Positions 1 through 64,000 of a stretch of 64,000 bases of DNA are shown here, in pieces. The translations under genes and the position numbers were made by a program. Origin of the DNA: Shigella phage TB004. The notes under the pieces were generated by a model. The model saw only the letters and a list, made by a program, of their open reading frames with translations, ran no database searches and was not told the DNA's origin. Numbering within the stretch: the stretch's first letter is position 1; the number at the start of each line of letters is the position of its first letter. Location of the stretch: sequence record MW822011; one strand, given 5' to 3'.

Positions 1-17
1 TCGGGAGTCCTTTTTTC
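1..17 (+). terminator. 3' half of a hairpin plus T-run, truncated by the window edge; same sequence as the terminator at 54379-54404
   Basis: tcgggagtcctttttt matches the 3' arm and T-run of ggactccttcgggagtcctttttt at 54379. Confidence 0.35.
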
Positions 18-26
18 ATTTTGCCA

Positions 27-56
27 GTTTACTTTCCAAAATGAGTATGGTATAAT
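27..56 (+). promoter_or_regulatory. T4-type early promoter (-35 GTTTAC, -10 TATAAT, 18-bp spacer)
   Basis: gtttac ... tggtataat upstream of ORF at 83. Confidence 0.5.
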
Positions 57-82
57 AAAACTATCTTATAGAGGAGAGCACT

Positions 83-295
83 ATGTTAAATCGCTGGATT
101 AAACCAAATGAAGACCTTCAGAAGGTTCTTGATAAAGCTATCTCTGATAAATGGGGCATGAAAAGCTGGGATTGTGATATCGTCACGCATTCATTCATGA
201 TGCATGCAGATGGTTCAGTCGAGTTCAATGCTGAAATGCGATACACTGACTGGGGTGGATTTCAAAGAGTCGAATTTCAAAGAGGCTTTTTGTAA
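83..295 (+). CDS. hypothetical early protein (70 aa)
   Basis: ATG with gaggagag SD; ORF track. Confidence 0.55.
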   Translation: MLNRWIKPNEDLQKVLDKAISDKWGMKSWDCDIVTHSFMMHADGSVEFNAEMRYTDWGGFQRVEFQRGFL

Positions 296-633
296 TGTTT
301 ATCTTCAATTGGTTTAAAAGTTTCTTTACGGATTTTTTCTCTACAACTCCCGGAGAAGGTGTAGTTCCTATTTCAAATGACTACCTTCCTTTAACTGTAG
401 TTGAATACGTTTATATGGGAGATGGAACAGTAGAAGCAGTTACTATGACTTATGAAGAAGCCCAAGAATATTATAAAAATCCTTGGCGCTGGTCAACACC
501 TACATCATCTAATGCGCAGAATACACAGTCTAGTTCTGATTCATATGACACTAATGTTCCTGTTCATGTATGGACGGGCGATTCGTGTGGAAGTTCTTGT
601 GATTCTAGTTGTTCATCTACATCTTGTGATTGA
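295..633 (+). CDS. hypothetical protein with Cys/Ser-rich C-terminus (112 aa)
   Basis: ORF track; start overlaps upstream stop (TAATG); C-terminal [18 protein letters not shown]. Confidence 0.5.
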
Positions 634-641
634 GGAAAATT

Positions 642-1127
642 ATGGAAGCGATTTTGTTTGAAATGTATATTAGCAGTAATAGTTTGTCGTTTGCTAAAGA
701 CGTTCCAATTACCGTAGCAGTAATGATTGATAAGGGTTATTGTGACCCAATGTATCTCGTAGAAAATTTTGTTTCAATGCCAGTTCCAGAAGATGCTGAA
801 ATAAAACTTAAAAAGATTGGTATTATTGAAACTGTACCAAATATTCCGTTTAGAGCAATTGAAGCATTTACTAAATCAGAATACATTAATGTTAGCGCAG
901 AACAATATAATGATAAACCTTTATCTTTCTATTCGTACGATTCACTATATAGCTGGAAAATAGATAAAGGAAATAAATTTATAATTGCAAGTGAAGATGC
1001 TTTATCATACTTTATTTCTTCTGTATGGAATAGTTTACATCCAAATTTGCTAAAAATTCATGAATTTGATGATGCTCCTACTGTTGTTTTAGGTAAAACA
1101 AATGAAAGTTCTGAAGAAAATGTTTGA
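642..1127 (+). CDS. hypothetical early protein (161 aa)
   Basis: ORF track frame 630..1127; first ATG at 642 after gaggaaaa SD. Confidence 0.5.
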
Positions 1128-1305
1128 ATGGTTCAATAGACCAAACTCAATGTACATTGATGATGGTTGGGTTGAACAGGCAAATAAAGAAATGCAGAAC
1201 GAATCAGAAGAATGGATGAAATCAATGATTAGTGCCGAGAAAGAAAAGAAATTAGAACGCTCAGCGCTTAAATTGATGAGAGACATCTATGGGGATAAAT
1301 CGTGA
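1102..1305 (+). CDS. hypothetical protein (67 aa)
   Basis: ORF track; overlaps upstream ORF end. Confidence 0.35.
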
Positions 1306-1313
1306 ACAGAGAT

Positions 1314-1466
1314 ATGACGCTAGAAGAGGCCAAGGCTAAAGCAAATGAAGCATTGGATTTGCTTCTTAAAATCGGTAGTAAAATGATGGAAGAAAATGAG
1401 AAATATATCCAGGAAAACAAAATTCCTGACGGCCCATTAGTAGGCAAAAGGAAATCACATGATTGA
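1314..1466 (+). CDS. hypothetical small protein (50 aa), not in ORF track
   Basis: ATG at 1314, in-frame stop at 1464-1466, fills the gap between neighbouring ORFs. Confidence 0.3.
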
Positions 1467-1929
1467 AGTAGCAAAACATTATTCAATAGAATTTATGTCC
1501 AAAGAAGGTAAATCAGTAAATACACTTGATAAAAAGTGCTCATTAATTATTCCTTTAGCAGAAAATCCGGATCTTTTAATTAAAGATATAAAAGAAAGAA
1601 AATATCCAGAAAATGTTATTCTAATTATAAAGCATACTGAAGATATTTTGCAGAATACTGATTCACCATTTTCTTCTTCTGAAGCTTTAACTATTAAAGG
1701 CTATAAAAGAGCTCATGAATATGGTCTTTTTGACCTGTTTGAAGACGATAAAGTTAAATTAGCGAGTCATCCTTCTAAAAGTAAAACATTCATTATTGAA
1801 GATATTAAAGATATAAATGCATTTGTTAAGATGGTCTGGGCTCATTTTGACGTTGGACTACGCTGGAGAATGTCCGAAGAAGAAAGAAAGATTATTGAAG
1901 CTAATCGTTATTTTGGTTTTTATCGCTAG
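1459..1929 (+). CDS. hypothetical early protein (156 aa)
   Basis: ORF track. Confidence 0.5.
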
Positions 1930-1937
1930 GAATTAAT

Positions 1938-2120
1938 ATGGATTTATTTGAGATGTTAGAAGATAATCATTCTACGAATATCCAGAATGATTCTAGTGAT
2001 TATAAGAAAGAGTACCGTATAGTATTACAGAATTATGGAATTGAAGCCCCAGATGCTCTTCTAGAAGAACTAGCTTCATACCATCTTGACCCTCCGCCCT
2101 GGGCTCCCTGGGCAAAATAA
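1938..2120 (+). CDS. hypothetical protein (60 aa)
   Basis: ORF track. Confidence 0.35.
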   Translation: MDLFEMLEDNHSTNIQNDSSDYKKEYRIVLQNYGIEAPDALLEELASYHLDPPPWAPWAK

Positions 2121-2131
2121 TTCAAAAAGTT

Positions 2132-2160
2132 GTTTACTTTCCTTCCTAACAATGATATGA
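2132..2160 (+). promoter_or_regulatory. T4-type early promoter (aaaaagtTGTTTAC ... TATGAT)
   Basis: A-rich UP region, -35 GTTTAC, -10 about 17 bp downstream; precedes modB. Confidence 0.5.
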
Positions 2161-2187
2161 TAGCTTCTGAAGTATACGGAGGCTATC

Positions 2188-2811
2188 ATGATTATTAATC
2201 TTGCAGATGTTGAACAATTATCTATAAAAGCTGAAAGTGTTGATTTTCAATATGATATGTATAAAAAGGTCTGTGAAAAATTTACTGACTTTGAACAGTC
2301 AGTTCTTTGGCAATGTATGGAAGCCAAAAAGAATGAAGCTCTTCATCGGCAGTTGAATAAAATCATTAAAAAGCATTTAACTGAATCACCTTATCAGCTA
2401 TATCGTGGTATATCAAAATCGACAAAAGAACTCATTAAAGATTTACAAGTCGGAGAAGTGTTTTCAACAAACAGAGTAGATTCATTTACTACTAGTTTGC
2501 ATACAGCGTGTTCTTTTTCTTATGCTGAATATTTCACTGACACAATACTTCGCTTAAAAACTGATAAAGCTTTTAATTACTCTGACCATATCAGCGATAT
2601 TATACTTTCTTCTCCTAATACTGAGTTTAAGTATACATATGAAGATACTGATGGATTAGATTCAGAACGTACTGATAACTTAATGATGATTGTGCGTGAA
2701 CAAGAATGGATGATTCCAATTGGAAAGTATAAAATAACTTCTATTTCAAAAGAAAAATTACACGATTCGTTTGGAACATTTAAAGTGTATGATATTGAGG
2801 TAGTTGAATGA
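2188..2811 (+). CDS. modB: ADP-ribosyltransferase ModB (207 aa)
   Basis: R-S-E ART motifs (YRG ... FTTS ... REQEWMIP); length and position match T4 modB. Confidence 0.8.
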   Translation: MIINLADVEQLSIKAESVDFQYDMYKKVCEKFTDFEQSVLWQCMEAKKNEALHRQLNKIIKKHLTESPYQLYRGISKSTKELIKDLQVGEVFSTNRVDSFTTSLHTACSFSYAEYFTDTILRLKTDKAFNYSDHISDIILSSPNTEFKYTYEDTDGLDSERTDNLMMIVREQEWMIPIGKYKITSISKEKLHDSFGTFKVYDIEVVE

Positions 2812-3410
2812 AATATTCAGCAATGCAATTAAAAGATTTTAAAATCAAATCAATGGATGCATCGGTGCGTGCTTCTATTCGTGAAGAATTACTTTCTGAA
2901 GGATTTAATTTATCTGAAATTGAACTTTTAATTCATTGTATTACTAATAAGCCAGACGATCATTCTTGGTTAAATGAAATAATCAAATCTCGTTTGGTTC
3001 CAAACGATAAACCTCTTTGGAGAGGTGTTCCAGTTGAGACTAAGCAGGTGTTAAATCAAGGAATTGATATTATTACATTTGATAAAGTAGTATCAGCTTC
3101 ATATGATAAAAATATAGCTCTGCATTTTGCTTCTGGATTAGAATACAACACACAAGTTATTTTTGAATTCAAAGCTCCTATGGTATTTAATTTCCAGGAG
3201 TATGCTATAAAAGCTCTACGTTGTAAAGAATATAGTCCGACTTTTAAGTTTCCGGATAGTCATCGCTATCGTAATATGGAATTAGTTTCAGATGAACAAG
3301 AAGTAATGATACCAGCTGGAAGTGTATTTAGAATTGCGGATAGATATGAATATAAAAAGTATTCAACATACACTATCTATACTCTTGATTTTGAAGGATT
3401 TAATCTATAA
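2808..3410 (+). CDS. modA: ADP-ribosyltransferase ModA (200 aa)
   Basis: paralog of the upstream ORF (WRG ... SAS ... DEQEVMIP); length matches T4 modA; ATGA overlap. Confidence 0.8.
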   Translation: MKYSAMQLKDFKIKSMDASVRASIREELLSEGFNLSEIELLIHCITNKPDDHSWLNEIIKSRLVPNDKPLWRGVPVETKQVLNQGIDIITFDKVVSASYDKNIALHFASGLEYNTQVIFEFKAPMVFNFQEYAIKALRCKEYSPTFKFPDSHRYRNMELVSDEQEVMIPAGSVFRIADRYEYKKYSTYTIYTLDFEGFNL

Positions 3411-3466
3411 TGGAAGGACTTAGATTCATTATACCATGAAAGTTTTAAAGCATTTTTCATAAAGTT

Positions 3467-3496
3467 GTTTACAAGCTGAAGTAAAAATGTTATAGT
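3467..3496 (+). promoter_or_regulatory. T4-type early promoter (GTTTAC ... TGTTATAGT)
   Basis: aaagttgtttac then 18 bp then tatagt. Confidence 0.45.
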
Positions 3497-3526
3497 ATAA
3501 GTAGTTAACCCGTCCGTGAGAAAAAT

Positions 3527-4273
3527 ATGAAACTGTCTAAAAATCAAATTCGTAAAATTACACGTCGTTTAGAGCACACCCAGGCATCTGCCAAAAGACG
3601 TTCTAAAGATTTTAACTTAGACTTCAATTACATTAAGAACATTTTAGATCAGAAAGTTTGCGCTTACTCGGGAGAACCTTTTGATAATCGTATTGAAGGA
3701 GAGAAATTATCATTAGAACGTTTTGATAATAACGTTGGATACATTAAAGGGAATGTTATTGCAGTAAAGAAAAAGTATAATACATTTCGTTCTGATTATA
3801 CTTTAGAAGAGTTGATTGAAAAGCGTGATTTATTTGCTTTGCGAATTGGTCGTTCATCTGCGAAAAAAGTTCATAAACTAAATTTAGATGAAAAGAAATG
3901 GGCTAAAATCAAAAAGACTTATAATCAAATTAAAGCTATACAGAAAAAACGTGAAAACCGAATTGAGCACATTTCTCAGCTTTCTAAATCAAAACAAACT
4001 TCTGACGTTAAGCTAACGATTATAGCACTCAAAGCTCGTATTGATGGTTCTCGTATAGCAGAAGGCGCTGAAGTTGTTAAATTGAACGTTCTTCTTAAAG
4101 GCTCGGATTGGAAAACTGTGAAAAAGTTGTCAGAAGCAGAAATGCAATATGATATGTGTGATAAAATTATTCAAGGTGTAGAGCGGTATCAAAATTTGTC
4201 TTTTATTGATAAACTTAAACTGAAAAGAGGATACCCACTAAATTGTTCAATTTTTAAACTTATCCGAGGATAA
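3527..4273 (+). CDS. srd: Srd-like early protein (248 aa), assigned by synteny between modA and dda
   Basis: ORF track; position and size correspond to T4 srd; basic, lysine-rich. Confidence 0.4.
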   Translation: MKLSKNQIRKITRRLEHTQASAKRRSKDFNLDFNYIKNILDQKVCAYSGEPFDNRIEGEKLSLERFDNNVGYIKGNVIAVKKKYNTFRSDYTLEELIEKRDLFALRIGRSSAKKVHKLNLDEKKWAKIKKTYNQIKAIQKKRENRIEHISQLSKSKQTSDVKLTIIALKARIDGSRIAEGAEVVKLNVLLKGSDWKTVKKLSEAEMQYDMCDKIIQGVERYQNLSFIDKLKLKRGYPLNCSIFKLIRG

Positions 4274-4274
4274 T

Positions 4275-4586
4275 ATGTTTTATGTATATGCGATAGTGTA
4301 TAGAGATAAAGATGGATTTGCGGTGCCTGTTCCTCTTGATGAACATCGTCCTGCTGTATTTTTTGAAAGGGAGATTGCTGATAAAGTATTTACTGCTCTT
4401 AAAGAGCAGTATCGACTAGCTTTAGGTATGGGAATTCCGAGATTAGTTGAGACTCCACGCAAGTTTTGGTTTAATAAAATAGAAGTTAAACACGTTAAGC
4501 CTGATGTAGACACGCAAAGATTATATCGGCGAATTTTAGATACTGGGCGTATTGTTAGTATACCAATTGCAGGGAATTTACGATGA
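4275..4586 (+). CDS. hypothetical protein at the dda.1 position (103 aa)
   Basis: ORF track; synteny. Confidence 0.55.
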   Translation: MFYVYAIVYRDKDGFAVPVPLDEHRPAVFFEREIADKVFTALKEQYRLALGMGIPRLVETPRKFWFNKIEVKHVKPDVDTQRLYRRILDTGRIVSIPIAGNLR

Positions 4587-5902
4587 CATTTGATGATTTG
4601 ACCGAAGGCCAGAAAAATGCCTTTAACATCGTTATGAGGGCTATTAAAGAAAAGAAACATCATGTAACTATTAATGGACCTGCTGGTACTGGTAAAACTA
4701 CTCTTACTAAGTTCATCATTGAAGCCTTAATATCTACGGGCGAAACTGGCATTATTTTAGCAGCTCCTACTCATGCAGCTAAAAAGATTCTTTCAAAACT
4801 GTCAGGGAAAGAAGCGAGTACTATTCACAGTATTCTTAAAATTAACCCAGTAACATACGAAGAAAACGTTCTTTTTGAACAAAAAGAAGTACCGGATTTA
4901 GCTAAATGCAGAGTATTAATCTGCGACGAAGTGTCAATGTATGATAGAAAGCTATTTAAAATTCTGCTTTCAACTATCCCGCCGTGGTGTACTATAATTG
5001 GAATAGGCGATAATAAGCAAATTAGACCTGTTGACCCAGGAGAAAATACTGCTTATATCAGTCCATTCTTTACGCATAAAGATTTTTATCAGTGTGAACT
5101 CACTGAAGTTAAACGCAGTAATGCTCCTATTATTGATGTAGCTACTGATGTTCGTAGCGGTAAGTGGATTTATAATAAAATTGTTGACGGACATGGAGTA
5201 CGTGGATTTACTGGTGATACTGCTTTACGCGATTTTATGGTAAATTATTTTTCAATCGTAAAATCACTAGATGATTTGTTTGAAAATCGTGTAATGGCAT
5301 TTACGAATAAATCTGTTGATAAGTTAAATAGCATTATTCGTAAAAAGATTTTTGAAACTGATAAAGATTTTATTGTCGGTGAAATTATTGTAATGCAGGA
5401 ACCATTAATTAAAACATATAAAATTGATGGAAAGCCTGTGTCAGAAATTATTTTTAATAACGGACAATTAGTTCGTATCATAGAAGCAGAGTATACATCA
5501 ACATTTGTTAAAGCTCGTGGTGTTTCTGGAGAATATCTAATTCGTCATTGGGATTTAACAGTAGAAACTTACGGCGATGATGAATATTATCGTGAAAAGA
5601 TTAAAATAATTTCATCTGATGAAGAGCTGTATAAGTTTAACTTATTTTTAGGTAAAACGGCAGAAACTTATAAAAATTGGAATAAAGGTGGAAAAGCCCC
5701 GTGGAGTGATTTTTGGGATGCTAAATCACAGTTTAGTAAAGTGAAAGCACTTCCTGCATCAACATTCCATAAAGCTCAGGGCATGTCTGTAGATCGTGCT
5801 TTCATTTATACACCTTGTATTCATTATGCAGATGCTGAATTAGCTCAGCAGCTTCTTTATGTTGGTGTCACTCGTGGTCGTTATGATGTATTTTATGTAT
5901 GA
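4583..5902 (+). CDS. dda: Dda DNA helicase (439 aa)
   Basis: Walker A GPAGTGKT, SF1 helicase motifs; length equals T4 Dda. Confidence 0.95.
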   Translation: MTFDDLTEGQKNAFNIVMRAIKEKKHHVTINGPAGTGKTTLTKFIIEALISTGETGIILAAPTHAAKKILSKLSGKEASTIHSILKINPVTYEENVLFEQKEVPDLAKCRVLICDEVSMYDRKLFKILLSTIPPWCTIIGIGDNKQIRPVDPGENTAYISPFFTHKDFYQCELTEVKRSNAPIIDVATDVRSGKWIYNKIVDGHGVRGFTGDTALRDFMVNYFSIVKSLDDLFENRVMAFTNKSVDKLNSIIRKKIFETDKDFIVGEIIVMQEPLIKTYKIDGKPVSEIIFNNGQLVRIIEAEYTSTFVKARGVSGEYLIRHWDLTVETYGDDEYYREKIKIISSDEELYKFNLFLGKTAETYKNWNKGGKAPWSDFWDAKSQFSKVKALPASTFHKAQGMSVDRAFIYTPCIHYADAELAQQLLYVGVTRGRYDVFYV

Positions 5903-5923
5903 TTAAATTTGAGGAAGCTATTC

Positions 5924-6169
5924 GTGGAAATAACTAAAGATCAGTTTTATCTTCTTCAAGATAAAGTAAGCGAAATTTATGAAATAGCTTATAGCAAAAA
6001 TCGCAAAAATGTGAAAACTGAATCAGGCAAGTTAATGCTTCAATTGGAAGAAATTGAACGAGATTTGATTGCGTTAGAATTCTTTTGTGGTGAAGTAAAA
6101 ACTGTTACAATCAGTGATTATGTTTTAGGTGAAATTAGCTATCTTTATAAGGCGGTTATTAATGATTGA
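5924..6169 (+). CDS. hypothetical protein at the dexA.2 position (GTG start)
   Basis: ORF track frame 5909..6169; GTG at 5924 after gaggaag SD; paralog of the next ORF. Confidence 0.45.
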   Translation: MEITKDQFYLLQDKVSEIYEIAYSKNRKNVKTESGKLMLQLEEIERDLIALEFFCGEVKTVTISDYVLGEISYLYKAVIND

Positions 6170-6404
6170 ATTAAGTTGGTGGCAGTTTAAATCTCTTATG
6201 ACAAATGTTAAAGATGTCATTGAAGAAAATCCAGGTCCTGAAAATATTACTATTCGCGAAAAAGCTTCAAAGATAGTATACAGTCTTGAAGAGATACAAA
6301 AAGACATTGAATCTGTGGCAAAATTTATTGATGAGCCCATTAATAAAGTTTATATTCAAGACTATACTGTAGGTCAAATTCGCGATTTAGCAAGGAAAAT
6401 TTAA
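6162..6404 (+). CDS. hypothetical protein at the dexA.1 position (80 aa)
   Basis: ATG at 6162 overlapping upstream stop; similar to previous ORF (LEEIxxDl ... yvxDYtvGqI). Confidence 0.45.
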   Translation: MIELSWWQFKSLMTNVKDVIEENPGPENITIREKASKIVYSLEEIQKDIESVAKFIDEPINKVYIQDYTVGQIRDLARKI

Positions 6405-7087
6405 TGTTTGATTTTATTATAGATTTTGAAACAATGGGAAGCGGTGAAAAGGCAGCTGTTATTGATTTGGCTGTTATTGCCTTTGACCCTAATCCAGAAG
6501 TCGTTGAAACATTCGATGAATTAGTTTCACGCGGCATTAAAATCAAATTTGATTTAAAAAGCCAAAAAGGACATCGTCTTTTTACTAAAAGCACTATTGA
6601 ATGGTGGAAGAACCAATCTCCTGAAGCTCGAAAAAATATTGCACCATCAGATGAAGATGTGAGCACTATCGATGGTATTGCAAAATTTAATGATTACATC
6701 AATGCACACAATATCGATCCTTGGAAATCTCAAGGTTGGTGCCGTGGAATGTCGTTTGATTTTCCAATTTTAGTCGATCTCATTCGTGATATTCAACGCC
6801 TTAATGGTGTATCTGAGAATGAGCTTGACACATTTAAGTTAGAACCATGTAAATTCTGGAATCAGCGTGATATTCGTACCAGAATTGAAGCACTTCTACT
6901 TGTTCGTGATATGACAACGTGTCCCCTTCCAAAGGGAACTTTAGATGGATTTGTTGCGCATAATTCTATTCATGACTGTGCGAAAGACATCCTGATGATG
7001 AAGTATGCTTTGCGATATGCTATGGGTCTTGAAGATGCTCCATCAGAGGAAGAGTGCGATCCTCTGTCTCTTCCAACAAAACGATAA
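6404..7087 (+). CDS. dexA: exonuclease A, DexA (227 aa)
   Basis: N-terminus MFDFIIDFETMG; length equals T4 DexA; DEDD-type exonuclease. Confidence 0.9.
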   Translation: MFDFIIDFETMGSGEKAAVIDLAVIAFDPNPEVVETFDELVSRGIKIKFDLKSQKGHRLFTKSTIEWWKNQSPEARKNIAPSDEDVSTIDGIAKFNDYINAHNIDPWKSQGWCRGMSFDFPILVDLIRDIQRLNGVSENELDTFKLEPCKFWNQRDIRTRIEALLLVRDMTTCPLPKGTLDGFVAHNSIHDCAKDILMMKYALRYAMGLEDAPSEEECDPLSLPTKR

Positions 7088-7093
7088 AAAGTT

Positions 7094-7123
7094 GTTTACT
7101 TCCTCGGTTAGTTGTGGTATTAT
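7094..7123 (+). promoter_or_regulatory. T4-type early promoter
   Basis: aaaaagttgtttac ... tggtattat. Confidence 0.45.
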
Positions 7124-7150
7124 AACACCATAGCTACTGAGGATAATAAA

Positions 7151-7651
7151 ATGAAAATTTATCGTGTTGAATCATCTTTTAGTATTCTTAATTATGAAGA
7201 TGCTATAACAATACGTCGAAATCTTTGTGTTCAAATAACGCCGTACAGGAGTATAATAGATTCATGGAGCGAAGAGTGGCTATTACACGTAGGTTATGAT
7301 AGACCTAATTTTATGCATCATAGCGATAATAATAAAAGAATTCCTTTACCACACGAAGATAAACTATTAGTTAAAAACGCTAATATAGTAATTAATACTA
7401 AGTTCAAGAAAGATTATGTTGGAGTAGAATATCATATTCCAGGATGGTTTATAGCTCTTTATCATTTTGCTTTCGCTAGTGAGTATGATATGATGAGATG
7501 GTTCACGCGAGAAGAGCGGGAAGAATTATCTTCTAAAGGATTTTATCTCGCTGTATACGAAGTTCCTGAAGATGAAGTTATCATTGGTGGGCACCAAGTA
7601 ATGTTCCGCAAATCGCATGCTGAACTCGTAGATTTTATTGAAATGAGATAA
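7151..7651 (+). CDS. hypothetical early protein (166 aa)
   Basis: ORF track frame 7112..7651; ATG at 7151 after gagga. Confidence 0.5.
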   Translation: MKIYRVESSFSILNYEDAITIRRNLCVQITPYRSIIDSWSEEWLLHVGYDRPNFMHHSDNNKRIPLPHEDKLLVKNANIVINTKFKKDYVGVEYHIPGWFIALYHFAFASEYDMMRWFTREEREELSSKGFYLAVYEVPEDEVIIGGHQVMFRKSHAELVDFIEMR

Positions 7652-7653
7652 TT

Positions 7654-8196
7654 ATGAAATTTAATTATAATCCTGAATACATACCAAATCCGGTAGCTAA
7701 ACTGATTGATTTTGATGTTGTAAGCACTTATGTATGCCCTGTTAAACCACTGGAAATTAAGGAACCTACTATGACTACCGCTATTGAAATCGGCAAAACC
7801 TACAAACTGGTTGAACCTGAAATTAAAACTAATGCCTTGATTTCCGGCTATAAAACTTTGACTGATGTTTTTGGCGAAGGCGAATTTACCGTTGAAGACT
7901 TTGAAAAAAGTAAATGGTTTACTAAATCTTATATTGTCCACGGTCGTCGTTTAGACAATAACAAAATAGAGAAAATCCTGGTTTATGAAGCAGAGTTCAT
8001 CCTGTTCCAAGAAGTTGAAGAACAAGACCCTACCGACCTTCTAACTCGTGCAGTAGCTATTAAGACCCCATTTATTTCGGTCTGTGGTTGGGTAACAGAC
8101 CAGTGGATTGAAGATGGTGTTGAACTTCTGAACGTTGTTCATGCAGGTGATTTTAGCGTAGTACCTCGTAGTGCAGTGGTAGCTATTTTGAATTAA
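7654..8196 (+). CDS. hypothetical protein, paralog of the MotB-like ORF (180 aa)
   Basis: shares C-terminal motif (C/Y)(G/A)x(V/I)TDQW(I/V)EDGV with 8273..8770. Confidence 0.5.
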   Translation: MKFNYNPEYIPNPVAKLIDFDVVSTYVCPVKPLEIKEPTMTTAIEIGKTYKLVEPEIKTNALISGYKTLTDVFGEGEFTVEDFEKSKWFTKSYIVHGRRLDNNKIEKILVYEAEFILFQEVEEQDPTDLLTRAVAIKTPFISVCGWVTDQWIEDGVELLNVVHAGDFSVVPRSAVVAILN

Positions 8197-8198
8197 TA

Positions 8199-8234
8199 GT
8201 TTACAAACTCTTGGGACCAGAGTATAATGGTCCC
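8199..8234 (+). promoter_or_regulatory. early promoter whose -10 TATAAT sits in the loop of a 7-bp inverted repeat (GGGACCA / TGGTCCC)
   Basis: gtttac ... ttGGGACCAgagtataaTGGTCCCg. Confidence 0.45.
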
Positions 8235-8272
8235 GTGGAGTATAAAATCTTTTTAACAAGTGAGAGATAACT

Positions 8273-8770
8273 ATGATTATTAATATTGGTGAAATTGCTC
8301 GTGTATCTGATAAATCCCGTTCTAAAGCAGCAGGAAAATTGGTTGAAATTGTAAGCATTCAGCTTAAACATGGTGTTAAAGATGAAGATTCTGAAGTAAA
8401 AGTGCGTATCATTCCTAAAGATGGAAAGTCTAAACCTCAGTTTGGCTATGTTCGTGCGAAATTTCTTGAGTCTGCGTTTTTGAAAGCTGTTCCTGCTAAA
8501 GGAATTGAAACGATTGATACTTCGCATGTAGGTGTAGACTTTAAGTGGAAACTCGGTCAGGCTATTAAGTTCGTTGCTCCTTATGAATTCGAATTTACTG
8601 AAGATGAGGAAGGGGTTGTTCAAAAACATCGTACTCGTGCTATGTGTGCATACATTACTGATCAATGGGTAGAAGATGGCGTTAAGCTGTACAACGCGGT
8701 ATTTTTAGGAACATACAAAGTCATTCCTGAAAGTTGGATTAAACACTATAGTAAAGCTCGCTGTGCATAA
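8273..8770 (+). CDS. motB: MotB-like protein (165 aa), assigned by synteny and size
   Basis: ORF track; position between the dexA cluster and gene 39 as in T4. Confidence 0.45.
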   Translation: MIINIGEIARVSDKSRSKAAGKLVEIVSIQLKHGVKDEDSEVKVRIIPKDGKSKPQFGYVRAKFLESAFLKAVPAKGIETIDTSHVGVDFKWKLGQAIKFVAPYEFEFTEDEEGVVQKHRTRAMCAYITDQWVEDGVKLYNAVFLGTYKVIPESWIKHYSKARCA

Positions 8771-8802
8771 AGTTTAATTTTTTTTTTCATAAACTATATA
8801 CA

Positions 8803-8841
8803 TCAGTAGTTGATTATGGTACTATATCAATATCAACTACT
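8803..8841 (+). repeat. copy of the dispersed promoter/leader repeat, here flanked by an 11-bp inverted repeat
   Basis: CAGTAGTTGATtatggtactatatcaatATCAACTACTG. Confidence 0.5.
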
Positions 8842-8943
8842 GGTATAGAAAATAACTTGGAGAATAAAATGGAAAATTTGCCAAAGGTGCTGCTACTCTT
8901 CTGAAACGCATCGCTCCAATGTTCAATTAACGAGGAAATTGTA

Positions 8944-9159
8944 ATGAAACGTAAAATTGTTCAGAACTGCACTAATGACGAATTTGAAGATGTGTTATTC
9001 GATCCAGATTTGGTAGTAGTTCAAAAGGAACACACTGCTAAGTTTACTCACTTGACTTCGGTTTATGTGTATGAAAAGGTTGGGGATAAACAACCAATTT
9101 ACGGTGTATTTCGTGAAATCACTGAAGACGGTACAACTTACTGGAAGGAAATTTATTAA
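8944..9159 (+). CDS. hypothetical early protein (71 aa)
   Basis: ORF track; gaggaaa SD. Confidence 0.5.
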
Positions 9160-9587
9160 TGGCTATTAAATTTGAAGTTAATAAATGGTATCAATTTAAA
9201 AATAAACAAGCTCAAGAAAATTTTATTAAAGACCATACTGATAACAAAATCTATGCACGCCGTTTAGGTATGCATCCTTTTAAAATTTTAAATGTGGATG
9301 CTCTTGGACGTCCTATTAAAATTATGTCATTTGCTGGAAATTTAGTACTATCTTCTGGTAAAGATATTTTGGATGAAGATTTTATTTGGCTTTCATCGAA
9401 TGAAGCTGAATTCTTTAATGAAGTTGAAAATCCATACCAGGCAGCTGAAGACCAGGCAGCTGAAGAGCAGGAAGAATCTGTAACAATAACTGATCCATCT
9501 GAATTCCCGGTCATGAAAGTTACTATTGAAAATAATGAACAGGCATGGTCTTTGTATCAGATGTTGAAAGCTCACTTTAAGGAATAA
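9159..9587 (+). CDS. hypothetical early protein (142 aa), acidic C-terminal region
   Basis: ORF track. Confidence 0.5.
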
Positions 9588-9589
9588 TT

Positions 9590-9766
9590 ATGCCGCTTTA
9601 TGATTATAAATGTCAATCCAAAGACTGTGCAAAAGAATACGAAAAAATCAAGAAAATTTCTGAAAGGGATACTGATGTATGTCCTGATTGTCATCGGATT
9701 GCTATTCGGTTAGTTTCCGCTCCTAAGCATGTGAATGGTGGTTTTTACGACTTACTTAAAGGGTAA
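9590..9766 (+). CDS. small zinc-ribbon protein (58 aa), not in ORF track
   Basis: MPLYDYKCQSKDCAKEYE ... VCPDCH: two Cys pairs in an FmdB-like arrangement; ATG 3 nt after upstream stop. Confidence 0.45.
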   Translation: MPLYDYKCQSKDCAKEYEKIKKISERDTDVCPDCHRIAIRLVSAPKHVNGGFYDLLKG

Positions 9767-9768
9767 TT

Positions 9769-10029
9769 ATGAAATATATTAATCGTTCTATCGCAGCATT
9801 AGTATTAGCAGTGTCTTTAGCAGGATGTACTGATGCTGATAATGCAACCAAAGTTTTGTCTTCAAGTGGTTTTACTAATATTGAAATCACTGGATATAAT
9901 TGGTTCGGTTGCTCTGAAAATGATTTCCAGCATACTGGATTTCGTGCTATTGGACCTACCGGGCAGAAAGTAGAAGGAACAGTATGTTCTGGTCTATTCT
10001 TCAAGGATTCGACTATCCGTTTTAAATAA
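9769..10029 (+). CDS. putative lipoprotein (86 aa)
   Basis: signal peptide with lipobox LAGC (MKYINRSIAALVLAVSLAGCTD). Confidence 0.55.
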   Translation: MKYINRSIAALVLAVSLAGCTDADNATKVLSSSGFTNIEITGYNWFGCSENDFQHTGFRAIGPTGQKVEGTVCSGLFFKDSTIRFK

Positions 10030-10048
10030 AAGGCCTTCGGGCCTTTAG
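10028..10048 (+). terminator. rho-independent terminator (UUCG tetraloop hairpin)
   Basis: aaaggccttcgggccttt. Confidence 0.6.
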
Positions 10049-10071
10049 CTTTATGATTACCGGAGTATAAT
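10046..10071 (+). promoter_or_regulatory. possible MotA-dependent middle promoter for gene 39
   Basis: tagcttta (near MotA-box) 12 bp upstream of tataat. Confidence 0.3.
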
Positions 10072-10098
10072 ATTCCCGAAACCAAACGAGGATAAGTG

Positions 10099-11916
10099 AT
10101 GATTAAGAATGAAATTAAAATTCTGAGCGATATTGAACATATCAAAAAGCGTAGCGGCATGTACATTGGTTCTTCTGCTAATGAAATGCATGAGCGCTTT
10201 CTGTTTGGTAAATGGGAAAGTGTTCAGTATGTACCTGGTCTTGTTAAGCTTATTGATGAAATTATCGATAACTCAGTAGATGAAGGTATTCGTACTAAGT
10301 TTAAATTCGCGAATAAAATTAATGTTACTATTAAAAACAATCAAGTAACAGTTGAAGATAACGGTCGCGGTATTCCACAAGCGATGGTTAAAACACCTAC
10401 CGGTGAAGAAATTCCTGGTCCTGTTGCTGCATGGACTATTCCAAAAGCAGGTGGTAACTTCGGTGATGATAAAGAACGCGTCACTGGCGGTATGAATGGT
10501 GTTGGTTCTAGTTTGACAAACATTTTTTCTGTGATGTTTGTCGGTGAAACTGGCGATGGTCAAAATAATATTGTAGTTCGTTGTTCAAATGGCATGGAAA
10601 ATAAATCGTGGGAAACTATTCCTGGAAAATGGAAAGGAACTCGTGTTACTTTCATTCCTGATTTTATGTCATTTGAAACTAATGAGCTATCTCAAGTTTA
10701 TCTTGACATTACACTAGATCGTCTCCAGACACTTGCAGTAGTTTATCCTGATATTCAATTTACCTTTAATGGTAAAAAGGTTCAGGGTAATTTTAAGAAA
10801 TATGCACGCCAATATGATGAGCATGCTATCGTTCAAGAACAAGAAAATTGTTCTATTGCGGTTGGTCGTTCGCCGGATGGTTTTCGTCAATTAACATACG
10901 TCAATAACATTCATACTAAGAATGGTGGCCACCACATTGACTGCGTTATGGATGATATTTGTGAAGACCTTATTCCACAAATCAAACGTAAATTTAAAAT
11001 TGACGTAACTAAAGCACGTGTTAAAGAATGTTTGACTATCGTTATGTTTGTTCGTGATATGAAAAACATGCGATTTGATTCTCAAACTAAAGAGCGTCTG
11101 ACTTCTCCATTTGGTGAAATTCGTAGTCATATTCAGCTTGATGCTAAAAAGATTTCACGTGCTATTTTAAATAATGAAGCAATTTTAATGCCAATCATTG
11201 AAGCTGCCTTGGCTCGTAAATTGGCGGCAGAAAAAGCAGCAGAAACTAAAGCAGCTAAAAAGGCCTCTAAAGCTAAGGTTCATAAACATATTAAAGCGAA
11301 TCTTTGCGGTAAAGATGCTGATACTACTCTTTTCTTGACTGAGGGTGATTCTGCTATCGGATATCTTATTGATGTTCGTGATAAAGAACTTCATGGTGGT
11401 TATCCATTGCGTGGTAAAGTTCTTAACAGTTGGGGTATGTCATATGCTGATATGCTTAAAAACAAAGAACTATTTGATATTTGCGCAATCACTGGATTGG
11501 TTCTTGGTGAAAAAGCTGAAAACTTGAATTATCATAATATTGCAATTATGACCGATGCTGACCATGATGGTCTAGGAAGCATTTATCCTTCTCTGCTCGG
11601 ATTTTTTAGTAATTGGCCAGAATTGTTTGAACAAGGAAGAATTCGCTTCGTCAAAACTCCTGTAATCATCGCTCAGGTCGGTAAAAAACAAGAATGGTTT
11701 TATACAGTCGCTGAATATGAGAGTGCCAAAGATGCTCTACCTAAACACAGCATCCGCTATATTAAGGGACTTGGCTCTTTGGAAAAATCTGAATATCGTG
11801 AGATGATTCAAAATCCAGTATATGATGTTGTTAAACTTCCTGAGAACTGGAAAGAGCTTTTTGAAATGCTCATGGGAGATAATGCTGACCTTCGTAAAGA
11901 ATGGATGAGCCAGTAG
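10099..11916 (+). CDS. 39: DNA topoisomerase II large subunit gp39, unsplit form (605 aa)
   Basis: GHKL ATPase and Toprim motifs; N-terminus MIKNEIKILSDIEHIKKRSGMYIGS; length corresponds to T4 gp39 plus gp60. Confidence 0.95.
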   Translation: MIKNEIKILSDIEHIKKRSGMYIGSSANEMHERFLFGKWESVQYVPGLVKLIDEIIDNSVDEGIRTKFKFANKINVTIKNNQVTVEDNGRGIPQAMVKTPTGEEIPGPVAAWTIPKAGGNFGDDKERVTGGMNGVGSSLTNIFSVMFVGETGDGQNNIVVRCSNGMENKSWETIPGKWKGTRVTFIPDFMSFETNELSQVYLDITLDRLQTLAVVYPDIQFTFNGKKVQGNFKKYARQYDEHAIVQEQENCSIAVGRSPDGFRQLTYVNNIHTKNGGHHIDCVMDDICEDLIPQIKRKFKIDVTKARVKECLTIVMFVRDMKNMRFDSQTKERLTSPFGEIRSHIQLDAKKISRAILNNEAILMPIIEAALARKLAAEKAAETKAAKKASKAKVHKHIKANLCGKDADTTLFLTEGDSAIGYLIDVRDKELHGGYPLRGKVLNSWGMSYADMLKNKELFDICAITGLVLGEKAENLNYHNIAIMTDADHDGLGSIYPSLLGFFSNWPELFEQGRIRFVKTPVIIAQVGKKQEWFYTVAEYESAKDALPKHSIRYIKGLGSLEKSEYREMIQNPVYDVVKLPENWKELFEMLMGDNADLRKEWMSQ

Positions 11917-11945
11917 TTTACTTTACCACAAGGATGTGGTATAAT
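11916..11945 (+). promoter_or_regulatory. T4-type early promoter (GTTTAC ... TGGTATAAT)
   Basis: agtttactttaccacaaggatgtggtataat. Confidence 0.5.
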
Positions 11946-11970
11946 TAATTGGGCAAATGAGGATATTGAA

Positions 11971-12174
11971 ATGAAATCATATAGAGTAAATTTAGAACTT
12001 TTTGATAAAGCAGTTCACCGAGAATATAGAATCATTCAACGCTTTTTCGATATGGGAGAAGCCGAAGAGTTTAAAAACCGCTTTAAGGATATTAGAGATA
12101 AAATTCAATCCGACACCGCAACTAAAGATGAACTACTAGAAGTTGCTGAAGTTATTAAACGCAATATGAATTAA
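11971..12174 (+). CDS. hypothetical protein at the rIIA.1 position (67 aa)
   Basis: ORF track; synteny. Confidence 0.5.
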
Positions 12175-12184
12175 TGAGGAAATT

Positions 12185-14362
12185 ATGATTATCACCACTG
12201 AAAAAGAAACAATTCTTGGTAATGGTTCTAAATCAAAGGCATTTAGCATCACAGCATCTCCTAAAGTATTTAAAATTCTGTCATCTGATTTGTATACAAA
12301 CAAGATTCGCGCAGTAGTCCGCGAATTGATTACCAACATGATTGATGCCCATGCTCTCAATGGAAATCCTGAAAAATTTATCATTCAAGTTCCAGGACGA
12401 TTAGATCCGCGATTTGTTTGTCGAGATTTTGGTCCGGGTATGAGCGATTTTGATATTCAAGGTGATGATAATTCTCCTGGGTTGTATAATTCATACTTCA
12501 GTTCATCTAAGGCTGAATCTAACGATTTCATTGGTGGATTTGGTTTAGGTTCTAAATCTCCGTTTAGTTATACTGATACATTTAGTATTACTTCGTACCA
12601 TAAAGGTGAAATTCGTGGTTATGTAGCTTACATGGATGGTGATGGTCCGCAGATTAAACCTACATTCGTAAAAGAAATGGGTCCAGATGATAAAACTGGT
12701 ATTGAAATCGTAGTTCCAGTTGAAGAAAAAGACTTTAGAAACTTTGCTTATGAAGTTTCTTATATCATGCGACCATTCAAAGATTTGGCTATCATTAATG
12801 GTCTTGACCGCGAAATTGATTATTTTCCGGATTTTGATGACTATTACGGTGTAAATCCAGAAAGATACTGGCCAGATCGTGGTGGATTGTATGCTATCTA
12901 TGGTGGTATTGTTTATCCTATTGACGGTGTTATTAGAGAGCGTAACTGGTTAAGCATTCGCAATGAAGTGAATTACATTAAGTTTCCAATGGGTTCACTT
13001 GATATTGCTCCATCGCGTGAGGCTCTTTCGCTGGATGATCGTACTCGTAAAAATATTATTGAGCGTGTTAAAGAGCTTAGTGAGAAGGCATTCAATGAAG
13101 ATGTAAAACGATTTAAAGAATCTACATCTCCTCGTCATACATACCGTGAATTGATGAAGATGGGATATTCTGCTCGAGATTATATGATTAGCAATTCAGT
13201 CAAATTCACGACTAAAAATCTGTCATATAAAAAGATGCAGAGCATGTTTGAACCTGACAGTAAGTTATGCAATGCAGGGGTTGTGTATGAAGTAAATCTT
13301 GACCCTCGACTGAAACGCATTAAGCAAAGCCATGAAACTTCAGCCGTTGCGTCAAGCTATCGCCTGTTTGGTATTAATACGACAAAAATTAATATTGTTA
13401 TTGATAATACTAAAAATCGTGTTAATATTGTCCGTGGATTAGCACGCGCGTTAGATGATAGTGAATTTAATAACACCTTAAATATTCATCACAATGAGCG
13501 GCTTCTGTTTATTAATCCAGAAGTAGAATCACAGATTGATTTACTCCCTGATATTATGGCAATGTTTGAAAGTGATGAAGTTAACATTCATTATTTGTCA
13601 GAAATTGAAGCTTTAGTTAAAAGTTATATTCCAAAGGCAGTAAAAAGTACAGCTCCTCGTCCTAAAGCTGCCACTGCATTTAAGTTTGAAATTAAAGACG
13701 GACGCTGGGAAAAAGAGGAATTGTTTACACTTACGTCAGAAGCAGATGAAATTACTGGTTATGTAGCATACATGCATCGTTCTGATATTTTCTCTATGGA
13801 TGGTACTACATCGCTTTGTCATCCATCTATGAATATTTTGATTCGTATGGCTAATCTTATTGGCATTAATGAATTTTATGTTATTCGTCCGCTTTTGCAG
13901 AAAAAGGTAAAAGAACTTGGTCAGTGCCAATGTATTTTTGAAACTTTGCGTGATTTATATGTAGATGCTTTTGATGATGTAGATTATGATAAGTATGTAG
14001 GTTATTCAAGTTCAGCTAAACGATATATTGATAAAATTATCAAGTATCCTGAGTTAGATTTTATGATGAAGTACTTCAGTGTAGATGAAGTTTCCGAAGA
14101 ATATACACGACTCGCTAATATGGTTAGTTCATTACAGGGTGTATATTTCAACGGTGGAAAAGATACCATTGGTCATGACATCTGGACAGTAACTAATCTT
14201 TTTGATGTATTATCAAATAATGCTTCAAAAAACAGTGATAAAATGGTTGCTGAGTTTACCAAGAAATTCCGTATTGTTTCCGACTTCATCGGATATCGCA
14301 ACTCTTTAAGTGATGATGAAGTTTCCCAAATCGCTAAAACTATGAAGGCCCTTGCGGCCTAA
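12185..14362 (+). CDS. rIIA: rIIA protein (725 aa)
   Basis: length equals T4 rIIA; N-terminal GHKL-like ATPase motifs; followed by rIIB. Confidence 0.95.
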
Positions 14363-14373
14363 TAAGGAAAATT

Positions 14374-15312
14374 ATGTACAATATTAAATGCCTGACCAAA
14401 AACGAACAAGCTGAAATTGTCAAACTGTATTCAAGCGGTAATTACACCCAACAGGAATTGGCTTATTGGAAAGATGTATCGGTTGATACAATCCGTCGTG
14501 TTTTGAAAAATGCTGAAGAAGCTAAACGTCCTAAAGTTACTATTAGCGGTGACATTACAGTTGAAGTTAAGAGCGATGTAGCTATTGCTCCAGTTGCTAA
14601 ATCTGACATTATTTGGAATGCATCTAAAAAATTCATTTCAATTACTGTTGACGGTGTAACTTATAACGCAACTCCTAATACTCATTCAAACTTCCAGGAA
14701 ATTCTTAATCTGCTTGTTGCAGATAAATTGGAAGAAGCAGCGCAAAAAATTAACGTTCGTCGCGCTGTTGAAAAATATATTTCTGGTGATGTTCGAATTG
14801 AAGGTGGAAGCTTGTTCTATCAAAATATTGAATTGCGGTCTGGTTTAGTTGATCGTATTCTCGATTCGATGGAAAAAGGTGAAAACTTTGAATTTTATTT
14901 TCCGTTCTTGGAAAATCTGTTGGAAAACCCGAGCCAAAAAGCGGTATCTCGACTCTTTGATTTCTTGGTAGCAAACGATATTGAAATTACAGAAGATGGT
15001 TACTTCTATGCTTGGAAAGTAGTTCGCAGTAATTACTTTGACTGCCATTCAAATACTTTTGATAACAGTCCTGGTAAAGTAGTTAAAATGCCACGTACTC
15101 GTGTGAATGACGATGATACACAAACTTGTTCTCGCGGTCTGCATGTGTGTTCTAAATCTTATATTCGTCACTTTGGCAGTTCAACCAGCCGAGTTGTAAA
15201 AGTTAAAGTACATCCGCGCGATGTAGTATCAATTCCGATTGATTACAACGATGCTAAAATGCGTACTTGCCAATACGAAGTAGTTGAAGACGTTACTGAA
15301 CAATTTAAATAA
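14374..15312 (+). CDS. rIIB: rIIB protein (312 aa)
   Basis: length and position match T4 rIIB. Confidence 0.9.
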   Translation: MYNIKCLTKNEQAEIVKLYSSGNYTQQELAYWKDVSVDTIRRVLKNAEEAKRPKVTISGDITVEVKSDVAIAPVAKSDIIWNASKKFISITVDGVTYNATPNTHSNFQEILNLLVADKLEEAAQKINVRRAVEKYISGDVRIEGGSLFYQNIELRSGLVDRILDSMEKGENFEFYFPFLENLLENPSQKAVSRLFDFLVANDIEITEDGYFYAWKVVRSNYFDCHSNTFDNSPGKVVKMPRTRVNDDDTQTCSRGLHVCSKSYIRHFGSSTSRVVKVKVHPRDVVSIPIDYNDAKMRTCQYEVVEDVTEQFK

Positions 15313-15326
15313 GGGCTTCGGCCCTT
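15311..15326 (+). terminator. UUCG hairpin after rIIB (weak or partial terminator)
   Basis: aagggcttcggccctt, no clear T-run. Confidence 0.35.
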
Positions 15327-15340
15327 AACTGAGGAAAATT

Positions 15341-15535
15341 ATGTTAGGTTATCAAGCACGAGTAAAAGAAGAATACGATCAATTAATGCTCAAAATTAAT
15401 GCACTGAGCAAATTTTTAGAAAGTGAAAAGTTTTCAACGGTTAATGCAGTTGAGCAAGAATTACTGCTTTCGCAGTTTATCTCAATGAAATCTTATGCAG
15501 ATTGTTTAGAGAAAAGAATTGCACAGTTCAAATAA
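15341..15535 (+). CDS. hypothetical protein (64 aa)
   Basis: ORF track; gaggaaaa SD. Confidence 0.5.
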   Translation: MLGYQARVKEEYDQLMLKINALSKFLESEKFSTVNAVEQELLLSQFISMKSYADCLEKRIAQFK

Positions 15536-15537
15536 AA

Positions 15538-15562
15538 TAAAGGGCTTCGGCCCTTTTGTTTT
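15538..15562 (+). terminator. rho-independent terminator
   Basis: aaagggcttcggcccttttgtttt. Confidence 0.6.
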
Positions 15563-15621
15563 AAGGGAAACTATGATTTATTACATGAATATCAGTGATT
15601 CCGACGTAAAAGGAAAGTTTA

Positions 15622-16179
15622 ATGCAGAAAACGAATCCGGGTTTACAGAGACTATTTCAGATTCCGACATTTACCCTATCGAACAATGACTTGACTAGTG
15701 AAATGAAGGTCAAAATTGCTGATACAGCAAGATACTCTTTAAAACAAAATCCTAATCAGGATAAAGCAGAAGTCATCGAAAGATGCCGTATCGCGGTATA
15801 CGCAGAGTTTTTTGTAGCAGATTGGCTAAGCGGGTATGTTAACAAAGGCCAAGAGGATGTTAATGACCCGTATACATACGCGTGGGATGTATTGGCGCAT
15901 CCAAGATACTGCGGGCTTCGTGTAGAAGTTAAGACACATCAAACTGACTCACGTTGGATTTCGGTAACAACCGGATGCAGCGGAGAGTATCCATACGGTT
16001 CTGGAATAAATCTAGGGCCCATTCTGAATCACCAAGTCGCTGACTGTATAATTATATTCAACACTAAAGAAATTCATCCAGGTGTCATCCAGTACACTCC
16101 GAAGTTCATTGGTGATAGAGAAGACCTTCGTAAGGTTGTAAGAAAAAGCAACTACAACGGATGGTATCTTTCCATTTAA
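15622..16179 (+). CDS. denB: endonuclease IV, DenB (185 aa)
   Basis: length and position match T4 denB (between rIIB and ndd). Confidence 0.85.
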   Translation: MQKTNPGLQRLFQIPTFTLSNNDLTSEMKVKIADTARYSLKQNPNQDKAEVIERCRIAVYAEFFVADWLSGYVNKGQEDVNDPYTYAWDVLAHPRYCGLRVEVKTHQTDSRWISVTTGCSGEYPYGSGINLGPILNHQVADCIIIFNTKEIHPGVIQYTPKFIGDREDLRKVVRKSNYNGWYLSI

Positions 16180-16196
16180 AAAATTTTCACAAAACA

Positions 16197-16250
16197 GTTT
16201 ACATACCACAAGGACTGTGGTACTATACAACTATCAGCTACGGAGGAGTA
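16197..16250 (+). promoter_or_regulatory. early promoter plus conserved leader (member of the dispersed repeat family)
   Basis: gtttac ... ctgtggtactatacaactatcagctacggagg. Confidence 0.5.
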
Positions 16251-16253
16251 AAA

Positions 16254-16517
16254 ATGAAATTTAAATTTTATTACGCTAAACATAAAATTACCGGTGAATT
16301 TATTGCATTTACGACTTCAACTACAGATGAAGGAGATATTTTTACTGCAGTATTTTTATCAAAATGGGAATCAGATCAACCTTACTTATCATCACGTGAA
16401 GATCTCCAACGATTAGTTAATGGAGAATATAATGATTCATGGTCATATTTAGTCCATGATTGTGTTAAAAAGGCAATAAAACAAAAACACTTGGAAATTG
16501 CTGAGATTGAACTATGA
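16254..16517 (+). CDS. hypothetical protein (87 aa)
   Basis: ORF track frame; ATG at 16254 after ggagg. Confidence 0.5.
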   Translation: MKFKFYYAKHKITGEFIAFTTSTTDEGDIFTAVFLSKWESDQPYLSSREDLQRLVNGEYNDSWSYLVHDCVKKAIKQKHLEIAEIEL

Positions 16518-16600
16518 GTTCATTATGGTGGTGTTTCGTTTGGTTAATTAGTATTCCATTAATTTGTTTAACATTTACTTTTGTGATGAGGTTATTATGA
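16514..16600 (+). CDS. micro-ORF, hydrophobic peptide (28 aa)
   Basis: MSSLWWCFVWLISIPLICLTFTFVMRLL; ATGA overlap with upstream stop. Confidence 0.3.
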   Translation: MSSLWWCFVWLISIPLICLTFTFVMRLL

Positions 16601-16695
16601 AAATTTTGAATTCTGTACTTATTGCTTGTGCATGGTGGGTTGTACAAGTTTCAGCAGTAGTAGTTGGTATTCACATTTATTACGAATATTTTTAA
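16597..16695 (+). CDS. micro-ORF, hydrophobic peptide (32 aa)
   Basis: MKILNSVLIACAWWVVQVSAVVVGIHIYYEYF; ATGA overlap. Confidence 0.3.
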   Translation: MKILNSVLIACAWWVVQVSAVVVGIHIYYEYF

Positions 16696-16702
16696 AAAAG
16701 TT

Positions 16703-16756
16703 GTTTACAAGACTGTTCCTCTGTGGTACTATACAACTATCAACTACGGAGGAACA
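16703..16756 (+). promoter_or_regulatory. early promoter plus conserved leader (member of the dispersed repeat family)
   Basis: aaaaagttgtttac ... ctgtggtactatacaactatcaactacggagg. Confidence 0.5.
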
Positions 16757-16759
16757 GAA

Positions 16760-16873
16760 ATGAAAAAGATTGTTAAAGCTATATGGAATGTAGTTATAAT
16801 ACTAGTAGTTTTGAGTATATTCACAATCGTTTTAATGATTGATGTATTAAACGCTTACTTTGGATTTATGTGA
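16760..16873 (+). CDS. small membrane peptide (37 aa)
   Basis: MKKIVKAIWNVVIILVVLSIFTIVLMIDVLNAYFGFM; ATG after ggagg. Confidence 0.4.
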   Translation: MKKIVKAIWNVVIILVVLSIFTIVLMIDVLNAYFGFM

Positions 16874-16880
16874 GGAAAAT

Positions 16881-17078
16881 ATGAAGCGTAAACGTAGTGC
16901 TTTTACATTTATTGAATGGTTTTTCGATAATATTTTTCCGGCTTTATTCATTTTCATGCTAATTTTTGCCTTAGGTTCAGTTGTAGTTGGAATCTATTTA
17001 ATGGCAGTTGTCGGAATGGATATTCACCAAAATGGTTTGAAATCTGTGGTTGAAACAATTTGGAATGGTGTAAAATAA
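16881..17078 (+). CDS. small membrane protein (65 aa)
   Basis: ORF track frame; ATG at 16881 after gaggaaaa; hydrophobic core. Confidence 0.45.
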   Translation: MKRKRSAFTFIEWFFDNIFPALFIFMLIFALGSVVVGIYLMAVVGMDIHQNGLKSVVETIWNGVK

Positions 17079-17121
17079 TGAATTTACTAAGCATTTGGTT
17101 TTATACTCCTTGAGGTGAATC

Positions 17122-17337
17122 ATGAAAATCTTTAAAGATGTAAAAGTTGGTGAAATTTTCTGTTTAGATAATGGTGATCAGTTAATTCGTATTTCACCTC
17201 TTAAGAGCACTAGCGAGAAAATGACAGTTAACGCTACTTTAGCAAATAACAGTAATGAACGTTTCTGTATTGAAAATGATACTGAAACTTATACTGTAGA
17301 AGAATTCTGGGAATTAAGTGTCGACTGCGACGATTAA
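17122..17337 (+). CDS. hypothetical protein (71 aa)
   Basis: ORF track. Confidence 0.5.
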   Translation: MKIFKDVKVGEIFCLDNGDQLIRISPLKSTSEKMTVNATLANNSNERFCIENDTETYTVEEFWELSVDCDD

Positions 17338-17396
17338 TTTATCGGCCGTGTGTATTCATGCGGCCTTGGAGTAGAAAATAATTAGAGGAAATTAAC

Positions 17397-17852
17397 ATGA
17401 AATACATGACTGTTACTGATCTGAATAATGCAGGCGCAACTGTTATTGGTACAATCAAGGGCGGTGAATGGGTTTTTGGAACTCCGCATAAAGACATTTT
17501 GTCTAACCCTGGATTTTACTTTTTAGTGAGCAAATTTGGTGGTCCATTTGATAGTCCGTGTGTATCTGCACGATTTTATGTAGGTAATCAGCGTTCTAAA
17601 CAAGGGTTCAGTGCAGTTCTAAGTCATATTCGCCAGCGTCGATCTCAGCTTGCGCGTACTATTGCAAATAACAATGTTCCATACACAGTATTTTATCTAC
17701 CTGCTTCTAAGATGAAACCTCTGACGACGGGATTTGGAAAAGGTCAGTTAGCTTTAGCGTTTACTCGTAATCATCATTCTGAGTATCAAACGCTTGAAGA
17801 AATGAATCGTATGTTGGCTGATAATTTTAAATTTGTTTTGCAGGCATATTAA
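17397..17852 (+). CDS. ndd: nucleoid disruption protein Ndd (151 aa)
   Basis: N-terminus [25 protein letters not shown]; length equals T4 Ndd. Confidence 0.9.
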
Positions 17853-17932
17853 TGAGCAATTTCCATAACGAACATGTGATGCAGTTCTATCGTAACAATC
17901 TTAAAACTAAAGGCGTCTTCGGACGCCAGTGA
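17852..17932 (+). CDS. stp: Stp peptide (26 aa), not in ORF track
   Basis: [26 protein letters not shown] matches T4 Stp as I recall it; 3' end of the ORF forms a UUCG hairpin. Confidence 0.8.
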
Positions 17933-17939
17933 GGAAAAT

Positions 17940-18098
17940 ATGAATATTGCGAAATTATTAGGAGTTATTTCATTTATTTGTTGGATAGTAGCATGTGTTT
18001 TAACTATCTGTATCGATGCTAGCAGTGTGTTTTCACAAGCTTTAGCCCAGGGTATGTGTGCATATTTAACATTTGTGTTGTTATCTACTAATGATTAA
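17940..18098 (+). CDS. ac: small membrane protein at the ac position (52 aa)
   Basis: gaggaaaat SD; hydrophobic; position between stp and 52. Confidence 0.5.
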   Translation: MNIAKLLGVISFICWIVACVLTICIDASSVFSQALAQGMCAYLTFVLLSTND

Positions 18099-18231
18099 GA
18101 AAATCTTGGGCTACTCAGTAGCCCTTGCTGCTTTATTGGTAGCACTATATTATGGAGTAATGTTCGGATTAATTCAAGTCGTGCTTTTCATTTCTGATGT
18201 TATTATGGCACTACATTCACTAGTATGGTAA
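18091..18231 (+). CDS. small hydrophobic protein (46 aa), not in ORF track
   Basis: MIKKILGYSVALAALLVALYYGVMFGLIQVVLF. Confidence 0.3.
   Translation: MIKKILGYSVALAALLVALYYGVMFGLIQVVLFISDVIMALHSLVW
18183..18206 (+). promoter_or_regulatory. possible MotA-dependent middle promoter for gene 52
   Basis: TGCTTTtca box about 12 bp upstream of tattat. Confidence 0.3.
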
Positions 18232-18235
18232 ATTT

Positions 18236-19564
18236 ATGCAACTGAATAATCGCGATTTAAAAAGTATCATTGATAATGAAGCACTGGCTTATGCTATGTA
18301 CACGGTTGAAAATCGTGCTATTCCAAATATGATTGATGGATTTAAGCCAGTCCAACGATTTGTTATTGCTCGAGCTCTTGATTTGGCGCGAGGAAATAAA
18401 GATAAGTTTCACAAACTTGCTTCTATTGCAGGCGGTGTAGCGGACCTTGGATATCATCATGGTGAAAACTCTGCGCAAGATGCGGGGGCTTTGATGGCTA
18501 ACACTTGGAATAATAACTTTCCTTTGTTAGATGGTCAAGGAAACTTTGGTTCTCGTACCGTTCAAAAAGCAGCAGCAAGTCGTTATATTTTTGCTCGTGT
18601 AAGTAAAAATTTCTATAGTGTATATAAAGATACTGAATATGCTCCGGTACATCAAGACAAAGAACACATTCCGCCTGCTTTCTATTTGCCTATTATTCCT
18701 ACCGTTCTTCTTAATGGTGTTTCCGGTATTGCAACTGGTTATGCAACTTACATTCTTCCTCATAGTGTTTCTTCTGTCAAGAAAGCTGTACTACAAGCTC
18801 TTCAAGGAAAGAAAGTAACTAAACCGAAGGTAGAATTCCCAGAATTTCGTGGTGAAGTCGTTGAAATTGACGGTCAATATGAAATTCGTGGAACGTACAA
18901 GTTTACTTCACGAACTCAAATGAATATCACTGAGATTCCGTATAAGTATGATCGTGAAACTTACGTGAGTAAAATCTTAGACCCGCTTGAAGATAAAGGC
19001 TTCATTACATGGGATGATGCTTGTGGTGAGCATGGGTTTGGCTTCAAGGTTAAATTCCGTAAAGAATATTCTTTGAGCGATAACGAAGAAGAACGTCATG
19101 CGAAAATTATGAAAGACTTTGGATTGATTGAGCGTCGTTCTCAGAATATTACAGTCATCAACGAGAAAGGAAAGCTGCAAGTTTACGATAACGTAGTTGA
19201 TTTAATCAAAGACTTCGTTGAAGTTCGTAAAACTTATGTTCAAAAACGAATTGATAACAAAATCAAAGAAACTGAATCAGCATTTCGTTTAGCCTTTGCC
19301 AAGGCACATTTCATTAAGAAAGTAATTTCAGGTGAAATTGTTGTGCAAGGTAAAACTCGCAAAGAACTGACCGAAGAACTTTCTAAAATTGATATGTATT
19401 CTTCTTATGTTGATAAACTAGTTGGAATGAATATTTTTCATATGACTTCTGATGAAGCAAAGAAACTTGCTGAAGAAGCTAAAGCTAAAAAAGAAGAAAA
19501 TGAATATTGGAAAACTACTGATGTAGTTACCGAATACACTAAAGATTTAGAGGAAATCAAATGA
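18236..19564 (+). CDS. 52: DNA topoisomerase II medium subunit gp52 (442 aa)
   Basis: GyrA-like N-terminus with active-site Tyr region; length equals T4 gp52. Confidence 0.95.
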   Translation: MQLNNRDLKSIIDNEALAYAMYTVENRAIPNMIDGFKPVQRFVIARALDLARGNKDKFHKLASIAGGVADLGYHHGENSAQDAGALMANTWNNNFPLLDGQGNFGSRTVQKAAASRYIFARVSKNFYSVYKDTEYAPVHQDKEHIPPAFYLPIIPTVLLNGVSGIATGYATYILPHSVSSVKKAVLQALQGKKVTKPKVEFPEFRGEVVEIDGQYEIRGTYKFTSRTQMNITEIPYKYDRETYVSKILDPLEDKGFITWDDACGEHGFGFKVKFRKEYSLSDNEEERHAKIMKDFGLIERRSQNITVINEKGKLQVYDNVVDLIKDFVEVRKTYVQKRIDNKIKETESAFRLAFAKAHFIKKVISGEIVVQGKTRKELTEELSKIDMYSSYVDKLVGMNIFHMTSDEAKKLAEEAKAKKEENEYWKTTDVVTEYTKDLEEIK

Positions 19565-19710
19565 GTCCATTCATTGGTATTACAAGCGCGGCATTAGTAT
19601 CTGGTAGCATTTTACTAGCGGGTTTAGGTGTTGTTCCAGCCGTAGCAGGAGGTCTTCTTGCATTCGGAATTCAACGTGTTATCATGATAGTTATCACAGT
19701 CATGCAGTAA
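19561..19710 (+). CDS. small hydrophobic protein (49 aa), not in ORF track
   Basis: MSPFIGITSAALVSGSILLAGLGVVPAVAGGLLAFGIQRVIMIVITVMQ; ATGA overlap with gene 52. Confidence 0.4.
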   Translation: MSPFIGITSAALVSGSILLAGLGVVPAVAGGLLAFGIQRVIMIVITVMQ

Positions 19711-19713
19711 TTT

Positions 19714-19731
19714 TAGGGAGAGCCTCGGCTC
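19714..19731 (+). terminator. short hairpin (possible terminator or RNA-processing element) preceding the motA promoter repeat
   Basis: agagcctcggctct. Confidence 0.3.
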
Positions 19732-19733
19732 TA

Positions 19734-19764
19734 CCAAAGCATACTGTGGTACTATACAACTATC
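19734..19764 (+). repeat. 31-bp promoter/leader repeat upstream of motA, identical to 36776-36806 inside gene 32
   Basis: ccaaagcatactgtggtactatacaactatc. Confidence 0.7.
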
Positions 19765-19796
19765 AACTACTGATACAGAATTACGGAGATTAGAAA

Positions 19797-20432
19797 ATGT
19801 CTAAAGTAACTTACATCATCAAAGCTTCTAACGATGTTCTGAATGAAAAAACTGCTGCGATTTTAATTACCATTGCTAAGAAAGATTTCATTACAGCTGC
19901 AGAAGTTCGTGAGGTGCATCCAGATTTAGGTAACGCAGTAGTTAATAGTAATATTGGGGTATTGATTAAAAAAGGCCTGGTGGAGAAATCTGGTGATGGA
20001 TTAATCATTACAGGTGAAGCTCAGGATATTATTTCAAATGCAGCAACTTTATACGCGCAGGAAAATACTCCGGAACTACTGAAAAAACGAGCAACTCGTA
20101 AAGCTCGCGAGATTACTTCTGATATGGAAGAAGATAAAGACTTTATGTTAAAACTTTTAGATGAAAATGGATTTGTTCTTAAAAAAGTTGAAACTTATCG
20201 TAGTAACTATCTCGCTATTTTAGAAAAACGCACTCACGGAATTCGTAATTTTGAAATTAATAACAATGGAAATATGCGAATTTTTGGATACAAAATGATG
20301 GAACATCATATTCAGAAATTTACTGACATCGGTATGTCATGCAAAATCGCTAAAAATGGTAATGTGTATCTTGACATTAAACGCTCGGCAGAAAACATTG
20401 AAGCAGTAATCACCGTAGCATCTGAACTGTGA
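19797..20432 (+). CDS. motA: middle-transcription activator MotA (211 aa)
   Basis: N-terminus MSKVTYIIKASNDVLNEKTAAILITIAKKDFITAAEVREVHPDLGNAVVNSNIGVLIKKG; length equals T4 MotA. Confidence 0.95.
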   Translation: MSKVTYIIKASNDVLNEKTAAILITIAKKDFITAAEVREVHPDLGNAVVNSNIGVLIKKGLVEKSGDGLIITGEAQDIISNAATLYAQENTPELLKKRATRKAREITSDMEEDKDFMLKLLDENGFVLKKVETYRSNYLAILEKRTHGIRNFEINNNGNMRIFGYKMMEHHIQKFTDIGMSCKIAKNGNVYLDIKRSAENIEAVITVASEL

Positions 20433-20442
20433 GGAATAAATA

Positions 20443-20772
20443 ATGAACAAGTTAGAAATTATCAATGAACTTCGTCGTTGTGCAGAACCCACTCAAGAGG
20501 GGTGGGACATCTGGTACCATGGAGCTTATCTTGGAACTATCGTAAAGATTAAGACTGGTAAATACATGATTATTCGTGAAAGTAAAGATGCTCCAGTAGG
20601 TATTCGCAATAATTTCATGGCAGCGATAAGTTCCTTTACGGATTCAGCTTACGAAATTTACCTTGCTGATTATAAAGAATTTCAGGAATCTCAACCAGTT
20701 ATTCGTTCAATTGGCGTTAACAAAGCTCAACAGAAAACTTTGTGGCAGCGTATTAAAGGATGGTTTAAATGA
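20443..20772 (+). CDS. hypothetical protein (109 aa)
   Basis: ORF track. Confidence 0.5.
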
Positions 20773-21230
20773 AAACTTTTAAAGAACGTTTAGCTCTGTT
20801 AGATAAAGCTTTGTCACGTGAGACCCCAGAAAGTTTGGCTGCTAAATTAGCTTCTTACAGTGGTGAATACACAGAACAAAATGTTTTAGATGAAGTTCCT
20901 GAAATCTGTTGGCAGACCGCATACTGGGATGAAAACCAAAAGTACCAACGACGGATTGTTTGCGCAGCCAACCGTTTTAAATTAAAAGATGGACGAACTC
21001 TTGTTATTCCAGGTGCTCGTCATTATTCTAAAGATATGGCAGCAGTTTTAGATGTAGTTAAACCTCAATTAGTTACTCAGCAAGTTTGTGATGATGACCA
21101 AGGGTTTATTGACCAATATAGTAATTATTGGACACGTGAAGAAGCAATGATTATTGCAACTTACGCTGGACAAGTACGTATTGAACGTGGTGGTAGTGAA
21201 AAAGAACTTTACTCTGAGGACCTTTACTAA
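20769..21230 (+). CDS. hypothetical protein (153 aa)
   Basis: ORF track; ATGA overlap. Confidence 0.5.
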
Positions 21231-21526
21231 TGAATATTAAAAAGTTTCAAATTGATGGAATTATGAATCAAATCCAGGCACTGGAATATGCCAATAAAAT
21301 GATGTCAACTAATTGGGGAATTTATACCAATGAACCGGGATTTAAGTTCTGCGATATGGAATTCACTAAAAAGCTCGTAGGAAAAGATTATGTATGTCCA
21401 TTTAGTTCTCCAGTAAATGGAATGTTAAAACCTGCTTTACGCGATCTTTATATTGCGATGAACGAAGAAATGATAAAAGAACTAAAACGTCAACTGAAGG
21501 TGATTCAATTTGGCCAGGGAAATTAA
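21230..21526 (+). CDS. hypothetical protein (98 aa)
   Basis: ORF track. Confidence 0.5.
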   Translation: MNIKKFQIDGIMNQIQALEYANKMMSTNWGIYTNEPGFKFCDMEFTKKLVGKDYVCPFSSPVNGMLKPALRDLYIAMNEEMIKELKRQLKVIQFGQGN

Positions 21527-21728
21527 TTCAAAATCCGATTATTTTAATTCTCTCAATGATAAAGATAAAAATCTAATACGGCATTTTATCGTTGAGATGG
21601 GATATACTGACACACGTGATTTAAGAGAACATATATTTGAATGTGGTGTAGCTAAAAAGTTTTCATTCACATGCAAATGTTTAAGAGAGGTAATTCAGCA
21701 CTATGAACAATTTAGTCGCAAAACATAA
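21510..21728 (+). CDS. doubtful ORF (TTG start; first in-frame ATG at 21597)
   Basis: ORF track only; no SD or ATG at the annotated start. Confidence 0.2.
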   Translation: MAREINSKSDYFNSLNDKDKNLIRHFIVEMGYTDTRDLREHIFECGVAKKFSFTCKCLREVIQHYEQFSRKT

Positions 21729-21811
21729 TTTTAATAAAGCTTCTGTTCATAAAGATAAGAAGAAAGCGTTTAAAGAATCTAATCACAAACAGAAACATAA
21801 GGGGAAGGTCT

Positions 21812-22090
21812 ATGATTATTGATTCTCAATCTGTGGTTCAATATACAATCAAAATTGACATTCTAGAAAAGCTATATAAGTTTCTACCAAATTTATACCA
21901 CTCAATTGTCAATGAATTAGTTGAAGAACTACATCTTGAGAATAATGATTTCTTGGTTGGAACTTATAAAGATAACTCAAAGGCGGGATATTTTTATGTA
22001 ATTCCAGCTCCAGGAAAAAGTATTGATGATGTATTAAAAACTATAATGATTTATGTCCATGATTACGAAATTGAAGATTATTTCGAATGA
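21812..22090 (+). CDS. arn: anti-restriction nuclease Arn (92 aa)
   Basis: length and position match T4 arn; acidic DNA-mimic-like composition. Confidence 0.85.
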   Translation: MIIDSQSVVQYTIKIDILEKLYKFLPNLYHSIVNELVEELHLENNDFLVGTYKDNSKAGYFYVIPAPGKSIDDVLKTIMIYVHDYEIEDYFE

Positions 22091-22239
22091 GTCATAATCT
22101 TGAAATGGTAATCGAGCATAATGTAGCTCAGGAACGTGAGTTGTTCAAGGAATTCGTAGAAAAAATTTTTGAAGAAAATAACACAGACCAGTTTACAAAT
22201 CAAACGTCTGATGATATTATAATAAAGTCAACTAATTGA
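22087..22239 (+). CDS. hypothetical small protein (50 aa), not in ORF track
   Basis: ATGA overlap with arn; MSHNLEMVIEHNVAQERELFKEFVEKIFEEN. Confidence 0.35.
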   Translation: MSHNLEMVIEHNVAQERELFKEFVEKIFEENNTDQFTNQTSDDIIIKSTN

Positions 22240-22251
22240 GTGGTATAGTTA

Positions 22252-22524
22252 ATGAATAAAAACATTGATACAGTTCGTGAAATTATTACTGTTGCGTCTA
22301 TTTTGATTAAATTTTCCAGAGAAGATATTGTTGAGAATCGTGCTAATTTTATTGCATTTCTGAATGAGATTGGAGTAACGCATGAAGGTAGAAAGTTAAA
22401 TCAGAATTCATTCCGTAAAATTGTTTCTGAATTAACCCAAGAAGATAAGAAAACCCTCATCGACGAATTCAACGAGGGTTTTGAGGGTGTATATCGATAT
22501 CTAGAGATGTATACAAACAAATAA
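22252..22524 (+). CDS. asiA: anti-sigma-70 factor AsiA (90 aa)
   Basis: MNKNIDTVREIITVASILIKFSREDIVENRANFIAFLNEIG matches T4 AsiA as I recall it. Confidence 0.95.
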   Translation: MNKNIDTVREIITVASILIKFSREDIVENRANFIAFLNEIGVTHEGRKLNQNSFRKIVSELTQEDKKTLIDEFNEGFEGVYRYLEMYTNK

Positions 22525-23181
22525 TTATTTAGCCCTTCCTAATATTCTGGCCGCCTGAGAACATATTGATTCAAGGCGGTCATTACTTATATGATCATTT
22601 CTATACCAGTACATGGTTATTGTTCCAGCATAGATGTTATCCAAATTAAAATATGGACAACTGTACATGTAATTTATTTCGGGAGTAGGCTTTTTAGTTG
22701 GTAAAAAAGCAAATTTTGAGTTGGAATAATAATGACGTCCATTTAAATGAACTGTATATTCATCCATAGTTTTATCAACAGGATATCCTCCAAGTGATTT
22801 TTCACTTATTGTTGAAGGTAATTTTCCTTCATATGCTATAATATCAACAAAATAGTTTAAGTTTTTAGGGCGGAAAGAATACACCGCACTAAAGTCTGCC
22901 TCAGATGATATGTGAACTATCTGGAGTTGTTCCAGGGCGACAGATTCAAAGCGTGCATTTCTTTCCTTTTCAATAATTTCACTGTATGTTTCATACTTTG
23001 ATTGCTTATAGTACTCAAAGAAACTATCTCCCCTATACCAAACAATCGCCATTATAAACAAAAGAATTACGACAGCTACTCGGGAAGCAAGAACCTTCCC
23101 GGTAGCATTATCTTTGAACAAGCGATCTAGAACACCCAACAGAATATCAGAGGGCGAAAATGATATTCTAGGTGCTGCCAT
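22525..23181 (-). CDS. t: holin T (218 aa)
   Basis: length equals T4 holin; N-terminal TMD and large periplasmic domain; adjacent to gene 38. Confidence 0.9.
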   Translation of the reverse strand: MAAPRISFSPSDILLGVLDRLFKDNATGKVLASRVAVVILLFIMAIVWYRGDSFFEYYKQSKYETYSEIIEKERNARFESVALEQLQIVHISSEADFSAVYSFRPKNLNYFVDIIAYEGKLPSTISEKSLGGYPVDKTMDEYTVHLNGRHYYSNSKFAFLPTKKPTPEINYMYSCPYFNLDNIYAGTITMYWYRNDHISNDRLESICSQAARILGRAK

Positions 23182-23199
23182 AGACCCTCCTTTTAAGGA

Positions 23200-23207
23200 T
23201 ATTTATT
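23200..23207 (-). promoter_or_regulatory. possible late promoter for t (AATAAATA on the coding strand)
   Basis: near match to late consensus TATAAATA. Confidence 0.3.
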
Positions 23208-23211
23208 CAAA

Positions 23212-24003
23212 TTATACTCTTGCACCATATATTGTACCAACTTTAGTCCAAGTTGGAGCATTACCAGTAACAGCTTTACCCGCAGCACCACCCGAGTGAA
23301 CAGTTCCTCCAGTACCACCTTGAATATGTGAAGATTTGCCAGCAGCTCCCAAATCTCCACCATTTCCTCCATAGTGAACCCCAGAAACAGTACCTTTACC
23401 AGGAGCAGAAATTGTACCAGCAGATGCTGCCGCGGCACCGCCTCCAGCTTTACCTGCTGCACCAAATGGACGACCTCCGCCACCTCCAAATATCATATCC
23501 ATTTGAGGGAAAGGATGGTATCTAGCACCAGCGCCGCCGCCACCACCACCACCGATAATACCATTATTGTTTATTCTTAAACGAGTTCCAATTCCGTTAT
23601 TTATTGCAGTTCCTCCTGCTCCACCAGCAGAGTTACTTCCGCCATTTCCTCCTCGACCTAATACATGAACCCCGCTATTAATATTTAAGGTAACGTATGC
23701 ATTAGTTAATGAGCTAGGAAAATCTAAGCATGGAACACCAGTAGATTGAGAAACAATATTTCCTGTAATAGTAACAACAACAGGAGTACTACCTTGAGAT
23801 TTGAGATAATTTATTAGCGTGTCTTTATTATAAGAATTGCTAGCACCAATACTGTAATATACTTCTTTAGATTGTCCAGCCATTGAGCTCATCCAACCGG
23901 GAACTGAAACACGAACTGCTTTCATTGCAGCATCCATCCAGCGTTGTCCAGTTTCATTCACGGCAGATTCACCAATCCAGCCAGGAACACCTACAATTGC
24001 CAT
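23212..24003 (-). CDS. 38: gp38 receptor-recognising adhesin, T2 type (263 aa)
   Basis: N-terminus MAIVGVPGWIGESAV; multiple polyglycine motifs separated by variable segments; immediately downstream of gene 37. Confidence 0.85.
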   Translation of the reverse strand: MAIVGVPGWIGESAVNETGQRWMDAAMKAVRVSVPGWMSSMAGQSKEVYYSIGASNSYNKDTLINYLKSQGSTPVVVTITGNIVSQSTGVPCLDFPSSLTNAYVTLNINSGVHVLGRGGNGGSNSAGGAGGTAINNGIGTRLRINNNGIIGGGGGGGAGARYHPFPQMDMIFGGGGGRPFGAAGKAGGGAAAASAGTISAPGKGTVSGVHYGGNGGDLGAAGKSSHIQGGTGGTVHSGGAAGKAVTGNAPTWTKVGTIYGARV

Positions 24004-24014
24004 TAAAAATCCTT

Positions 24015-24032
24015 AGAGGGCCGAAGCCCTCT
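24015..24032 (-). other. UUCG-tetraloop hairpin in the 37-38 intercistronic region
   Basis: mRNA sense AGAGGGCUUCGGCCCUCU followed by aaggauuuuuaAUG. Confidence 0.5.
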
Positions 24033-24033
24033 T

Positions 24034-27000
24034 TTACATAAGTTTAGATTCAAGTTCTTTTACACGAGCAGAAAGTGTTTTCACAGCTTCAACCAGAAGA
24101 GCAATCTGGGCTTGAGAAGAAACAGTGAGTATTTTATTACCCTTACTGTCTTCTGTTTCACGGACAGCTTCTGGTAAAACGTCTTGCAACGTTTGAGCCA
24201 CAATACCCGCTTCAGTTTCAATTGCCTCTCCACCGATGTATTCAGCTTTATCGTAAATGACACCGTTAAGTTTTTCAACTTTATCAAGTGCGTTTTCGAT
24301 AGGTTTAAAGTTGGATTTTAAACGAATATCAGAACGAATATAAACGTTTGGAGCATTTATATTTTTGTATGAGTACAAATCACCGTTTTGGAAACGGAAT
24401 ACTTGTGCGCTGTTCGCATATATGTCTAATAATCCATCGCCATTTTGCTTAATACCAGTATCATTATCACCAAATGTTATACTGTTTCCACCAAGAGAGT
24501 TTGATGTGTTAATACCAAATGAATTTATTTGAGTAACACCACCCACAGTAGCATTATTTACTACAAAGCGGTTAGCTCCACCTGGAGTCTTTTCAAAGTA
24601 AGCAATATAGTTAGTTTCATCTGCAATTTCAATGCGGTTACCGCGAGAAGCATCGCCAGCATGAAATATTCTCATATTTCTCGGGTTAGCACCTGATTTA
24701 TCAAAGTTAATAGAACCGTTATCTTTGACGTTTATGCTATTATAGAATAAAGCAGCGCTGCGAACAGCTATGCCATTATTCATCATCACTTCGCCGGTTG
24801 TTAAGTTAATTGCAAAAGGACGCTTACTATTCCAATCACCATTAACAGTTGCTGCGCCATCGGTGGCATTTTTATCTGTAAACAGAATATAAAAACTGCC
24901 GCCATCATTTCGTAGCATTGTAGCAACAGAACCAGTTTTATCGCCATTGCTTCTGATACGAATACCGGTTTGGCTATTAATAGCTATTTCAGAATCGGCT
25001 TCATAACGCTTAACTTTACCACGATCAACCAAGTTATTAAGAACATTAGCAACTTGACCGTTAACTGCTGTATCTGGGAGAGCATCTACAGGCGACTGCG
25101 TAGATGAGTTAATACCAATAACGCTAACAGTAGCATTTTCGGTACATGACCATTCACAAACTAGTTGATTACAATATGTTCCAGCATAAACATAAATGTC
25201 ATATGTATTTCCAGAGACATTGTTAACTGCAATATTTCTAAATGCTGCGCTATACATTCCAGTTGTTCTTGTGTATAATACAGCATTTAAGTCAGAAGGT
25301 CTTTCATTACTAGTACGTAAAACAATTTCAGCAATATTACATTGGGTGAATAATCCGCTATTAAATCCAGAACCTCCAACTATTTTAAAGAAGACTGTTG
25401 AAGTGGATTGTGGCATTGTTACTGTTGCAAACTTATACCATCCAGCAGTTGCTCCATAAGTAATAAATCCAGAATTAACTTTACGATTTAACGTGGTATT
25501 TAAGTTGGCAAAGTTTCCTGAACCATTGGTAATATTACCGTCAGTTCTTAGTTGGGCATTTCCGACTTTAAGAGGCTTAGTAATATCGACAGAATCAGAG
25601 TTTAATGCAATACCGTGGGAATAGGTATAGTTATGTAAACGAACAACGTTACCACCGTCACCAATACCCAAATACCATTTAGGCACATCAGCCTTACGTC
25701 CTTGGATAAAGTTAGACGCTGCTTGAGAAGAAGCATTCAAAACAATACCGTCGGAATCCATGTTAACACGAAAACGAACATCAGTTTGTACTAATTTAGA
25801 AACGTTATCAACCGTGAAAAGGTTTTTACCCGCTTGAGCATGGTTACCCATTACAACGGAGCCAGTTCCAAGGTTAATACTGAATGGTCTTATATCGGTT
25901 ATTCCACCGCTTTCGCCTTGGTTAATGGGTGTAGGAATTATATACAAGGAATCTTCTGAACGACGGAAAATAGCACCGTATTTAGCGTTCCAAATACGGA
26001 AGTTATCTGCGGTGCCACCGACCTTTAATTCGCCGTTTACTGACATGCCATTATTAACACTCAAAGAAGATTCGGTTGTAATAGAACCAGAAGCAACAAT
26101 ACTGCCTGAAGTCAATAAACCACCATTAACTCGGAGTTGAATAGGGCCGACAGTCGAACCAGGTGCAGGAGCTACGCGTTGAGAATAAAAATGGTAACCT
26201 TGCCCATCAGCTACTTCAAAAACGGTTTCACGATTACGATCACCAGATGCGTTAAATGCATTACCCCATGCTTTAACAGTTACATAACTCTTATTCTGAC
26301 CTGGGCGGGTACCGCCTTCCCACACTATAGATTTAGTGCCGTCAATACCTGAAGCTGCTTTAAAAACTAGAGAAGCATTAGTTCCATCACCATTAAAATA
26401 TAATCCATTATTAAGTTTTAATGTTTGAACAGAAGCGATTGTACCGTCGGCTCGTAAAGATAATGTGTTTGAGCCAGTTTTAATGTCTAAAATACCTGGC
26501 TCAACAATTAAACCTTCTGCCATACTAACTGACATACGGCCCCGGCCACGGAAATAGTGATACATTTTAGAATTACTGTTATAACCGATATGAGTTTGAC
26601 CATCGCCGTTATTATTACCATCAATATCGGTGCGTGCAGTAAACATTGCTTGGTTGTTATTTGGGAAATCCCAAGTAGAACCGGAATCTCGACTATAACC
26701 AACCATCAATTTTTTAGTACTATTAATACCATTATTCAAAATGGTAGCGGTTGAAATACCGTTAGCCATTAAGTCAATAACGCCATCGCGGACCCATTTA
26801 ATACCGGTATCGTTATCGCCAATCGCAATACCAATAGAAATTGCAGAATCAAGTGGATAACGGCCATTTGTACCACTATCAGGAAGACCTACTGAAATAG
26901 ATTTACCTGCGGTAATACGTCCAGTGGTATCAAATGCCCACTGGAAAGACGAAGGTCCTACGCCGGTCCACCAAGAAATTTCTTGTGGTTTTCCCGAACG

Positions 27001-27798
27001 ACAATCAACAATTTCATGGAAAATACTTGATGCACTTGATGCACGTAATTTACGCAAATAGTTCAATCCATTTGTAGTATTGTCGGAACCATCTGCCGGT
27101 GGGTTATAAACCCAGGTAGGTAAAGAAACAATGTCATAACCCGTGTCATTATTCGGTATAAAGGTTTTAGAACTCAGGTTAATATTTTTTGTATTGACGC
27201 GCGGTGCAGAAACAAATCCAGTTGCCGAGTTAATATTGCCTGATGCAGAAATATTACCTGCACGGACTTCAATACTGCCATTATCTACAATAAAACTACC
27301 GTTACGATTAAAAGTCCAATATTTTGAATCACCAGATTCATTGATATATTGAATTTTAAAACTACCTTCGTTTACTAACGTACCAACAGAAAAAGTTCCA
27401 TCTTTATAGCGTTGTTTAATTAGCGGATGGTATTCTGAAGTAGAAGTCGTTGAACTCAAATCGGTAAAGATAGGAGCTTTATTTTTATGTTGGTTTGCCC
27501 AAGCACCATTACCAGCAGTTTTAGGTAAAAATTCAATATATTTTCCTGCATAAACAAACTGGTTTCCATTAAGATTATATGTTCCATTTTGTAAATAATC
27601 ACCAGTTTGAGTGATATTACCACTGATATTACCGCCAGCGGAAATGCTTAAGTCAATGATATTTCCCGAATCATCTTTAGTAAAAAGTGTTCTATCTTTT
27701 AAGTTTATAGCCAATTCACCTTCGGCTAATACTGAAGCAGCAGGACGTGCACCTGCGGTTTTGCTTCTTTTAAATTGTATTTGTTTTAAAGTAGCCAT
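24034..27798 (-). CDS. 37: long tail fibre distal subunit gp37 (1254 aa) with C-terminal intramolecular chaperone/autoprotease domain
   Basis: size and position in the 34-35-36-37-38 operon; C-terminal SDIRLKSNF ... motif. Confidence 0.9.
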   Translation of the reverse strand: MATLKQIQFKRSKTAGARPAASVLAEGELAINLKDRTLFTKDDSGNIIDLSISAGGNISGNITQTGDYLQNGTYNLNGNQFVYAGKYIEFLPKTAGNGAWANQHKNKAPIFTDLSSTTSTSEYHPLIKQRYKDGTFSVGTLVNEGSFKIQYINESGDSKYWTFNRNGSFIVDNGSIEVRAGNISASGNINSATGFVSAPRVNTKNINLSSKTFIPNNDTGYDIVSLPTWVYNPPADGSDNTTNGLNYLRKLRASSASSIFHEIVDCRSGKPQEISWWTGVGPSSFQWAFDTTGRITAGKSISVGLPDSGTNGRYPLDSAISIGIAIGDNDTGIKWVRDGVIDLMANGISTATILNNGINSTKKLMVGYSRDSGSTWDFPNNNQAMFTARTDIDGNNNGDGQTHIGYNSNSKMYHYFRGRGRMSVSMAEGLIVEPGILDIKTGSNTLSLRADGTIASVQTLKLNNGLYFNGDGTNASLVFKAASGIDGTKSIVWEGGTRPGQNKSYVTVKAWGNAFNASGDRNRETVFEVADGQGYHFYSQRVAPAPGSTVGPIQLRVNGGLLTSGSIVASGSITTESSLSVNNGMSVNGELKVGGTADNFRIWNAKYGAIFRRSEDSLYIIPTPINQGESGGITDIRPFSINLGTGSVVMGNHAQAGKNLFTVDNVSKLVQTDVRFRVNMDSDGIVLNASSQAASNFIQGRKADVPKWYLGIGDGGNVVRLHNYTYSHGIALNSDSVDITKPLKVGNAQLRTDGNITNGSGNFANLNTTLNRKVNSGFITYGATAGWYKFATVTMPQSTSTVFFKIVGGSGFNSGLFTQCNIAEIVLRTSNERPSDLNAVLYTRTTGMYSAAFRNIAVNNVSGNTYDIYVYAGTYCNQLVCEWSCTENATVSVIGINSSTQSPVDALPDTAVNGQVANVLNNLVDRGKVKRYEADSEIAINSQTGIRIRSNGDKTGSVATMLRNDGGSFYILFTDKNATDGAATVNGDWNSKRPFAINLTTGEVMMNNGIAVRSAALFYNSINVKDNGSINFDKSGANPRNMRIFHAGDASRGNRIEIADETNYIAYFEKTPGGANRFVVNNATVGGVTQINSFGINTSNSLGGNSITFGDNDTGIKQNGDGLLDIYANSAQVFRFQNGDLYSYKNINAPNVYIRSDIRLKSNFKPIENALDKVEKLNGVIYDKAEYIGGEAIETEAGIVAQTLQDVLPEAVRETEDSKGNKILTVSSQAQIALLVEAVKTLSARVKELESKLM

Positions 27799-27806
27799 AA
27801 GTCCTC

Positions 27807-28466
27807 TTAATAATAGCCGAAATCTTGAACAGAATCCTTAATTACGATTTGGTCAAATCGCGGAACGTGTGAAGGTTGAGATGCAGGATTCTGCGAGAAA
27901 AAGTTTGGTGCGGTTAAGTTACCCGTCATAGTATCGCCAGATCGTAACACTCTAGAGTTCGCATTTGCCGTAACAGTATTTATTGCTCCATCAACATAGT
28001 CCTTTCTAGTAAGGTCATTTGCGGCAATGGGCGCTGCGGCTTCGGCTCGCACCTGACGCTGTGAATTTATATTACCACGGGCCGAAATTTCACCGTCACG
28101 AACGTTAAAAACAATTGTCCTAGGTCCTGTTCCTTGAGATGATTTAAATCCGATACCATACCAAGATATTATATCAAGGTTAACATTATCATAAGTTGCT
28201 CCATCACCTGGCCCAACAAACATCCCGGTCAGACCATTGCCAGCTCCCGGGACTTGAATACCCTGGTTAAAGGTAACTCGGTTTAGATAAATACCGCCAT
28301 TAGCTTTAGAAACGAAATCGTTATCTGCAGCTTGTGGTTTATTATATTCTGAATATATTTTAAATGATTTATAGAGTACATCGTCACCGGCTGGATTCAA
28401 TGGAAAATTTCCTTGATGCCAAATGACAGAGCCTCCAGTTGTTGAACCTACTTTTAAATCAGCCAT
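27807..28466 (-). CDS. 36: long tail fibre hinge connector gp36 (219 aa)
   Basis: size and position. Confidence 0.85.
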   Translation of the reverse strand: MADLKVGSTTGGSVIWHQGNFPLNPAGDDVLYKSFKIYSEYNKPQAADNDFVSKANGGIYLNRVTFNQGIQVPGAGNGLTGMFVGPGDGATYDNVNLDIISWYGIGFKSSQGTGPRTIVFNVRDGEISARGNINSQRQVRAEAAAPIAANDLTRKDYVDGAINTVTANANSRVLRSGDTMTGNLTAPNFFSQNPASQPSHVPRFDQIVIKDSVQDFGYY

Positions 28467-28489
28467 TGTATGCCCCTTTATTTTAATAG

Positions 28490-28497
28490 TATTTATA
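28490..28497 (-). promoter_or_regulatory. late promoter (TATAAATA) for gene 36
   Basis: tatttata on + strand, about 25 nt upstream of gp36 start. Confidence 0.55.
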
Positions 28498-28524
28498 AAG
28501 AAAAAAGGGAACCCGAAGGCTCCC
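28497..28524 (-). terminator. hairpin plus U-run after gene 35
   Basis: mRNA sense GGGAGCCUUCGGGUUCCC followed by UUUUUUCUU. Confidence 0.5.
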
Positions 28525-28529
28525 TCAAT

Positions 28530-29645
28530 TTAAACTTCTCTAAATTCTTGTCCAAACACTTTACCAGTTTTAGACGATGCTTGCGTAGGAAGTACCATTA
28601 TATCCGGAGGTGAAGCAGATTCACAGACATAATTAACTCGAATACCGTTGACGCCAAATTCAGCAGGTTTCGAAATTCCGCCATTTCTTGACACTTCAGA
28701 AAAGCTTAAATTTCTCATGCCACCTTGACCAGCTTGTGCAGTTCTTTGTGCATATATCGTAAATCCCACAGCGTTTTCTGGAACAACTACATAATCTTCT
28801 TTTAATTCCCAAGACCCAGCTTGCCCGGTAAACTCAGCTTGTGTTGAAGAAATATATCCGTTAGATGCATTATAAAAACGGATAGATATATTTGTAGTTC
28901 CAAGAGCAAGTAAATCGGCATCAGCATATAACTGAGCTTTAAGATAAAGAACATCACCAGGAATTAAATTATAATCAGAGAGTTTACTTATAGCAGCTGA
29001 AGTTGGCAATCGCGCAATTTCGTTATTAGTTCCACCGACTGCTGACATAAATTGCTCAATGCTTTCGTATGTTCTTTTAGGAAATCCCGTAGCTCCAACA
29101 TCTTCTAAACTGTCAAATACAACATCTAAAATAGTTTGATAGTCGTCTGTGCTTTTTCTATTACTTAATTTAACATGCTCTAATGCAATAGCTCTTTTAG
29201 AAGAAGTGTAAAAAGCAGCATATGATACGTCAAATCTTGACAATATAGAATCAGATGGAAAAGCAGACGTTCCTGCGGTTCTTAGCCAAGATACTACTTC
29301 AGGAGGAAAATTAACCTTTCCGCTAGTTAATATAGCAACAAGTCTATTATTCGCCAAAGAATTCATGAAACTAACAAAAGCAGCTGATGTAGTATCATTT
29401 GAAGTAGAAAAAGCATATGACTTACTATCAACTAATGCTCCGGTGGAAGGGTCAAAAACTCTTAGATGAAGACCTGCGCTAAATGTTTGACTTCCAACAG
29501 GATTATCTTGAAATTTAACGTATGGTCCTGCAGTAGAAAGCGGGCAAGAACCCGCTATACTTATTTTATATCTTACTGAATTACTTTCCGATAAAAATGG
29601 CGTTTGGACATATCCTTGTCCAAACTCTGCCATAAATTTTTCCAT
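28530..29645 (-). CDS. 35: long tail fibre hinge protein gp35 (371 aa)
   Basis: size and position. Confidence 0.85.
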   Translation of the reverse strand: MEKFMAEFGQGYVQTPFLSESNSVRYKISIAGSCPLSTAGPYVKFQDNPVGSQTFSAGLHLRVFDPSTGALVDSKSYAFSTSNDTTSAAFVSFMNSLANNRLVAILTSGKVNFPPEVVSWLRTAGTSAFPSDSILSRFDVSYAAFYTSSKRAIALEHVKLSNRKSTDDYQTILDVVFDSLEDVGATGFPKRTYESIEQFMSAVGGTNNEIARLPTSAAISKLSDYNLIPGDVLYLKAQLYADADLLALGTTNISIRFYNASNGYISSTQAEFTGQAGSWELKEDYVVVPENAVGFTIYAQRTAQAGQGGMRNLSFSEVSRNGGISKPAEFGVNGIRVNYVCESASPPDIMVLPTQASSKTGKVFGQEFREV

Positions 29646-29653
29646 AATACCTC

Positions 29654-32600
29654 TTATTCAATCCATTCAAATTTAACAGATTTATTCACTGGGTCAGGAA
29701 TAATGCGAACATTACCAATTCGTAAGAAATCACGAATAGTAAGATTCCCCATTGTAGCATTATCAGATGGTAAAGCACCGATATCAGATGGTTGAGGAGG
29801 GTTACCTCCGTCAAATACCTGAACAAAACTTGACCAAGAGTTTTTGGTTTTCTGCCATGTACGTGTCCAGCGAGTGGTACGTGCTTCTGGAGTCGTTGGA
29901 TAAGTAATCCAATCTTGGTAAAGCGAATCAAGTGTGTTACCAAACTGAGTCAATGTACCAGGAGATTTAACTTCTTCGCCACGTTCTAAGTATGGAAGTC
30001 CAGTCACTTCATTAGTTTTTTCAACCATTTTAAAATAACCTGGGAACTGGTTATAAGTAGCTGAATCATTAATATCGATTGACCAGAATCCTACAGTATC
30101 AGATGTTGGCGCACGGGTATATAAGTCAGATGTTTTAGTGCCCTGAGAACGAATTCTCGAGTTAACAGTTAAACCACCTGAATTTATAGTAGCACCTTTG
30201 GCAATGATTAAGCTTTCACCAATCGTTACTTGACCGGACTGATTGTTAATAGCTAAAGGACGTAATCCATTAAATCCGCCAGTCTGATCACCTGATGTAG
30301 TAAGCATAAAATAGACATTAGCACCATCATTACGAATAAAGAATCCGTAATTACCACTAATAGCTCTAAAAGCATTCGATGATTTGCTGATGAATTCACC
30401 ATTAGCAGTAACTGAACGACCGAATGTTGCAACGCCATTAACATTCATCAAACCGGAAGCATTAATGTTTATTGGCATTACAGTACCATTAATGCTAAAC
30501 GCTATATTCCCGTCTTCTTTATTACGTTGAGAATAAAAGTGATAAGATGTATCATCACCAACTTCAAACACTGTCGAACGGGTCGTATCACTACCGCCGC
30601 CAAATTGGTTACCCCATACACGGATGCTCATTGACTGAACCGGGTTTGCACCGGATGCAGGACCTTTTTCGAAAACGATACGGGTCGGAGTTCCAGTATT
30701 AGAAATAGTTAATGTACTATTTGCCGAAACTGAACCACCAAACGTAGCAGTACTAGATGATACAAGAGGGGCACTCAGATTCGTTTGTTGGGTTAAGGTT
30801 AGTGAACCATTAACCGTCTGTGCAATGTCCCTACGAATGAACTGGGATGAATCTAGACCATCCAATAAATTTGTATCAGCAGCTTTTGCTTTTAATGGCA
30901 AATAATTTGCTAATACACGGTTTAATTCATATGGTGATACTGCATAACTATTTTTTTCGTATAATTCTAATGACTGGGTTGAACCAACGGTATCATTACC
31001 GACGAATGTAATTGAACCAGATGAAGTTTTAACAAATCCTCTTATCGCAGTAGTAGCTGCCCAAGTAGGTTCACTCTGCACAATCCATTTTAAATTTTTT
31101 GGAGATACAGCAGTATTTGCTGACGTTCCAGTTACAGTTTCAGACTGAGTTGCAACTTTAATAACACCTTCCTGTGCTTCAGTAGATTTAGTACCTAAAA
31201 GCTTTTTAGGAGTTATTAAAACATTATCTAATGTTCCTGCAGCAGCTTCAACTTGCGTAGCTACACGAAGTGTACCACGCTGTTTCTCATTTGCTTCAAG
31301 AATATTAAGGGTATAATGGTCCCAGAGAGTTCCTGATTCAACTAATCCAGATAGAGCAACAACAGAAGTACGATCAGTACTATTAAATCTAGTTTTAATT
31401 TTTAATGGTGTAGAGATACGAGTATCGTCGACGCCTGCGTCGAATTCAACTTGTGTAGCAATTTCAGCTATACCACTTAAACTTTCAGTTGCTCTACGGT
31501 CATTTAAAGTTTTAGGAGTGACTGCACGAGTATAATCAGTTCCTGTATTAACTTCACTTTGCGTAGCAATTTCAATTAAACCAATTCTTCCATCAGTTGA
31601 TGTCTTTTTATGTAACGTTTCTGGCGTTACAACAGCATTTGCCCATCCTTCTTGACTTTTTCCAGCAATTACTTCACTTTCAACTGCTAAAATTACTGCA
31701 CCTTGTTGTGTTGGAGTAGCTTTATACTGATCCAGAGCTTTAGGTGAAACAACTAAATTATTAGTGTTTTTATTATAAACGTTTGTACCATTTAATTCAC
31801 GACTAGAAGCTGGAGTAGCTCCTGCAGTAGATACAAATGTTACAATACCAGATAATGATTCAGAACCTTGTCGAGCTTGAAGCTTTTTAGGAGTGATGAT
31901 TGTAGTATCATCAGTACCTGCATTAGTTTCCTGTTGCGTAGCAATTTCAGCAACACCTCTACGAGTTTCTGTAGCAGTTCTTTCATTCAGCTTTTTAGGA
32001 GTGATGATAATATCATCAGCAAAAGAGAATGTGGTGTTCTGATTCACTTGAGCAGTAGTTGCTATTCTTGCGATACCTCTACGAGTTTCTGTAGCAGTAC
32101 GGTTAGCTAATGTTTCTGGAGTAATTGCTAATTCTTTTTGTGGAGAATTTTCTAAATCGACATTAGCTTGAGCTTGTGTAGCTAAAGCAATTACACCTAA
32201 TCTTGCTCTAGTAGAATCATTTAAAGAATCAACTCTTTCTACGGTTGGAACGTTTTGCTGTACAACCCAATATTTTCCATCAGAATCTTCTATGTAAGCA
32301 AGCTCCAAAACTGGAACATAATTAGTTTCACCGTTAAAAACTAATTCTTGAACAGTCACCCATTTAGTTTCAGGCGGATACTCTGAACGTTTTGGGAATT
32401 GCAGCAATTGAACTGAAGAAGCAATTTTATCTTCACCGGCAGCTTTGATTTTAACTGTTTGTCCTTTTCTCATGTAATTCATGGAAATTTTAACAGTATC
32501 ACCAACAGAAATATTAGTTGGAAGCTTAAGCTCAATTGTCTGAGCTGTTCCGTTATTCGCACCAAATACCATAACTTCTTCATTTGGACGAATATTAGAA

Positions 32601-33526
32601 TTAGTCGTTATAATGCGTAAACGCGCTTTACTATCCCCGTCAAACAATCTCCACAATTTCTCATTATCATCAAACATCAAGAAACCGTCAATCGTTGTAC
32701 GGCCTTCAATGGAATGAGTTCCAACTTCTTGTATTGAAGTCGTTTCATCGTATGTAGTAACAATTGTATGATAAAGCGGATTTAGTTTATCTAAATCGAC
32801 GAAATTAATAATATCGCCATGATTAGCAAATCTTGGAAGTTTAACATTAATTGGTGCAGCAGAAGTAAATCTACGTACGATAAAATCGTTGGATTGCGCT
32901 TGATAAGTATTCGCTGGTGTTACAACTACAGCTTCTCTGCTATAATCAGCTACATACATTTGCCACAGACGATTACTAAAAATTAAAACTAGCTGTGACT
33001 TTGGATGAGTCATTAGTACTGAACGTACTTGCTCGCCTCTGAAGTTTACAATACTTTGCACCGGAGCTACAATTAAAACTTGGTTAACTCCAGGTTTTCC
33101 TCCAATATCTTGGAGAACGATAGTATCACCATCAATTGGAGTAGATGGTAAAGTAAATGTAATATCATTACCAGCTGCAGTGTTAACCGAAATAGCTTCA
33201 CCGGATTTTAATTGATATGAACCAGATGAAACTGTAATCCAGTTAGCATCAGTACGTAATGCTCTCCAGCGTCCGCTATTAAAAGCTCCTGCCGGTTTTG
33301 GAATATCATTTATAGCAGCCCAAAAGCGGTTATCATAAATGATTACAAAATCTTTTAAATATCCACGAGTTGGATCATATTGTTGAACTGTGTTTTCTTG
33401 AATTAGATAATCAACGTTAACACCGTCAGTTCCTACGGTACGATCAGCTAAAGCTACGTTGATTATTTTATCGCCACCTGCGTCCAGACCATCTTCTGCT
33501 CTGAACTTTCTTTTAATCTCGGCCAT
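29654..33526 (-). CDS. 34: long tail fibre proximal subunit gp34 (1290 aa)
   Basis: size equals T4 gp34; internal tail-fibre repeats (ATETRRGxA ... TPKKL). Confidence 0.9.
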   Translation of the reverse strand: MAEIKRKFRAEDGLDAGGDKIINVALADRTVGTDGVNVDYLIQENTVQQYDPTRGYLKDFVIIYDNRFWAAINDIPKPAGAFNSGRWRALRTDANWITVSSGSYQLKSGEAISVNTAAGNDITFTLPSTPIDGDTIVLQDIGGKPGVNQVLIVAPVQSIVNFRGEQVRSVLMTHPKSQLVLIFSNRLWQMYVADYSREAVVVTPANTYQAQSNDFIVRRFTSAAPINVKLPRFANHGDIINFVDLDKLNPLYHTIVTTYDETTSIQEVGTHSIEGRTTIDGFLMFDDNEKLWRLFDGDSKARLRIITTNSNIRPNEEVMVFGANNGTAQTIELKLPTNISVGDTVKISMNYMRKGQTVKIKAAGEDKIASSVQLLQFPKRSEYPPETKWVTVQELVFNGETNYVPVLELAYIEDSDGKYWVVQQNVPTVERVDSLNDSTRARLGVIALATQAQANVDLENSPQKELAITPETLANRTATETRRGIARIATTAQVNQNTTFSFADDIIITPKKLNERTATETRRGVAEIATQQETNAGTDDTTIITPKKLQARQGSESLSGIVTFVSTAGATPASSRELNGTNVYNKNTNNLVVSPKALDQYKATPTQQGAVILAVESEVIAGKSQEGWANAVVTPETLHKKTSTDGRIGLIEIATQSEVNTGTDYTRAVTPKTLNDRRATESLSGIAEIATQVEFDAGVDDTRISTPLKIKTRFNSTDRTSVVALSGLVESGTLWDHYTLNILEANEKQRGTLRVATQVEAAAGTLDNVLITPKKLLGTKSTEAQEGVIKVATQSETVTGTSANTAVSPKNLKWIVQSEPTWAATTAIRGFVKTSSGSITFVGNDTVGSTQSLELYEKNSYAVSPYELNRVLANYLPLKAKAADTNLLDGLDSSQFIRRDIAQTVNGSLTLTQQTNLSAPLVSSSTATFGGSVSANSTLTISNTGTPTRIVFEKGPASGANPVQSMSIRVWGNQFGGGSDTTRSTVFEVGDDTSYHFYSQRNKEDGNIAFSINGTVMPININASGLMNVNGVATFGRSVTANGEFISKSSNAFRAISGNYGFFIRNDGANVYFMLTTSGDQTGGFNGLRPLAINNQSGQVTIGESLIIAKGATINSGGLTVNSRIRSQGTKTSDLYTRAPTSDTVGFWSIDINDSATYNQFPGYFKMVEKTNEVTGLPYLERGEEVKSPGTLTQFGNTLDSLYQDWITYPTTPEARTTRWTRTWQKTKNSWSSFVQVFDGGNPPQPSDIGALPSDNATMGNLTIRDFLRIGNVRIIPDPVNKSVKFEWIE

Positions 33527-33560
33527 TCTCCCGGGCTCCTATTGTGTTTTCAATAATAAG

Positions 33561-33568
33561 TATTTATA
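33561..33568 (-). promoter_or_regulatory. late promoter (TATAAATA) for gene 34
   Basis: tatttata on + strand about 35 nt upstream of gp34 start. Confidence 0.55.
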
Positions 33569-33571
33569 CTT

Positions 33572-33601
33572 GTTTACTTTAAGATTCGGATGGTATATAA
33601 T
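33572..33601 (+). promoter_or_regulatory. T4-type early promoter for rnh (divergent from the gene 34 late promoter)
   Basis: gtttac ... tggtatataat. Confidence 0.5.
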
Positions 33602-33630
33602 AGAAATCTCACTAATTGAACGAGGTTCAT

Positions 33631-34548
33631 ATGGATTTAGAAATGATGCTGGATGAAGATTACAAAGAAGGAATCTGCTTAATTGACTTTAGTCAAATTG
33701 CGCTTTCAACTGCTCTAGTAAACTTCCAAGATAAAGAAAAAATTAATTTATCAATGGTTCGTCATTTGATATTGAATTCAATTAAGTTTAATGTCAAAAA
33801 AGCAAAAACTCTTGGATACACTAAAATTGTACTGTGTATCGATAACGCGAAATCTGGATACTGGCGTCGTGATTTCGCTTATTATTATAAGAAAAACCGT
33901 GGAAAAGCACGAGAAGAATCTACTTGGGACTGGGAAGGTTATTTTGAATCCAGTCATAAAGTTATAGATGAATTGAAAGCTTATATGCCATACATCGTTA
34001 TGGATATTGATAAGTATGAAGCAGATGACCATATTGCTGTTTTGGTTAAAAAGTTCTCTTTAGAAGGACATAAAATTTTAATCATTTCATCGGATGGTGA
34101 CTTTACTCAACTTCACAAATATCCAAATGTTAAGCAATGGTCACCGATGCACAAGAAATGGGTTAAAATTAAAAGCGGTTCTGCTGAAATTGACTGTATG
34201 ACTAAAATCCTTAAAGGCGACAAAAAGGATAACGTTGCTTCAGTTAAAGTACGATCTGACTTTTGGTTTACCAGAGTTGAAGGTGAACGAACTCCTTCAA
34301 TGAAAACCTCTATTGTTGAAGCTATTGCTAATGACCGTGAGCAAGCTAAGGTGCTTCTCACTGAATCTGAATATAATCGTTATAAAGAAAATTTAGTTCT
34401 AATTGATTTTGATTATATTCCTGATAATATTGCTTCAAACATTGTGAATTACTATAATTCATATAAATTACCACCGCGTGGCAAAATTTATTCATATTTT
34501 GTAAAAGCGGGTCTTTCTAAATTAACTAATAGCATTAATGAATTTTGA
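33631..34548 (+). CDS. rnh: RNase H / 5'-3' exonuclease (305 aa)
   Basis: N-terminus MDLEMMLDEDYKEGICLIDFSQIALS; FEN-1 family; length equals T4 RNase H. Confidence 0.9.
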   Translation: MDLEMMLDEDYKEGICLIDFSQIALSTALVNFQDKEKINLSMVRHLILNSIKFNVKKAKTLGYTKIVLCIDNAKSGYWRRDFAYYYKKNRGKAREESTWDWEGYFESSHKVIDELKAYMPYIVMDIDKYEADDHIAVLVKKFSLEGHKILIISSDGDFTQLHKYPNVKQWSPMHKKWVKIKSGSAEIDCMTKILKGDKKDNVASVKVRSDFWFTRVEGERTPSMKTSIVEAIANDREQAKVLLTESEYNRYKENLVLIDFDYIPDNIASNIVNYYNSYKLPPRGKIYSYFVKAGLSKLTNSINEF

Positions 34549-34556
34549 GGTGAATA

Positions 34557-34826
34557 ATGGCTAAAAAAGAAATGGTTGAATTTGATGAAGCTATCCATGG
34601 CGAAGACTTAGCTAAATTTATCAAAGAAGCATCTGATCATAAACTGAAAATTTCAGGTTATAATGAATTGATTAAAGACATTCGAATTCGCGCCAAAGAT
34701 GAACTTGGCGTTGATGGTAAGATGTTTAATCGTCTATTAGCTTTGTATCATAAAGATAACCGTGATGTGTTTGAAGCTGAAACCGAAGAGGTAGTTGAAC
34801 TTTATGACACAGTTTTCTCTAAATGA
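34557..34826 (+). CDS. dsbA: dsDNA-binding protein DsbA (89 aa)
   Basis: length and position (between rnh and 33) as in T4. Confidence 0.75.
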   Translation: MAKKEMVEFDEAIHGEDLAKFIKEASDHKLKISGYNELIKDIRIRAKDELGVDGKMFNRLLALYHKDNRDVFEAETEEVVELYDTVFSK

Positions 34827-35142
34827 TATTCGTCCGGTCGATGAGACCGGTCTTTCAGAAAAAGAACTTTCAATTAAGAAAGAAAAGGATGAAATAGCAA
34901 AACTTCTTGACCGTCAAGAAAATGGATTTATTATTGAAAAAATGGTAGAAGAGTTTGGAATGAGTTATCTTGAAGCTACGACAGCATTCTTAGAAGAAAA
35001 TTCTATTCCTGAAACTCAATTTGCTAAATTTATTCCTTCGGGTATAATTGAAAAAATTCAGTCAGAAGCTATTGACGAAAATCTTTTACGTCCTTCTGTT
35101 GTTCGTTGTGAAAAAACTAATACATTAGATTTTCTGCTATGA
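34804..35142 (+). CDS. 33: late transcription co-activator gp33 (112 aa)
   Basis: MTQFSLNDIRPVDETGLSEKELSIKKEKDEIAKLLD; length equals T4 gp33. Confidence 0.9.
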   Translation: MTQFSLNDIRPVDETGLSEKELSIKKEKDEIAKLLDRQENGFIIEKMVEEFGMSYLEATTAFLEENSIPETQFAKFIPSGIIEKIQSEAIDENLLRPSVVRCEKTNTLDFLL

Positions 35143-35792
35143 TTAAACTCCGCATGCCTGCTGGTGGTGAAAGATACATTGATGGTAAATCAGTTTATAA
35201 ATTATACTTAATGATAAAACAACATATGAATGGAAAGTATGATGTAATTAAGTATAATTGGTGCATGCGGGTGTCTGATGCCGCTTATCAAAAGCGAAGG
35301 GATAAGTATTTTTTTCAGAAGTTATCAGAAAAATATAAATTAAAGGAACTTGCTTTAATCTTTATAAGCAATCTTGTTGCTAACCAAGATGCTTGGATTG
35401 GTGATATCTCTGACGCTGATGCACTTGTGTTTTATCGTGAATATATCGGACGCTTAAAGCAAATTAAATTTAAGTTTGAAGAAGATATTCGCAATATTTA
35501 CTATTTTAGTAAAAAAGTTGAAGTTTCTGCTTTTAAAGAAATCTTTGAGTATAATCCAAAAGTTCAATCAAGTTATATTTTTAAACTACTTCAATCGAAT
35601 ATAATTTCGTTTGAGACGTTTATCTTGCTTGATTCGTTTTTAAATATAATCGATAAACATGATGAACAGACTGATAATTTAGTCTGGAATAATTATTCTA
35701 TAAAGTTAAAGGCTTATAGAAAAATTTTAAATATTGATTCACAGAAAGCTAAAAGTGTTTTTATTGAAACTGTGAAATCTTGTAAGTACTAA
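35139..35792 (+). CDS. 59: helicase loader gp59 (217 aa)
   Basis: length and position upstream of gene 32. Confidence 0.85.
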   Translation: MIKLRMPAGGERYIDGKSVYKLYLMIKQHMNGKYDVIKYNWCMRVSDAAYQKRRDKYFFQKLSEKYKLKELALIFISNLVANQDAWIGDISDADALVFYREYIGRLKQIKFKFEEDIRNIYYFSKKVEVSAFKEIFEYNPKVQSSYIFKLLQSNIISFETFILLDSFLNIIDKHDEQTDNLVWNNYSIKLKAYRKILNIDSQKAKSVFIETVKSCKY

Positions 35793-35800
35793 TTGCTTAT

Positions 35801-35808
35801 TATAAATA
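35801..35808 (+). promoter_or_regulatory. late promoter TATAAATA upstream of gene 32
   Basis: tattataaataga. Confidence 0.45.
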
Positions 35809-35825
35809 GATTATAATTATCTCAC

Positions 35826-35891
35826 TGACCAGCTATGAGGTCATACATCGTCATAGCACCAACTGTTAATTAAATTAAAAAGGAAATAAAA
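35826..35891 (+). promoter_or_regulatory. gene 32 autoregulatory translational operator (pseudoknot plus A/U-rich gp32 binding tract)
   Basis: tgaccagctatgaggtcatacatcgtcatagcac followed by ttaattaaattaaaaaggaaataaaaATG, as in T4. Confidence 0.8.
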
Positions 35892-36827
35892 ATGTTTAAA
35901 CGTAAATCTACTGCTGAACTCGCTGCACAAATGGCTAAACTGGCTGGAAATAAAGGTGGTTTTTCTTCTGAAGATAAAGGCGAGTGGAAACTGAAACTCG
36001 ACAATGCGGGTAACGGTCAAGCAGTAATTCGTTTTCTTCCGTCTAAAAATGATGAACAAGCACCATTCGCAATTCTTGTAAATCACGGTTTCAAGAAAAA
36101 TGGTAAATGGTATATTGAAACGTGTTCATCTACCCACGGTGATTACGATTCTTGCCCAGTATGTCAGTACATCAGTAAAAATGATTTGTATAACACTGAC
36201 AATAAAGAGTACGGTCTTGTTAAACGTAAAACTTCTTACTGGGCTAACATTCTTGTAGTAAAAGACCCAGCTGCTCCAGAAAATGAAGGTAAAGTATTTA
36301 AATACCGTTTCGGTAAGAAAATCTGGGATAAAATCAATGCAATGATTGCAGTTGATGTTGAAATGGGTGAAACTCCGGTTGATGTAACTTGTCCGTGGGA
36401 AGGTGCTAACTTTGTACTGAAAGTTAAACAAGTTTCTGGTTTTAGTAACTACGACGAATCTAAATTCCTGAATCAATCTGCGATTCCAAACATTGATGAT
36501 GAATCTTTCCAGAAAGAACTGTTTGAACAGATGGTTGACCTTTCTGAAATGACTTCTAAAGATAAATTCAAATCGTTTGAAGAATTGAGCACTAAGTTCA
36601 GTCAAGTTATGGGAACTGCTGCTATGGGTGGTGCCGCAGCGACAGCCGCTAAGAAAGCTGATAAAGTTGCTGATGATTTGGATGCATTTAATGTTGATGA
36701 CTTCAAAACAAAAACTGAAGATGATTTTATGAGCTCAAGCTCTGGCAGTTCATCTAGTGCTGATGACACGGACCACCAAAGCATACTGTGGTACTATACA
36801 ACTATCGGCAATACTGCTGATGATTAA
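35892..36827 (+). CDS. 32: ssDNA-binding protein gp32 (311 aa), variant C-terminus
   Basis: [52 protein letters not shown]; OB-fold core conserved; last 17 aa diverge from T4. Confidence 0.9.
36776..36806 (+). repeat. 31-bp promoter/leader repeat inside the 3' end of gene 32 (identical to 19734-19764)
   Basis: ccaaagcatactgtggtactatacaactatc. Confidence 0.7.
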
Positions 36828-36840
36828 AGAGGAAAATAAT

Positions 36841-37068
36841 ATGGCTAAAATTGATATTGATGTTGTTGATTTTGAATATATTGAAGAAATTATTCGTAAT
36901 CGTTATCCTGAACTCCGTATTACAAGCGCACTAAATGATCCTAATTGCAATGTTTCGGTTGTTATTGAAGGTCCTTTAAATCGTCTTAAACAATTTATGG
37001 TTAATGAATACTGTGATGGTATGGATGCTGAAGATGTAGAATTTTACACAGGATTTATTGAGCAGTAA
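36841..37068 (+). CDS. hypothetical protein (75 aa)
   Basis: ORF track frame; ATG at 36841 after gaggaaaa. Confidence 0.5.
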
Positions 37069-37073
37069 TTATC

Positions 37074-37096
37074 AAGGGGCTATCAAGCCCCTATTA
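37074..37096 (+). terminator. hairpin terminator
   Basis: aaggggctatcaagcccctatt. Confidence 0.45.
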
Positions 37097-37112
37097 AAAT
37101 GAGGAAAACGCA

Positions 37113-37493
37113 ATGTATACTGGTCGAAAGTATGAACTTGTTCCAAGACTTATTGATACATTTATTAATTATAGCCCACGATCCAATGCGTCAATAGTTA
37201 AAATTATTCGAGAAAATGGCGGATGGTTTGAAGTTAAAGAAGTTTCCGTCGCCAATGGATACAAAGCAGTAAAACACATTGAATGTGCAAATGGAAAGCA
37301 TTTTTATCTCAAAGATAGACTTTTAGAAATTTGCGAAGACGAATTTCATTGTTTTCGTGAGTATAAAGAACCGACTTCTGAAGAAGATGAAATCGAAGAC
37401 AAGGTTTCTGGCGTAACAAAAATTCACTGCATTGTTGACGAAAACAATGTAGATGAAATCATTGAACTTTTGCGAAAAACTTTCAAAAAGTAG
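37113..37493 (+). CDS. hypothetical protein (126 aa)
   Basis: ORF track; gaggaaaa SD. Confidence 0.5.
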   Translation: MYTGRKYELVPRLIDTFINYSPRSNASIVKIIRENGGWFEVKEVSVANGYKAVKHIECANGKHFYLKDRLLEICEDEFHCFREYKEPTSEEDEIEDKVSGVTKIHCIVDENNVDEIIELLRKTFKK

Positions 37494-37530
37494 TTTACAG
37501 AAGGGTAGTAGTGTGATACTATTACCCTAT
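37494..37530 (+). promoter_or_regulatory. early promoter with overlapping imperfect palindrome
   Basis: gtttac ... aGGGTAgTAGtgtgatactattaccct. Confidence 0.45.
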
Positions 37531-37547
37531 AAACTAAGGAGAATAAA

Positions 37548-37790
37548 ATGAGATTACAACGTCAGAGCATTAAAGATTCAGAAGTTAGAGGTAAATGGTA
37601 TTTTAATATCATCGGTAAAGACGCTGAACTTGTTGAAAAAGCTGAACGTCTTTTGCGTGATATGGGATGGGAAGATGAATGCGATGGATGCCCTCTTTAT
37701 GAAGATGGAGAAAGCGCAGGATTCTGGATTTACCATTCTGATGTTGATCAGTTTAAAGCTGATTGGAAAACTGTGAAAAAGTCTGTTTGA
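37548..37790 (+). CDS. hypothetical protein (80 aa)
   Basis: ORF track. Confidence 0.5.
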   Translation: MRLQRQSIKDSEVRGKWYFNIIGKDAELVEKAERLLRDMGWEDECDGCPLYEDGESAGFWIYHSDVDQFKADWKTVKKSV

Positions 37791-37800
37791 GGAAAATATT

Positions 37801-38136
37801 ATGTCTGACATTCATGTAACTGGAATTTCCCAAGTAAACATTCGCTGCCAATTTAAAACTGTACCTGGGGTGACTCATATTACTTTATCACACGACCCAT
37901 ATTCTCGTGGAACACAGTTAACTGGTGTAATTAAGTTTTTCGGTGGAATTGGCGGAAACGAATTTACTATAGGCGATGACGAAATTGTTGGTTGTAAATT
38001 AAAAGTTCAGAAGGGAGTGTTAGAACTTTTTAGTGATGAAGTTTTTAATGAAATCTCACAAGCAGTTAATAAAGGACTGCTAACGTTAATCAAAATGATT
38101 AAAGCCAGTGGATATGTTCCCGATCCTTTATATTAG
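37801..38136 (+). CDS. hypothetical protein (111 aa)
   Basis: ORF track. Confidence 0.5.
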   Translation: MSDIHVTGISQVNIRCQFKTVPGVTHITLSHDPYSRGTQLTGVIKFFGGIGGNEFTIGDDEIVGCKLKVQKGVLELFSDEVFNEISQAVNKGLLTLIKMIKASGYVPDPLY

Positions 38137-38144
38137 GAGATAAT

Positions 38145-38971
<827 letters not shown>

Positions 38972-38990
38972 AATAACATTGGCGGAAAAT

Positions 38991-39341
38991 ATGAATTTTA
39001 ATTATTACCCTATTCTATTAGAAAAAGACGCGAAACAACCAAAATGGCAGGGTCCTCAGTTTATTAAAGGCGTCTATCAATTAGTAGTTCCCAAAGATAA
39101 GATTTATAGCAGCAGTTATTGCACTGAATCCGCTTGCAGTATTTTCGGTAATAGTTCTCCGTATTGGAATTTTGATATAAAGCTGGATAGAAATATCGAT
39201 ATTTGGTTGAAAGCTATGGATATTGGCAATATCACGTTTGATGAGAATAATTACCATATTATTGGTCGCTTTTCCAAGCGTGGTAAAGAATTGTATTTTA
39301 CGCCTGAAATTGAAAGAAAATTTGATGCTAAACCGTATTGA
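38991..39341 (+). CDS. hypothetical protein (116 aa)
   Basis: ORF track frame 38979..39341; ATG at 38991. Confidence 0.45.
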   Translation: MNFNYYPILLEKDAKQPKWQGPQFIKGVYQLVVPKDKIYSSSYCTESACSIFGNSSPYWNFDIKLDRNIDIWLKAMDIGNITFDENNYHIIGRFSKRGKELYFTPEIERKFDAKPY

Positions 39342-39385
39342 TTATTAGCTTCATAAAATGTATTATAATTTATATAAGGTACTAA

Positions 39386-39934
39386 ATGAAACAATACCAA
39401 GATTTAATTAAAGACATTTTTGAAAATGGCTATGAAACTGATGACCGAACAGGCACAGGAACAATTGCTTTGTTCGGTACTAAATTACGCTGGGATTTAA
39501 CTAAAGGTTTTCCTGCAGTAACGACTAAGAAGCTCGCCTGGAAAGCTTGCATTGCTGAGCTAATATGGTTTTTATCGGGAAGTACTAACGTAAATGATTT
39601 ACGTCAACGTACTCATGGATCTTTAATTGCAGGAAAAACAATTTGGGATGAAAACTACGAAAACCAGGCCAAAGACTTAGGTTATCATAGCGGTGAACTT
39701 GGTCCAATTTACGGAAAACAGTGGCGTGATTTTGGTGGTGTAGATCAAATTGTAGAAGTTGTTAATCGTATTAAAACATTTCCCAATGATAGACGTCAAA
39801 TTGTGTCGGCATGGAATCCAGCTGAACTCAAGCAGATGGCATTACCGCCTTGTCATATGTTCTATCAGTTTAATGTGCGTAATGGTCATCTTGATTTACA
39901 ATGGTACCAGAGAAGTGTTGATGTTTTCTTAGGT
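39386..39934 (+). CDS. td: thymidylate synthase, exon 1
   Basis: MKQYQDLIKDIFENGYETDDRTGTG ... QWYQRSVDVFLG, then in-frame stop at the intron 5' end. Confidence 0.95.
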
Positions 39935-40950
39935 TAATTTAGGCCTAGGTATAAGGTGACTTATACTTGTAATCTATCTAAACGGGGGACCTCTCTAGTA
40001 GACAATCCCGTGCTAAATTGTAGGACTACCCTTTAATAAATACTTCTATATAAAAAGAGGTGTTTATGAAAAGCGGAATTTATCAGATTAAAAACACTTT
40101 AAACGGTAAAGTGTATGTTGGAAGTGCTAAAGATTTTGAGAAAAGATGGAAGAGACATTTTAAAGACCTTGAAAACGGTGTTCACTCTTCTATAAAATTT
40201 CAAAGGTCTTTTAATAAACATGGTAATGTTTTTGAATGCTCTGTACTGGAAGAAATTCCATATGAGAAAGATTTGATTATTGAACGAGAAAATTTTTGGA
40301 TTAAAGAGCTAAATTCTAAAATTAATGGATATAATATTGCTGATGCGTCTTTTGGCGATGTGCTTTCAAATCATCCATTAAAAGAAGAAATTGCTAAGAA
40401 ACGAGCTGAAACTGTTAAAGCTAAGATGCTTAAACTTGGTCCTGATGGTCGGAAAGCTCTTTATGGTAAACACGGAAGTAAAAATGGCCGATGGAATCCA
40501 GAAAACCATAAGTTTTGTAAATGCGGTGTTCGCATACCGTCTTCGGCCGATACTTGTGGAAAGTGCCGAAAACGTTCAGGTGAAAATAACCCGTTCTTTA
40601 ATCACAAACATTCAGAAAAAACTAAAACTAAGCTATCTGAAAAGATGAAAGGCAAAAAGCCAGCTAACATCAAAAAGATTTCATGCGATGGGATTATTTT
40701 TGAATGTGCAGCCGATGCGGCTAGACATTTTGAAATTTCATCAGGATTAGTTACTTACCGTGTAAAATCTGATAAGTGGAATTGGTTCTACATAAATGCC
40801 TAACGACTATCCCTTTAGGGAGTAGGGTCAAGTGACTCGAAACGATAGACAACTTGCTTTAACAAGTTGGAGATATAGTCTGCTCTGCATGGTGACATGC
40901 AGCTGGATATAATTCCGGGATAAGATTAACGACCTTATCTGAACATAATG
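39935..40950 (+). mobile_element. td group I intron (1016 nt) carrying the I-TevI homing endonuclease gene
   Basis: exon 1 ends ...ttaggt; intron begins taatttaggcctaggtataaggtgacttatacttgtaatctatctaaacggg and ends ...ctgaacataatg; exon 2 resumes ctaccgttcaacatt (LPFNIASYA). Confidence 0.9.
40066..40803 (+). CDS. I-TevI: intron-encoded GIY-YIG homing endonuclease I-TevI (245 aa)
   Basis: [35 protein letters not shown]; Zn finger CKCGVRIPSSADTCGKC; C-terminal HTH. Confidence 0.95.
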   Translation: MKSGIYQIKNTLNGKVYVGSAKDFEKRWKRHFKDLENGVHSSIKFQRSFNKHGNVFECSVLEEIPYEKDLIIERENFWIKELNSKINGYNIADASFGDVLSNHPLKEEIAKKRAETVKAKMLKLGPDGRKALYGKHGSKNGRWNPENHKFCKCGVRIPSSADTCGKCRKRSGENNPFFNHKHSEKTKTKLSEKMKGKKPANIKKISCDGIIFECAADAARHFEISSGLVTYRVKSDKWNWFYINA

Positions 40951-41262
40951 CTACCGTTCAACATTGCATCATATGCTGCGTTAGTTCATATTGTAGCTAA
41001 GATGTGTAATCTTATTCCGGGAGATTTGATATTTTCTGGCGGTAATACTCATATCTATATGAATCACGTAGAACAATGTAAAGAAATTTTACGTCGTGAA
41101 CCTAAAGAGCTTTGTGAACTTGTAATAGGCGGATTACCTTATAAATTCCGCTATCTTTCTACTAAAGAACAATTGGAATACATTCTTAAACTCAGGCCTA
41201 AAGATTTCGTTCTTAAAGGTTACGAATCACACCCTTCTATTAAAGGAAAAATGGCGGTGTAA
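40951..41262 (+). CDS. td: thymidylate synthase, exon 2
   Basis: LPFNIASYAALVHIVAKMCNLIPGDLIFSGGNTHIYMNH ... KGKMAV; joined CDS is 286 aa. Confidence 0.95.
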   Translation, partial: LPFNIASYAALVHIVAKMCNLIPGDLIFSGGNTHIYMNHVEQCKEILRREPKELCELVIGGLPYKFRYLSTKEQLEYILKLRPKDFVLKGYESHPSIKGKMAV

Positions 41263-41285
41263 TTAATTATTAATTGTGAGGATAT

Positions 41286-41531
41286 ATGATTTTACGATTT
41301 AAAGATACTTCTGGTGTAGTTCTTTTTACACTTCCTAATCCAAGCGAGTTAGAAGTTCCAGGACCAGAACAGCCTATTGTCATTTATGGCAAAAAATATT
41401 ATACTCATAAAATGACTCGTGAGTATTTTGATAATAAAATTTCTACAGTTAAAACTTCTTCAGATTGTTATTATGATATTACTGTTTTAACGGAAAAACA
41501 ATATGACGAATGTAGAACTTTAGCAGTATAA
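41286..41531 (+). CDS. hypothetical protein (81 aa)
   Basis: ORF track; 3' end overlaps the convergent GIY-YIG gene by about 12 nt. Confidence 0.45.
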
Positions 41532-42251
41532 ATATGATTCCCAACAATCTAGAGCACATCTTTTAGATATAAGTTTTCTGCTTATTCCAGTTTGACGCAC
41601 AGCTTCTGCTATTGTTGGATATTCTACCCCATCTATACTTACTCTTAGATGGGGTTTCTTTTTACCTCTTTGTGAGTCAGAAATTCGTTTTCTAACTTCA
41701 TTGGTATGTGTCTGTCCATAATATGGATTATTGATGCCTTTCATATTAAGTGCAGCGTTTCTTTCTTGGAACTTTTTGCTTATTTCTATAGCACGATCTA
41801 ACCCATAGTGTTCTTCTATAGTTTTACCTTTGATATCTTTAGGTCTACCATGTTTTTGCTTAAGTTCTTCTGGTGATAATTTTGAATTATTATTTTTAAT
41901 TGCATTTGAAATTTTATTAAGGATTTCTTGCTTTCTTGGGTGATGAGATAAGGTATCCCCAAACGATGCGTCTGCTATATTATACCCATTTTCCTTTGAG
42001 TCATATTCATGTATCCAATAATTTTCACGTTCAATAATGATAGATTTTTCGTATGGAAGTTCTTCTATGATTTTACATACGAAAGCATCTTTCCCATGCT
42101 TATTATAAGAACGCTGCAGCTTTATTGAATGATGATTTCCATTATCTAAATCTTTAAAGTGTCGTTTCCATCGTTCTTCAAAATTAATTGCACTTCCTAT
42201 ATAGTGCTTATTGGTTTTAGTGTTTATAATAGCATATATTCCAGATTTCAT
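41520..42251 (-). CDS. free-standing GIY-YIG homing endonuclease, I-TevI-like catalytic domain with a different C-terminal DNA-binding region (243 aa)
   Basis: [38 protein letters not shown] ... IIERENYWI ... [12 protein letters not shown] near-colinear with I-TevI residues 1-100; C-terminus NUMOD-like ([17 protein letters not shown]) plus HTH, no Zn finger. Confidence 0.85.
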
Positions 42252-42306
42252 TATATTCTCCTATATAAAATTATATTTATATGGGGTAACTTACTACAGA
42301 GGACTT

Positions 42307-44571
42307 ATGCAATTAATTAATGTTATCAAAAGTAGTGGTGTTTCTCAGAGCTTTGACCCGCAAAAAATTATTAAAGTTTTATCTTGGGCAGCTGAAGGAA
42401 CATCTGTAGATCCTTATGAATTATATGAAAATATTAAATCATATCTCCGTGATGGAATGACCACTGATGACATTCAAACCATTGTAATTAAGGCTGCTGC
42501 GAATTCTATTTCAGTTGAAGAGCCTGATTATCAATATGTAGCTGCACGCTGTTTAATGTTCGCTCTTCGTAAGCATGTTTATGGGCAATATGAACCACGT
42601 TCATTTATTGATCATATTTCTTACTGTGTAAATGAAGGTAAATATGACCCTGAACTGCTGTCAAAATATTCAGCAGAAGAAATTACATTTTTAGAATCAA
42701 AAATTAAGCACGAGCGGGATATGGAATTTACTTATTCCGGGGCGATGCAATTAAAAGAAAAATATCTCGTTAAAGATAAAACCACTGGTCAAATTTATGA
42801 AACTCCGCAGTTTGCATTTATGACTATTGGAATGGCATTGCATCAAGATGAACCTGTTGATAGACTAAAACACGTTATTCGTTTTTATGAAGCGGTATCT
42901 ACTCGACAAATTTCATTGCCAACTCCTATTATGGCTGGTTGCCGTACTCCGACTCGACAGTTTAGTTCATGCGTTGTTATTGAAGCAGGTGATTCATTAA
43001 AGTCTATCAATAAGGCTTCCGCTTCAATTGTTGAATATATCTCCAAACGCGCTGGAATTGGCATTAACGTTGGTATGATTCGTGCCGAAGGTTCTAAGAT
43101 TGGTACAGGTGAAGTACGCCATACTGGTGTTATTCCTTTTTGGAAACATTTTCAGACTGCTGTTAAATCATGCTCACAGGGTGGAATTCGTGGCGGCGCT
43201 GCTACTGCTTATTATCCTATTTGGCATTTGGAAGTTGAAAATCTTCTCGTTTTGAAAAATAACAAAGGCGTAGAAGAAAACCGTATCCGTCATATGGATT
43301 ATGGCGTCCAGCTGAATGATTTGATGATGGAACGTTTTGGAAAGAACGACTACATTACTTTGTTCAGTCCGCATGAAATGGGTGGCGAACTTTATTATTC
43401 TTATTTTAAAGACCAAGATCGTTTCCGTGAATTATACGAAGCCGCAGAAAAAGATCCTAATATTCGTAAAAAGCGTATTAAAGCACGTGAACTGTTTGAA
43501 TTACTCATGACTGAACGTTCAGGAACAGCAAGGATTTATGTGCAGTTCATTGATAATACGAATAACTATACTCCATTTATTCGTGAAAAGGCACCTATTC
43601 GTCAGAGTAACTTGTGCTGTGAAATTGCTATTCCAACAAATGATGTGAATAGTCCTGATGCTGAAATTGGATTGTGCACGTTATCTGCATTTGTGTTGGA
43701 TAACTTCGATTGGCAAGACCAAGATAAAATTAATGAATTAGCAGAAGTTCAAGTTCGTGCTCTTGATAATCTTTTGGATTACCAAGGATATCCAGTTCCT
43801 GAAGCAGAAAAAGCTAAAAAGCGTCGAAACCTTGGCGTAGGTGTTACTAACTATGCAGCTTGGCTGGCAAGTAACTTTGCTTCTTATGAAGATGCTAACG
43901 ATTTAACACATGAACTATTTGAGAGATTACAGTATGGACTCATTAAAGCATCCATTAAGCTCGCCAAAGAAAAAGGACCTTGCGAATATTATTCAGACAC
44001 TCGTTGGTCTCGAGGCGAATTACCTATCGACTGGTACAATAAAAAGATTGACCAAATCGCAGCTCCAAAATACGTTTGTGACTGGTCGTCGCTGCGGGAA
44101 GACCTTAAGCTCTTTGGCATCCGTAATAGCACATTATCAGCACTTATGCCATGTGAGTCATCTTCCCAAGTTTCTAACAGTACAAACGGTATCGAGCCTC
44201 CACGTGGACCAGTCTCGGTTAAAGAATCAAAAGAGGGTTCCTTTAATCAAGTCGTGCCCAATATTGAACATAACATAGACCTATATGATTATACATGGAA
44301 ATTAGCTAAGAAAGGTAATAAACCTTATCTTACGCAAGTAGCTATTATGCTGAAATGGGTATGTCAATCAGCTTCAGCGAATACATATTATGACCCGCAG
44401 ATTTTTCCAAAAGGAAAGGTTCCAATGTCAATAATGATTGATGACCTTTTGTATTTTTGGTATTTTGGCGGAAAAAATTTCTATTATCATAATACCCGCG
44501 ACGGTTCTGGTACTGATGATTATGAAATAGAAACTCCAAAAGCTGAAGATTGTTCATCCTGTAAATTATGA
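42307..44571 (+). CDS. nrdA: ribonucleotide reductase alpha subunit NrdA (754 aa)
   Basis: MQLINVIKSSGVSQSFDPQKIIKVLSWAAEG; ATP-cone plus class Ia RNR motifs; length equals T4 NrdA. Confidence 0.95.
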   Translation: MQLINVIKSSGVSQSFDPQKIIKVLSWAAEGTSVDPYELYENIKSYLRDGMTTDDIQTIVIKAAANSISVEEPDYQYVAARCLMFALRKHVYGQYEPRSFIDHISYCVNEGKYDPELLSKYSAEEITFLESKIKHERDMEFTYSGAMQLKEKYLVKDKTTGQIYETPQFAFMTIGMALHQDEPVDRLKHVIRFYEAVSTRQISLPTPIMAGCRTPTRQFSSCVVIEAGDSLKSINKASASIVEYISKRAGIGINVGMIRAEGSKIGTGEVRHTGVIPFWKHFQTAVKSCSQGGIRGGAATAYYPIWHLEVENLLVLKNNKGVEENRIRHMDYGVQLNDLMMERFGKNDYITLFSPHEMGGELYYSYFKDQDRFRELYEAAEKDPNIRKKRIKARELFELLMTERSGTARIYVQFIDNTNNYTPFIREKAPIRQSNLCCEIAIPTNDVNSPDAEIGLCTLSAFVLDNFDWQDQDKINELAEVQVRALDNLLDYQGYPVPEAEKAKKRRNLGVGVTNYAAWLASNFASYEDANDLTHELFERLQYGLIKASIKLAKEKGPCEYYSDTRWSRGELPIDWYNKKIDQIAAPKYVCDWSSLREDLKLFGIRNSTLSALMPCESSSQVSNSTNGIEPPRGPVSVKESKEGSFNQVVPNIEHNIDLYDYTWKLAKKGNKPYLTQVAIMLKWVCQSASANTYYDPQIFPKGKVPMSIMIDDLLYFWYFGGKNFYYHNTRDGSGTDDYEIETPKAEDCSSCKL

Positions 44572-44622
44572 TATAATTTGACTCACGGACGAGTCACTAT
44601 CTATTAACTAAGCGGAAAATTT

Positions 44623-45792
44623 ATGAGCACAGTTTTTAATACAAATCCAGTTGATGTTTTAAAAGAACCTATGTTCTTCGGTTCAGGTCTTGGTATTGCG
44701 CGTTATGATATTCAACGGCATAGAGTATTTGAAGAACTTATTGAGAAATCTTTATCATTTTTCTGGCGTCCTGAAGAAGTAAACTTAATGATGGATGCTG
44801 CACAATTTAACAAGCTTCCTCAATATCAGCAAGATATTTTTACTAATAACCTGAAGTATCAATCACTTTTGGATAGCATTCAGGGTCGTGCACCGTCTGC
44901 TGTACTTATGTCATTAATTTCAGACCCAAGCCTTGATACATGGGTTGCTACATGGACTTTTAGTGAAACTATTCACAGTCGTTCATATACTCATATCATG
45001 CGAAATCTTTATACTGATCCATCAAAGGTATTTGATGAGATTGTATTAGATAAAGCTATCATGAAACGCGCTGAATCTATTGGTCGTTATTATGATGACG
45101 TTCTAGTTAAGACTCGTGAATATCAGAATGCGGTTGAAGATTATGAAGGAATTTTATCAGAAGGATTTCGTAAAGAAGAGTTAGGCAAAGTTGTTGAATG
45201 TACTAAACGAGCACTAATGAAATCTCTTTACCTCTGCCTGCATGTAATCAACGCATTGGAAGCTATTCGTTTTTATGTATCTTTCGCATGTACCTTTAAC
45301 TTCCATAAGAACATGGAAATCATGGAAGGTAATGCCAAGATTATGAAGTTCATTGCACGTGATGAGCAGCTTCACCTTAAAGGCACCCAATATATTATTC
45401 GTCAACTTCAATCCGGTACTGATGGCGATGAATGGGTTAAAATTGCTCAAGAGTGTGAACAAGAAGCAGTTGATATTTTCATGGAAGTTAACCGCCAAGA
45501 AAAAGATTGGGCAGTTCATTTATTTAAAGATGGCGATGTTCCTGGATTAAATACAAATAGTATGTGGAGTTTTATTGATTACTTAACTGTATCTCGTATG
45601 AAACAGTGTGGTCTTCCATGCCCAATTACCGATGCTCCGGTTAAACATCCATATCCTTGGATTCGTGAATATCTTAATTCTGATAATGTTCAATCCGCGC
45701 CACAAGAAGTAGAACTGTCATCTTACCTTGTTGCACAGATTGATAATGATGTTGATGATAAAGTTATGATGAGTTTTAAAAAATATTTTTAA
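44623..45792 (+). CDS. nrdB: ribonucleotide reductase beta subunit NrdB (389 aa), intronless
   Basis: continuous ORF with di-iron ligand motifs; no intron interruption. Confidence 0.95.
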   Translation: MSTVFNTNPVDVLKEPMFFGSGLGIARYDIQRHRVFEELIEKSLSFFWRPEEVNLMMDAAQFNKLPQYQQDIFTNNLKYQSLLDSIQGRAPSAVLMSLISDPSLDTWVATWTFSETIHSRSYTHIMRNLYTDPSKVFDEIVLDKAIMKRAESIGRYYDDVLVKTREYQNAVEDYEGILSEGFRKEELGKVVECTKRALMKSLYLCLHVINALEAIRFYVSFACTFNFHKNMEIMEGNAKIMKFIARDEQLHLKGTQYIIRQLQSGTDGDEWVKIAQECEQEAVDIFMEVNRQEKDWAVHLFKDGDVPGLNTNSMWSFIDYLTVSRMKQCGLPCPITDAPVKHPYPWIREYLNSDNVQSAPQEVELSSYLVAQIDNDVDDKVMMSFKKYF

Positions 45793-45796
45793 GGAG

Positions 45797-45819
45797 TGGG
45801 CCGCAAGGCCCATTTTATT
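45797..45819 (+). terminator. hairpin (GCAA loop) plus T-run after nrdB, abutting the denA start
   Basis: tgggccgcaaggcccattttatt. Confidence 0.45.
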
Positions 45820-47408
<1,589 letters not shown>

Positions 47409-47411
47409 GCT

Positions 47412-47465
47412 GTTTACAAGTCCCTCGTGTTGTGTTATAGTAATCTTACTGACATAACATGAGGA
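47412..47465 (+). promoter_or_regulatory. 54-bp early promoter / imperfect palindrome cassette upstream of alc (copy A)
   Basis: gtttacaagtccctcgtgttgtgttatagtaatcttactgacataacatgagga; near-identical to 61671-61724. Confidence 0.6.
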
Positions 47466-47472
47466 CTTTATG

Positions 47473-47976
47473 ATGGATTTACAGCTTATTACTACTGAAA
47501 TGGTCGTTGAAGCATACGGTGATACTACAGATGGGATTTCTGTATTTAAAGGAAATCGTCGAGTTGGATATATCACCGATCTTAAGAAAGATTTAGCTAA
47601 GCAAGTCAAGCGGAAAACGACCATTAAAGAATATCGAAATCGTCGTCTTGAGCAAGCCCGTGATATGCTTCCTGATGCAGTTGAGGAGATGAAAGTCTTT
47701 TTAGAAAATCAGCTTGCGAAATATGATTGTGATGTGTTCATTAATCAGACTCAACCTAATGTTCATATTAACAACTGTAAATGCTATATCATCGTTAATC
47801 CTTTGACGGGAAAACATCGTCTTGGAATTAGTAATCCAAATCGTAGCGCATCAGATATGGCAGAAGATGTTGAGGCATGCTTTAAAATTTCTAAATCTCC
47901 GGCTGAACATCATATTTTAATTAACGGTCTTTCTCAAGACGATATTGTAGAGGTTATTAAAACTTTATGCAATTAA
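47473..47976 (+). CDS. alc: Alc, host transcription unfolding/termination factor (167 aa)
   Basis: MDLQLITTEMVVEAYGDTTDGISVFKGNRRVGYIT; length and position between rnlA and pseT. Confidence 0.85.
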   Translation: MDLQLITTEMVVEAYGDTTDGISVFKGNRRVGYITDLKKDLAKQVKRKTTIKEYRNRRLEQARDMLPDAVEEMKVFLENQLAKYDCDVFINQTQPNVHINNCKCYIIVNPLTGKHRLGISNPNRSASDMAEDVEACFKISKSPAEHHILINGLSQDDIVEVIKTLCN

Positions 47977-48320
47977 GTAATACGACAGCAGGTTTGTTAT
48001 TAATTGTAATTGCATTGGGCGGAACTTCTTTAATTTTAAAAAATAAAATTGAAAGATTAGAAACGTCTGTTGTAGAAATTACAAAAACGGCCAATGAAAA
48101 CGCTTTAGCATTAGATAATTTGCGAATTCAGTATAATTATATTGATGCGATGAATAATAAAAATCGTGAGGCAATTGCTGCTATTGAGCGTGAAAATGAA
48201 AAACTGCGCAAAGATGCAAAGAAGGCGGGTGTGGTGGCTCATAAGCCAGGATTGGTTGAAAAACAAATCAACAACTCCTTCAACAAGTTCGCAGAAGACA
48301 TCCAGGACCTTTCTAAATGA
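47967..48320 (+). CDS. i-spanin (Rz-like; T4 pseT.3 equivalent), 117 aa
   Basis: N-terminal TMD (AGLLLIVIALGGTSLIL) followed by coiled-coil-like periplasmic domain; followed by an overlapping lipoprotein gene. Confidence 0.7.
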   Translation: MQLSNTTAGLLLIVIALGGTSLILKNKIERLETSVVEITKTANENALALDNLRIQYNYIDAMNNKNREAIAAIERENEKLRKDAKKAGVVAHKPGLVEKQINNSFNKFAEDIQDLSK

Positions 48321-48616
48321 TTAAACTGTCAGCAGTAATATTATCTATTGGTCTTCTAGTTGGTTGTTCGACAAAGCCTCTAGAAGTAAAGAAAGAAACA
48401 GTTCATCCTAATTGGCCAGTACAAATAAAGTCATACGATGAAGCTAAACTATCTTGGCAAGTTAAAGTTATTGATGGTAAAGCTTGGGTCGGTATGCCAT
48501 TTGAAGATTCCCAGGAATTTCGTATTTGGCTTAATGATGTAAAACGATATGTACATGACCAAAAAACTATGATATGTTATTATCGTCAAGAGCTAAAAGA
48601 GGATAAATGTAAATGA
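48317..48616 (+). CDS. o-spanin lipoprotein (Rz1-like; T4 pseT.2 equivalent), 99 aa
   Basis: signal peptide plus lipobox LLVGC; ATGA overlap with the i-spanin gene. Confidence 0.7.
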   Translation: MIKLSAVILSIGLLVGCSTKPLEVKKETVHPNWPVQIKSYDEAKLSWQVKVIDGKAWVGMPFEDSQEFRIWLNDVKRYVHDQKTMICYYRQELKEDKCK

Positions 48617-48839
48617 TTTCATGGCATCAATTTGAACATCTCAAAGGATTGATTTATGAATCCGAGATGGCTGCAATGATTTATGGACGCCAGATTCAGC
48701 GATTAGAATCTTTACCTCCAACTAATGATGTTTTATTAGCTCAATCTCGGGCTAATCTTAAAAATGAATATCAAAATAAGTGGGGTAAAGCATCTAAAGA
48801 CCTGTATGATTATATTCAATCATTGGTTGAGAAAAATAA

Positions 48840-48843
<4 letters not shown>
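48613..48843 (+). CDS. hypothetical protein (76 aa)
   Basis: ORF track. Confidence 0.45.
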
Positions 48844-50064
<1,221 letters not shown>

Positions 50065-50065
<1 letters not shown>

Positions 50066-50262
50066 TGGCTTTGCATCATGAAACTTGGGCTATTGTTATT
50101 GTAAATAGTGGTTTAGTTGGTACTAGTAATGGGCAATTTTGCATATTCACTAGTGAAATCAGAGCTTGGGAGGAATGCCTTAAATTAAGAGAAAAGAATC
50201 CTGATGTTGAACTAACAGTAAAGAAAACTAAACTGCCTTTACCATGGAAAACTTATGAATAA
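50065..50262 (+). CDS. hypothetical protein (65 aa)
   Basis: ORF track. Confidence 0.4.
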
Positions 50263-50455
50263 CATAGAAAAGATTTATCGACTTTGTGATAAAATTGAAA
50301 AAGAAAAGAAATATCTATTTTGTTTATGGCCTATTGTAGATGGAAGAGTAGGCTTAGATGTTCTTGATTATGAAACAGAAGACAAAGTAGATGGTTCAAT
50401 TTTTGATAACGCTTTGGATGTTATTGATTGGCTTGAAGAAAATTATGTGAGGTAA
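50255..50455 (+). CDS. hypothetical protein (66 aa)
   Basis: ORF track. Confidence 0.4.
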   Translation: MNNIEKIYRLCDKIEKEKKYLFCLWPIVDGRVGLDVLDYETEDKVDGSIFDNALDVIDWLEENYVR

Positions 50456-50457
50456 AT

Positions 50458-50733
50458 ATGTTTCCGACTTACTCTAAAATCGTAGAAGTAGTGTTTAGCC
50501 AAATTATCGCTAATAACATGTTTGAAAAGCTTGATAATGCAGCTGAACTTCGAATCCACGCTCAAGTGACTCATGTATTGAACGCTTTGCTTCCAGACCA
50601 AGTGGATTCTATTGCAATTACGCTGTATCCAGGTTCCGCGCATATCATTGTCGTATTTGGTCTTGATGCTGAGTTAGTTATCAAAGGCGATATTCGCTTT
50701 GAATCGCAGACATCAGAATTCAAAGCAATTTAA
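50458..50733 (+). CDS. hypothetical protein (91 aa)
   Basis: ORF track. Confidence 0.45.
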   Translation: MFPTYSKIVEVVFSQIIANNMFEKLDNAAELRIHAQVTHVLNALLPDQVDSIAITLYPGSAHIIVVFGLDAELVIKGDIRFESQTSEFKAI

Positions 50734-50735
50734 TA

Positions 50736-50765
50736 GTTTACTTTAAGGCAGAGTTGTGATATTAT
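50736..50765 (+). promoter_or_regulatory. T4-type early promoter
   Basis: tagtttac ... tgtgatattat. Confidence 0.4.
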
Positions 50766-50795
50766 AGCTCTACCAAAACAAATGAGGAAATTGAA

Positions 50796-51323
50796 ATGAG
50801 CGAATGGTTTGAAGAAGATAAGGTTTATCGCTTTAAAGCTGGATATAAAGATATTTTTAATGAAACCTGCGGGGCTAATAAACGAATTGCCCAGTTTATT
50901 GGGGAAAATTCATTTAAAGTAAAAATAGATCCTGCGAAAAATGTTATTAGCATTAAACGTGAAATTGATGATTGCTGGTATAAAGCTGTTGATGTAATGG
51001 GCGAATCCTATAAAGTTAGCCCGTTATTTTCAATTGCTTATATGTTGGAATATTCTTTTTTCGAAGAAGTTCAAAAAGATGACTCTGTCAGTAAATTTGA
51101 AATTAAAGCTGATAAAGAAATTAAGTGGAAAGTAGTAGGTATTACTGGTTGTATGTTTTATATCTATGCTCAAACTGATACGAAGGAAGAAGCTAAAAAG
51201 AAAGCTCTAGAATATCTCGAAGAGTATGAAGAAGGTCCGGTAATGATTACTCAAGATGCTGAATTAGTTTCTGTCAAATTAGTTAAAAACGTTGAAAGTA
51301 AGGAGCTTGGATCAACATGCTAA
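50796..51323 (+). CDS. hypothetical protein (175 aa)
   Basis: ORF track; gaggaaa SD. Confidence 0.5.
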   Translation: MSEWFEEDKVYRFKAGYKDIFNETCGANKRIAQFIGENSFKVKIDPAKNVISIKREIDDCWYKAVDVMGESYKVSPLFSIAYMLEYSFFEEVQKDDSVSKFEIKADKEIKWKVVGITGCMFYIYAQTDTKEEAKKKALEYLEEYEEGPVMITQDAELVSVKLVKNVESKELGSTC

Positions 51324-51553
51324 GTGAAAAACCAATTACTGTTAAAGAATTCCAAGAAAAAGTTAAACTATTTGCTCAGGAATTGGTAAATAAAGTTTCT
51401 GAACGATTTCCTGAAACATCGGTTCGTGTTATTACCGAAACTCCTCGTTCAGTATTAGTAATTGTGAATCCAGGTGATGGTGACCAAATAACACATCTCA
51501 AATTGGATTTTGATGGATTAGTTGAAGCGCAAAGGGTGTATGGCGTACTATGA
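51317..51553 (+). CDS. hypothetical protein (78 aa)
   Basis: ORF track. Confidence 0.45.
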   Translation: MLSEKPITVKEFQEKVKLFAQELVNKVSERFPETSVRVITETPRSVLVIVNPGDGDQITHLKLDFDGLVEAQRVYGVL

Positions 51554-51888
51554 TGAATTTAACTGATATAATTGATAATTGTCTTGAAAATGATACTGGC
51601 GATCATAGAGCGCTTGACTCTGAAACAGCACAGTTCATTAGAATAACTTTAATGAATGATACTCTAGTGAATAGCATTCATCCTTCTGTGTATGATGCTA
51701 TTATTGTGACGAAGTATCCAGTTGAGCTTCACAAAAAGATGGCTGGTGCAATTTTTATTGATAAGAAAAACCGCTTTAAAGATGGGCAGAATATAATTAG
51801 TTCTGTTATTAAAAGTATAACTAAACTTCGTCACGAAATTTATCGTGTTGAAACTGCTAAATCTGCTTATCTGGTGATTATGAAATGA
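51550..51888 (+). CDS. hypothetical protein (112 aa)
   Basis: ORF track. Confidence 0.45.
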   Translation: MMNLTDIIDNCLENDTGDHRALDSETAQFIRITLMNDTLVNSIHPSVYDAIIVTKYPVELHKKMAGAIFIDKKNRFKDGQNIISSVIKSITKLRHEIYRVETAKSAYLVIMK

Positions 51889-52466
51889 AAGCGAGTACAG
51901 TACTTCAAATTGCATATTTAGTATCACAAGAATCCAAATGTTGCTCCTGGAAGGTAGGAGCAGTAATTGAAAAGAATGGACGTATTATTTCTACCGGATA
52001 TAACGGTTCTCCTGCCGGTGGTGTGAATTGCTGCGATTATGCTGCTGAGCAAGGTTGGTTGCTGAATAAGCCTAAACATACTATCATTCAAGGTCATAAG
52101 CCCGAATGTGTATCATTTGGTTCAACTGATCGTTTTGTTTTGGCGAAAGAACACCGCAGCGCTCACTCTGAATGGTCGTCTAAAAATGAAATTCATGCTG
52201 AACTAAATGCGATTTTGTTTGCTGCACGAAATGGTTCTTCAATTGAAGGTGCTACTATGTATGTAACACTTTCTCCTTGCCCAGATTGTGCAAAAGCGAT
52301 AGCTCAATCTGGAATTAAAAAGTTGGTTTATTGTGAAACATACGATAAAAATAAACCTGGCTGGGATGATATTCTGCGAAATGCGGGTATTGAAGTGTTT
52401 AATGTTCCTAAGAAAAACTTGAATAAGTTAAATTGGGAAAATATCAACGAATTCTGTGGTGAATAA
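51885..52466 (+). CDS. cd: dCMP deaminase (193 aa)
   Basis: zinc-binding deaminase motifs (HAELNAI ... PCPDC); length equals T4 Cd. Confidence 0.9.
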   Translation: MKASTVLQIAYLVSQESKCCSWKVGAVIEKNGRIISTGYNGSPAGGVNCCDYAAEQGWLLNKPKHTIIQGHKPECVSFGSTDRFVLAKEHRSAHSEWSSKNEIHAELNAILFAARNGSSIEGATMYVTLSPCPDCAKAIAQSGIKKLVYCETYDKNKPGWDDILRNAGIEVFNVPKKNLNKLNWENINEFCGE

Positions 52467-52702
52467 TGAAATTTCGTTTGGTACAACTCACAGCAATTAG
52501 TTCTTATTCTAATGAGAATATTTCATTTGCTGTAGAGTATAAGAAATATTTTTTCTCTAAATGGAAGCAGTATTATAAGTCAGAATGGGTTTGTATTGAT
52601 AAACCGTATAGTTGGAAATCTGATTTAGAAAAATGCCAAAAGTTGCTTTCCACTCTTAAAGAACGTGGAACAACCCATATTAAAACTGTAATAGGTAAAT
52701 AA
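52466..52702 (+). CDS. hypothetical protein (78 aa)
   Basis: ORF track. Confidence 0.45.
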   Translation: MKFRLVQLTAISSYSNENISFAVEYKKYFFSKWKQYYKSEWVCIDKPYSWKSDLEKCQKLLSTLKERGTTHIKTVIGK

Positions 52703-53011
52703 ATGAAATTGACAACTGAGCAGAAAGTAGCAATTCGTGAAATTTTGAAAACTAAATTGTCCATGGGTATTTCAAACGTGGTTTTTGAAAAGTCTGATGG
52801 TACTATTCGTACTATGAAAGGTACTCGTGATGCAGACTTTATGCCAACCATGCAAACCGGTAAATTGACTGAATCTACTCGGAAAGAATCTACTGATATG
52901 ATTCCAGTATTTGATGTTGAGCTTGGTGCATGGCGAGGTTTTTCTATTGACAAATTGATTTCTGTTAATGGTATGAAAGTTGAGCATTTACTCCAATTTA
53001 TTGGTAAATAA
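52703..53011 (+). CDS. hypothetical protein (102 aa)
   Basis: ORF track. Confidence 0.5.
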   Translation: MKLTTEQKVAIREILKTKLSMGISNVVFEKSDGTIRTMKGTRDADFMPTMQTGKLTESTRKESTDMIPVFDVELGAWRGFSIDKLISVNGMKVEHLLQFIGK

Positions 53012-53067
53012 ATGCTTTAAGAATTATTTGTTATTATTAATTCATCTGTTAACAAAAAGGAAAAACG

Positions 53068-53403
53068 ATGTCTGAAGTACAACAGCTACCAATTCGTGCT
53101 GTCGGTGAATATGTTATTTTAGTTTCTGAACCTGCACAAGCCGGTGATGAAGAAGTTACAGAATCAGGACTTATTATCGGTAAACGTGTCCAAGGTGAAG
53201 TTCCTGAACTGTGTGTAGTTCACTCTGTTGGTCCTGATGTTCCTGAAGGTTTCTGTGAAGTTGGTGATTTGACTTCTCTTCCAGTTGGTCAAATTCGAAA
53301 CGTTCCGCATCCTTTTGTAGCTCTGGGTCTTAAGCAGCCAAAAGAAATTAAACAAAAATTCGTTACCTGTCACTATAAAGCTATTCCGTGTCTTTATAAG
53401 TGA
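53068..53403 (+). CDS. 31: co-chaperonin gp31 (GroES-like), 111 aa
   Basis: length and position next to rIII as in T4. Confidence 0.85.
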
Positions 53404-53550
53404 TATAAATAATAATATGAATTGGGTGTCGGAATAATAAGTTAACCGAACGATTCTACGTGGTAGTCTACAACTGAGAGATCTGTCGAAAGAAGATGAA
53501 ATTCAGAAGAACGTGACTACCGAGTTTTAATCTCTAACGAGAATTTTTAA

Positions 53551-53799
53551 ATGATTAAACAATTACAACACGCTCTTGAACTGCAACGAAACGCATGGAA
53601 TAATGGTCACGAAAACTATGGCGCATCTATTGATGTTGAAGCCGAAGCTCTTGAAATCCTGCGTTATTTCAAACATCTGAATCCTGCTCAAACTGCATTA
53701 GCTGCTGAGCTTCAGGAAAAAGATGAACTTAAGTATGCTAAGCCTCTGGCTTCTGCTGCACGAAAAGCAGTTCGTCACTTTGTGGTAACACTGAAATAA
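53551..53799 (+). CDS. rIII: rIII lysis-inhibition accessory protein (82 aa)
   Basis: length and position as in T4. Confidence 0.8.
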   Translation: MIKQLQHALELQRNAWNNGHENYGASIDVEAEALEILRYFKHLNPAQTALAAELQEKDELKYAKPLASAARKAVRHFVVTLK

Positions 53800-54197
53800 T
53801 TTATTGGAGATTCACTGCCTTAGTGTGAGCTAAAATCGAGGAGCCATCGAACTGTCTGATTAATGATTTGCGAATCATTATAGTTTTAAGACCCCGGCAG
53901 TTTTATGGTGTACCTCTTGAATGTTATTCTTATAGCGGCAAGTGCATGCTACCCCGAGGTGATGGCCAATCGGGAGTACGCCTCAAGGCCTATATATCCA
54001 TCAGTATATATCTTATCCTCGAGAAATCGAACCCGGAACCTTTAAGCTAACGGTGTGCAACAGATAAGAGCTATAAGGTATGATGACGGGTTTATGGTTA
54101 TCCTGGTCGTTAAATATTCAAAAACCTATGTTCCCCTTGAGGGCTTGCGCAGGCAATGCCAATAAGTCCTGCATTTTCATTTAAAAGAGAATTTATA

Positions 54198-54374
54198 ATG
54201 GCAAAACAAGCTAAAGCAAAGAAAGCAGTTGAAAAGAAAGTTGGTGATTCTAAACGCGCTGGTTACAAGCGTGGGTCGAACTCTCGTATCAATCAAACTG
54301 TTGAGAAGATCATGCGCCGAGCACGTGCGGTTCTTCGAGATGATGCTTCTCGTTTTGGTAAGCAGAAAGCATAA
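54198..54374 (+). CDS. small highly basic protein (58 aa)
   Basis: MAKQAKAKKAVEKKVGDSKRAGYKRGSNSRINQTVEKIMRRARAVLRDD; followed by a strong terminator. Confidence 0.45.
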   Translation: MAKQAKAKKAVEKKVGDSKRAGYKRGSNSRINQTVEKIMRRARAVLRDDASRFGKQKA

Positions 54375-54378
54375 GTTG

Positions 54379-54404
54379 AGGACTCCTTCGGGAGTCCTTT
54401 TTTA
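54379..54404 (+). terminator. rho-independent terminator (UUCG hairpin plus T-run)
   Basis: aggactccttcgggagtccttttttatttt. Confidence 0.7.
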
Positions 54405-54426
54405 TTTTCCAAAGATTGCATAAAGT

Positions 54427-54460
54427 TGTTTACAGTATAGTTCATTTGTGATAGTATTAT
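54427..54460 (+). promoter_or_regulatory. T4-type early promoter
   Basis: taaagttgtttac ... tgtgatagtattat. Confidence 0.45.
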
Positions 54461-54484
54461 CTTACACAAACAAAGGAGAATAAA

Positions 54485-54817
54485 ATGAAAACGATTAATC
54501 TGAACGCTACAGTTAAAACTAAATGCTTCAATGGTAAATATGATGAAACTATGTGGTTCTTAATGGCAGTTGAAGGTGATATTATTGAAGTAGAAACAAC
54601 AGAAGGTATGGGAACAGATTTCACCTTTACAATTCAAGTTCATAATTTCTTTACTGGTTGGATTTATGAATTGAATACAGTAATCGTTGGAAAAATTGAA
54701 CAAAATGAATTAGGTGAATGGTATTATGTTACAGCTCGCCAACGTGCAGAACGCTTAATTGAGAAGATGAAAAAAGTTGGTAAACTTGACATGCAGCACT
54801 GGAAAGTAGTAAAATAA
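54485..54817 (+). CDS. hypothetical protein (110 aa)
   Basis: ORF track; ggagaataaa SD. Confidence 0.5.
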   Translation: MKTINLNATVKTKCFNGKYDETMWFLMAVEGDIIEVETTEGMGTDFTFTIQVHNFFTGWIYELNTVIVGKIEQNELGEWYYVTARQRAERLIEKMKKVGKLDMQHWKVVK

Positions 54818-54819
54818 TT

Positions 54820-54849
54820 GTTTACTTTGGTACAGGATATGATATTATA
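54820..54849 (+). promoter_or_regulatory. T4-type early promoter
   Basis: aattgtttac ... gatatgatattat. Confidence 0.4.
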
Positions 54850-54884
54850 TACCTATACCGCAATTAAACATCTTGGAGAATAAA

Positions 54885-55250
54885 ATGAACTACATCAACT
54901 TTGAACGTAAATATGTTTCTAACGGTATTGCAGGTTCTATTGATACTATCTGCCTTTGGAAACATCAAAATGGATCAGTATGCGAAATTGAACAGTATAT
55001 GACTCCTAACTACGTTTATATGCGATTTGAAAATGGCATCACGGTTTCAATCACGAAAGAAGGTTCTTCTTTTAAAATCGCATTAGATGATGATTTTCGT
55101 CAACGTGATTTAGGGACTCATCCTTGCTGGAATGGCGTCAATCGTAAGCTTCTGGTTAAAACTTGGATTCGTCATATTCTGAGTAACAGAGCTAAACCTG
55201 AGCATCTTGAAGCGATCTTTGATGTAGTTCTTAACGAATTTGATATTTAA
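54885..55250 (+). CDS. hypothetical protein (121 aa)
   Basis: ORF track frame 54873..55250 (TTG); ATG at 54885 after ggagaataaa. Confidence 0.5.
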   Translation: MNYINFERKYVSNGIAGSIDTICLWKHQNGSVCEIEQYMTPNYVYMRFENGITVSITKEGSSFKIALDDDFRQRDLGTHPCWNGVNRKLLVKTWIRHILSNRAKPEHLEAIFDVVLNEFDI

Positions 55251-55257
55251 AATAAAA

Positions 55258-55276
55258 TAGGGGCTTCGGCCCCTTA
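55258..55276 (+). terminator. UUCG hairpin (terminator-like)
   Basis: aggggcttcggcccctt. Confidence 0.4.
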
Positions 55277-55290
55277 CTGAGGAAAATATT

Positions 55291-55578
55291 ATGTTTATGA
55301 CTACTTATTTTGATACCCGTAAAAACTTCTGTGAAGTAGTTTTCTCTAAGGCGCCTAAAGACCTTCCTGCTCATTTGCAGCCTACAAGTGAATCGATTAA
55401 AAACTACGTTAATGTAGTCTGCCCTTTAGAGTTTCGTACTGTAAATGGGCGTGATACTCTAGCTATCGCTAAACTCAATCGTGAAATTGACATTGACCCT
55501 TCAATTGCGCGTGAAATTAACATTTCTGACATTGGCGGCGGTAATGTTAAATCGCACGGTTTTCAGATGAGGTTCTAA
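55291..55578 (+). CDS. hypothetical protein (95 aa)
   Basis: ORF track; gaggaaaa SD. Confidence 0.5.
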   Translation: MFMTTYFDTRKNFCEVVFSKAPKDLPAHLQPTSESIKNYVNVVCPLEFRTVNGRDTLAIAKLNREIDIDPSIAREINISDIGGGNVKSHGFQMRF

Positions 55579-55775
55579 TGAAATTCTTTTTAGATCAAAC
55601 TGTTGAATTAAAGGGAGTTGGTATACCTGGATTAATTTCTAAGGTTCTACCTCCATTTAAATGGAGTGGTATTCAAATAAAAGAGGCTTATATTGTTTCC
55701 TGGGTAGATGGAAATGAAGACCTTCGTATGGGTGATGAATTATCTCCTATCTATGGATTAAAGGAATTAATATGA
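55578..55775 (+). CDS. hypothetical protein (65 aa)
   Basis: ORF track. Confidence 0.4.
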   Translation: MKFFLDQTVELKGVGIPGLISKVLPPFKWSGIQIKEAYIVSWVDGNEDLRMGDELSPIYGLKELI

Positions 55776-55978
55776 ATATAATTAATAAGATTTTTGGAAT
55801 TCAGTACATTAAGGTTACATATAAAGTAACGTATAAAGGTCCGTATACCGATGAATATGAAGAGCCACAAGTTCAGTCTATTATATTAGAAAAGGACCCT
55901 AACTGGCCAGTTGAATTTCGTCTTCCTTGCTATGGTCATTGGGCTGATGTTGAAATTATAAGTATTGAAAATGTCTGA
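55772..55978 (+). CDS. hypothetical protein (68 aa)
   Basis: ORF track. Confidence 0.4.
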   Translation: MNIINKIFGIQYIKVTYKVTYKGPYTDEYEEPQVQSIILEKDPNWPVEFRLPCYGHWADVEIISIENV

Positions 55979-56429
55979 GTTAGAGATTAGAAGCAATTTT
56001 AAATGGCCATCATGTGCATTAAGCAATTTCGCCCAATGGCCTTTTGTTATGGATGGCATTCAATTTGGAGGTCTCGAAGGATTCCTACAAGGATGTAAGG
56101 TGAAAAATGCTGAACATCAAAGACGTATATTTGGGTTGTCTGGATTGGCTGCACAGCAAGCTGGAAGGTCTTATGCAAGAGCTCAGGACCGTGGAACTCT
56201 CTTCTGGTTAGGAGTTCCATTTTCAAGATACTCTGAAGCGTGGAAAGAATTATACACAAATGCATATTTTGAAGCAGCGATCCAAAACAGGGGCTTTCGT
56301 GATGCATTACAAGCCTCGAAAGGAAAAGTTTTGAAGCACAGCATGGCTAGTGGTCTAACAAAAGATGATACAATACTAACCGAAGCTGAATTTATTGACG
56401 TGTTAAACCTATTAAGAGACTCTCTATGA
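55971..56429 (+). CDS. NADAR / YbiA-like (DUF1768) domain protein (152 aa)
   Basis: N-terminal F ... LSNF ... PF ... G ... F ... E pattern typical of the YbiA/NADAR family. Confidence 0.55.
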   Translation: MSELEIRSNFKWPSCALSNFAQWPFVMDGIQFGGLEGFLQGCKVKNAEHQRRIFGLSGLAAQQAGRSYARAQDRGTLFWLGVPFSRYSEAWKELYTNAYFEAAIQNRGFRDALQASKGKVLKHSMASGLTKDDTILTEAEFIDVLNLLRDSL

Positions 56430-57289
56430 AGCCAACTATTTTGACTGATATTGATGGAGTATGTTTAAGCTGGCAATCAGGCCTTCCTTATTTTGCTCAG
56501 AAATATAATCTTCCATTAGAACATATTTTAAAAATGATCCAAGATGAGAAATTTATTTCTCCAGGTAAGCTCTTTAATTGTGATGAAGAACTTGGTGTCA
56601 AGTTAATTGAAAAATACAATCGTTCGGATTTTATTCGTTACTTGTCTCCATATAAAGATGCTCTGCGTGTAATTAACAAATTAAAAGAAGATTATAATTT
56701 TGTAGCTGTTACAGCACTGGGTGATTCTATTGACGCTCTGCTGAATCGTCAATTTAATTTGAATGCTCTTTTTCCTGGTGCCTTCTCAGAAGTACTGATG
56801 TGTGGTCATGATTCTTCAAAAGAAGAGTTGTTCAAAAAGGCAAAAGAGAAATATAACGTAATTTGTTATATTGACGATCTCGCTCACCACTGCGATCATG
56901 CGAGTGAAATATTAAATGTTCCTGTTTATTGGATGGCTCGAGGGGAGCGTGACAGTATTCCAAAAACTGCACAGCGAGTTTATACATGGAATGATGTAGA
57001 AAATAAGCTTTTTTCACCAAAGGAAAATAAAGAAAGTTTTGATAGTGAAAAAGCTATAAAAGATGTAATTGAGAAGATGGTTAAAAACGATTCTTTTCGT
57101 TGGAACACTACCTGGAGAACTCCTGGATTTAATCCGTATAACCCATATTATACACATCCATATAATCCATATTATACACACCCGTATCATATGAATCCAT
57201 TCCATACGTGGAGTTATATTAAGCCCGGTGATGCAGGGTATTTTAATAGATTTACTAGTGGTGATAATATTTTCCAAGGAGCATTCTAA
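56426..57289 (+). CDS. HAD-superfamily phosphatase-like protein with Pro/Tyr-rich repeat tail (287 aa)
   Basis: N-terminal DIDGV (HAD motif I); C-terminal NPYNPYYTHPYNPYYTHPYHMNPFH. Confidence 0.55.
   Translation: MKPTILTDIDGVCLSWQSGLPYFAQKYNLPLEHILKMIQDEKFISPGKLFNCDEELGVKLIEKYNRSDFIRYLSPYKDALRVINKLKEDYNFVAVTALGDSIDALLNRQFNLNALFPGAFSEVLMCGHDSSKEELFKKAKEKYNVICYIDDLAHHCDHASEILNVPVYWMARGERDSIPKTAQRVYTWNDVENKLFSPKENKESFDSEKAIKDVIEKMVKNDSFRWNTTWRTPGFNPYNPYYTHPYNPYYTHPYHMNPFHTWSYIKPGDAGYFNRFTSGDNIFQGAF
57141..57188 (+). repeat. 24-bp direct tandem repeat (2 copies) inside the HAD-like gene
   Basis: ccatattatacaca(t/c)cc(a/g)tat(a/c)at twice; coordinates approximate. Confidence 0.6.
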
Positions 57290-57558
57290 TGTTTGTCGTT
57301 CACACTATTTATGAAAATGAAGGTAATACTACACGTGATTACGGTCACGTAAATCAATTTTTTAGATGCAATCCAGAATTCCGAGCTCAAAAAGACGAAC
57401 GAATTTTTAAAAAATGTGTAGAGCAAGGTTTCATTTACGTCAAGCATTGGATGCAAGGAAATAAAGTTAGAACTACATATCATAAGTCTTTGCCTGAGCT
57501 TAATGATGAATTGATTTATAATAGAGCTGTAAACCAAACCTTGAAGGATGAGCAATGA
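57289..57558 (+). CDS. hypothetical protein (89 aa)
   Basis: ORF track. Confidence 0.45.
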   Translation: MFVVHTIYENEGNTTRDYGHVNQFFRCNPEFRAQKDERIFKKCVEQGFIYVKHWMQGNKVRTTYHKSLPELNDELIYNRAVNQTLKDEQ

Positions 57559-59018
57559 TTCTTAAAATTCTGAATGAAATAGCATCTATTGGATCAACTA
57601 AGCAGAAGCAAGCAATTCTTGAAAAGAATAAAGATAATGAATTGCTTAAACGGGTATATCGTCTGACTTATTCTCGTGGGTTACAGTATTATATCAAGAA
57701 ATGGCCTAAACCTGGTATTGCTACCCAGAGTTTTGGAATGCTGACTATTACCGATATGCTTGACTTCATTGAATTCACGTTAGCTACTCGGAAATTGACT
57801 GGAAATGCAGCAATTGAGGAATTAACTGGATATATCACTGATGGTAAAAAGGATGATGTTGAAGTTTTACGTCGAGTTATGATGCGAGACCTTGAATGCG
57901 GTGCTTCAGTATCTATTGCAAACAAAGTTTGGCCAGGTTTAATTCCTGAACAACCTCAAATGCTGGCAAGTTCTTATGATGAAAAAGGCATTAGTAAGAA
58001 TATCAAGTTTCCAGCTTTTGCACAGTTAAAAGCAGATGGAGCCCGGTGTTTTGCTGAAGTTCGAGGCGATGAATTAGATGATGTTCGTCTTTTATCACGA
58101 GCTGGTAATGAATATCTAGGATTAGATCTTCTTAAGGAAGAATTAATCAAAATGACTGCTGAAGCCCGCCAGATTCATCCAGAAGGTGTGTTAATTGATG
58201 GCGAATTGGTATACCATGAGCAAGTTGAAAAAGAGCCAGAAGGCCTAGATTTTCTTTTTGATGCTTATCCTGAAATTAGTAAAGCTAAAGAATTCGCCGA
58301 AGTAGCGGAATCTCGTACTACTTCTAATGGAATCGCCAATAAATCCTTAAAAGGAACCATTTCTGAAAAAGAAGCTCAATGCATGAAGTTTCAGGTCTGG
58401 GATTATGTCCCGTTGGTAGAAATATACGGTCTTCCGGCGTTTCGTTTAAAATATGATGTACGTTTTTCTAAACTAGAACAAATGACATCAGGATATGATA
58501 AAGTAATTTTAATTGAAAACCAGGTAGTAAATAACCTAGATGAAGCTAAGGTAATTTATAAAAAGTATATTGACCAAGGTCTTGAAGGTATTATTCTCAA
58601 AAATATCGATGGATTATGGGAAAATGCTCGTTCAAAAAATCTTTATAAATTTAAAGAAGTAATTGATGTTGATTTAAAAATTGTAGGAATTTATCCTCAC
58701 CGTAAAGACCCTACTAAAGCAGGTGGATTTATTCTTGAATCAGAGTGTGGAAAAATTAAAGTAAATGCTGGTTCAGGCTTAAAAGATAAAGCCGGTGTAA
58801 AATCACATGAACTTGACCGTACTCGCATTATGGAAAACCAAAATTATTATATTGGAAAAATTCTAGAGTGCGAATGCAACGGTTGGTTAAAATCTGATGG
58901 CCGCACTGATTACGTTAAATTATTTCTTCCAATTGCGATTCGTTTACGTGAAGATAAAACTAAAGCTAATACATTCGAGGATGTATTTGGTGATTTTCAT
59001 GAGGTAACTGGTCTATGA
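57555..59018 (+). CDS. 30: ATP-dependent DNA ligase gp30 (487 aa)
   Basis: MILKILNEIASIGSTKQKQAILEKNKDNELLKRVYRLTYSRGLQYY; adenylation motif KADG (AQLKADGARC); length equals T4 ligase. Confidence 0.95.
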   Translation: MILKILNEIASIGSTKQKQAILEKNKDNELLKRVYRLTYSRGLQYYIKKWPKPGIATQSFGMLTITDMLDFIEFTLATRKLTGNAAIEELTGYITDGKKDDVEVLRRVMMRDLECGASVSIANKVWPGLIPEQPQMLASSYDEKGISKNIKFPAFAQLKADGARCFAEVRGDELDDVRLLSRAGNEYLGLDLLKEELIKMTAEARQIHPEGVLIDGELVYHEQVEKEPEGLDFLFDAYPEISKAKEFAEVAESRTTSNGIANKSLKGTISEKEAQCMKFQVWDYVPLVEIYGLPAFRLKYDVRFSKLEQMTSGYDKVILIENQVVNNLDEAKVIYKKYIDQGLEGIILKNIDGLWENARSKNLYKFKEVIDVDLKIVGIYPHRKDPTKAGGFILESECGKIKVNAGSGLKDKAGVKSHELDRTRIMENQNYYIGKILECECNGWLKSDGRTDYVKLFLPIAIRLREDKTKANTFEDVFGDFHEVTGL

Positions 59019-59203
59019 AAGCTTACTTAGAAACAATTGTCGTGGCTCAAAAAGAAGGTGGAGATGTTTCTACTTCTGTATCACAAATCGTTCTTGAATT
59101 TGTAGATGCATATGCTTATAATAAATTCACAGAAACATTTGATGCCTATGAAAAAGGTCCAAAGTTTGAAATATATCGTACTCTCTTACCATTAGATTAT
59201 TAA
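59015..59203 (+). CDS. hypothetical protein (62 aa)
   Basis: ORF track; ATGA overlap with ligase. Confidence 0.45.
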   Translation: MKAYLETIVVAQKEGGDVSTSVSQIVLEFVDAYAYNKFTETFDAYEKGPKFEIYRTLLPLDY

Positions 59204-59222
59204 AGGCCTTCGGGCCTTTAAT
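59202..59222 (+). terminator. rho-independent terminator
   Basis: aaaggccttcgggcctttaatttt. Confidence 0.6.
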
Positions 59223-59224
59223 TT

Positions 59225-59232
59225 TATAAATA
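59225..59232 (+). promoter_or_regulatory. late promoter TATAAATA upstream of alt
   Basis: ttttataaatagaat about 30 nt upstream of alt ATG. Confidence 0.5.
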
Positions 59233-59261
59233 GAATAAGAATAAACACTAGAGAGGATATG

Positions 59262-61310
59262 ATGGAACTCATTACAGAATTATTTGACGAAGATACTACT
59301 CTTCCGATTACAAACTTAAATCCAAAGAAGAAAATACCGCAAATTTTTTCAGTTCATGTTGATGACGCAATTGAACAACCAGGCTTTCGTTTATGTACCT
59401 ATACATCTGGAGGTGATACTAACCGTGATTTAAAGATGGGCGATAAAATGATGCATATTGTTCCTTTTACATTAACTGCTAAAGGTTCAATTGCTAAATT
59501 AAAAGGTCTCGGTCCAAGCCCAATTAATTACATCAATTCAGTTTTTACTGTTGCGATGCAGACGATGCGGCAGTATAAAATTGATGCCTGCATGCTTCGT
59601 ATTCTTAAGTCTAAAACTGCTGGTCAAGCTCGACAAATTCAAGTTATTGCTGATAGACTTATCCGTAGTCGTTCAGGTGGCAGATACGTCCTTCTTAAGG
59701 AACTCTGGGATTATGATAAAAAGTATGCATATATTCTTATACATCGCAAAAATGTATCACTAGAAGACATTCCAGGAGTTCCGGAAATTAGTACCGAGCT
59801 CTTTACTAAAGTTGAATCGAAAGTCGGCGATGTTTATATCAATAAAGATACTGGAGCTCAAGTAACTAAAAATGAGGCAATTGCAGCATCTATCGCACAA
59901 GAAAATGATAAACGTTCTGACCAAGCTGTTATTGTTAAAGTTAAAATTTCCCGTAGAGCAATTGCGCAAAGTCAATCATTAGAATCTTCTAGATTTGAAA
60001 CACCAATGTTTCAAAAATTTGAGGCTTCAGCAGCAGAATTAAATAAACCCGCCGACGCGCCTTTAATTTCTGATGCTAACGAATTAACTGTTATTTCTAC
60101 TTCAGGATTTGCATTAGAGAATGCTCTTAATAGTGTTACAGCTGGAATGGCATTCAGAGAAGCTTCTATAATTCCTGAAGATAAAGAATCTGACGTTAAT
60201 GCAGAAATAAAAAATAAAGCTTTAGAAAAATTACGAAAAGAATCTATTACTTCAATAAAAACTTTAGAAACTATTGCTTCTATCGTCGATGATACTTTAG
60301 AAAAATATAAAGGTGCTTGGTTTGAAAGAAATATTAACAGACATTCGCATTTAAACCAAGATGCTGCAAATGAGTTAGTACAAAATTCTTGGAATGCAAT
60401 AAAAACAAAGATTATTCGAAGAGAATTACGTGGATATGCTCTTACCGCTGGATGGTCATTACATCCTATAGTCGAAAATAAAGATTCATCTAAATACACA
60501 CCAGCGCAAAAACGCGGAATTCGTGAATATGTAGGTTCAGGATATGTAGACATGAATAATGCTCTTTTGGGATTATATAATCCAGATGAGCGTACAAGTA
60601 TTTTAACAGCACCTGAAATAGAACAAGCCATTGATAATTTAGATTCAGCCTTTAAAAATGGTGAACGATTACCAAAAGGTATTACTTTGTATCGTTCACA
60701 ACGAATGTTACCTTCAATATATGAAGCACTGGTAAAAAATCGAGTTTTTTATTTTAGAAATTTTGTATCAACATCATTATATCCAAACATTTTTGGTACT
60801 TGGATGACTGATTCAGCTGTGGGTGTTTTACCAGATGAAAAGCGTCTAAGCATTTCTGTCGATAAAAATGATGAAGGGCTTGTTAATTCTAGCGATAATT
60901 TAGTTGGAATTGGATGGGTTATTACTGGAGCTGATAAAGTCAATGTTGTTTTACCCGGTGGAAGTTTAGCACCTTCAAATGAAATGGAAGTCATTTTGCC
61001 ACGTGGATTAATGGTCAAAGTCAATAAAATAACTGATGCATCTTACAACGATGGAACAGTTAGAACTAACAACAAGCTTATTCAAGCTGAAGTTATGACC
61101 ACAGAAGAACTCACCGAATCGGTAATTTATGACGGTGACCGTTTAATGGAAACTGGTGAATTGGTTACAATGACAGGTGATATAGAAGATAGAGTTGACT
61201 TTGCATCGTTTGTTTCATCAAATGTTAAACAGAAAGCAGAATCATCTCTTGGAATTATTGCGTCTTGCATAGATATTGCAAACATGCCTTACAAGTTCGT
61301 TCAAGGATAA
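59262..61310 (+). CDS. alt: Alt, packaged ADP-ribosyltransferase (682 aa)
   Basis: MELITELFDEDTTLPITNLNPKKKIPQIF; length equals T4 Alt; ART core in the C-terminal half. Confidence 0.9.
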   Translation: MELITELFDEDTTLPITNLNPKKKIPQIFSVHVDDAIEQPGFRLCTYTSGGDTNRDLKMGDKMMHIVPFTLTAKGSIAKLKGLGPSPINYINSVFTVAMQTMRQYKIDACMLRILKSKTAGQARQIQVIADRLIRSRSGGRYVLLKELWDYDKKYAYILIHRKNVSLEDIPGVPEISTELFTKVESKVGDVYINKDTGAQVTKNEAIAASIAQENDKRSDQAVIVKVKISRRAIAQSQSLESSRFETPMFQKFEASAAELNKPADAPLISDANELTVISTSGFALENALNSVTAGMAFREASIIPEDKESDVNAEIKNKALEKLRKESITSIKTLETIASIVDDTLEKYKGAWFERNINRHSHLNQDAANELVQNSWNAIKTKIIRRELRGYALTAGWSLHPIVENKDSSKYTPAQKRGIREYVGSGYVDMNNALLGLYNPDERTSILTAPEIEQAIDNLDSAFKNGERLPKGITLYRSQRMLPSIYEALVKNRVFYFRNFVSTSLYPNIFGTWMTDSAVGVLPDEKRLSISVDKNDEGLVNSSDNLVGIGWVITGADKVNVVLPGGSLAPSNEMEVILPRGLMVKVNKITDASYNDGTVRTNNKLIQAEVMTTEELTESVIYDGDRLMETGELVTMTGDIEDRVDFASFVSSNVKQKAESSLGIIASCIDIANMPYKFVQG

Positions 61311-61313
61311 ATC

Positions 61314-61699
61314 ATGGAACTTATTACAGAATTATTTGACGGCGCTTCGGCGCCGGTTGTTAACTTAAATCCTAAGCATAAAATACCACAAATTTTTGCT
61401 ATTCAAGCCGGCGAAGAAAGCGTGCTTCCTGGATTTAGATTTTGTACATACACCTCTGGCGGTGATACGAATAAAACGTTAAGCCGGGCGATAAAATGAT
61501 GCATATCGTAATGATAGGTGTTAATGAGAAACTATCATTAGTTAAGCTTAAAAACTTGGGTGGAAATCCAATTGGTGTCATTAATGCTGTTTTTGATACT
61601 GCTCTTCAAACAATGAAACAGTATAAAATCGACGCATGCCTATTACGCGTACTAAAAAGTTCAAAATGTAGTTTACAAGTCCCTCGTGTTGTGTTATAG
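61314..61699 (+). pseudogene. frameshifted tandem duplicate of the alt 5' region (Alt N-terminal fragment in two ORFs)
   Basis: MELITELFDGASAPVVNLNPKHKIPQIF ... FCTYTSGGDTN then frameshift, then MMHIV ... TALQTMKQYKIDACLLRVLKS; parallels Alt residues 1-120. Confidence 0.6.
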
Positions 61700-61724
61700 T
61701 AGTCTTACTGACATAACATGAGGA
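61671..61724 (+). promoter_or_regulatory. 54-bp early promoter / imperfect palindrome cassette (copy B)
   Basis: gtttacaagtccctcgtgttgtgttatagtagtcttactgacataacatgagga; one mismatch versus 47412-47465. Confidence 0.6.
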
Positions 61725-61731
61725 ACACAAA

Positions 61732-62022
61732 ATGAAATCTTCTTTACGCTTTTTAGGTCAAGAACTTGTAGTTGAAGGCGTTATTCCTGCTGATAACGCT
61801 TTTAATGAAGCGGTTTACGACGAATTTATCAAAATTTTTGGAACAGATAAAAAGTTCGGAATTTTTCCTTCTGAAAATTTTTCAAAGCCAGAACAGACTG
61901 AAAGCATTTTCCAAGGTGTAGTAACAGGTAAATTTGAGTCAGAAGCTCCGGTAAAAATTGAAGTTTATATTGAAGACAATTTAGTTGCTTCAGTTGCTGC
62001 TTTTATTTCATTCCGTAAATAA
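61732..62022 (+). CDS. hypothetical protein (96 aa)
   Basis: ORF track; SD within the cassette (gagga). Confidence 0.5.
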   Translation: MKSSLRFLGQELVVEGVIPADNAFNEAVYDEFIKIFGTDKKFGIFPSENFSKPEQTESIFQGVVTGKFESEAPVKIEVYIEDNLVASVAAFISFRK

Positions 62023-62026
62023 AAAT

Positions 62027-62048
62027 ATGGGGACCGAAAGGTCCCCAT
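62027..62048. terminator. bidirectional hairpin terminator between convergent genes
   Basis: atggggaccgaaaggtccccat. Confidence 0.55.
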
Positions 62049-62050
62049 TG

Positions 62051-63016
62051 TTATATTGCTCCTAATATTTTACTTTGCGAGTTGACAATTCCCGTCATAG
62101 TATTAATGTTTGAAATGCTTCCCGCAGTTCCTCCTAATCTACTAAGTCGTGAAAGCGAATTAGATAGTCCAGTAACACCTCCACTATTTCCGAGAACGCT
62201 TTGAATGCCATTTATAGCAGCAGATTCAAGCCACTCAAGCGCAGCTTGTCTATCAACCGACCCAGCCTGCATGACTCTATACGCAAAAGTAACATCAAAT
62301 GTAGTTATTTGGTTATCTCCATCATATGATAACTCAGGAGCGCTCACTGACACTGGAATGCATCCAGTGAACATCACCGCAGTATGAGGTAATCCATTAC
62401 GAGCATGAAGATTAACCTGAATATCTGCCTCGACATCTTGTGGCAAAGCACGCAATCCAGTTACTGGGTCTTGAACAGCGTTAACCCAGTCTTGCATTGC
62501 ACGATAGTTACAAGCTTCTGAATCCATTCTAAATGAAATAACCAAAGGGTCTAATTCTCTCCCAGTTATACGAATATTAGGAGAATTATAGTTCCAGTCA
62601 GTTTCATAGGATAATCTATTCTCTGGCATTTTTACGGAATATATCATCAATCCAGATGAGTTATATGCCATGTTAAAGAAGTCAATTAAATATGTACCAA
62701 CTGTAAATGAGCCCAATAAACTTTGAACTGTACGTTGACTCATGGCACCAATAAGATATTTACTAACCCCTGATTTTCTTATCAGTTTTTGTGTGCCAGC
62801 AGTAATTAGCGTGGTAATTCCCTGATTAATATCGCCTTGAGTCAATCCTAACCAATCTGAATTTAGGCCCAAGTTATTATAAGAAAAGTTGCTAATTGAA
62901 CTTATCAACGAAGAGCTTTTAGTTGATGGAGTTGTCGCAAAAACGCAGCTAAACATATTATTACGTTGGAAATCTGCGTTTATTGCTTGATTATTAAATT
63001 CCTCTAAAGAATACAT
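62051..63016 (-). CDS. 54: baseplate tail-tube initiator gp54 (321 aa)
   Basis: size and position next to alt and gene 48 as in T4. Confidence 0.8.
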   Translation of the reverse strand: MYSLEEFNNQAINADFQRNNMFSCVFATTPSTKSSSLISSISNFSYNNLGLNSDWLGLTQGDINQGITTLITAGTQKLIRKSGVSKYLIGAMSQRTVQSLLGSFTVGTYLIDFFNMAYNSSGLMIYSVKMPENRLSYETDWNYNSPNIRITGRELDPLVISFRMDSEACNYRAMQDWVNAVQDPVTGLRALPQDVEADIQVNLHARNGLPHTAVMFTGCIPVSVSAPELSYDGDNQITTFDVTFAYRVMQAGSVDRQAALEWLESAAINGIQSVLGNSGGVTGLSNSLSRLSRLGGTAGSISNINTMTGIVNSQSKILGAI

Positions 63017-64000
63017 TAAAAAGTCCCCGCATATAAAGAAGCACGGTTTAACGTGATAATTTCTCTCATAGTAATCTCAAGAGTAAATGTACTAGGGAGG
63101 TTTGGAGCAATAGCTAATCCATTAAAGTTACCATTAGGTGTTTTATCAAATCTGATGCTCTGTATTTGACATGGGCCAAATATTTCCGTTTTTCCATCAA
63201 ACTTAGATGTTGCACCAAAGTTTTTCACCATCCAAACTGTCGGGTTTGAAACTACTAGAACGTTAGTTAAACTCGATGTCATTTTCTCAAATAGTGTTTT
63301 ATTTTTAGCTGCGTCTTCCGGAGATAAAGGTTCAATTAACGTAGAACGATACCAATCATCTAAATACCCCTTTATTTCAGCAGCATATTGAGATTTGCCA
63401 GTTTCACCATAAGAAAAATAGTTAAAATATTGATAGATATTGATAATAGCCATCAAATCTTCTGTTGAACGTGGAGTCAAATCCCATGTAAACACTTTAG
63501 TTCTATTCTCAGCACCGCCATACATACTTCTGGCTGTCGTATAAATCTGTTCATTATTATCAGCCATTATACCTTGCGTTATACTTTCCAGTGCCCCAAA
63601 TACTGCAGTTGAAGCAATATTACTTAGCACGCCAGTAGCAGTACCTCCGCCTCTACTGATAAGACTTTCTTGAACATCATTAAATCTATGTGATGATGTA
63701 TCAACATCAGATTTAGATCTCGGTAAAAGAATATTTGCGACAGGAGCTTTACTTATTGTTCCTGAATTATTGTTTGATATTAATCCATTTGATAGTTTTG
63801 ATACTGTACTACTAATAGTGTTTCTAGCTGTACTTAAAATACTCGAAGATGAAGAAGAGTAGTTAGATCTCATCGATCTAAGACTTCCAGAATCCCTAGA
63901 TGACATATTGTATGCAGTAAATAATAATCCATTCTTATATAGATCTGTTACCTGGAAGTCCCCTGTAGTGTCATTACCACTAGCACGCCCAGTTGGAAAC
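63016..64000 (-). CDS. 48: baseplate protein gp48, 5'-partial (reading frame continues past the window end)
   Basis: ORF open to the window edge; position upstream of 54. Confidence 0.7.
   Translation of the reverse strand, partial: FPTGRASGNDTTGDFQVTDLYKNGLLFTAYNMSSRDSGSLRSMRSNYSSSSSSILSTARNTISSTVSKLSNGLISNNNSGTISKAPVANILLPRSKSDVDTSSHRFNDVQESLISRGGGTATGVLSNIASTAVFGALESITQGIMADNNEQIYTTARSMYGGAENRTKVFTWDLTPRSTEDLMAIINIYQYFNYFSYGETGKSQYAAEIKGYLDDWYRSTLIEPLSPEDAAKNKTLFEKMTSSLTNVLVVSNPTVWMVKNFGATSKFDGKTEIFGPCQIQSIRFDKTPNGNFNGLAIAPNLPSTFTLEITMREIITLNRASLYAGTF

Follow-up and report, generated by a model that had tools for sequence, protein, structure and literature searches.

The window (the whole 64-kb stretch of DNA that was analysed) belongs to a T4-like phage of the genus Tequatrovirus, and a 701-nt query around the site described here matches 669 phage records. 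Its + strand corresponds to the minus strand of T4, with the T4 coordinate equal to 15414 minus the window coordinate. The site lies in the 76-bp gap between the homolog of T4 motB.1 (7654-8196) and motB (8273-8770), and the 80 nt from the motB.1 stop to the motB AUG are identical in T4 and in the window. The following features are assigned in this region:

7654-8196, + strand: homolog of T4 motB.1, the upstream cistron, 180 aa, a paralog of motB (ORF list and T4 annotation)
8199-8204, + strand: -35 element GTTTAC of T4 type (-36 to -31 in the T4 early promoter consensus, PMC1524935), identical in T4
8207-8212, + strand: 5' flank ACUCUU, predicted from the fold to pair with G8235 and GGAGU 8237-8241
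8213-8219, + strand: 5' arm of the core hairpin, GGGACCA (inverted repeat and covariation)
8220-8227, + strand: loop GAGUAUAA, 8 nt, containing the first five bases of the -10 element
8223-8228, + strand: -10 hexamer TATAAT, invariant in all relatives
8228-8234, + strand: 3' arm of the core hairpin, TGGTCCC (inverted repeat and covariation)
8235, + strand: predicted +1, a G, placed by the T4 convention that GTTTAC occupies -36 to -31 (PMC1524935), 7 nt after the -10 element
8237-8247, + strand: RegB/S1 target GGAGUAUAAAA, cut between G8238 and A8239, equal to the minimal motB substrate (PMC1702504)
8262-8266, + strand: Shine-Dalgarno (SD) sequence GAGAG of motB, outside the hairpin according to sequence and folds
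8273-8770, + strand: motB coding sequence, 165 aa

The original prediction had given the sequence of 8199-8234 correctly and had read it as an early promoter. This assignment holds, as the segment is identical to the one upstream of motB in T4, where the 5' end of the motB promoter transcript was detected in vivo as a reverse-transcriptase stop at 3 min (PMC1702504, Fig. 5 legend). TTTACA (8200-8205) is separated from TATAAT by a 17-bp spacer (18 nt from GTTTAC to TATAAT), and this 11/12 match is the best sigma-70-like one on the + strand of the first 20 kb. Together with the A/T-rich upstream region TATTTTGAATTAATA, these elements are those of a T4-type early (sigma-70) promoter. A second -10-like element, TATAAA, is present at +6 to +11. 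In the terminator scan, positions 7130-8200 of the + strand are free of terminator-like sites, so that readthrough from the upstream promoter into the hairpin is expected. Neither the GenBank nor the RefSeq record of T4 carries a promoter or structure feature at the site of the motB promoter, and no match of an Rfam scan (E <= 10) covers 8199-8247. A second copy of TATAATGGTCC occurs at 31312-31322, within a minus-strand ORF of 1290 aa, and we regard it as coincidental. Under laboratory conditions T4 can do without the motB region, which has previously been engineered (PMC1702504).

The arms GGGACCA and TGGTCCC form a perfect 7-bp inverted repeat and are 8 nt apart. The -10 element had been described as lying in the loop of this hairpin; the hairpin is indeed perfect, but only five of the six -10 bases are in the loop, and T8228, the last base of TATAAT, opens the 3' arm. 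The RNA folding that had been proposed as a check gives a helix that reaches 13 pairs with one bulge over 8207-8241, at -19.7 kcal/mol (z = -4.66 with respect to shuffles), which ranks fourth in stability among the 41-nt local folds of both strands of the 64-kb window. With a core of 7-9 bp and a maximum of 13 bulged pairs, the helix is shorter than the near-continuous helix of ~20 bp or more of an RNase III site. A bare 7-bp inverted repeat is unremarkable, and the window contains 112 perfect ones with loops of 3-10 nt, compared with 57 +/- 9.5 in dinucleotide shuffles. A GC-rich one, on the other hand, is remarkable in this AT-rich genome, as repeats with at least 5 G/C per arm number 9 in the window and 0.5 +/- 0.9 in shuffled sequences.

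The position of the promoter within the repeat is that of a promoter in a hairpin, with the 5' arm at 8213-8219, the -10 element in the loop and the predicted +1 at 8235. This G sits one base beyond the 7-bp core, which ends at -1. The hairpin can therefore fold only in transcripts that enter from motB.1, and an RNA initiated at the promoter lacks the entire core, in agreement with the original proposal that readthrough RNA would fold the hairpin and promoter-initiated RNA would start downstream of it. That the structure is selected as + sense RNA is also what the substitution pattern among relatives shows.

Upstream regions of motB were gathered from viral contigs, metagenomes and GenBank phages. 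Most of the diversity comes from GenBank phage records, the IMG/VR and metagenome scans giving few new variants. An ungapped alignment anchored on TATAAT contains 13 distinct sequences from three genera (Tequatrovirus, Gaprivervirus and Dhakavirus), and their stems, written as 5' arm / 3' arm, are:

Window and T4: GGGACCA / TGGTCCC, perfect
Most Tequatrovirus, the commonest form: GGGACCA / TGGTCCT, one G·U
L006: GGGATCA / TGGTCCT, two wobbles
Gaprivervirus VR26: GGGGCCA / TGGTCCC, one G·U
L023 and L044: GGGGTCA / TGACCCC, perfect, with two double compensatory changes
L032: GGGGTCG / TGGCCCC, fully paired, with two G·U
Dhakavirus (IME08, AnYang and others): GAGAGCCAT / ATGGCTCTC, 9 bp, register unchanged
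Dhakavirus single variants: three distinct one-base changes, each giving G·U or U·G

Paired cells make up 98.9% of the 7-bp core in the 13 sequences, compared with 31-50% in slid controls in which the partners were shifted by 1-3 columns. The single cell without pairing is the mid-stem U·U of phage TH44, whose record is flagged UNVERIFIED. Double compensatory changes are found at four of the seven core pairs, for example between the stems of the window, of L023 and L044, and of Dhakavirus, and they occurred in separate lineages and at several positions. The covariation score was reached by none of 500 shuffles, although the rows are phylogenetically related, so that the shuffle statistics overstate independence and are not probabilities. 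Such compensatory substitutions at homologous positions are the mark of a conserved cis-regulatory RNA structure, and judged by this comparison of sequences the hairpin is far outside chance. The core keeps a predicted stability of -8.8 to -16.5 kcal/mol in each of the variants.

At least seven independent one-sided transitions (on the + strand, C>T four times and A>G three times) all lead to G·U and none to A·C, and the alignment has nine G·U cells versus no A·C cell. Since the same changes would produce A·C on the other strand, this pattern points to selection on a sense-strand RNA hairpin and not on a duplex DNA palindrome. Moreover, the fold of the + strand RNA is more stable than that of the - strand in all 13 variants, by a mean of 3.3 kcal/mol. 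Sense single-stranded DNA is far less plausible as the selected molecule.

The layout of core hairpin, 2-4 nt and GGAG is universally conserved in the alignment. The linker between the core and GGAG varies (GT, GC, ACT, GCT, AT, AC) and GGAG itself is nearly fixed. None of the nine Tequatrovirus and Gaprivervirus rows shows a change in the 5' flank, despite its position in the promoter spacer; promoter spacers are usually free to vary. An invariant flank, a covarying core and a fixed GGAG are together consistent with an interaction between the flank and GGAG. The motB promoters of Mosigvirus are in the same place, but have neither the bracketing hairpin nor the GGAG-A-rich site of the leader; GGAG lies there 5' of the -10 element and the leader is 16-18 nt shorter.

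For the phage endoribonuclease RegB, Durand et al. (2006, PMC1702504) took the motB RNA of T4 as model substrate and found efficient cleavage of this mRNA in vivo. Its GGAGUAUAAAA, with which the minimal substrate ends, is cut by RegB both in vivo and in vitro, and the consensus of such sites is GGAGRAYARAA (PMC1702504). The window copy agrees with this consensus in 10 of 11 positions and does not differ from the minimal motB substrate; it begins two unpaired bases past the core stem, at +3 of the promoter's own transcript. Through this identity of sequence, both the promoter and the RegB site are established by the T4 literature. RegB requires a single-stranded site and structure inhibits it; sequences 5' of GGAG are dispensable for cleavage, although they stimulate it (Durand et al., PMC1702504). 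In addition, a motB RNA in which GGAG was mutated to GGAC is fully resistant in vitro, the GGAC pairing perfectly (PMC1702504); we infer that its partner in this published construct is the GUCC of the 3' arm, which is the only nearby complement. The partners of RegB in the inactivation of early mRNAs are RNase E, RNase G and T4 polynucleotide kinase (PMC3014915). The earlier suggestion of a processing site is thus partly right: a published RegB/S1 site does adjoin the stem, but the cut falls beside the hairpin instead of inside it, and the enzyme is RegB instead of RNase III or RNase E.

Masking of the 11-nt RegB site was expressed as the energy needed to open it in readthrough RNA and in promoter-initiated RNA, and was calculated for each sequence separately because the linker length varies by genus and MAFFT leaves GGAG in several columns. 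The predicted opening energies are:

Window and T4: readthrough 6.8, promoter-initiated 1.5 kcal/mol
Dhakavirus L016: readthrough 4.8, promoter-initiated 1.1 kcal/mol
Gaprivervirus L008: readthrough 4.5, promoter-initiated 3.0 kcal/mol
L043: readthrough 3.0, promoter-initiated 2.3 kcal/mol
Dhakavirus L009 (GGAU variant): readthrough 2.9, promoter-initiated 2.5 kcal/mol

T4 is thus predicted to mask the site strongly, and the other phages do so to varying degrees: the core hairpin followed by 2-4 nt and GGAG is universal, but in these folds the masking itself is not. The promoter-initiated leader is no more structured than shuffles (z = -0.1), and a weak local pairing AUCUUUU/GAGAGAU is present in both types of transcript. 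Masking of the SD was considered for motB and rejected, as the SD (8262-8266) and the AUG (8273) lie outside the helix. With its SD unsequestered, an effect of the hairpin on translation of motB is not obvious.

Similar arrangements are found at other early promoters. Two of them flank the motB locus closely:

7094-7153, + strand: sister module upstream of motB.2, with GTTTAC followed by TATTAT (7118-7123) in a hairpin loop
8797-8871, + strand: probable third module, in the gap between motB and cef; its promoter assignment is weak, with a -35-like TATACA

The motB.2 hairpin is the most stable 41-nt fold of the window (7102-7142, -21.0 kcal/mol; -23.7 kcal/mol for a 52-nt segment). The last bases of its 3' arm are the GG of GGAUAAUAAAA (7141-7151), a RegB GGAU site that is also an SD, and this is one of only two GGAU sites for which Durand et al. 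(PMC1702504) found cleavage by RegB. The hairpin of the motB-cef gap (8804-8842, -17.9 kcal/mol) surrounds a -10-like TACTAT (8820-8825), and a perfect RegB consensus, GGAGAAUAAAA, lies downstream of it at 8859-8869. With a bracketing hairpin defined as one of -13 kcal/mol or stronger and at least 10 pairs around the -10 element, five of the 13 strong TTTAC-type promoters on the + strand of the window are bracketed, two of these five being duplicate copies, compared with 1.8% of background positions (binomial p ~2e-6). The layout is also found at ~8 of 18 GTTTAC promoters in T4 1-78 kb, including those upstream of ipII, dmd and regB. About 40% of T4-type early promoters have their -10 element inside a strong hairpin. 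At most bracketed promoters, the 3' arm consists of an SD or RegB GGAG paired to a CU-rich box beside the -35 element. For example, at the regB promoter the 3' arm AAGAGGAGAA, which includes the SD and the autoregulatory RegB site, pairs with UUUUCCUCUU adjoining the -35 element. The SD is sequestered in the sister modules of the motB.2, regB and ipII promoters, among others, unlike that of motB, and GGAG is inside the stem in the sister modules whereas at motB it always falls immediately beyond the covarying core. The architecture recurs in other genera, where the sequences of the stems are unrelated.

The reading that we favour, while granting it not quite an even chance, is that the motB hairpin is a switch set by the origin of the transcript, which would hide or stiffen the RegB/S1 site in readthrough RNA. 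The architecture would allow this, with the 5' arm in the promoter spacer, the -10 element as the loop and the 3' arm ending one base before +1. In RNA arriving from motB.1, the GC-rich core would clamp the extension ACUCU(U)/GGAGU and so hide GGAGUAUAAAA, and the cistrons of motB.1 and motB would be separated by a structured boundary. In RNA initiated at the promoter, the RegB site would be free from nucleotide +3, and cleavage there would remove the 5' triphosphate end and commit the immediate-early motB mRNA to decay. The step from the hairpin to RegB access or RNA fate is drawn from the predicted opening energies and may hold for some genera more than for others. The joint absence of the hairpin and of the leader GGAG-A-rich site in Mosigvirus counts in favour of such a switch, as do the resistance of the GGAC mutant, the pattern of conservation and the recurrence of the layout at other early promoters. 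Against it count the weak masking predicted in some relatives, the place of GGAG outside the covarying core, the free SD of motB, the U·U of TH44 and the dispensability of the region.

The main rival is that the hairpin acts as a barrier to 3' exonucleases, or as the marker of a processed 3' end, and sets the 3' end and the half-life of the motB.2-motB.1 message. After a cut by RegB or RNase E, the upstream RNA would end in the GC-rich hairpin plus ~4 nt and would resist PNPase and RNase II, the masking of GGAG being incidental. Such a barrier would suit the universal order of core hairpin, 2-4 nt and GG^AG, the core stability held in every variant, and the presence of a stable hairpin in three successive intergenic gaps of a gene row without intrinsic terminator. 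RegB, however, speeds the decay of early mRNAs (PMC3014915), and stabilisation of an upstream early mRNA would run contrary to this. Moreover, if GGAG is paired as predicted for T4, the readthrough RNA would not be cut by RegB at all, and the location of GGAG within the helix of the sister modules is better matched by masking. On balance we consider a barrier rather unlikely.

We regard as less likely still that the hairpin is the site of an RNA-binding protein or has another structure-specific role in readthrough RNA, for example as a target of a translational repressor, in the positioning of S1/RegB, or as a hairpin that stabilises a pause of RNA polymerase ~10 nt downstream. Covariation by itself tells only that the helix matters, and the stimulation of cleavage by sequences 5' of GGAG as well as the TATAAA at +6 to +11 would be compatible with roles of this kind. 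Against them, the loop is uninformative because it is fixed by the -10 element, the stem sequence varies freely, which argues against its sequence-specific recognition, and no candidate protein is known.

The original prediction had also offered attenuation. An attenuator or terminator that halts upstream transcription before the motB promoter, and so prevents promoter occlusion, would explain a strong GC-rich hairpin at the end of a cistron, and a UCUUUUU run does begin 8 nt past the extended stem. Yet no genus has a U-tract within 0-2 nt of the stem, where GUGGAGUAUAAAA, ACUGGAGAAUAAAC and AUGGAGAAUAAAC are found instead, the site is missing from the list of the terminator scan, and the sister hairpins are followed by A-rich SD regions. 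Termination at this position is accordingly improbable in our judgement.

A role in DNA appears very improbable, be it a palindromic operator for a dimeric repressor, which had been another of the original suggestions, or a structure that affects promoter opening, such as a cruciform or a hairpin of the non-template strand. A dyad of 22 bp with the -10 element at its centre has the classic geometry of an operator, and single-stranded DNA hairpins also tolerate G·T pairs. However, the dyad symmetry is broken in most genomes, the commonest form being GGGACCA/TGGTCCT; every one-sided change gives G·U on the + strand, where the complementary strand would have A·C; and the stem is wholly different between genera although the flanking promoter is kept. 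MotB, for its part, binds DNA without sequence specificity (PMC6070864). A replication origin at the hairpin was dropped as a candidate, the annotated oriA being elsewhere, at T4 16763. Finally, a chance inverted repeat carried along by a strongly conserved promoter is hardly credible: some 57 bare 7-bp repeats are expected in 64 kb and much of Tequatrovirus is nearly identical at the site, but the excess of GC-rich repeats, the rank of the fold in the window, the compensatory changes at four of seven pairs across three genera and the recurrence of the layout at other early promoters all speak against it.

To return to the switch set by transcript origin, the sister modules raise the wider possibility, which we find somewhat doubtful, that T-even phages systematically nest their immediate-early sigma-70 promoters in RNA hairpins and thereby write a genome-wide code of transcript origin. 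Its elements would be a CU-rich box by the -35 element, the -10 element in the loop, and an SD or RegB GGAG that is part of the 3' arm or adjoins it. RNA from a gene's own promoter would be exposed, translated and quickly cut by RegB, and readthrough RNA would be folded, shielded from RegB and often untranslatable; motB would be a variant in which the leader RegB site is gated instead of the ribosome-binding site. According to reviews, how T4 shuts off early expression so abruptly is incompletely understood (PMC3014915). RegB accounts for a part, and such a code, if true, would help to explain both why early proteins cease to be made so abruptly and why immediate-early genes have long been distinguished from delayed-early ones. 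An early promoter wrapped in a conserved hairpin beside a proven RegB site and a prevalence of ~40%, the regB promoter included, together suggest a general means of treating promoter-proximal and readthrough copies of an early cistron differently. For annotation, the promoter, hairpin and RegB site form one compact mobile module with a recombination junction at GTTTAC, and for engineering the layout could be used in the design of phage expression cassettes.

Promoters located in the 5' half or the loop of an RNA hairpin are known from the T4 genes e, soc, 49 and I-TevI, and further from I-TevII, I-TevIII, segB and mobE of Aeh1 (PMC3014915, PMC2988022). In these genes the structure is folded by RNA that arrives from upstream, and RNA initiated at the internal promoter is devoid of the 5' arm (PMC3014915, PMC2988022). 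All known cases are late genes according to a review (PMC2988022), and the motB hairpin appears to extend the principle to an early promoter. The behaviour of the cistron would depend on the origin of the transcript in the same way as for e, soc, 49 and I-TevI. These, however, have late promoters (gp55, TATAAATA) and a helix that hides the SD or the AUG, whereas motB is an early gene with an immediate-early sigma-70 promoter and a free SD, and it is a leader RegB/S1 site that lies by or under its helix. With the other RegB/S1 targets of T4 early mRNAs, the motB site shares its type, its single-strand requirement and its location in an early leader. The published RegB work defined the 11-nt site and did not describe the conserved hairpin 2 nt upstream of it or the overlap with the promoter. 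No mention of the motB hairpin was found in the searchable T4 literature, older subscription literature being outside that scope, and the literature search found no T4 maps of transcription start sites (TSS) or Term-seq. The promoter and the RegB site are known from earlier work, but no description seems to exist of the conserved hairpin or of how often other early promoters of T4 have one.

Three more distant systems may be compared. In the sib retroregulation of lambda int, a complete hairpin makes an RNase III site downstream of the gene. As in sib, the choice of promoter would set the fate of the RNA, and only the longer transcript holds both halves of the structure; the sib hairpin, however, is downstream and creates a site, whereas that of motB is upstream and is predicted to hide the site of a single-strand-specific RNase. 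Like terminators and the intercistronic stabiliser hairpins of T4, the motB hairpin is a GC-rich stem-loop that immediately follows a stop codon within a compact operon, but it has no U-tract, its 8-nt loop is dictated by the -10 element and is not a stable tetraloop, and it overlaps a promoter. The early promoters of the virion RNA polymerase of phage N4 are extruded DNA hairpins recognised by the phage enzyme. They resemble the motB promoter in containing a short inverted repeat, whereas the latter is served by the host sigma-70 holoenzyme and shows a substitution pattern that points to RNA.

The motB promoter region contains a direct repeat of GAGTATAA (window positions 8220-8227 and 8238-8245, 18-nt spacing). 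In appearance, the Tequatrovirus motB leader corresponds to a promoter of the Mosigvirus type (GGAGTATAAT) combined with an 18-nt duplication, of which the RegB site in the leader appears to be the product. The second GAGTATAA copy doubles as a -10-like element at positions +6 to +11 of the motB promoter, so that a sigma-70-dependent pause is possible downstream of this promoter. The RegB 11-mer TATAATGGTCC was found once more in the window, at 31312-31322, inside a minus-strand ORF of 1290 aa; this occurrence was judged coincidental.

In the two metagenomic relatives L025 and L031, the gene located 5' of motB is a different one (site about 110 nt upstream of motB), and their homology to the window starts at GTTTAC or a few bases 5' of it. 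This starting point suggests that the unit formed by the promoter, the hairpin, the RegB site and motB moves as one module. In the T4 reference genome (L001, minus strand, about 2310-2290), a single additional G truncates the upstream cistron motB.1: T4 reads ggattggaagatgg, and the window ggattgaagatgg (ORF 7654-8196). A 149-bp gap is therefore annotated as ‘intergenic’ in T4, whereas it is coding in relatives. At full length, the motB.1 product is paralogous to MotB, and the two have a C-terminal motif in common (VTDQWIEDGVELLNVV / ITDQWVEDGVKLYNAV).

Promoter-hairpin modules, one of them only probable, are also present elsewhere in the window and in T4:

7094-7153, window: motB.2 early promoter module, -10 TATTAT in the hairpin loop
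8797-8871, window: probable motB-cef gap module, hairpin 8804-8842 (-17.9 kcal/mol) around the -10-like TGGTACTAT
47413-47465 and 61672-61724, window: two near-identical promoter-hairpin modules, TTTACA-17-TATAGT, -22 kcal/mol
62773, T4 (L049), minus strand: early promoter of regB itself, within an 18-pair hairpin (-21.6 kcal/mol)

The motB.2 hairpin ranks first in stability within the window (41-nt fold, -21.0 kcal/mol; 52-nt segment, -23.7 kcal/mol), and its sequence variants in relatives are wobble-compatible. The terminal GG of its 3' arm belongs to a RegB-cleaved GGAU site that is also the SD. In the motB-cef gap, a perfect RegB consensus GGAGAAUAAAA lies downstream of the hairpin (8859-8869) and represents the SD of a tiny ORF (ATG 8869) 5' of cef. 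Both near-identical modules have the SD in the 3' arm CAUGAGG, and similar T4 counterparts are found 5' of dmd (20588) and near mobD.2 (57966). In readthrough transcripts, the 18-pair hairpin would hide the regB SD together with the RegB autoregulatory site.

A second class of early promoters harbors a short AGGA-loop hairpin lying wholly inside the spacer:

11917-11945, window; about 2434 and 50949, T4; Mosigvirus motB promoters (L037, L039): AGGA-loop spacer hairpins

These take the forms CCACA-AGGA-TGTGG, CATCCA-AGGA-TGGATG and AACCA-AGGA-TGGTT, the loop being constant among copies while the stems vary.

Follow-up and report, generated by a model that had tools for sequence, protein, structure and literature searches.

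A short sequence recurs at widely separated positions in the 64,000-nucleotide stretch of the Shigella phage TB004 genome analysed here (MW822011; the whole stretch is called the window below), and the question is what this repeat represents and whether its copies have exchanged parts with one another. The original prediction had taken it for a dispersed family of early promoters and leaders resembling PeSLs (promoter-early stem-loops). Our analysis points to a single sub-family of T4-type early promoters, present in five copies together with their mRNA leaders and corresponding to the published PeSL cassettes, and we put the probability of this reading at about 0.82. The feature is already known, as T4 early promoters and as PeSLs published at the denB-ndd locus, and its novelty is low; the main value of the present work is that five regulatory sites of this genome can be annotated correctly.

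Five early-promoter copies and their T4 counterparts

The window is a Tequatrovirus (T4-like) genome, and a 2-kb piece around the repeat, covering denB, the ndd.x genes and ndd, is 80-96% identical to its matches in ~500 Tequatrovirus genomes. The early-gene direction is that of the + strand here, reverse-complemented with respect to the T4 map, so that window position x corresponds approximately to T4 183277 - x. A motif search of the window returned the 27-mer CTGTGGTACTATACAACTATCRRCTAC with no mismatch at 16215-16241, 16721-16747 and 19744-19770, and with two mismatches at 36786-36812. These four matches compare with none in 100 dinucleotide-preserving shuffles, which establishes the predicted repeat as real. 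A repeat search grouped the same copies (families D1 and D6) and added a diverged copy at 8817-8850 that is 71-85% identical to the others. The copies and the features around them are as follows, each copy being given with its orthologous site in T4.

8796-8871, + strand: cef copy (T4 site near 6606, between motB and cef), with a degenerate -35 ATATAC (8796-8801), TGn, -10 TACTAT (8820-8825) and predicted +1 near 8832; its leader has the SD GGAG (8859-8862) and an ATG (8869) that opens an 11-codon mini-ORF.
16172-16256, + strand: P1 (T4 site 167062), a full early promoter and leader 3' of denB, with an A/T-rich UP region, -35 GTTTAC (16197-16202), TG (16218-16219), -10 TACTAT (16221-16226), predicted +1 near 16233, SD GGAGG (16242-16246) and ATG (16254).
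16678-16762, + strand: P2 (T4 site 166783, upstream of ndd.4), a full early promoter and ndd.4 leader, with -35 GTTTAC (16703-16708), -10 TACTAT (16727-16732), predicted +1 near 16739, SD GGAGG (16748-16752) and ATG (16760).
19716-19799, + strand: motA copy, truncated (T4 site 163649, upstream of motA), with a motA.1 terminator remnant (the 5' arm and loop with a portion of the 3' arm, 19716-19732), deletion junction 19732/19733, spacer remnant ACCAAAGCATACTG, TGn, -10 TACTAT (19750-19755), predicted +1 near 19762, SD GGAG (19785-19788) and the motA ATG (19797).
35892-36827, + strand: gene 32 (ssDNA-binding protein), the last 17 codons of which are read from promoter spacer, core and leader.
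36775-36843, + strand: frd.3 copy, truncated, in the gene 32 ORF (T4 site 146851, between gene 32 and frd.3), with junction 36774/36775, a motA-type spacer remnant, -10 TACTAT (36792-36797), predicted +1 near 36804, SD GAGG (36829-36832) and the frd.3 ATG (36841).
37493-37550, + strand: sister promoter with a B-type core, TGATACTATTACCCTAT, the core type of the ndd.4 promoter in T4, B1.1, RB51 and PST.

The ORF downstream of P1 (16254-16517) has 87 codons and is PST ORF268-like. All five sites are orthologous to T4 sites 5' of early genes, and three of them, the orthologues of P1, P2 and the motA copy, are annotated in the relative OL960581 as 'similar to phage T4 early promoter GTTTAC(N14)gtggTAttaT', so the early-promoter reading is upheld. 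The T4 early consensus is GTTTAC-N14-gtggTAttaT (Miller et al. 2003, as quoted in OL960581), and T4 early promoters have been described as combining UP, -35, TGn and -10 elements with additional consensus regions (Hinton 2010, PMC2988021). The T4 GenBank and RefSeq records themselves store no promoter features. With the exception of cef, the orthologous T4 sites carry GTTTAC, an A/T-rich upstream region and TGGTACTAT; this last element, TGn plus the GT-rich stretch before the -10, is present in all five copies of the window.

The -35 region differs among the copies. GTTTAC followed after 18 nt by TAnnnT is found at 16197 and 16703, ATATAC takes its place at 8796, and the motA and frd.3 copies read CGGCTC and ACGGAC there, i.e. 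they have no -35. The A/T-rich UP element is likewise present at P1, P2 and cef and deleted at motA and frd.3. Of the predicted layout, GTTTAC placed 18 nt upstream of the -10 therefore holds for the two 16-kb copies and fails for the other three, and GGAGG-ATG follows the motif at the same two copies only, the SD being GGAG at motA and cef and GAGG at frd.3.

Set beside T4 early promoters in general, the window copies share their positions (before the ndd.6 region, ndd.4, motA, frd.3 and cef) and their orientation towards early genes, and P1 and P2 share in addition the UP element, -35 GTTTAC, TGn and -10 hexamer. They differ in forming a TACTAT sub-family with a conserved ACAACTATC initial transcribed region, in the absence of UP and -35 from two copies and in the ATATAC at the -35 of one. 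MotA-dependent middle promoters were considered as another identity and rejected: no MotA box (a/t)(a/t)(a/t)TGCTT(t/c)A, which would be centred at -30, was found, and TGCTT lies upstream of the -10 in none of the five copies. As the support for transcription consists of orthology and third-party annotation, we infer the +1 positions, together with transcription by host RNA polymerase and promoter strength, from the sequence. T4 early promoters are of the host sigma-70 type, and host RNA polymerase would start ~7 nt past TACTAT, at the A of CTATC, and the leader would then provide an SD, GGAG(G) or GAGG, 5-8 nt upstream of the ATG.

The shared core and the modules around it

Twenty promoter-like sites of the window were aligned on the -10 hexamer and compared segment by segment. 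With the first base of the hexamer as reference, identity from -3 to +27 is 76% within the family versus 45% among the other early promoters of the window. In the UP/-35 region, the spacer and the distal leader, the family is no closer than unrelated early promoters are. Conservation past the -10 into the leader, as had been claimed, is thus confirmed, but it is limited to the core. Since only the core is family-specific, the repeat amounts to the core TGGTACTATACAACTATC and a few bases set between variable modules. An SD and an ATG follow every copy (5/5), 33-49 nt from the first base of the -10. The cassette is modular: its core can be preceded, 5' to 3', by a terminator stem-loop, by UP and -35 and by a spacer, and followed by a leader and then the SD-ATG. 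We rejected an RNA element in the leader, since the five leaders folded alone were no more stable than shuffles (z -1.2 to +1.1) and no Rfam match was found in the whole window.

The exact 18-mer core is present 3-8 times per complete T4-like genome (three times in T4, four in the window, five and eight in two IMG/VR genomes). A search with this 18-mer gave 27 loci from IMG/VR T4-like contigs, which we pooled with those of T4, B1.1, PST, RB3, RB51, ime09, SP21535, CrRp10, bov9_1 and teqskov. Across these 16 genomes, 49 distinct copies display eight spacer types and seven leader types in 17 combinations. Three unrelated spacers are combined with the frd.3 leader, for example, namely AAGCATAAAGCTTTA (T4 type), AACCAAAGCATACTG (motA type) and ATCCCTGTTCTTCCA, and all three are present at other loci too. 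Moreover, the four-gamete set is complete, the spacers AACCAAAGC.. and ATCCCTGTT.. each being combined with both leaders, AACTACTGATAC and GGCAATACTGCT. Recurrent mutation is no explanation for this set, in which blocks of 15 nt differ as a whole; on the sequence comparison, exchange between copies must have occurred, with crossovers inside the shared core. Module shuffling, another element of the original prediction, is supported by this spacer-by-leader table, and crossovers in an 18-nt core across many T-even genomes give comparative support to the PeSL shuffling model.

The core itself also switches at one locus. At the ndd.4 promoter, the window and one IMG/VR genome share an ACAA core, whereas T4, B1.1, RB51 and PST have the TACC core of the promoter at 37493. 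The change takes the form of a patch of adjacent differences between flanks that are 93-100% identical. In T4, motA and frd.3 share an identical 34-nt UP/-35 block.

These patterns bear on three other accounts of the repeat. Convergence on an optimal promoter sequence by selection alone, with no exchange between loci, could draw on the consensus that T4 early promoters share class-wide well past the -35 and -10 (PMC2988021), and on several unrelated early promoters of the window that have a CTAT-like motif near the predicted start. It would not, however, produce identical 15-nt spacers at different loci, given that spacers have no class-wide consensus, nor unrelated spacers at one locus in different phages, a complete four-gamete set or the 34-nt block common to motA and frd.3 in T4, and we consider it highly improbable. 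The core TGGTACTATACAACTATC(A)ACTAC might instead be an operator through which a phage or host factor co-regulates motA, frd.3, ndd.x and cef, for instance in early shut-off. It does contain three spaced ACTAY pentamers and is far more conserved than its flanks, and the shut-off mechanism of T4 early promoters is stated to be unknown (Hinton 2010, PMC2988021). Yet the ndd.4 promoter swaps ACAA and TACC cores freely among close relatives, the genes served have no known common function, and there is no evidence of a binding factor, all of which makes an operator improbable. As for a small MITE-like element with terminal inverted repeats that transposes by itself, what recommends it are the 11-15-bp inverted repeats around the core of the cef and ndd.4 copies. 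The arms of these repeats, though, have a different sequence in each of the two copies and are missing at P1, motA and frd.3, and the stems are explained as the stem-loop part of a PeSL with RB49-like placement. With all copies at T4-orthologous positions, no target-site duplications and no transposase, such an element is barely credible.

The further claim that the copies are recombination hotspots stood only in part. Exchange at the core is in its favour; larger mosaic and indel ends lie outside the core, so that a raised recombination rate at the core is not demonstrated. Mosaic boundaries fall inside ORFs, ~125 nt into frd.3 and at ~16290 in ORF268. The ends of the ORF268/269 indels coincide with AAATGAAA and GAG(A)ATAAAATG repeats, which belong to translation-start regions outside the promoter core. 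Flanking gene content does differ across T-even genomes, with 0, 1 or 2 extra ORFs between P1 and P2: both ORF269 and ORF268 are present in PST and ime09, ORF269 alone in RB3, ORF268 alone in the window, B1.1 and RB51, and an 8-codon remnant in T4. This T4 remnant stems from a deletion between two AAATGAAA repeats. The window ORF at 16254-16517 is a divergent allele, 55-75% identical per 30-nt block to RB51 and B1.1 over ~16290-16500.

Two further candidates for exchange were set aside. Discordance between the gene 32 and frd.3 flanks was not used as evidence of a breakpoint at the frd.3 promoter, since the switch lies ~125 nt inside frd.3. The P1 leader CTACGGAGGAGTAAAAATG might be read as a conversion from P2, but the two have only a 10-mer in common, and small deletions in a common leader explain it equally well.

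Within the window, exact identity between copies extends over only 22-32 nt (22 nt for P1 and P2, 27 nt for P2 and motA, 32 nt for motA and frd.3), which counts against the cassette-exchange reading. According to Singer et al. (1982), T4 recombination reportedly becomes efficient at roughly 50 bp, and the tracts of the window lie below this length. The common core, in relatives together with UP/-35, would offer short homology to the T4 recombination system, and over evolution spacers and leaders would be reshuffled between dispersed loci, as in the PeSL mechanism that Arbiol 2010 and Comeau 2014 put forward; this pathway is one that we infer.

Stem-loops and the comparison with published PeSLs

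PeSLs were defined in RB49 and phi1, where the crossovers of mini-circles were mapped experimentally to the interval from the -10 to the ATG (Arbiol et al. 2010, PMC2839356). They were extended to T4 and PST with the promoter consensus TTTACW-N17-TAYWAT, the worked example being the difference after denB between ndd.4/.5 and ORF268/269 (Comeau, Arbiol & Krisch 2014, PMC4122927). The PeSL-like reading of the window agrees with these T4/PST PeSLs, which were illustrated at the denB-ndd locus. In both, a sigma-70-like promoter with an A/T-rich region and an SD-ATG forms a composite with a stem-loop, which in the window is seen at P2 and cef; the composites are repeated in hyperplastic early regions, beside small ORFs differing between close relatives, and P1 and P2 fit the T4/PST consensus. 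In contrast to the published elements, P1, motA and frd.3 lack their own stem-loop in the window, and the P1-P2 indels, ending at SD-ATG repeats, need no promoter-by-promoter crossover.

At P2, positions 16713-16727 pair with 16743-16757 in a 15-bp stem that surrounds the -10 and in which the spacer is base-paired to the SD; its read-through RNA has a folding energy of -24.1 kcal/mol with a z of -4.6, and the T4 orthologue a z of -3.7. At the cef copy, the arms 8799-8821 and 8825-8847 flank the -10 and include a perfect core of 11 bp, so the inverted repeat described at 8.8 kb is real, and the read-through RNA reaches -20.6 kcal/mol (z -4.9). No such hairpin was found in the read-through RNA of P1 (z -0.6), motA or frd.3; the motA copy has a terminator remnant only and the frd.3 copy none. 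In RB49 the usual place of the PeSL stem is over the -10 or in the interval separating it from the -35 (Arbiol et al. 2010, PMC2839356). As the stems of P2 and cef also lie over the -10, these two copies fit the full PeSL definition. A terminator scan detected a terminator-like stem-loop with a T-run directly upstream of none of the five copies. In T4, full terminators stand upstream of motA and frd.3, and in OL960581 a rho-independent terminator is annotated directly 5' of the motA promoter.

Hairpins of this kind are not confined to the repeat family. Across the window, 8 of 19 early-type promoters have hairpins with z <= -3.7 (-10 at 2156, 7118, 8223, 8820, 16727, 37517, 47436 and 61695), compared with 1.7% of 300 random 67-nt windows (P ~4e-10). 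In five of the eight, P2 included, the SD is paired upstream of the predicted start. This arrangement suggests, as modelled from the folds, that at SD-paired promoters only locally started transcripts would be well translated, the SD of transcripts coming from upstream being occluded. Translational control by a promoter within a hairpin is established for T4 e, soc, 49 and I-TevI (Uzan & Miller 2010, PMC3014915). P2 and four other early promoters of the window resemble these cases in pairing the SD with bases upstream of the predicted start; they differ in that the known cases are late promoters, whereas those of the window are early and their effect is a predicted one.

A second promoter/leader repeat was also noticed, at 47412-47465 and 61671-61724. 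Its two copies, 14 kb apart, are 98% identical over 54 nt, from GTTTAC through the SD, and each lies inside a strong hairpin (z -5.8 and -4.7, respectively).

The truncated motA and frd.3 copies

The two copies with neither UP nor -35 were compared with full-length relatives. Relative to T4, the motA copy is 41 bp short: UP and -35 are gone, as are the T-run of the terminator and the remainder of its 3' arm (CCC). Relative to bov9_1, 105 bp are absent at the frd.3 copy, a loss that takes in the stop and final 8 codons of gene 32 and, besides UP and -35, the terminator. The copy predicted inside gene 32 does lie within that ORF, but only through this deletion, the new gene 32 stop (36825-36827) falling between the predicted +1 of frd.3 and its SD. 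In T4 and bov9_1 the gp32 C-terminus reads ...ADDTDLDDLLNDL; where the long form ends ...ADDTD-LDDLLNDL, the window has the 17 promoter-encoded residues in place of LDDLLNDL. The Dda-binding helix of gp32 spans residues 248-270 and its acidic tail residues 273-301; the window gp32 retains the helix, and the residues lost are in the acidic tail. A minority-lineage gp32 without the LDDLLNDL tip would be a natural test of the role of the extreme acidic tail.

Other genomes carry the same kind of allele. The short gene 32 allele is found in 9 of ~495 records and the short motA allele in 13 of ~430, and both are present in six phages (GEP001, CrRp10, phiC600P9, B1.1, Sfk20 and SP21535). Junctions one base shorter than those of the window occur at both loci in B1.1 and at the gene 32 junction, the one examined, in CrRp10; in these two phages gp32 is annotated as a 392-aa in-frame fusion with Frd.3. 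SP21535 has the gene 32 left endpoint of the window and a different right-hand spacer. In ZN18 it is a third locus that carries a similar deletion, in this case with GCT microhomology. The short gene 32 alleles are associated with three or more frd.3 haplotypes, a distribution that recombination inside frd.3 could have produced. A single microhomology rule for the deletions was rejected: CC fits the B1.1-type motA junction and GCT the third locus of ZN18, and the gene 32 junctions fit neither.

Could the truncations be sequencing or assembly artefacts, all five copies being full promoters in reality? The missing segments, a hairpin and A/T homopolymer runs, are of a kind that would favour this explanation, as do the rarity of the short alleles, their co-occurrence in the same six phages and the odd gp32-Frd.3 fusion of B1.1 and CrRp10. 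Against it, the same junctions come from independent laboratories in France, Poland, China and elsewhere, and unique coding sequence is deleted as well, which repeat collapse does not explain. Lineages also differ cleanly in their junctions (ACC/ACCAAAGC, ACC/CCAAAGC and ACC/TCTCTGTTC), and ZN18 carries a comparable deletion at another locus. An artefact is therefore unlikely. Because independent laboratories report the same junctions and unique coding sequence has been removed, we judge from the sequences compared that the motA and gene 32/frd.3 deletions are probably real.

The motA and frd.3 copies would have been 'decapitated' by these deletions, leaving a TGn/-10 promoter together with upstream read-through. 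It is conceivable, although we hold it doubtful, that this decapitation of PeSLs is recurrent or directed, running from the terminator 3' arm or gene 32 to the base after GTTTACA. In keeping with such a process, the same ~2% of Tequatrovirus genomes have short alleles at both loci, which lie 17 kb from each other, the gene 32 left endpoint is constant while the right-hand spacers vary, and the one-base junction difference is common to both loci within a genome. If true, it would mean ongoing gene conversion between loci, or a nuclease acting on the cassettes, and would make the gp32 C-terminus a case of promoter DNA recruited to code protein. Modest leads come from the truncated alleles, the gp32 tail encoded by promoter DNA and the frequency of hairpins that straddle promoters.

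Several other repeats were seen in the window. Terminator-type hairpins with a GGSCTTCGGSCC stem and a UUCG loop lie at 10026-10059, 15302-15339, 15536-15569, 55250-55287 and 59199-59232 (families D7 and D14), those at 15302-15339 and 15536-15569 having the variant GGGCTTCGGCCC. In the tail-fibre gene region, a 68-nt direct repeat occurs four times at 31149-32125 with 65-72% identity (D2). Finally, a 31-nt repeat at 59259-59289 and 61311-61341 (D18), 94% identical and beginning ATGATGGAACT and ATCATGGAACT, respectively, may mark the starts of two paralogous small ORFs.

Follow-up and report, generated by a model that had tools for sequence, protein, structure and literature searches.

The ndd-stp-ac-52.1-52 region of a T4-like phage genome segment, with a UUCG hairpin embedded in stp

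The Stp peptide of bacteriophage T4 is the first example of a phage anti-restriction factor sensed by a host guard system, triggering abortive infection, and it is still cited as a model for newer 'decoy' or guard systems. The T4 post-transcriptional review (PMC3014915, which cites the source study of Penner et al., 1995) describes Stp as both required and sufficient for activating PrrC, a latent tRNA-Lys anticodon nuclease, in prr+ E. coli; the peptide targets EcoprrI, the type Ic restriction enzyme that keeps PrrC masked. A second enzyme inhibited by Stp is EcoR124I; type Ia enzymes are not affected, and the block applies to restriction, with modification left intact (PMC3014915). Suppressor or loss-of-function missense mutations cluster at residues 4–14, removal of the eight C-terminal codons lowers activity only moderately, and among T4 relatives the N-terminal 18 residues are almost invariant and the tail is polymorphic (PMC3014915). 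T4 outlasts PrrC by means of its Pnk and Rnl1 enzymes (PMC3014915). The neighbouring T4 gene ac, with a product of 51 aa, makes infection acriflavine-sensitive, and its deletion leads to resistance; Ac has been proposed to interfere with AcrAB-TolC efflux (bioRxiv 10.1101/2025.06.30.662393). It was also in T4 mRNA that the 'extraordinarily stable' C(UUCG)G hairpins were first discovered (Tuerk et al., 1988, recounted in PMC4371310).

In the window analysed here, a stretch of 64,000 nucleotides, five consecutive plus-strand ORFs fill positions 17397–19564: ndd, encoding a nucleoid disruption protein of 151 aa (17397–17852; PF06591, E = 6.4e-89; 145/151 residues identical to T4 Ndd); stp, encoding the Stp peptide of 26 aa (17852–17932, stop codon included); ac, encoding a hydrophobic membrane protein of 52 aa (17940–18098); 52.1, encoding a conserved, predicted membrane protein of 46 aa (18091–18231); and gene 52, encoding the medium subunit of topoisomerase II, 442 aa (18236–19564; PF00521, E = 1.7e-76), which shares 439/442 residues with T4 gp52 (440/443 positions when the stop codon is counted). 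The order is identical in the T4 reference genome (NC_000866), where stp, ac and 52.1 measure 81, 156 and 141 nt, respectively, and where the minus strand corresponds to the plus strand of the window. Direct alignment with T4 from ndd through 52.1 gives 794 identical bases of about 839. A megablast search with positions 17300–18400 matched 555 phage records, nearly all of them T4-like, from phages of Escherichia, Shigella and Yersinia; identity over this 1.1-kb region was 97–98% in the best Tequatrovirus records. These matches identify the window, on sequence grounds, as a segment of a Tequatrovirus (T4-like) genome. We put the probability that the segment carries the T4-like series ndd-stp-ac-52.1-52, with stp encoding the 26-residue Stp, at about 0.97, and no evidence contradicting the gene identities was met. 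The stp/ac/52.1 locus is already known: these are textbook T4 genes, nearly unchanged here, and the finding is correct but ordinary.

An earlier note on this DNA had recorded a 26-codon ORF at the position of stp and had matched its translation to T4 Stp. Both its coordinates and its translation hold, and the match proved exact, the product of this ATG-initiated ORF being identical to T4 Stp (NP_049878) at 26/26 residues. Divergence from T4 Stp on alignment, which the note had named as grounds for abandoning the match, is absent at the amino-acid level, and the two nucleotide differences between the genes, AGC/AGT at codon 2 and CAT/CAC at codon 8, are both synonymous. The peptide matches PF08133 ('anticodon nuclease activator') over positions 1–26 of 26 (E = 2e-21, 75.3 bits against a cutoff of 25 bits) and falls in PHROG 6763 (E = 4.4e-21); it is hydrophilic and basic, with a GRAVY score of -1.03. 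Residues 1–26 being those of T4, the conserved N-terminal 18 residues, including positions 4–14 in which the mutations cluster, are intact, and the gene lies between ndd and ac, as in T4-like phages. Relatives of Stp were sought by tblastn against phage records and with back-translated DNA patterns. By tblastn, 422 phage records hold a Stp at least 99% identical to this one. Within the invariant N-terminal part, relatives vary only at third codon positions, with no change of amino acid.

The two ORFs after stp had been presented in the same note as small hydrophobic ORFs at the position of ac. Both are indeed hydrophobic and the first is ac, but the second is a separate T4 gene, 52.1; that all three ORFs fall below a 60-aa cutoff is borne out by their lengths of 26, 52 and 46 aa. 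Ac matches 51/51 residues of T4 Ac and has one inserted threonine, giving a C-terminus of …LLSTND versus …LLSND in T4, caused by a 3-nt indel. It belongs to phrog_2501 (E = 3.7e-25; GRAVY +1.42), and no Pfam family matched it. The ac product would be a small membrane protein making infected cells acridine-sensitive, and its loss would lead to acridine resistance. The gp52.1 protein is identical to that of T4 at 45 of its 46 residues, matches PF24129 (DUF7396) over positions 1–46 of 46 (E = 1.6e-22, 79.8 bits against a cutoff of 27 bits) and falls in phrog_3595 (GRAVY +1.74); the mechanical ORF list extends its frame to a TTG at 18073, and the 46 aa are counted from the ATG at 18091. The 5′ end of 52.1 contains a strong hairpin of its own, GGGCTAC-TCA-GTAGCCC (18108–18124, -11.4 kcal/mol), in the codons for Gly-Tyr-Ser-Val-Ala.

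At the first junction of the locus, the TAA stop codon of ndd and the ATG of stp share one base (TAATG), and only a weak AGG lies upstream of stp, an anatomy from which translation of stp is probably coupled to termination at the end of ndd. The TGA of stp (17930–17932) overlaps the GAGG Shine-Dalgarno motif of ac, read from the sequence at 17931–17934 on the plus strand, which ends 5 nt before the ATG of ac. The ac and 52.1 genes overlap by 8 nt (ATGATTAA), and 4 nt separate the stop codon of 52.1 from the start of gene 52.

Given its 100% identity to the tested T4 peptide, Stp would be expected here to activate PrrC and to relieve type Ic restriction. As in T4, it would bind and inhibit the type Ic restriction enzymes of the host (EcoprrI, EcoR124I); in prr+ hosts, inhibited EcoprrI would unmask the latent anticodon nuclease PrrC, PrrC would cut tRNA-Lys 5′ to the wobble base, and polynucleotide kinase/phosphatase and RNA ligase 1, both encoded in the window, would reverse the damage. 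These companion tRNA repair genes lie on the plus strand and are rnlA, for the sealing half (gene 63, RNA ligase 1; 46203–47408; PF09511, E = 6.2e-25; PF20819, E = 1.3e-39), and pseT, for the healing half (polynucleotide kinase/3′-phosphatase; 49157–50065; PF13671, E = 8.6e-23; PF25109, E = 4.2e-60). The mechanical ORF of rnlA begins with TTG, but an ATG further inside is probably the real start. With rnlA and pseT both in the window, the phage-encoded half of the circuit is complete; PrrC and EcoprrI are encoded by host genes and are absent from the window. The presence of intact stp, pnk and rnlA in a phage predicts its behaviour on prr+ hosts.

The odds are roughly even that Stp is mainly an anti-restriction factor directed against type Ic restriction-modification systems, PrrC activation being the counter-move of the host; this is a question of emphasis, not of identity. 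T4-type DNA is hmC-glucosylated and largely immune to type I restriction already, which puts the benefit of such a factor to a T4-like phage in doubt. The peptide is labelled 'type IC restriction inhibitor' in record MZ501052, it relieves restriction by EcoprrI and EcoR124I with modification unaffected (PMC3014915), and its family is kept in many phages, some of which (Kagunavirus) have no adjacent repair gene. The anti-restriction emphasis is not in conflict with the main explanation, in which PrrC activation and type Ic restriction relief go together.

The 3′ coding end of stp contains ggcgtcttcggacgcc at 17912–17927 on the plus strand, which confirms the UUCG hairpin described in the earlier note. 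It folds as GGCGUC-UUCG-GACGCC, with a 6-bp stem (17912–17917 paired with 17922–17927) and a TTCG loop (17918–17921), and it lies within stp codons 21–26, spanning codons 21–25 and the first base of codon 26. The stop codon of stp is 5 nt downstream of the stem, and the GAGG of ac begins 3 nt past the end of the hairpin. With its UUCG loop, C-G closing pair and stable stem, the structure is of the C(UUCG)G type; it is found in the minimum free energy fold of its 51-nt context (-12.3 kcal/mol, z = -2.67, 1/200 shuffles as good) and also in that of a 94-nt context. The window contains 10 C(UUCG)G hairpins with a stem of 5 bp or longer, whereas 200 Markov simulations yielded 0.31 ± 0.55 (maximum 3), and CTTCGG occurs 30 times, against 14 expected. 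These hairpins are located at 10029, 15310, 15539, 17912, 54378, 55259, 59199 and 61340 on the plus strand and at 24015–24032 and 28505–28526 on the minus strand. Of the nine others, seven sit in intercistronic spacers, either spanning a stop codon or just past one; the stp hairpin stands out by its location within a reading frame. Three of the hairpins (15310, 17912 and 55259) have the same GAGGAAAAT(..)ATG ribosome-binding module 3–4 nt past them (consensus: hairpin, a(c/g)tGAGGAAAAt, ATG), which suggests that the hairpin and GAGGAAAAT together form a reused hairpin-RBS cassette.

From its anatomy, the stp hairpin appears to be a local RNA element of a kind common in T4 mRNAs and not a terminator, and its most likely role is to stabilise the transcript or to prevent pairing of the neighbouring ribosome-binding site of ac. 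No published role for it was found, and UUCG hairpins are not mentioned in the T4 post-transcriptional review (PMC3014915). Its conservation was followed in stp loci gathered from phage records, IMG/VR contigs and metagenomes by a scan for the back-translated core HNEHVMQ, the covariation sample being 19 distinct T4-like stp DNA sequences with a GVFGR tail. In this sample, all 114/114 stem cells are paired, the loop alternates between UUCG and UUUG, and the changes in the stem, which lies in conserved codons, affect three pairs, each on one side only, to G.U and by transition. No both-sided (compensatory) substitutions occur among the 19 sequences, the shuffle control being uninformative, and covariation therefore cannot separate RNA-level from codon-level conservation.

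The hairpin could, on this evidence, be a by-product of the codons for the tail GVFGRQ, with no role at the RNA level. The lack of compensatory double substitutions fits such an origin, as does the finding that the stem changes are all transitions, which are the most frequent mutations, and the GVFG tail is kept at the protein level in Kagunavirus too, so the peptide itself is somewhat constrained. However, Kagunavirus phages encode their KTKGVFGK tail with the codons GGA GTG TTT GGA AAA, in which the UUCG hairpin cannot form, so the peptide does not force the structure; by the genetic code, a fully paired stem would result from only about 1 in 48 of the synonymous ways to encode GVFGR and the base after it, even with G.U allowed. 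Furthermore, the four synonymous stem positions all stay pairing-competent in the 19 sequences, whereas 14 third positions vary in codons 1–20, the window has about 30 times as many C(UUCG)G hairpins as expected, the hairpin-RBS module of stp is found again at two other sites, and loss of the eight C-terminal codons reduces Stp activity only moderately (PMC3014915). An origin as a codon by-product is rather unlikely, though it keeps some weight. The preferred view of the stp hairpin, held with moderate confidence only, is that of a lineage-specific and probably beneficial RNA stability or RBS-insulating element. The Tequatroviruses fHoEco02 and SHFML-26 have another Stp tail, NFGILG(S/F)KNS, and no hairpin, with ac directly downstream; the hairpin is therefore dispensable for the locus. 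In a further, smaller reading, selection may act on the hairpin as an RNA module and so hold the codons of the T4-type tail fixed.

A terminator consensus scan flags the stp hairpin on the reverse strand only (GGCGTCCGAAGACGCC then TTTAGTTTTA). On the plus strand, the stem is followed by AGUGAGGAAAAUAUG / AGTGAGGAAAAT, with no U-tract, and the hairpin lacks the signature of a rho-independent terminator, a G+C-rich hairpin followed by a U-tract on the transcribed strand; the label of 'putative terminator' is unsupported because the coding strand has no U-tract past the stem, and the hairpin was rejected as a terminator. That it could nevertheless be a rho-independent terminator, and the surrounding 26-codon frame no gene, is highly improbable. 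In its favour, the record of phage G50 (NC_054917) lists this hairpin, together with one inside 52.1, under 'putative transcriptional terminator' without any CDS for stp or 52.1, several records leave stp without a CDS, and the reverse strand is terminator-like. Against it, the genes that follow immediately on this strand are ac, 52.1 and the essential gene 52, the product of the frame matches at 100% identity the T4 Stp defined by genetics and biochemistry, the variation of the frame across relatives, in its invariant N-terminal part, is at synonymous third positions only, and the reverse-strand T-run corresponds simply to the Lys-Thr-Lys codons.

Peptides of 25–31 aa with the functional core (F/W)HNEHVMQ(F/W)(Y/H/W)R and unrelated tails are found in the T1-like Drexlerviridae, in Kagunavirus and other siphophages of roughly 45 kb, where they are mostly unannotated. 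All seven of the variant peptides tested passed the gathering score of PF08133 (34–70 bits), the match being confined to residues 1–18, the functionally mapped part, in the Drexlerviridae forms and the KRIKEQMLSRKE variant, and phrog_6763 was matched by 3/3 non-T4 forms scanned against PHROGs. In Drexlerviridae (Tunavirus, Tlsvirus, contigs of about 50 kb), the peptide is of 26 aa, M/V-S(S/N)…(L/I)NSTNC, and is followed by a terminator-like hairpin. This form is present in at least 120 phage records, and most of those listed have no feature over it; it was located at 1501–1581 in L006 and L007, at 8214–8294 in L012, and in further loci (L013–L017, L023, L025, L027, L028, L031, L036, L038, L040, L042, L050, L052, L061, L065, L067 and L070). 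A gene of the polynucleotide kinase family lies 0.4–0.8 kb downstream in 2/2 Drexlerviridae loci examined (pnk at 2380–2943 in L007 and a pnk-like gene at 8724–9296 in L012). The Kagunavirus peptide (genomes of about 43–44 kb) has 25 aa, ends in (L/M)KTKGVFGK and is almost identical to T4 Stp; it is encoded at 6052–6129 in L072, at 12484–12561 in L033 (Raoultella phage RP180), and in L024, L029, L030, L035, L045, L048, L049 and L054. Its gene is flanked by the lysis cassette and the terminase, and its surroundings contain no pnk; the stop codon of the gene shares bases with the ATG of the small ORF that follows (ATGA), and in L022 and L057 the peptide is fused in frame to this ORF (74 aa).

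Stp tails are modular, with NFGILG(S/F)KNS in some Tequatroviruses (28 aa) and KRIKEQMLSRKE in one metagenome contig; variant-tail loci were recorded at 701–787 in L002 and L004, 291–371 in L044, 1408–1503 in L047 and 418–513 in L078. In a 31-aa form from Drexlerviridae-like contigs, a remnant of the NSTNC tail, cacgaattgctaa, is found just beyond the new stop codon, suggesting that this form arose by frameshift. Dhakavirus-like genomes contain a second copy of stp without an ATG of its own (593–775 in L005, NC-G; 6401–6535 in L032; 4316–4450 in L037), which in NC-G stands in frame behind a 52.1-like N-terminus (MIKKSWATVLR-SNFHNEH...); this arrangement indicates a tandem duplication of the stp/ac/52.1 module, with the copy possibly decaying or fused. 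Nine metagenome pattern matches (L043, L055, L056, L058, L069, L073, L074, L076 and L077) were discarded as chance matches in repeats or unrelated frames.

The scans show that the Stp family extends beyond T4-like phages; we would suggest, tentatively, that its siphophage members, should they prove active, extend the contest of type Ic anti-restriction with anticodon nucleases to enterobacterial phages at large. No literature tying Stp to Drexlerviridae or T1-like phages was found in the library searched, and such a link may already have been published elsewhere. Activity of the siphophage peptides would make this trigger-and-repair contest general among enterobacterial phages and not a peculiarity of T4. 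The only mildly new points are ones of context: the hairpin-RBS module whose UUCG hairpin lies inside a coding frame, and the finding that Stp-like peptides are more widely distributed than annotations show.

The annotation of this region is uneven among relatives, and stp and/or 52.1 are unannotated in many public records. A 60-aa ORF cutoff misses stp, ac and 52.1, and so do many automated pipelines; for the window itself the finding matters little, these genes being found in hundreds of sequenced relatives. 'Naphthalene 1,2-dioxygenase' appears in the feature lists over the region in MK886800, MH809535, OQ446694, MZ502380, ON645936 and NC_054917, among the named records. It was rejected as an identity for stp: the label belongs to the ndd CDS and is a mislabel, as seen in OL964735, the one such record inspected.

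Set beside its T4 counterparts, the locus departs from them in few places. The T4 stp gene also stands between ndd and ac, overlaps the ndd stop codon by one base, contains the hairpin and shares its genome with pnk and rnlA; it differs from that of the window by two synonymous nucleotides only. T4 Ac (NP_049877) is likewise hydrophobic, with the same position and the same 8-nt overlap with 52.1, but has 51 aa, whereas the window form has 52, with a threonine near the C-terminus (STND versus SND); an ac CDS of 159 nt, corresponding to the 52-aa form, is annotated in phage fHoEco02, as in the window. T4 gp52.1 (NP_049876) is encoded directly upstream of gene 52, as here, and differs by a single Leu-to-Val change at residue 10, because of which the hairpin inside 52.1 is one pair longer in the window than in T4, where it has 6 bp and a 5-nt loop. 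The stp hairpin resembles the C(UUCG)G hairpins of T4 mRNA in its UUCG loop, C-G closing pair and G+C-rich stem.

Follow-up and report, generated by a model that had tools for sequence, protein, structure and literature searches.

Knowledge of long tail fibre adhesins of the gp38 class goes back to the 1980s, and two of them have been solved structurally, the one from phage S16 in 2018 and the one from phage PP01 in 2026. In S16, T2, and T6, gp38 is part of the virion, with one copy per gp37 trimer, and is needed for adsorption (PMC6851490; Trojet et al. 2011). The N-terminal helices of S16 gp38 carry three Trp residues at their apices, and these insert into hydrophobic pockets of the gp37 trimer (PMC6851490). 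In the crystal structure of PP01 gp38, five loops, named A to E, are the receptor-recognition loops, and Gly208 in loop D and Tyr230 in loop E cross-link to OmpC (PMC12892980). The receptor can be predicted from gp38 phylogeny (PMC12032242), and modular shuffling of the gp38 locus has already been described (Trojet et al. 2011). Among phages with adhesins very close to the one considered here, KIT06 is unable to infect a tsx deletion mutant (PMC11274021), AV114 and AV115 depend on Tsx (PMC10844046), and Bas43 TadeuszReichstein has Tsx as its primary receptor and the LPS deep core as its terminal receptor (PMC8594841, supplement).

The locus lies in 64,000 nucleotides of DNA from Shigella phage TB004 (MW822011); this whole stretch is called the window below. 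An earlier reading of the letters, here the original prediction, had claimed a 263-aa open reading frame at positions 23212-24003 and assigned it to a T2-type gp38 adhesin. The frame is present from ATG to TAA. Its strand, absent from the claim, is the minus strand, and the plus-strand translation of 23212-24003 has many stops.

23212..24003, minus strand: gene 38 (g38), receptor-recognising adhesin, 263 aa; ATG at 24003-24001 and TAA at 23214-23212, from the ORF list.

Proteins of this family are well characterised, and the product itself is already known: its exact 263-aa sequence is deposited and correctly named, as NCBI QTZ59846.1 ("receptor recognizing protein", Shigella phage TB004). Clustering at 90% identity places it among 81 members, with slur07 as the representative, and a database search finds hundreds of full-length homologues. 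A literature search on phage TB004 itself gave nothing relevant. The labels on near-identical homologues are varied and include "receptor recognizing protein", "tail fiber adhesin", "distal long tail fiber assembly catalyst" (the RB18 label), "tail assembly protein" (the label in AV109, AV114, and AV115), and "hypothetical protein".

Pfam GP38 (PF05268) matches residues 47-263 (1e-68, 231.9 bits) and Pfam Gp38_N (PF21721) matches residues 1-42 (7e-18, 64.7 bits), both passing the curated cut-off, which is 25 bits for each. PHROG 2056, described as "tail fiber protein; host specificity", matches at 1e-100; NCBIfam had no match for gp38 or gp37 and was uninformative. Among PDB sequences, the matches are S16 6F45_D (3e-49) and the PP01 receptor-binding domain 9V85 (4e-32). 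An AlphaFold2 model built with 74 homologues reached a pLDDT of 92.8 and a pTM of 0.87. When it was compared with the PDB by Foldseek, 6f45_D (TM 0.78/0.83) and 9v85 (TM 0.71/0.83) were returned, 0.83 being the target-normalised value, and the next match beyond these two had E>1. The modelled fold combines a helical attachment domain, a beta-helix, and a putative polyglycine-II sandwich. Placement in the adhesin family, and not with the T4 chaperone, was part of the original prediction and is borne out by Pfam GP38 and Gp38_N, by PHROG 2056, and by Foldseek, which found S16 and PP01 only. The adhesins of S16 (6F45) and PP01 (9V85) share the same predicted three-domain fold, the glycine framework, and the five loop positions with gp38 here. 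Their identity to it is 42% and 38%, respectively, over the Foldseek alignments, but their loops are unrelated (13-14% pooled identity), and both bind OmpC. The three parts of the protein map to the DNA as follows.

23866..24003, minus strand: N-terminal three-helix attachment domain, residues 1-46, with Trp9, Trp22, and Trp37 (Gp38_N and model).
23662..23865, minus strand: first part of the central beta-helix, residues 47-114 (model; Foldseek to 6f45_D and 9v85).
23215..23661, minus strand: predicted glycine-rich specificity domain (polyglycine-II sandwich and remaining beta-helix rungs), residues 115-263, 34% Gly (S16/PP01 alignment).

In the model, helices span residues 10-18, 23-29, and 38-41, each directly preceded by a Trp (W9, W22, and W37), and these three residues align with the Trp residues of S16 gp38. 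Across the 74-sequence alignment, Trp9 is kept in 71 sequences, Trp22 in 70, and Trp37 in 42. The figure for Trp37 corresponds to only 57% (77% aromatic), with alignment offsets as a possible cause; Trp37 is found here and in all 15 panel sequences (see below). Residues 1-46 are 95.7% identical to T2. Beta-strands follow in the model at residues 48-115, with pLDDT 96-97.

The glycine motifs that had been claimed were all found: GGGGGGGAG at residues 151-159, GGGGG at 173-177, and GGNGG at both 118-122 and 212-216. Glycine accounts for 23.2% of the whole protein, 33.6% of residues 115-263, and 9.6% of residues 1-114. By comparison, the other window ORFs of at least 180 aa have a median glycine content of 5.9% and no Gly run longer than 2, and the glycine motifs of gp38 are far beyond chance composition. 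The glycine-rich half of g38 (23215-23661) also stands out in G+C, at 48.8%; the window as a whole has 35.6% and the first 114 codons have 38.6%. The glycine codons of g38 are GGT (31), GGA (20), GGC (8), and GGG (2), and the high-G+C island is an effect of such GGN codons, not a sign of foreign origin.

Variability along gp38 was measured as column entropy over the 74-sequence alignment. Conserved glycine-rich blocks (residues 116-123, 127-159, 173-183, 213-221, and 238-247) alternate with variable segments (124-126, 160-172, 184-194, 204-212, and 222-237), as had been proposed from the single sequence. The proposal that these segments set host range also gains support, in that they coincide with receptor-recognition loops A to E of the PP01 crystal structure.

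23626..23640, minus strand: loop A, residues 122-126, GSNSA; entropy peak at 124-126, aligns to PP01 loop A.
23488..23526, minus strand: loop B (HVS2), residues 160-172, ARYHPFPQMDMIF; entropy 2.87 bits, the highest, aligns to PP01 loop B.
23422..23454, minus strand: loop C, residues 184-194, GKAGGGAAAAS; entropy 2.23, aligns to PP01 loop C.
23368..23394, minus strand: loop D, residues 204-212, GTVSGVHYG; entropy 2.40, the main indel hotspot.
23293..23340, minus strand: loop E (HVS4), residues 222-237, GKSSHIQGGTGGTVHS; entropy 2.12.

For the receptor, we relied on a receptor-labelled panel of 16 adhesins, with identity pooled over the five loops. The closest loops are those of KIT06 (98%), AV114 (96%), and Bas43 (94%), all of which use Tsx; RB18, which is without a receptor label, stands at 91%. 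Pooled identity is 37-39% to the T6-type Tsx binders (T6, Bas35, Bas36, Bas37, and Bas39), 22-28% to OmpA binders (Bas45 and M1), and 9-14% to OmpF, FadL, and OmpC binders (Bas38, T2, PP01, and S16). Alignment to receptor-labelled gp38 adhesins, the check attached to the original prediction, places the loops in the KIT06/AV114/Bas43 Tsx subtype, at 94-98%. Tsx is the predicted receptor of gp38 here because of this near-identity to experimentally characterised adhesins, and not because of a resemblance to T6. The term "T2-type" consequently stands in part: it holds for the class and for the N-terminal half (96% identity to T2 over residues 1-46), but it is wrong for the specificity loops, since these are of the Tsx-using subtype of KIT06, AV114, and Bas43 and not the FadL-type loops of T2.

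T6 gp38 is 55% identical overall and uses Tsx, the receptor predicted here, but the T6 gp37 tip is unrelated, and the attachment domain of T6, Bas35, Bas36, and Bas37 is a different one (63-65% over residues 1-46). The T6-type loop B shares Y-x-P-F-[PS]-Q-M-x-x-x-F with gp38 here, with partial similarity in loops A and D. The T6-type set of hypervariable segments for Tsx (Trojet et al. 2011) is not found in this protein, with identities to T6 of 54% in loop B, 18% in loop C, and 25% in loop E. With loop B as the only clear overlap with T6 and no relation in loops C and E, this is a second Tsx-using loop set. In the panel of 16 sequences, Y-x-P-F-[PS]-Q-M in loop B occurs in Tsx binders only. 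The shorter string PFPQM was considered as a universal Tsx marker and rejected; Bas35, Bas36, Bas37, and Bas39, all Tsx users, carry PFSQM.

The alignment to T2 gp38 (FadL/OmpF-type, a different receptor) stops at residue 147 in BLASTP, and the T2 loops are only 14% identical. Judged by sequence, T2 and gp38 here share the attachment module only. A recent T2 x T6 chimera, which the amino acid alignment had suggested, was rejected at the nucleotide level, where no 20-codon window is more than 78% identical to T6 and only the first ~48 codons are highly similar to T2 (89-98%). Bas39, a Tsx user with T6-type loops, shares the N-terminal half of gp38 here at 98%. Bas39 and Bas45 (OmpA) together share its N-terminal 114 residues at 88-98% and carry other C-terminal specificity domains; their gp38 proteins are clear module swaps at the first glycine-rich motif.

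The closest known adhesin is that of KIT06 (WCS66656.1), which is 99.6% identical in amino acids and 98.7% in nucleotides and lies in the same gene order. It differs in having Tyr at residue 226, and its gp37 partner, at 1303 aa, is 49 codons longer. Elsewhere, KIT06 and the window are 96-99% identical in nucleotides, in contrast to 80% in g36 and 63% in the last 900 nt of g37 (window 24034-24933, KIT06 5071-5970). BLAST identity resumes at window position 24518, which points to recombination with a breakpoint in the 3' portion of g37. The gp38 proteins of AV114/AV115, Bas43, and RB18 fall in the same 90% cluster, with 95-97% amino acid identity and loops at 91-96%; AV109 and AV114 are both 96.6% identical to gp38 here, and Bas43 is at about 96%. 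AV114, Bas43, and RB18 have 9-11 substitutions each, mostly in residues 48-77 together with K185A, H226Y, and A261S. AV114 belongs to another genus, Mosigvirus, and its backbone genes (g35, t, asiA, motA, and gp52) are only 63-78% identical in nucleotides. When AV114 5071-6792 was set against window 23212-24933, the last 900 nt of g37 were 91% and g38 94% identical. This high identity amid a divergent backbone suggests that the fibre-tip cassette has been exchanged between genera.

One residue sets gp38 here apart from all of these. His226 (codon 23326-23328), in the first part of loop E, is private to this protein among the relatives inspected; the residue is Tyr in KIT06, AV114, RB18, Bas43, and all 10 other cluster members inspected. 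His and Tyr codons are one C/T transition apart. The best-surviving alternative accepts the protein as an adhesin and proposes that His226, or a different gp37 context, shifts or broadens the receptor, which would not be Tsx alone; candidates would be a different porin, or Tsx in combination with BtuB or LPS. Besides the privacy of His226, the loop-E equivalent contacts the receptor in PP01, a Shigella host is suggested by the source name, and KIT06 plated weakly on a btuB-defective strain too (PMC11274021). In addition, PST is reported to differ from T6 in a small number of HVS2/HVS3 residues and to have acquired recognition of OmpA (Trojet et al. 2011), and phage Ox2 host-range variants with altered gp38 change their receptor specificity (PMC12892980, introduction). 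However, the remaining 262 residues are identical to those of the Tsx-dependent KIT06 adhesin, the replacement of Tyr by His is moderately conservative and keeps an aromatic residue, and loop E already varies among Tsx users; it evidently tolerates some variation, since Bas43 has Q228K yet uses Tsx. We consider a shifted or broadened receptor improbable. It is likewise doubtful that the Tyr226-to-His change acts on host range by altering or broadening receptor use compared with the Tsx-dependent KIT06 adhesin. If it were true, His226 could reflect adaptation to the Shigella surface or to a Tsx variant.

The preferred reading, a Tsx-type adhesin, also requires a suitable partner at the fibre tip, and the genes around g38 supply one.

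29654-33526, minus strand: g34.
28530-29645, minus strand: g35.
27807-28466, minus strand: g36, with its ATG at 28466.
24034..27798, minus strand: g37, long tail fibre distal subunit, 1254 aa (Pfam gp37_trimer, Gp34_trimer, and Peptidase_S74).
24037..24333, minus strand: C-terminal intramolecular chaperone domain of gp37, residues 1156-1254 (Peptidase_S74 at 1156-1213).
22525..23181, minus strand: gene t (holin), directly downstream of g38 (Pfam Phage_holin_T, 8e-118).

The gene order is g36-g37-g38-t and includes the canonical g37-g38-t. Residues 1100-1252 of gp37 match the S16 gp37 tip, 6F45_A (E=2e-11). An SDxRxK motif (SDIRLK) stands at Ser1156 and marks off a 99-aa fragment like those of T2, RB18, AV114, and KIT06; by inference from the family, gp37 is predicted to be auto-cleaved before Ser1156. 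In comparison with T2, the final 60 residues of the mature form that this predicts are 93% identical and the chaperone domain is 100% identical. We class gp37 here, from its sequence, with the T2/S16 kind and not the T4 kind. Because the gp37 tip and chaperone and the gp38 attachment domain are all T2-like, both sides of the gp37-gp38 interface were apparently inherited together.

Signals in the flanking DNA can be related to expression of these genes.

24015..24032, minus strand: AGAGGGC-UUCG-GCCCUCU hairpin in the 30-nt g37-g38 spacer (-13.4 kcal/mol, z = -2.07).
28490..28497, minus strand: TATAAATA, a late-promoter motif by position, ~20 nt upstream of g36.

After the spacer hairpin, a Shine-Dalgarno sequence, AAGGA (24010-24014), lies 6 nt before the g38 ATG, and there is a short U run as well. 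The hairpin may make the g37 message more stable or reduce read-through into g38, and the latter would fit a 3:1 stoichiometry of gp37 to gp38. Transcription of g36-g37-g38 likely begins at the TATAAATA copy upstream of g36. Across the window the motif shows no enrichment, with 7 copies found and 9.5 expected; since its count is not above chance, the promoter assignment rests on position and knowledge of T4. Another exact TATAAATA is located at 33561-33568 on the minus strand, just upstream of g34, and a one-mismatch copy, AATAAATA, at 23200-23207 between g38 and t, upstream of the ribosome-binding site of the holin gene. Scans for tRNAs and Rfam families, run over the whole window, found none.

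A second alternative would make the protein a T4-type gp38, a tail-fibre assembly chaperone that stays outside the virion. It draws on the legacy database labels of close homologues only, and these assembly labels are transfers from the unrelated T4 gp38. The T4 protein, with 183 aa against 263 aa here, resembles gp38 in name and in position between g37 and t only; it has a different function and, according to a note in the T4 record, is not a virion component. In BLASTP, T4 gp38 is reached at E=12, so that the outcome named in advance as fatal to the adhesin assignment, a best similarity to the 183-aa protein, did not materialise. Moreover, gp38 has no tail-fibre-assembly or other further Pfam family at E<=0.01, its fold is that of the S16 and PP01 adhesins, and gp37 has an intramolecular chaperone domain of its own. 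We regard a T4-type chaperone as extremely improbable.

The last alternative, that the glycine runs are low-complexity or spurious and the real gene is one of several 52-98 aa ORFs that overlap g38 in other frames and on the plus strand, has next to no chance in view of the synonymous excess in the g38 frame, its hundreds of full-length homologues, the high-confidence fold, and the AAGGA before the ATG.

23193-23489, minus strand: ORF overlapping g38, one of five of 52-98 aa.
23328-23525, plus strand: overlapping ORF.
23374-23580, plus strand: overlapping ORF.
23883-24041, plus strand: overlapping ORF.
23114-23299, plus strand: overlapping ORF.

Codon differences between g38 and its AV114 counterpart are 37 synonymous and 9 non-synonymous, and those from KIT06 are 9 and 1, respectively. 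Because substitutions relative to close relatives are overwhelmingly synonymous, the g38 frame is under purifying selection. The same pattern in the g38 frame dismisses the five overlapping ORFs, which are most likely artefacts of a GGN-rich coding sequence.

We conclude that positions 23212-24003 are very probably the g38 of a Tequatrovirus (T-even) phage, encoding a monomeric adhesin that caps the trimeric gp37 tip, with Tsx as its predicted receptor. The gene, its family and fold, the loop and motif architecture, the features of gp37, and the near-identity to the adhesins of Tsx-dependent phages are directly supported, and on these a mechanism can be proposed. The gp37 chains would trimerise through their own C-terminal chaperone domain (1156-1254), which would then be removed by auto-cleavage before Ser1156. 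One gp38 would dock on the exposed tip of the trimer, in a 3:1 arrangement, through its three-helix domain and Trp9, Trp22, and Trp37. The beta-helix and the polyglycine-II sandwich formed by the conserved glycine motifs would hold the five variable loops distally, where they would bind the extracellular loops of an outer-membrane beta-barrel. For this exact sequence, we infer that the barrel is the nucleoside channel Tsx and that the loops contact it. Reversible binding by several fibres would then allow the baseplate to extend the short tail fibres to the LPS core, and this would trigger sheath contraction.

In scientific content there is nothing new here, as the receptor of this allele cluster has already been mapped in three independent studies. 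The value of the analysis lies in annotation and phage therapy. For these purposes, the confident label is long tail fibre adhesin gp38, Tsx-type, and not "assembly catalyst", and loss of tsx is predicted to be the main host route to resistance.

Follow-up and report, generated by a model that had tools for sequence, protein, structure and literature searches.

Sequence comparison supports the assignment of the last 99 residues of gp37, the precursor of the distal subunit of the long tail fiber, to the C-terminal intramolecular chaperones (IMCs) of the Peptidase S74 family, and by analogy with characterized members of that family it is very probable that the module cleaves itself off and so frees the gp37 tip for gp38. 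The window, a stretch of 64,000 nucleotides from Shigella phage TB004 (MW822011), is a Tequatrovirus (T-even) genome segment. The phage collection contains no identical record, and the closest one is phage REP4, with 95.6% nucleotide identity over positions 1-25000 of the window and 91.8% in the gp37-gp38 region. The long-tail-fiber genes form a minus-strand operon in the canonical order gp34-gp35-gp36-gp37-gp38-t (Table 1). The window runs opposite to the standard T4 map, with gp52, motA and asiA on the plus strand and the fiber operon and t on the minus strand. A search with ARAGORN over positions 1-64000 returned no tRNA genes.

In the list of open reading frames gp37 comprises 1254 residues plus a stop codon, and positions 24037-24333, read on the minus strand, encode its residues 1156-1254 up to the last codon. 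The translation of this interval is SDIRLKSNFKPIENALDKVEKLNGVIYDKAEYIGGEAIETEAGIVAQTLQDVLPEAVRETEDSKGNKILTVSSQAQIALLVEAVKTLSARVKELESKLM, beginning with SDIRLKSNFKPIENALDKVEKLNGV and ending in ESKLM. A plus-strand reading was rejected: its translation is full of stops, and the feature must therefore lie on the minus strand. The preliminary description had located a chaperone and autoprotease module of roughly 100 residues in this same interval. Its size estimate agrees well with the 99 residues that follow the predicted cut, and the limits of the interval coincide exactly with the predicted catalytic Ser and the final codon of gp37, but the interval is valid on the minus strand only. The residues YIR, which had been counted as part of the motif, are encoded at 24334-24342 (minus strand), directly before Ser1156.

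Table 1. Positions in the window of gp37, its predicted processing products and functional residues, and the other genes of the fiber operon.
Feature	Position	Strand	Basis or remark
gp37, long tail fiber distal subunit precursor	24034..27798	-	ORF; Pfam gp37_trimer, Gp34_trimer, Peptidase_S74
Predicted mature gp37, aa 1-1155, ending in NAPNVYIR	24334..27798	-	Inferred from the catalytic Ser position and the S16 and T5 cleavage sites
Distal tip of mature gp37, aa 1088-1155, T2-type, predicted gp38 docking end	24334..24537	-	T2-like block
IMC / S74 autoprotease module, aa 1156-1254, 99 aa	24037..24333	-	Pfam; T2 identity; predicted release on cleavage
Pfam PF13884 core, aa 1156-1213, including the conserved E-AG-I-V-AQ motif	24160..24333	-	Pfam match
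C-terminal helix, about aa 1229-1253, ending in LLVEAVKTLSARVKELESKL	24040..24114	-	Aligns to the ARLSAxExK helices of T5 and K1F
Predicted scissile bond Arg1155/Ser1156	24331..24336	-	Homology; Ser1156 codon 24331-24333, predicted nucleophile
Lys1161, predicted general base of the Ser-Lys dyad (Ser + 5)	24316..24318	-	Conserved spacing
gp38, T2-type Gly-rich adhesin, 263 aa	23212..24003	-	Pfam GP38 (PF05268) 1e-68; Gp38_N (PF21721) 7.3e-18
gp36	27807-28466	-	ORF; 660 nt, same length and order as in T2
gp35	28530-29645	-	ORF; 1116 nt, same length and order as in T2
gp34	29654-33526	-	ORF; compared with T2 for order and position only, T2 gp34 being cut at the edge of the compared stretch
Holin t	22525-23181	-	ORF, after gp38

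Membership of the S74 family was established by the Peptidase_S74 profile (PF13884), which matched gp37 residues 1156-1213 over its full length (profile positions 1-58 of 58; E = 2.3e-15; 57.1 bits, with a curated gathering score of 22 bits). A profile search of this kind had been proposed in the preliminary description as a check, and its outcome is positive. The first position of the profile corresponds to Ser1156. The module ends at the gp37 stop codon and thus forms the extreme C-terminus of a protein that also carries fiber trimerization domains recognized by Pfam, and no second S74 copy was found in any of the six frames of the window, leaving a single copy only. A chance resemblance of motifs in an unrelated fiber C-terminus is extremely improbable. 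Nothing speaks for it, although the short motif would on its own be weak evidence for the module, since its relaxed form S[DN]x[RE][LIR]K recurs once in the window in a spurious frame. Chance is refuted by the E-value of the PF13884 match, by the presence of a recognizable copy of the module in about 1,584 phage records, by the match of the window sequence alone to the S16 gp37 structure 6F45 (E = 2.8e-13), and by the matches of a profile constructed from ten homologs.

The alignment underlying this last profile was composed of T-even relatives, Aeromonas, Vibrio and Pantoea phages, a cyanophage, a Pseudomonas jumbo phage and a Rhizobium phage, and contained no K1F, T5, GA-1 or MYRF sequence. 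In all ten of these diverse phage homologs Ser1156, Asp1157 and Lys1161 are invariant, as are G, A and Q of the AGIVAQ motif. Besides S16 gp37 (6F45), the profile matched myelin regulatory factor (MYRF; 7DC3, 5e-12), a tail fiber (8JOV, 1e-9) and the neck-appendage chaperone of phage GA-1 (3GUD, 4.3e-4). The matching ICA domain of MYRF is homologous to the gp37 module and was also detected by phmmer (E = 0.0019), although MYRF is a eukaryotic membrane-bound transcription factor. The deposited 7DC3 chain has an Ala at the Ser position ('ADLRAK') and presumably represents a cleavage-blocking mutant.

The Ser and downstream Lys singled out in the preliminary description fall in register with the experimentally defined dyad of T5 pb1 and with that of the K1F endosialidase. 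In a scan of reference proteins, position 1 of PF13884 was likewise occupied by Ser1264 of T5 pb1, Ser638 of S16 gp37 and Ser1243 of T2 gp37, while Lys916 of K1F fell on position 6, which places its Ser911 at position 1. The Ser-x4-Lys arrangement is conserved in five of five proteins (S1156/K1161 here; T5, 1264/1269; K1F, 911/916; S16, 638/643; T2, 1243/1248). For K1F the register was taken from Pfam profile positions, from direct location of S-x4-K and from a Ser-anchored alignment; a three-sequence MAFFT alignment that misplaced the K1F Ser was discarded. The K1F domain (CIMCD; PDB 3GW6) is the prototype of MEROPS/Pfam S74 and has a GVIAQ motif and a terminal coiled-coil helix in common with the gp37 module, but it is 17.6% identical, measures 154 residues and is carried by a tailspike enzyme, not a fiber.

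Two further characterized systems bear on the position of the cut. In T5 pb1, the bond between Thr1263 and Ser1264 is cleaved, Lys1269 activates Ser1264, and this Ser leaves with the chaperone (PMC4690869). T5 pb1 has the same Pfam register, the same Ser/Lys spacing and the same SDxRLK motif as gp37, and its C-terminal helix (ARLSAIEDK) is similar to ARVKELESK here. However, its module is 21% identical, is 133 residues long and bears long β-hairpin 'tentacles' with only a short counterpart here, and the mature T5 tip binds the receptor itself, with no gp38-like adhesin. S16 gp37 (6F45; Dunne et al. 2018, as presented in PMC7917993) offers the more complete parallel, with a GDNDTG tip, the S-D-x-R-[IL]-K and AG[IL]IAQ motifs, a C-terminal helix and a gp38 gene, all as in the window. 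It is cut at S^SDRRIKK (^ marks the cut), a site that has been aligned to DVYIR^SDGRLKI of Tequatrovirus gp37 homologs, and removal of its chaperone exposes the docking surface for the N-terminal domain of gp38 (PMC7917993). The S16 module is 28.6% identical to that of gp37, with 112 residues as opposed to 99 and DLNVS^S in place of NVYIR^S. The S16 tail fiber is listed among IMC-bearing proteins in other papers as well.

The preliminary description had spoken of a Ser-Asp cleavage site. The Ser, the Asp and the Lys are all present, but the sites of S16 and T5 point to Arg1155/Ser1156 as the scissile bond, in the context NVYIR^SDIRLKS, and not to the bond between Ser and Asp. The released GA-1 chaperone chain 3GUD starts at the aligned Ser-Asp, in agreement with a cut N-terminal to the Ser. 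By analogy with these proteins, Ser1156 should leave together with the 99-residue chaperone.

In a rival account, the module is a genuine S74 chaperone but is cut in trans by a host or phage protease. The sequence computations presented here cannot separate cis from trans cleavage, and the original T2 work, as represented in a paper citing it, demonstrated only the removal of the C-terminus. We nevertheless regard cleavage in trans as most unlikely, since even very distant phages retain the Ser-Lys dyad without exception, the single exchange S1264A blocks cleavage of recombinant T5 pb1 (PMC4690869), S16 gp37 is reported to autocleave, and auto-cleavage of T2 and T6 gp37 is stated in print.

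C-terminal processing of T2 gp37 was reported in 1986 (Drexler, Riede and Henning, J Mol Biol 191:267, as cited in PMC3157838). The last 107 residues of gp37, spanning NAPNVYIR^SDIRLK to the final Met and hence the eight residues before the cut plus the whole module, are identical to T2 gp37, which itself gives the same S74 match; the agreement with T2 claimed in the preliminary description is thereby borne out. The 1986 study reportedly estimated the removed piece at about 120 residues, compared with the 99 predicted here. The module corresponds, with 100% identity, to residues 1243-1341 of T2 gp37, and a tblastn search with the last 128 residues retrieved phage LH2 at 100% and T2 and K3 at 99.2%. 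The C-terminal processed region of T2 gp37, together with that of K3 gp37, is the closest known counterpart, and in T2 as in the window a T2-type gp38 follows. Outside this region the likeness to T2 declines: T2 gp37 has 1341 residues and is 87 residues longer, and identity is 52% over residues 1-1017, as opposed to 95% over the last 167 residues. The receptor loops of T2 gp38 also differ from those here. These differences in the rest of gp37 and in the gp38 loops concern host range, not the chaperone.

Retention of the module as an uncleaved C-terminal trimerization domain, with full-length gp37 in the virion, appears even less probable than a cut in trans. In its favor, gp37 has no Arg that is obviously in register with the one at -14 acting as a folding sensor in T5 and K1F. 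On the other hand, the dyad is intact, the module and the eight residues before it are identical to those of T2, whose processing is documented, and a retained chaperone would occupy the end at which gp38 is known to dock in S16 (PMC7917993).

Compared with T2, gp37 is a mosaic, in which the first 60 residues are near-identical, residues from about 1018 to 1087 are unaligned and the last 167 residues are 95-100% identical. Judged from these sequences, the tip, the IMC and the N-terminal domain of gp38 look like a cassette common to the window and T2 that has been placed on a different shaft.

T4 gp37 presents a different picture. No S74 match was obtained for it in Pfam at E<=1, and no S-x4-K occurs in its last 200 residues; instead, it contains Collar and Phage_fiber domains, neither of which is present in gp37 of the window. 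T4 gp38 is an unrelated protein. The contrast with T4 drawn in the preliminary description thus holds, and the fiber of the window is not a T4-type system, in which gp37 itself bears a receptor-binding needle and gp38 is an assembly chaperone.

The gene directly downstream of gp37 encodes a T2-type adhesin, not a T4-type assembly factor, and its N-terminal 46 residues are nearly identical to those of T2 gp38, so that the window encodes a T2-type long tail fiber system with gp38 as adhesin. Between its Gly-rich motifs, gp38 departs substantially from the T2 and S16 proteins, which suggests, at the level of sequence, that the same docking module here carries specificity for a different outer-membrane receptor. 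Several open reading frames of 60-100 codons overlap gp38 at 23193-23580, either out of frame with it or on the opposite strand. They have the look of by-products of a sequence rich in Gly codons, not of genes.

On the gp37 side, the tip formed by residues 1088-1155 aligns to the S16 gp37 distal fragment 6F45 and falls within the segment with 95% identity to T2, and from the S16 literature we infer that gp38 docks at this tip. The motif GDNDTGIK is found twice in gp37, at 26797-26820 (minus strand; residues 327-334) and at 24448-24471 (minus strand; residues 1110-1117), with similar flanks (IAIGDNDTGIKWVRDGVIDLMANG and ITFGDNDTGIKQNGDGLLDIYANS), and in S16 gp37 it also directly precedes the IMC. 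This motif may represent a structural repeat that has been conserved, and possibly marks a recombination boundary.

Taken together with the published systems, the following sequence of events is proposed. The module would nucleate gp37 trimerization from the C-terminal end and set its register. In the correctly folded trimer, Lys1161 would then activate Ser1156 for attack on the Arg1155-Ser1156 bond in each chain, whereupon the 99-residue chaperone would be released. This would leave a new tip, ending in NAPNVYIR, to which gp38 could then bind through its N-terminal domain; as the adhesin, gp38 would supply receptor recognition. It is from homologous proteins that we predict cleavage, the bond at which it occurs and its timing before gp38 binding. 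For S16, T2 and T6 the literature describes a gp37 that carries an IMC, auto-cleaves after trimerization and is then capped by gp38; with a T2-type gp38 adjoining gp37 in the window, this is consistent with the preliminary description, which had likewise placed cleavage before gp38 binding.

How folding is sensed before the cut may be one respect in which this module departs from its relatives. With 99 residues it is shorter than those of S16 (112), T5 (133) and K1F (154). In T5, cleavage is coupled to proper assembly of the trimer through an Arg from the neighboring chain (PMC4690869). At the position of this residue (T5 Arg1250, folding sensor or oxyanion helper), 14 residues before Ser1156, the sequence alignment shows no Arg in gp37, the candidates being R1135 (-21) and R1155 (-1). 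Given the short module, its short hairpins and the lack of an Arg at -14, the check on folding might therefore follow another route, such as one involving Arg1155 at the P1 position or Arg1135, a possibility that we put forward tentatively and consider rather doubtful. By analogy with the T5 structure (PMC4690869), the C-terminal helix (about residues 1229-1253) likely forms the trimeric coiled coil of the chaperone. This segment is helical in a single-sequence AlphaFold2 model of residues 1088-1254, which consists of helices and a long terminal helix at low confidence (mean pLDDT 46.2, a poor value). At that confidence, its secondary structure would be compatible with the IMC fold, a mixed α/β domain plus a terminal trimeric coiled coil.

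The identification of the module is correct but ordinary: the feature was already known, and the copy in the window is identical to that of T2. No new question arises from it, as T2 gp37 has been known since 1986 to be processed and the IMC account has been published for S16, T2 and T6. An altered check on folding, if true, would make the module a mechanistic sub-variant within a known family and not a new kind of system. For annotation, the finding means that the mature fiber is predicted to end at Arg1155 and the 99-residue tail to be absent from the virion. Recombinant or chimeric gp37 must retain this tail for the fiber to fold, and in the engineering of host range the tip, the IMC and the N-terminal domain of gp38 are to be kept as a matched set in swaps.
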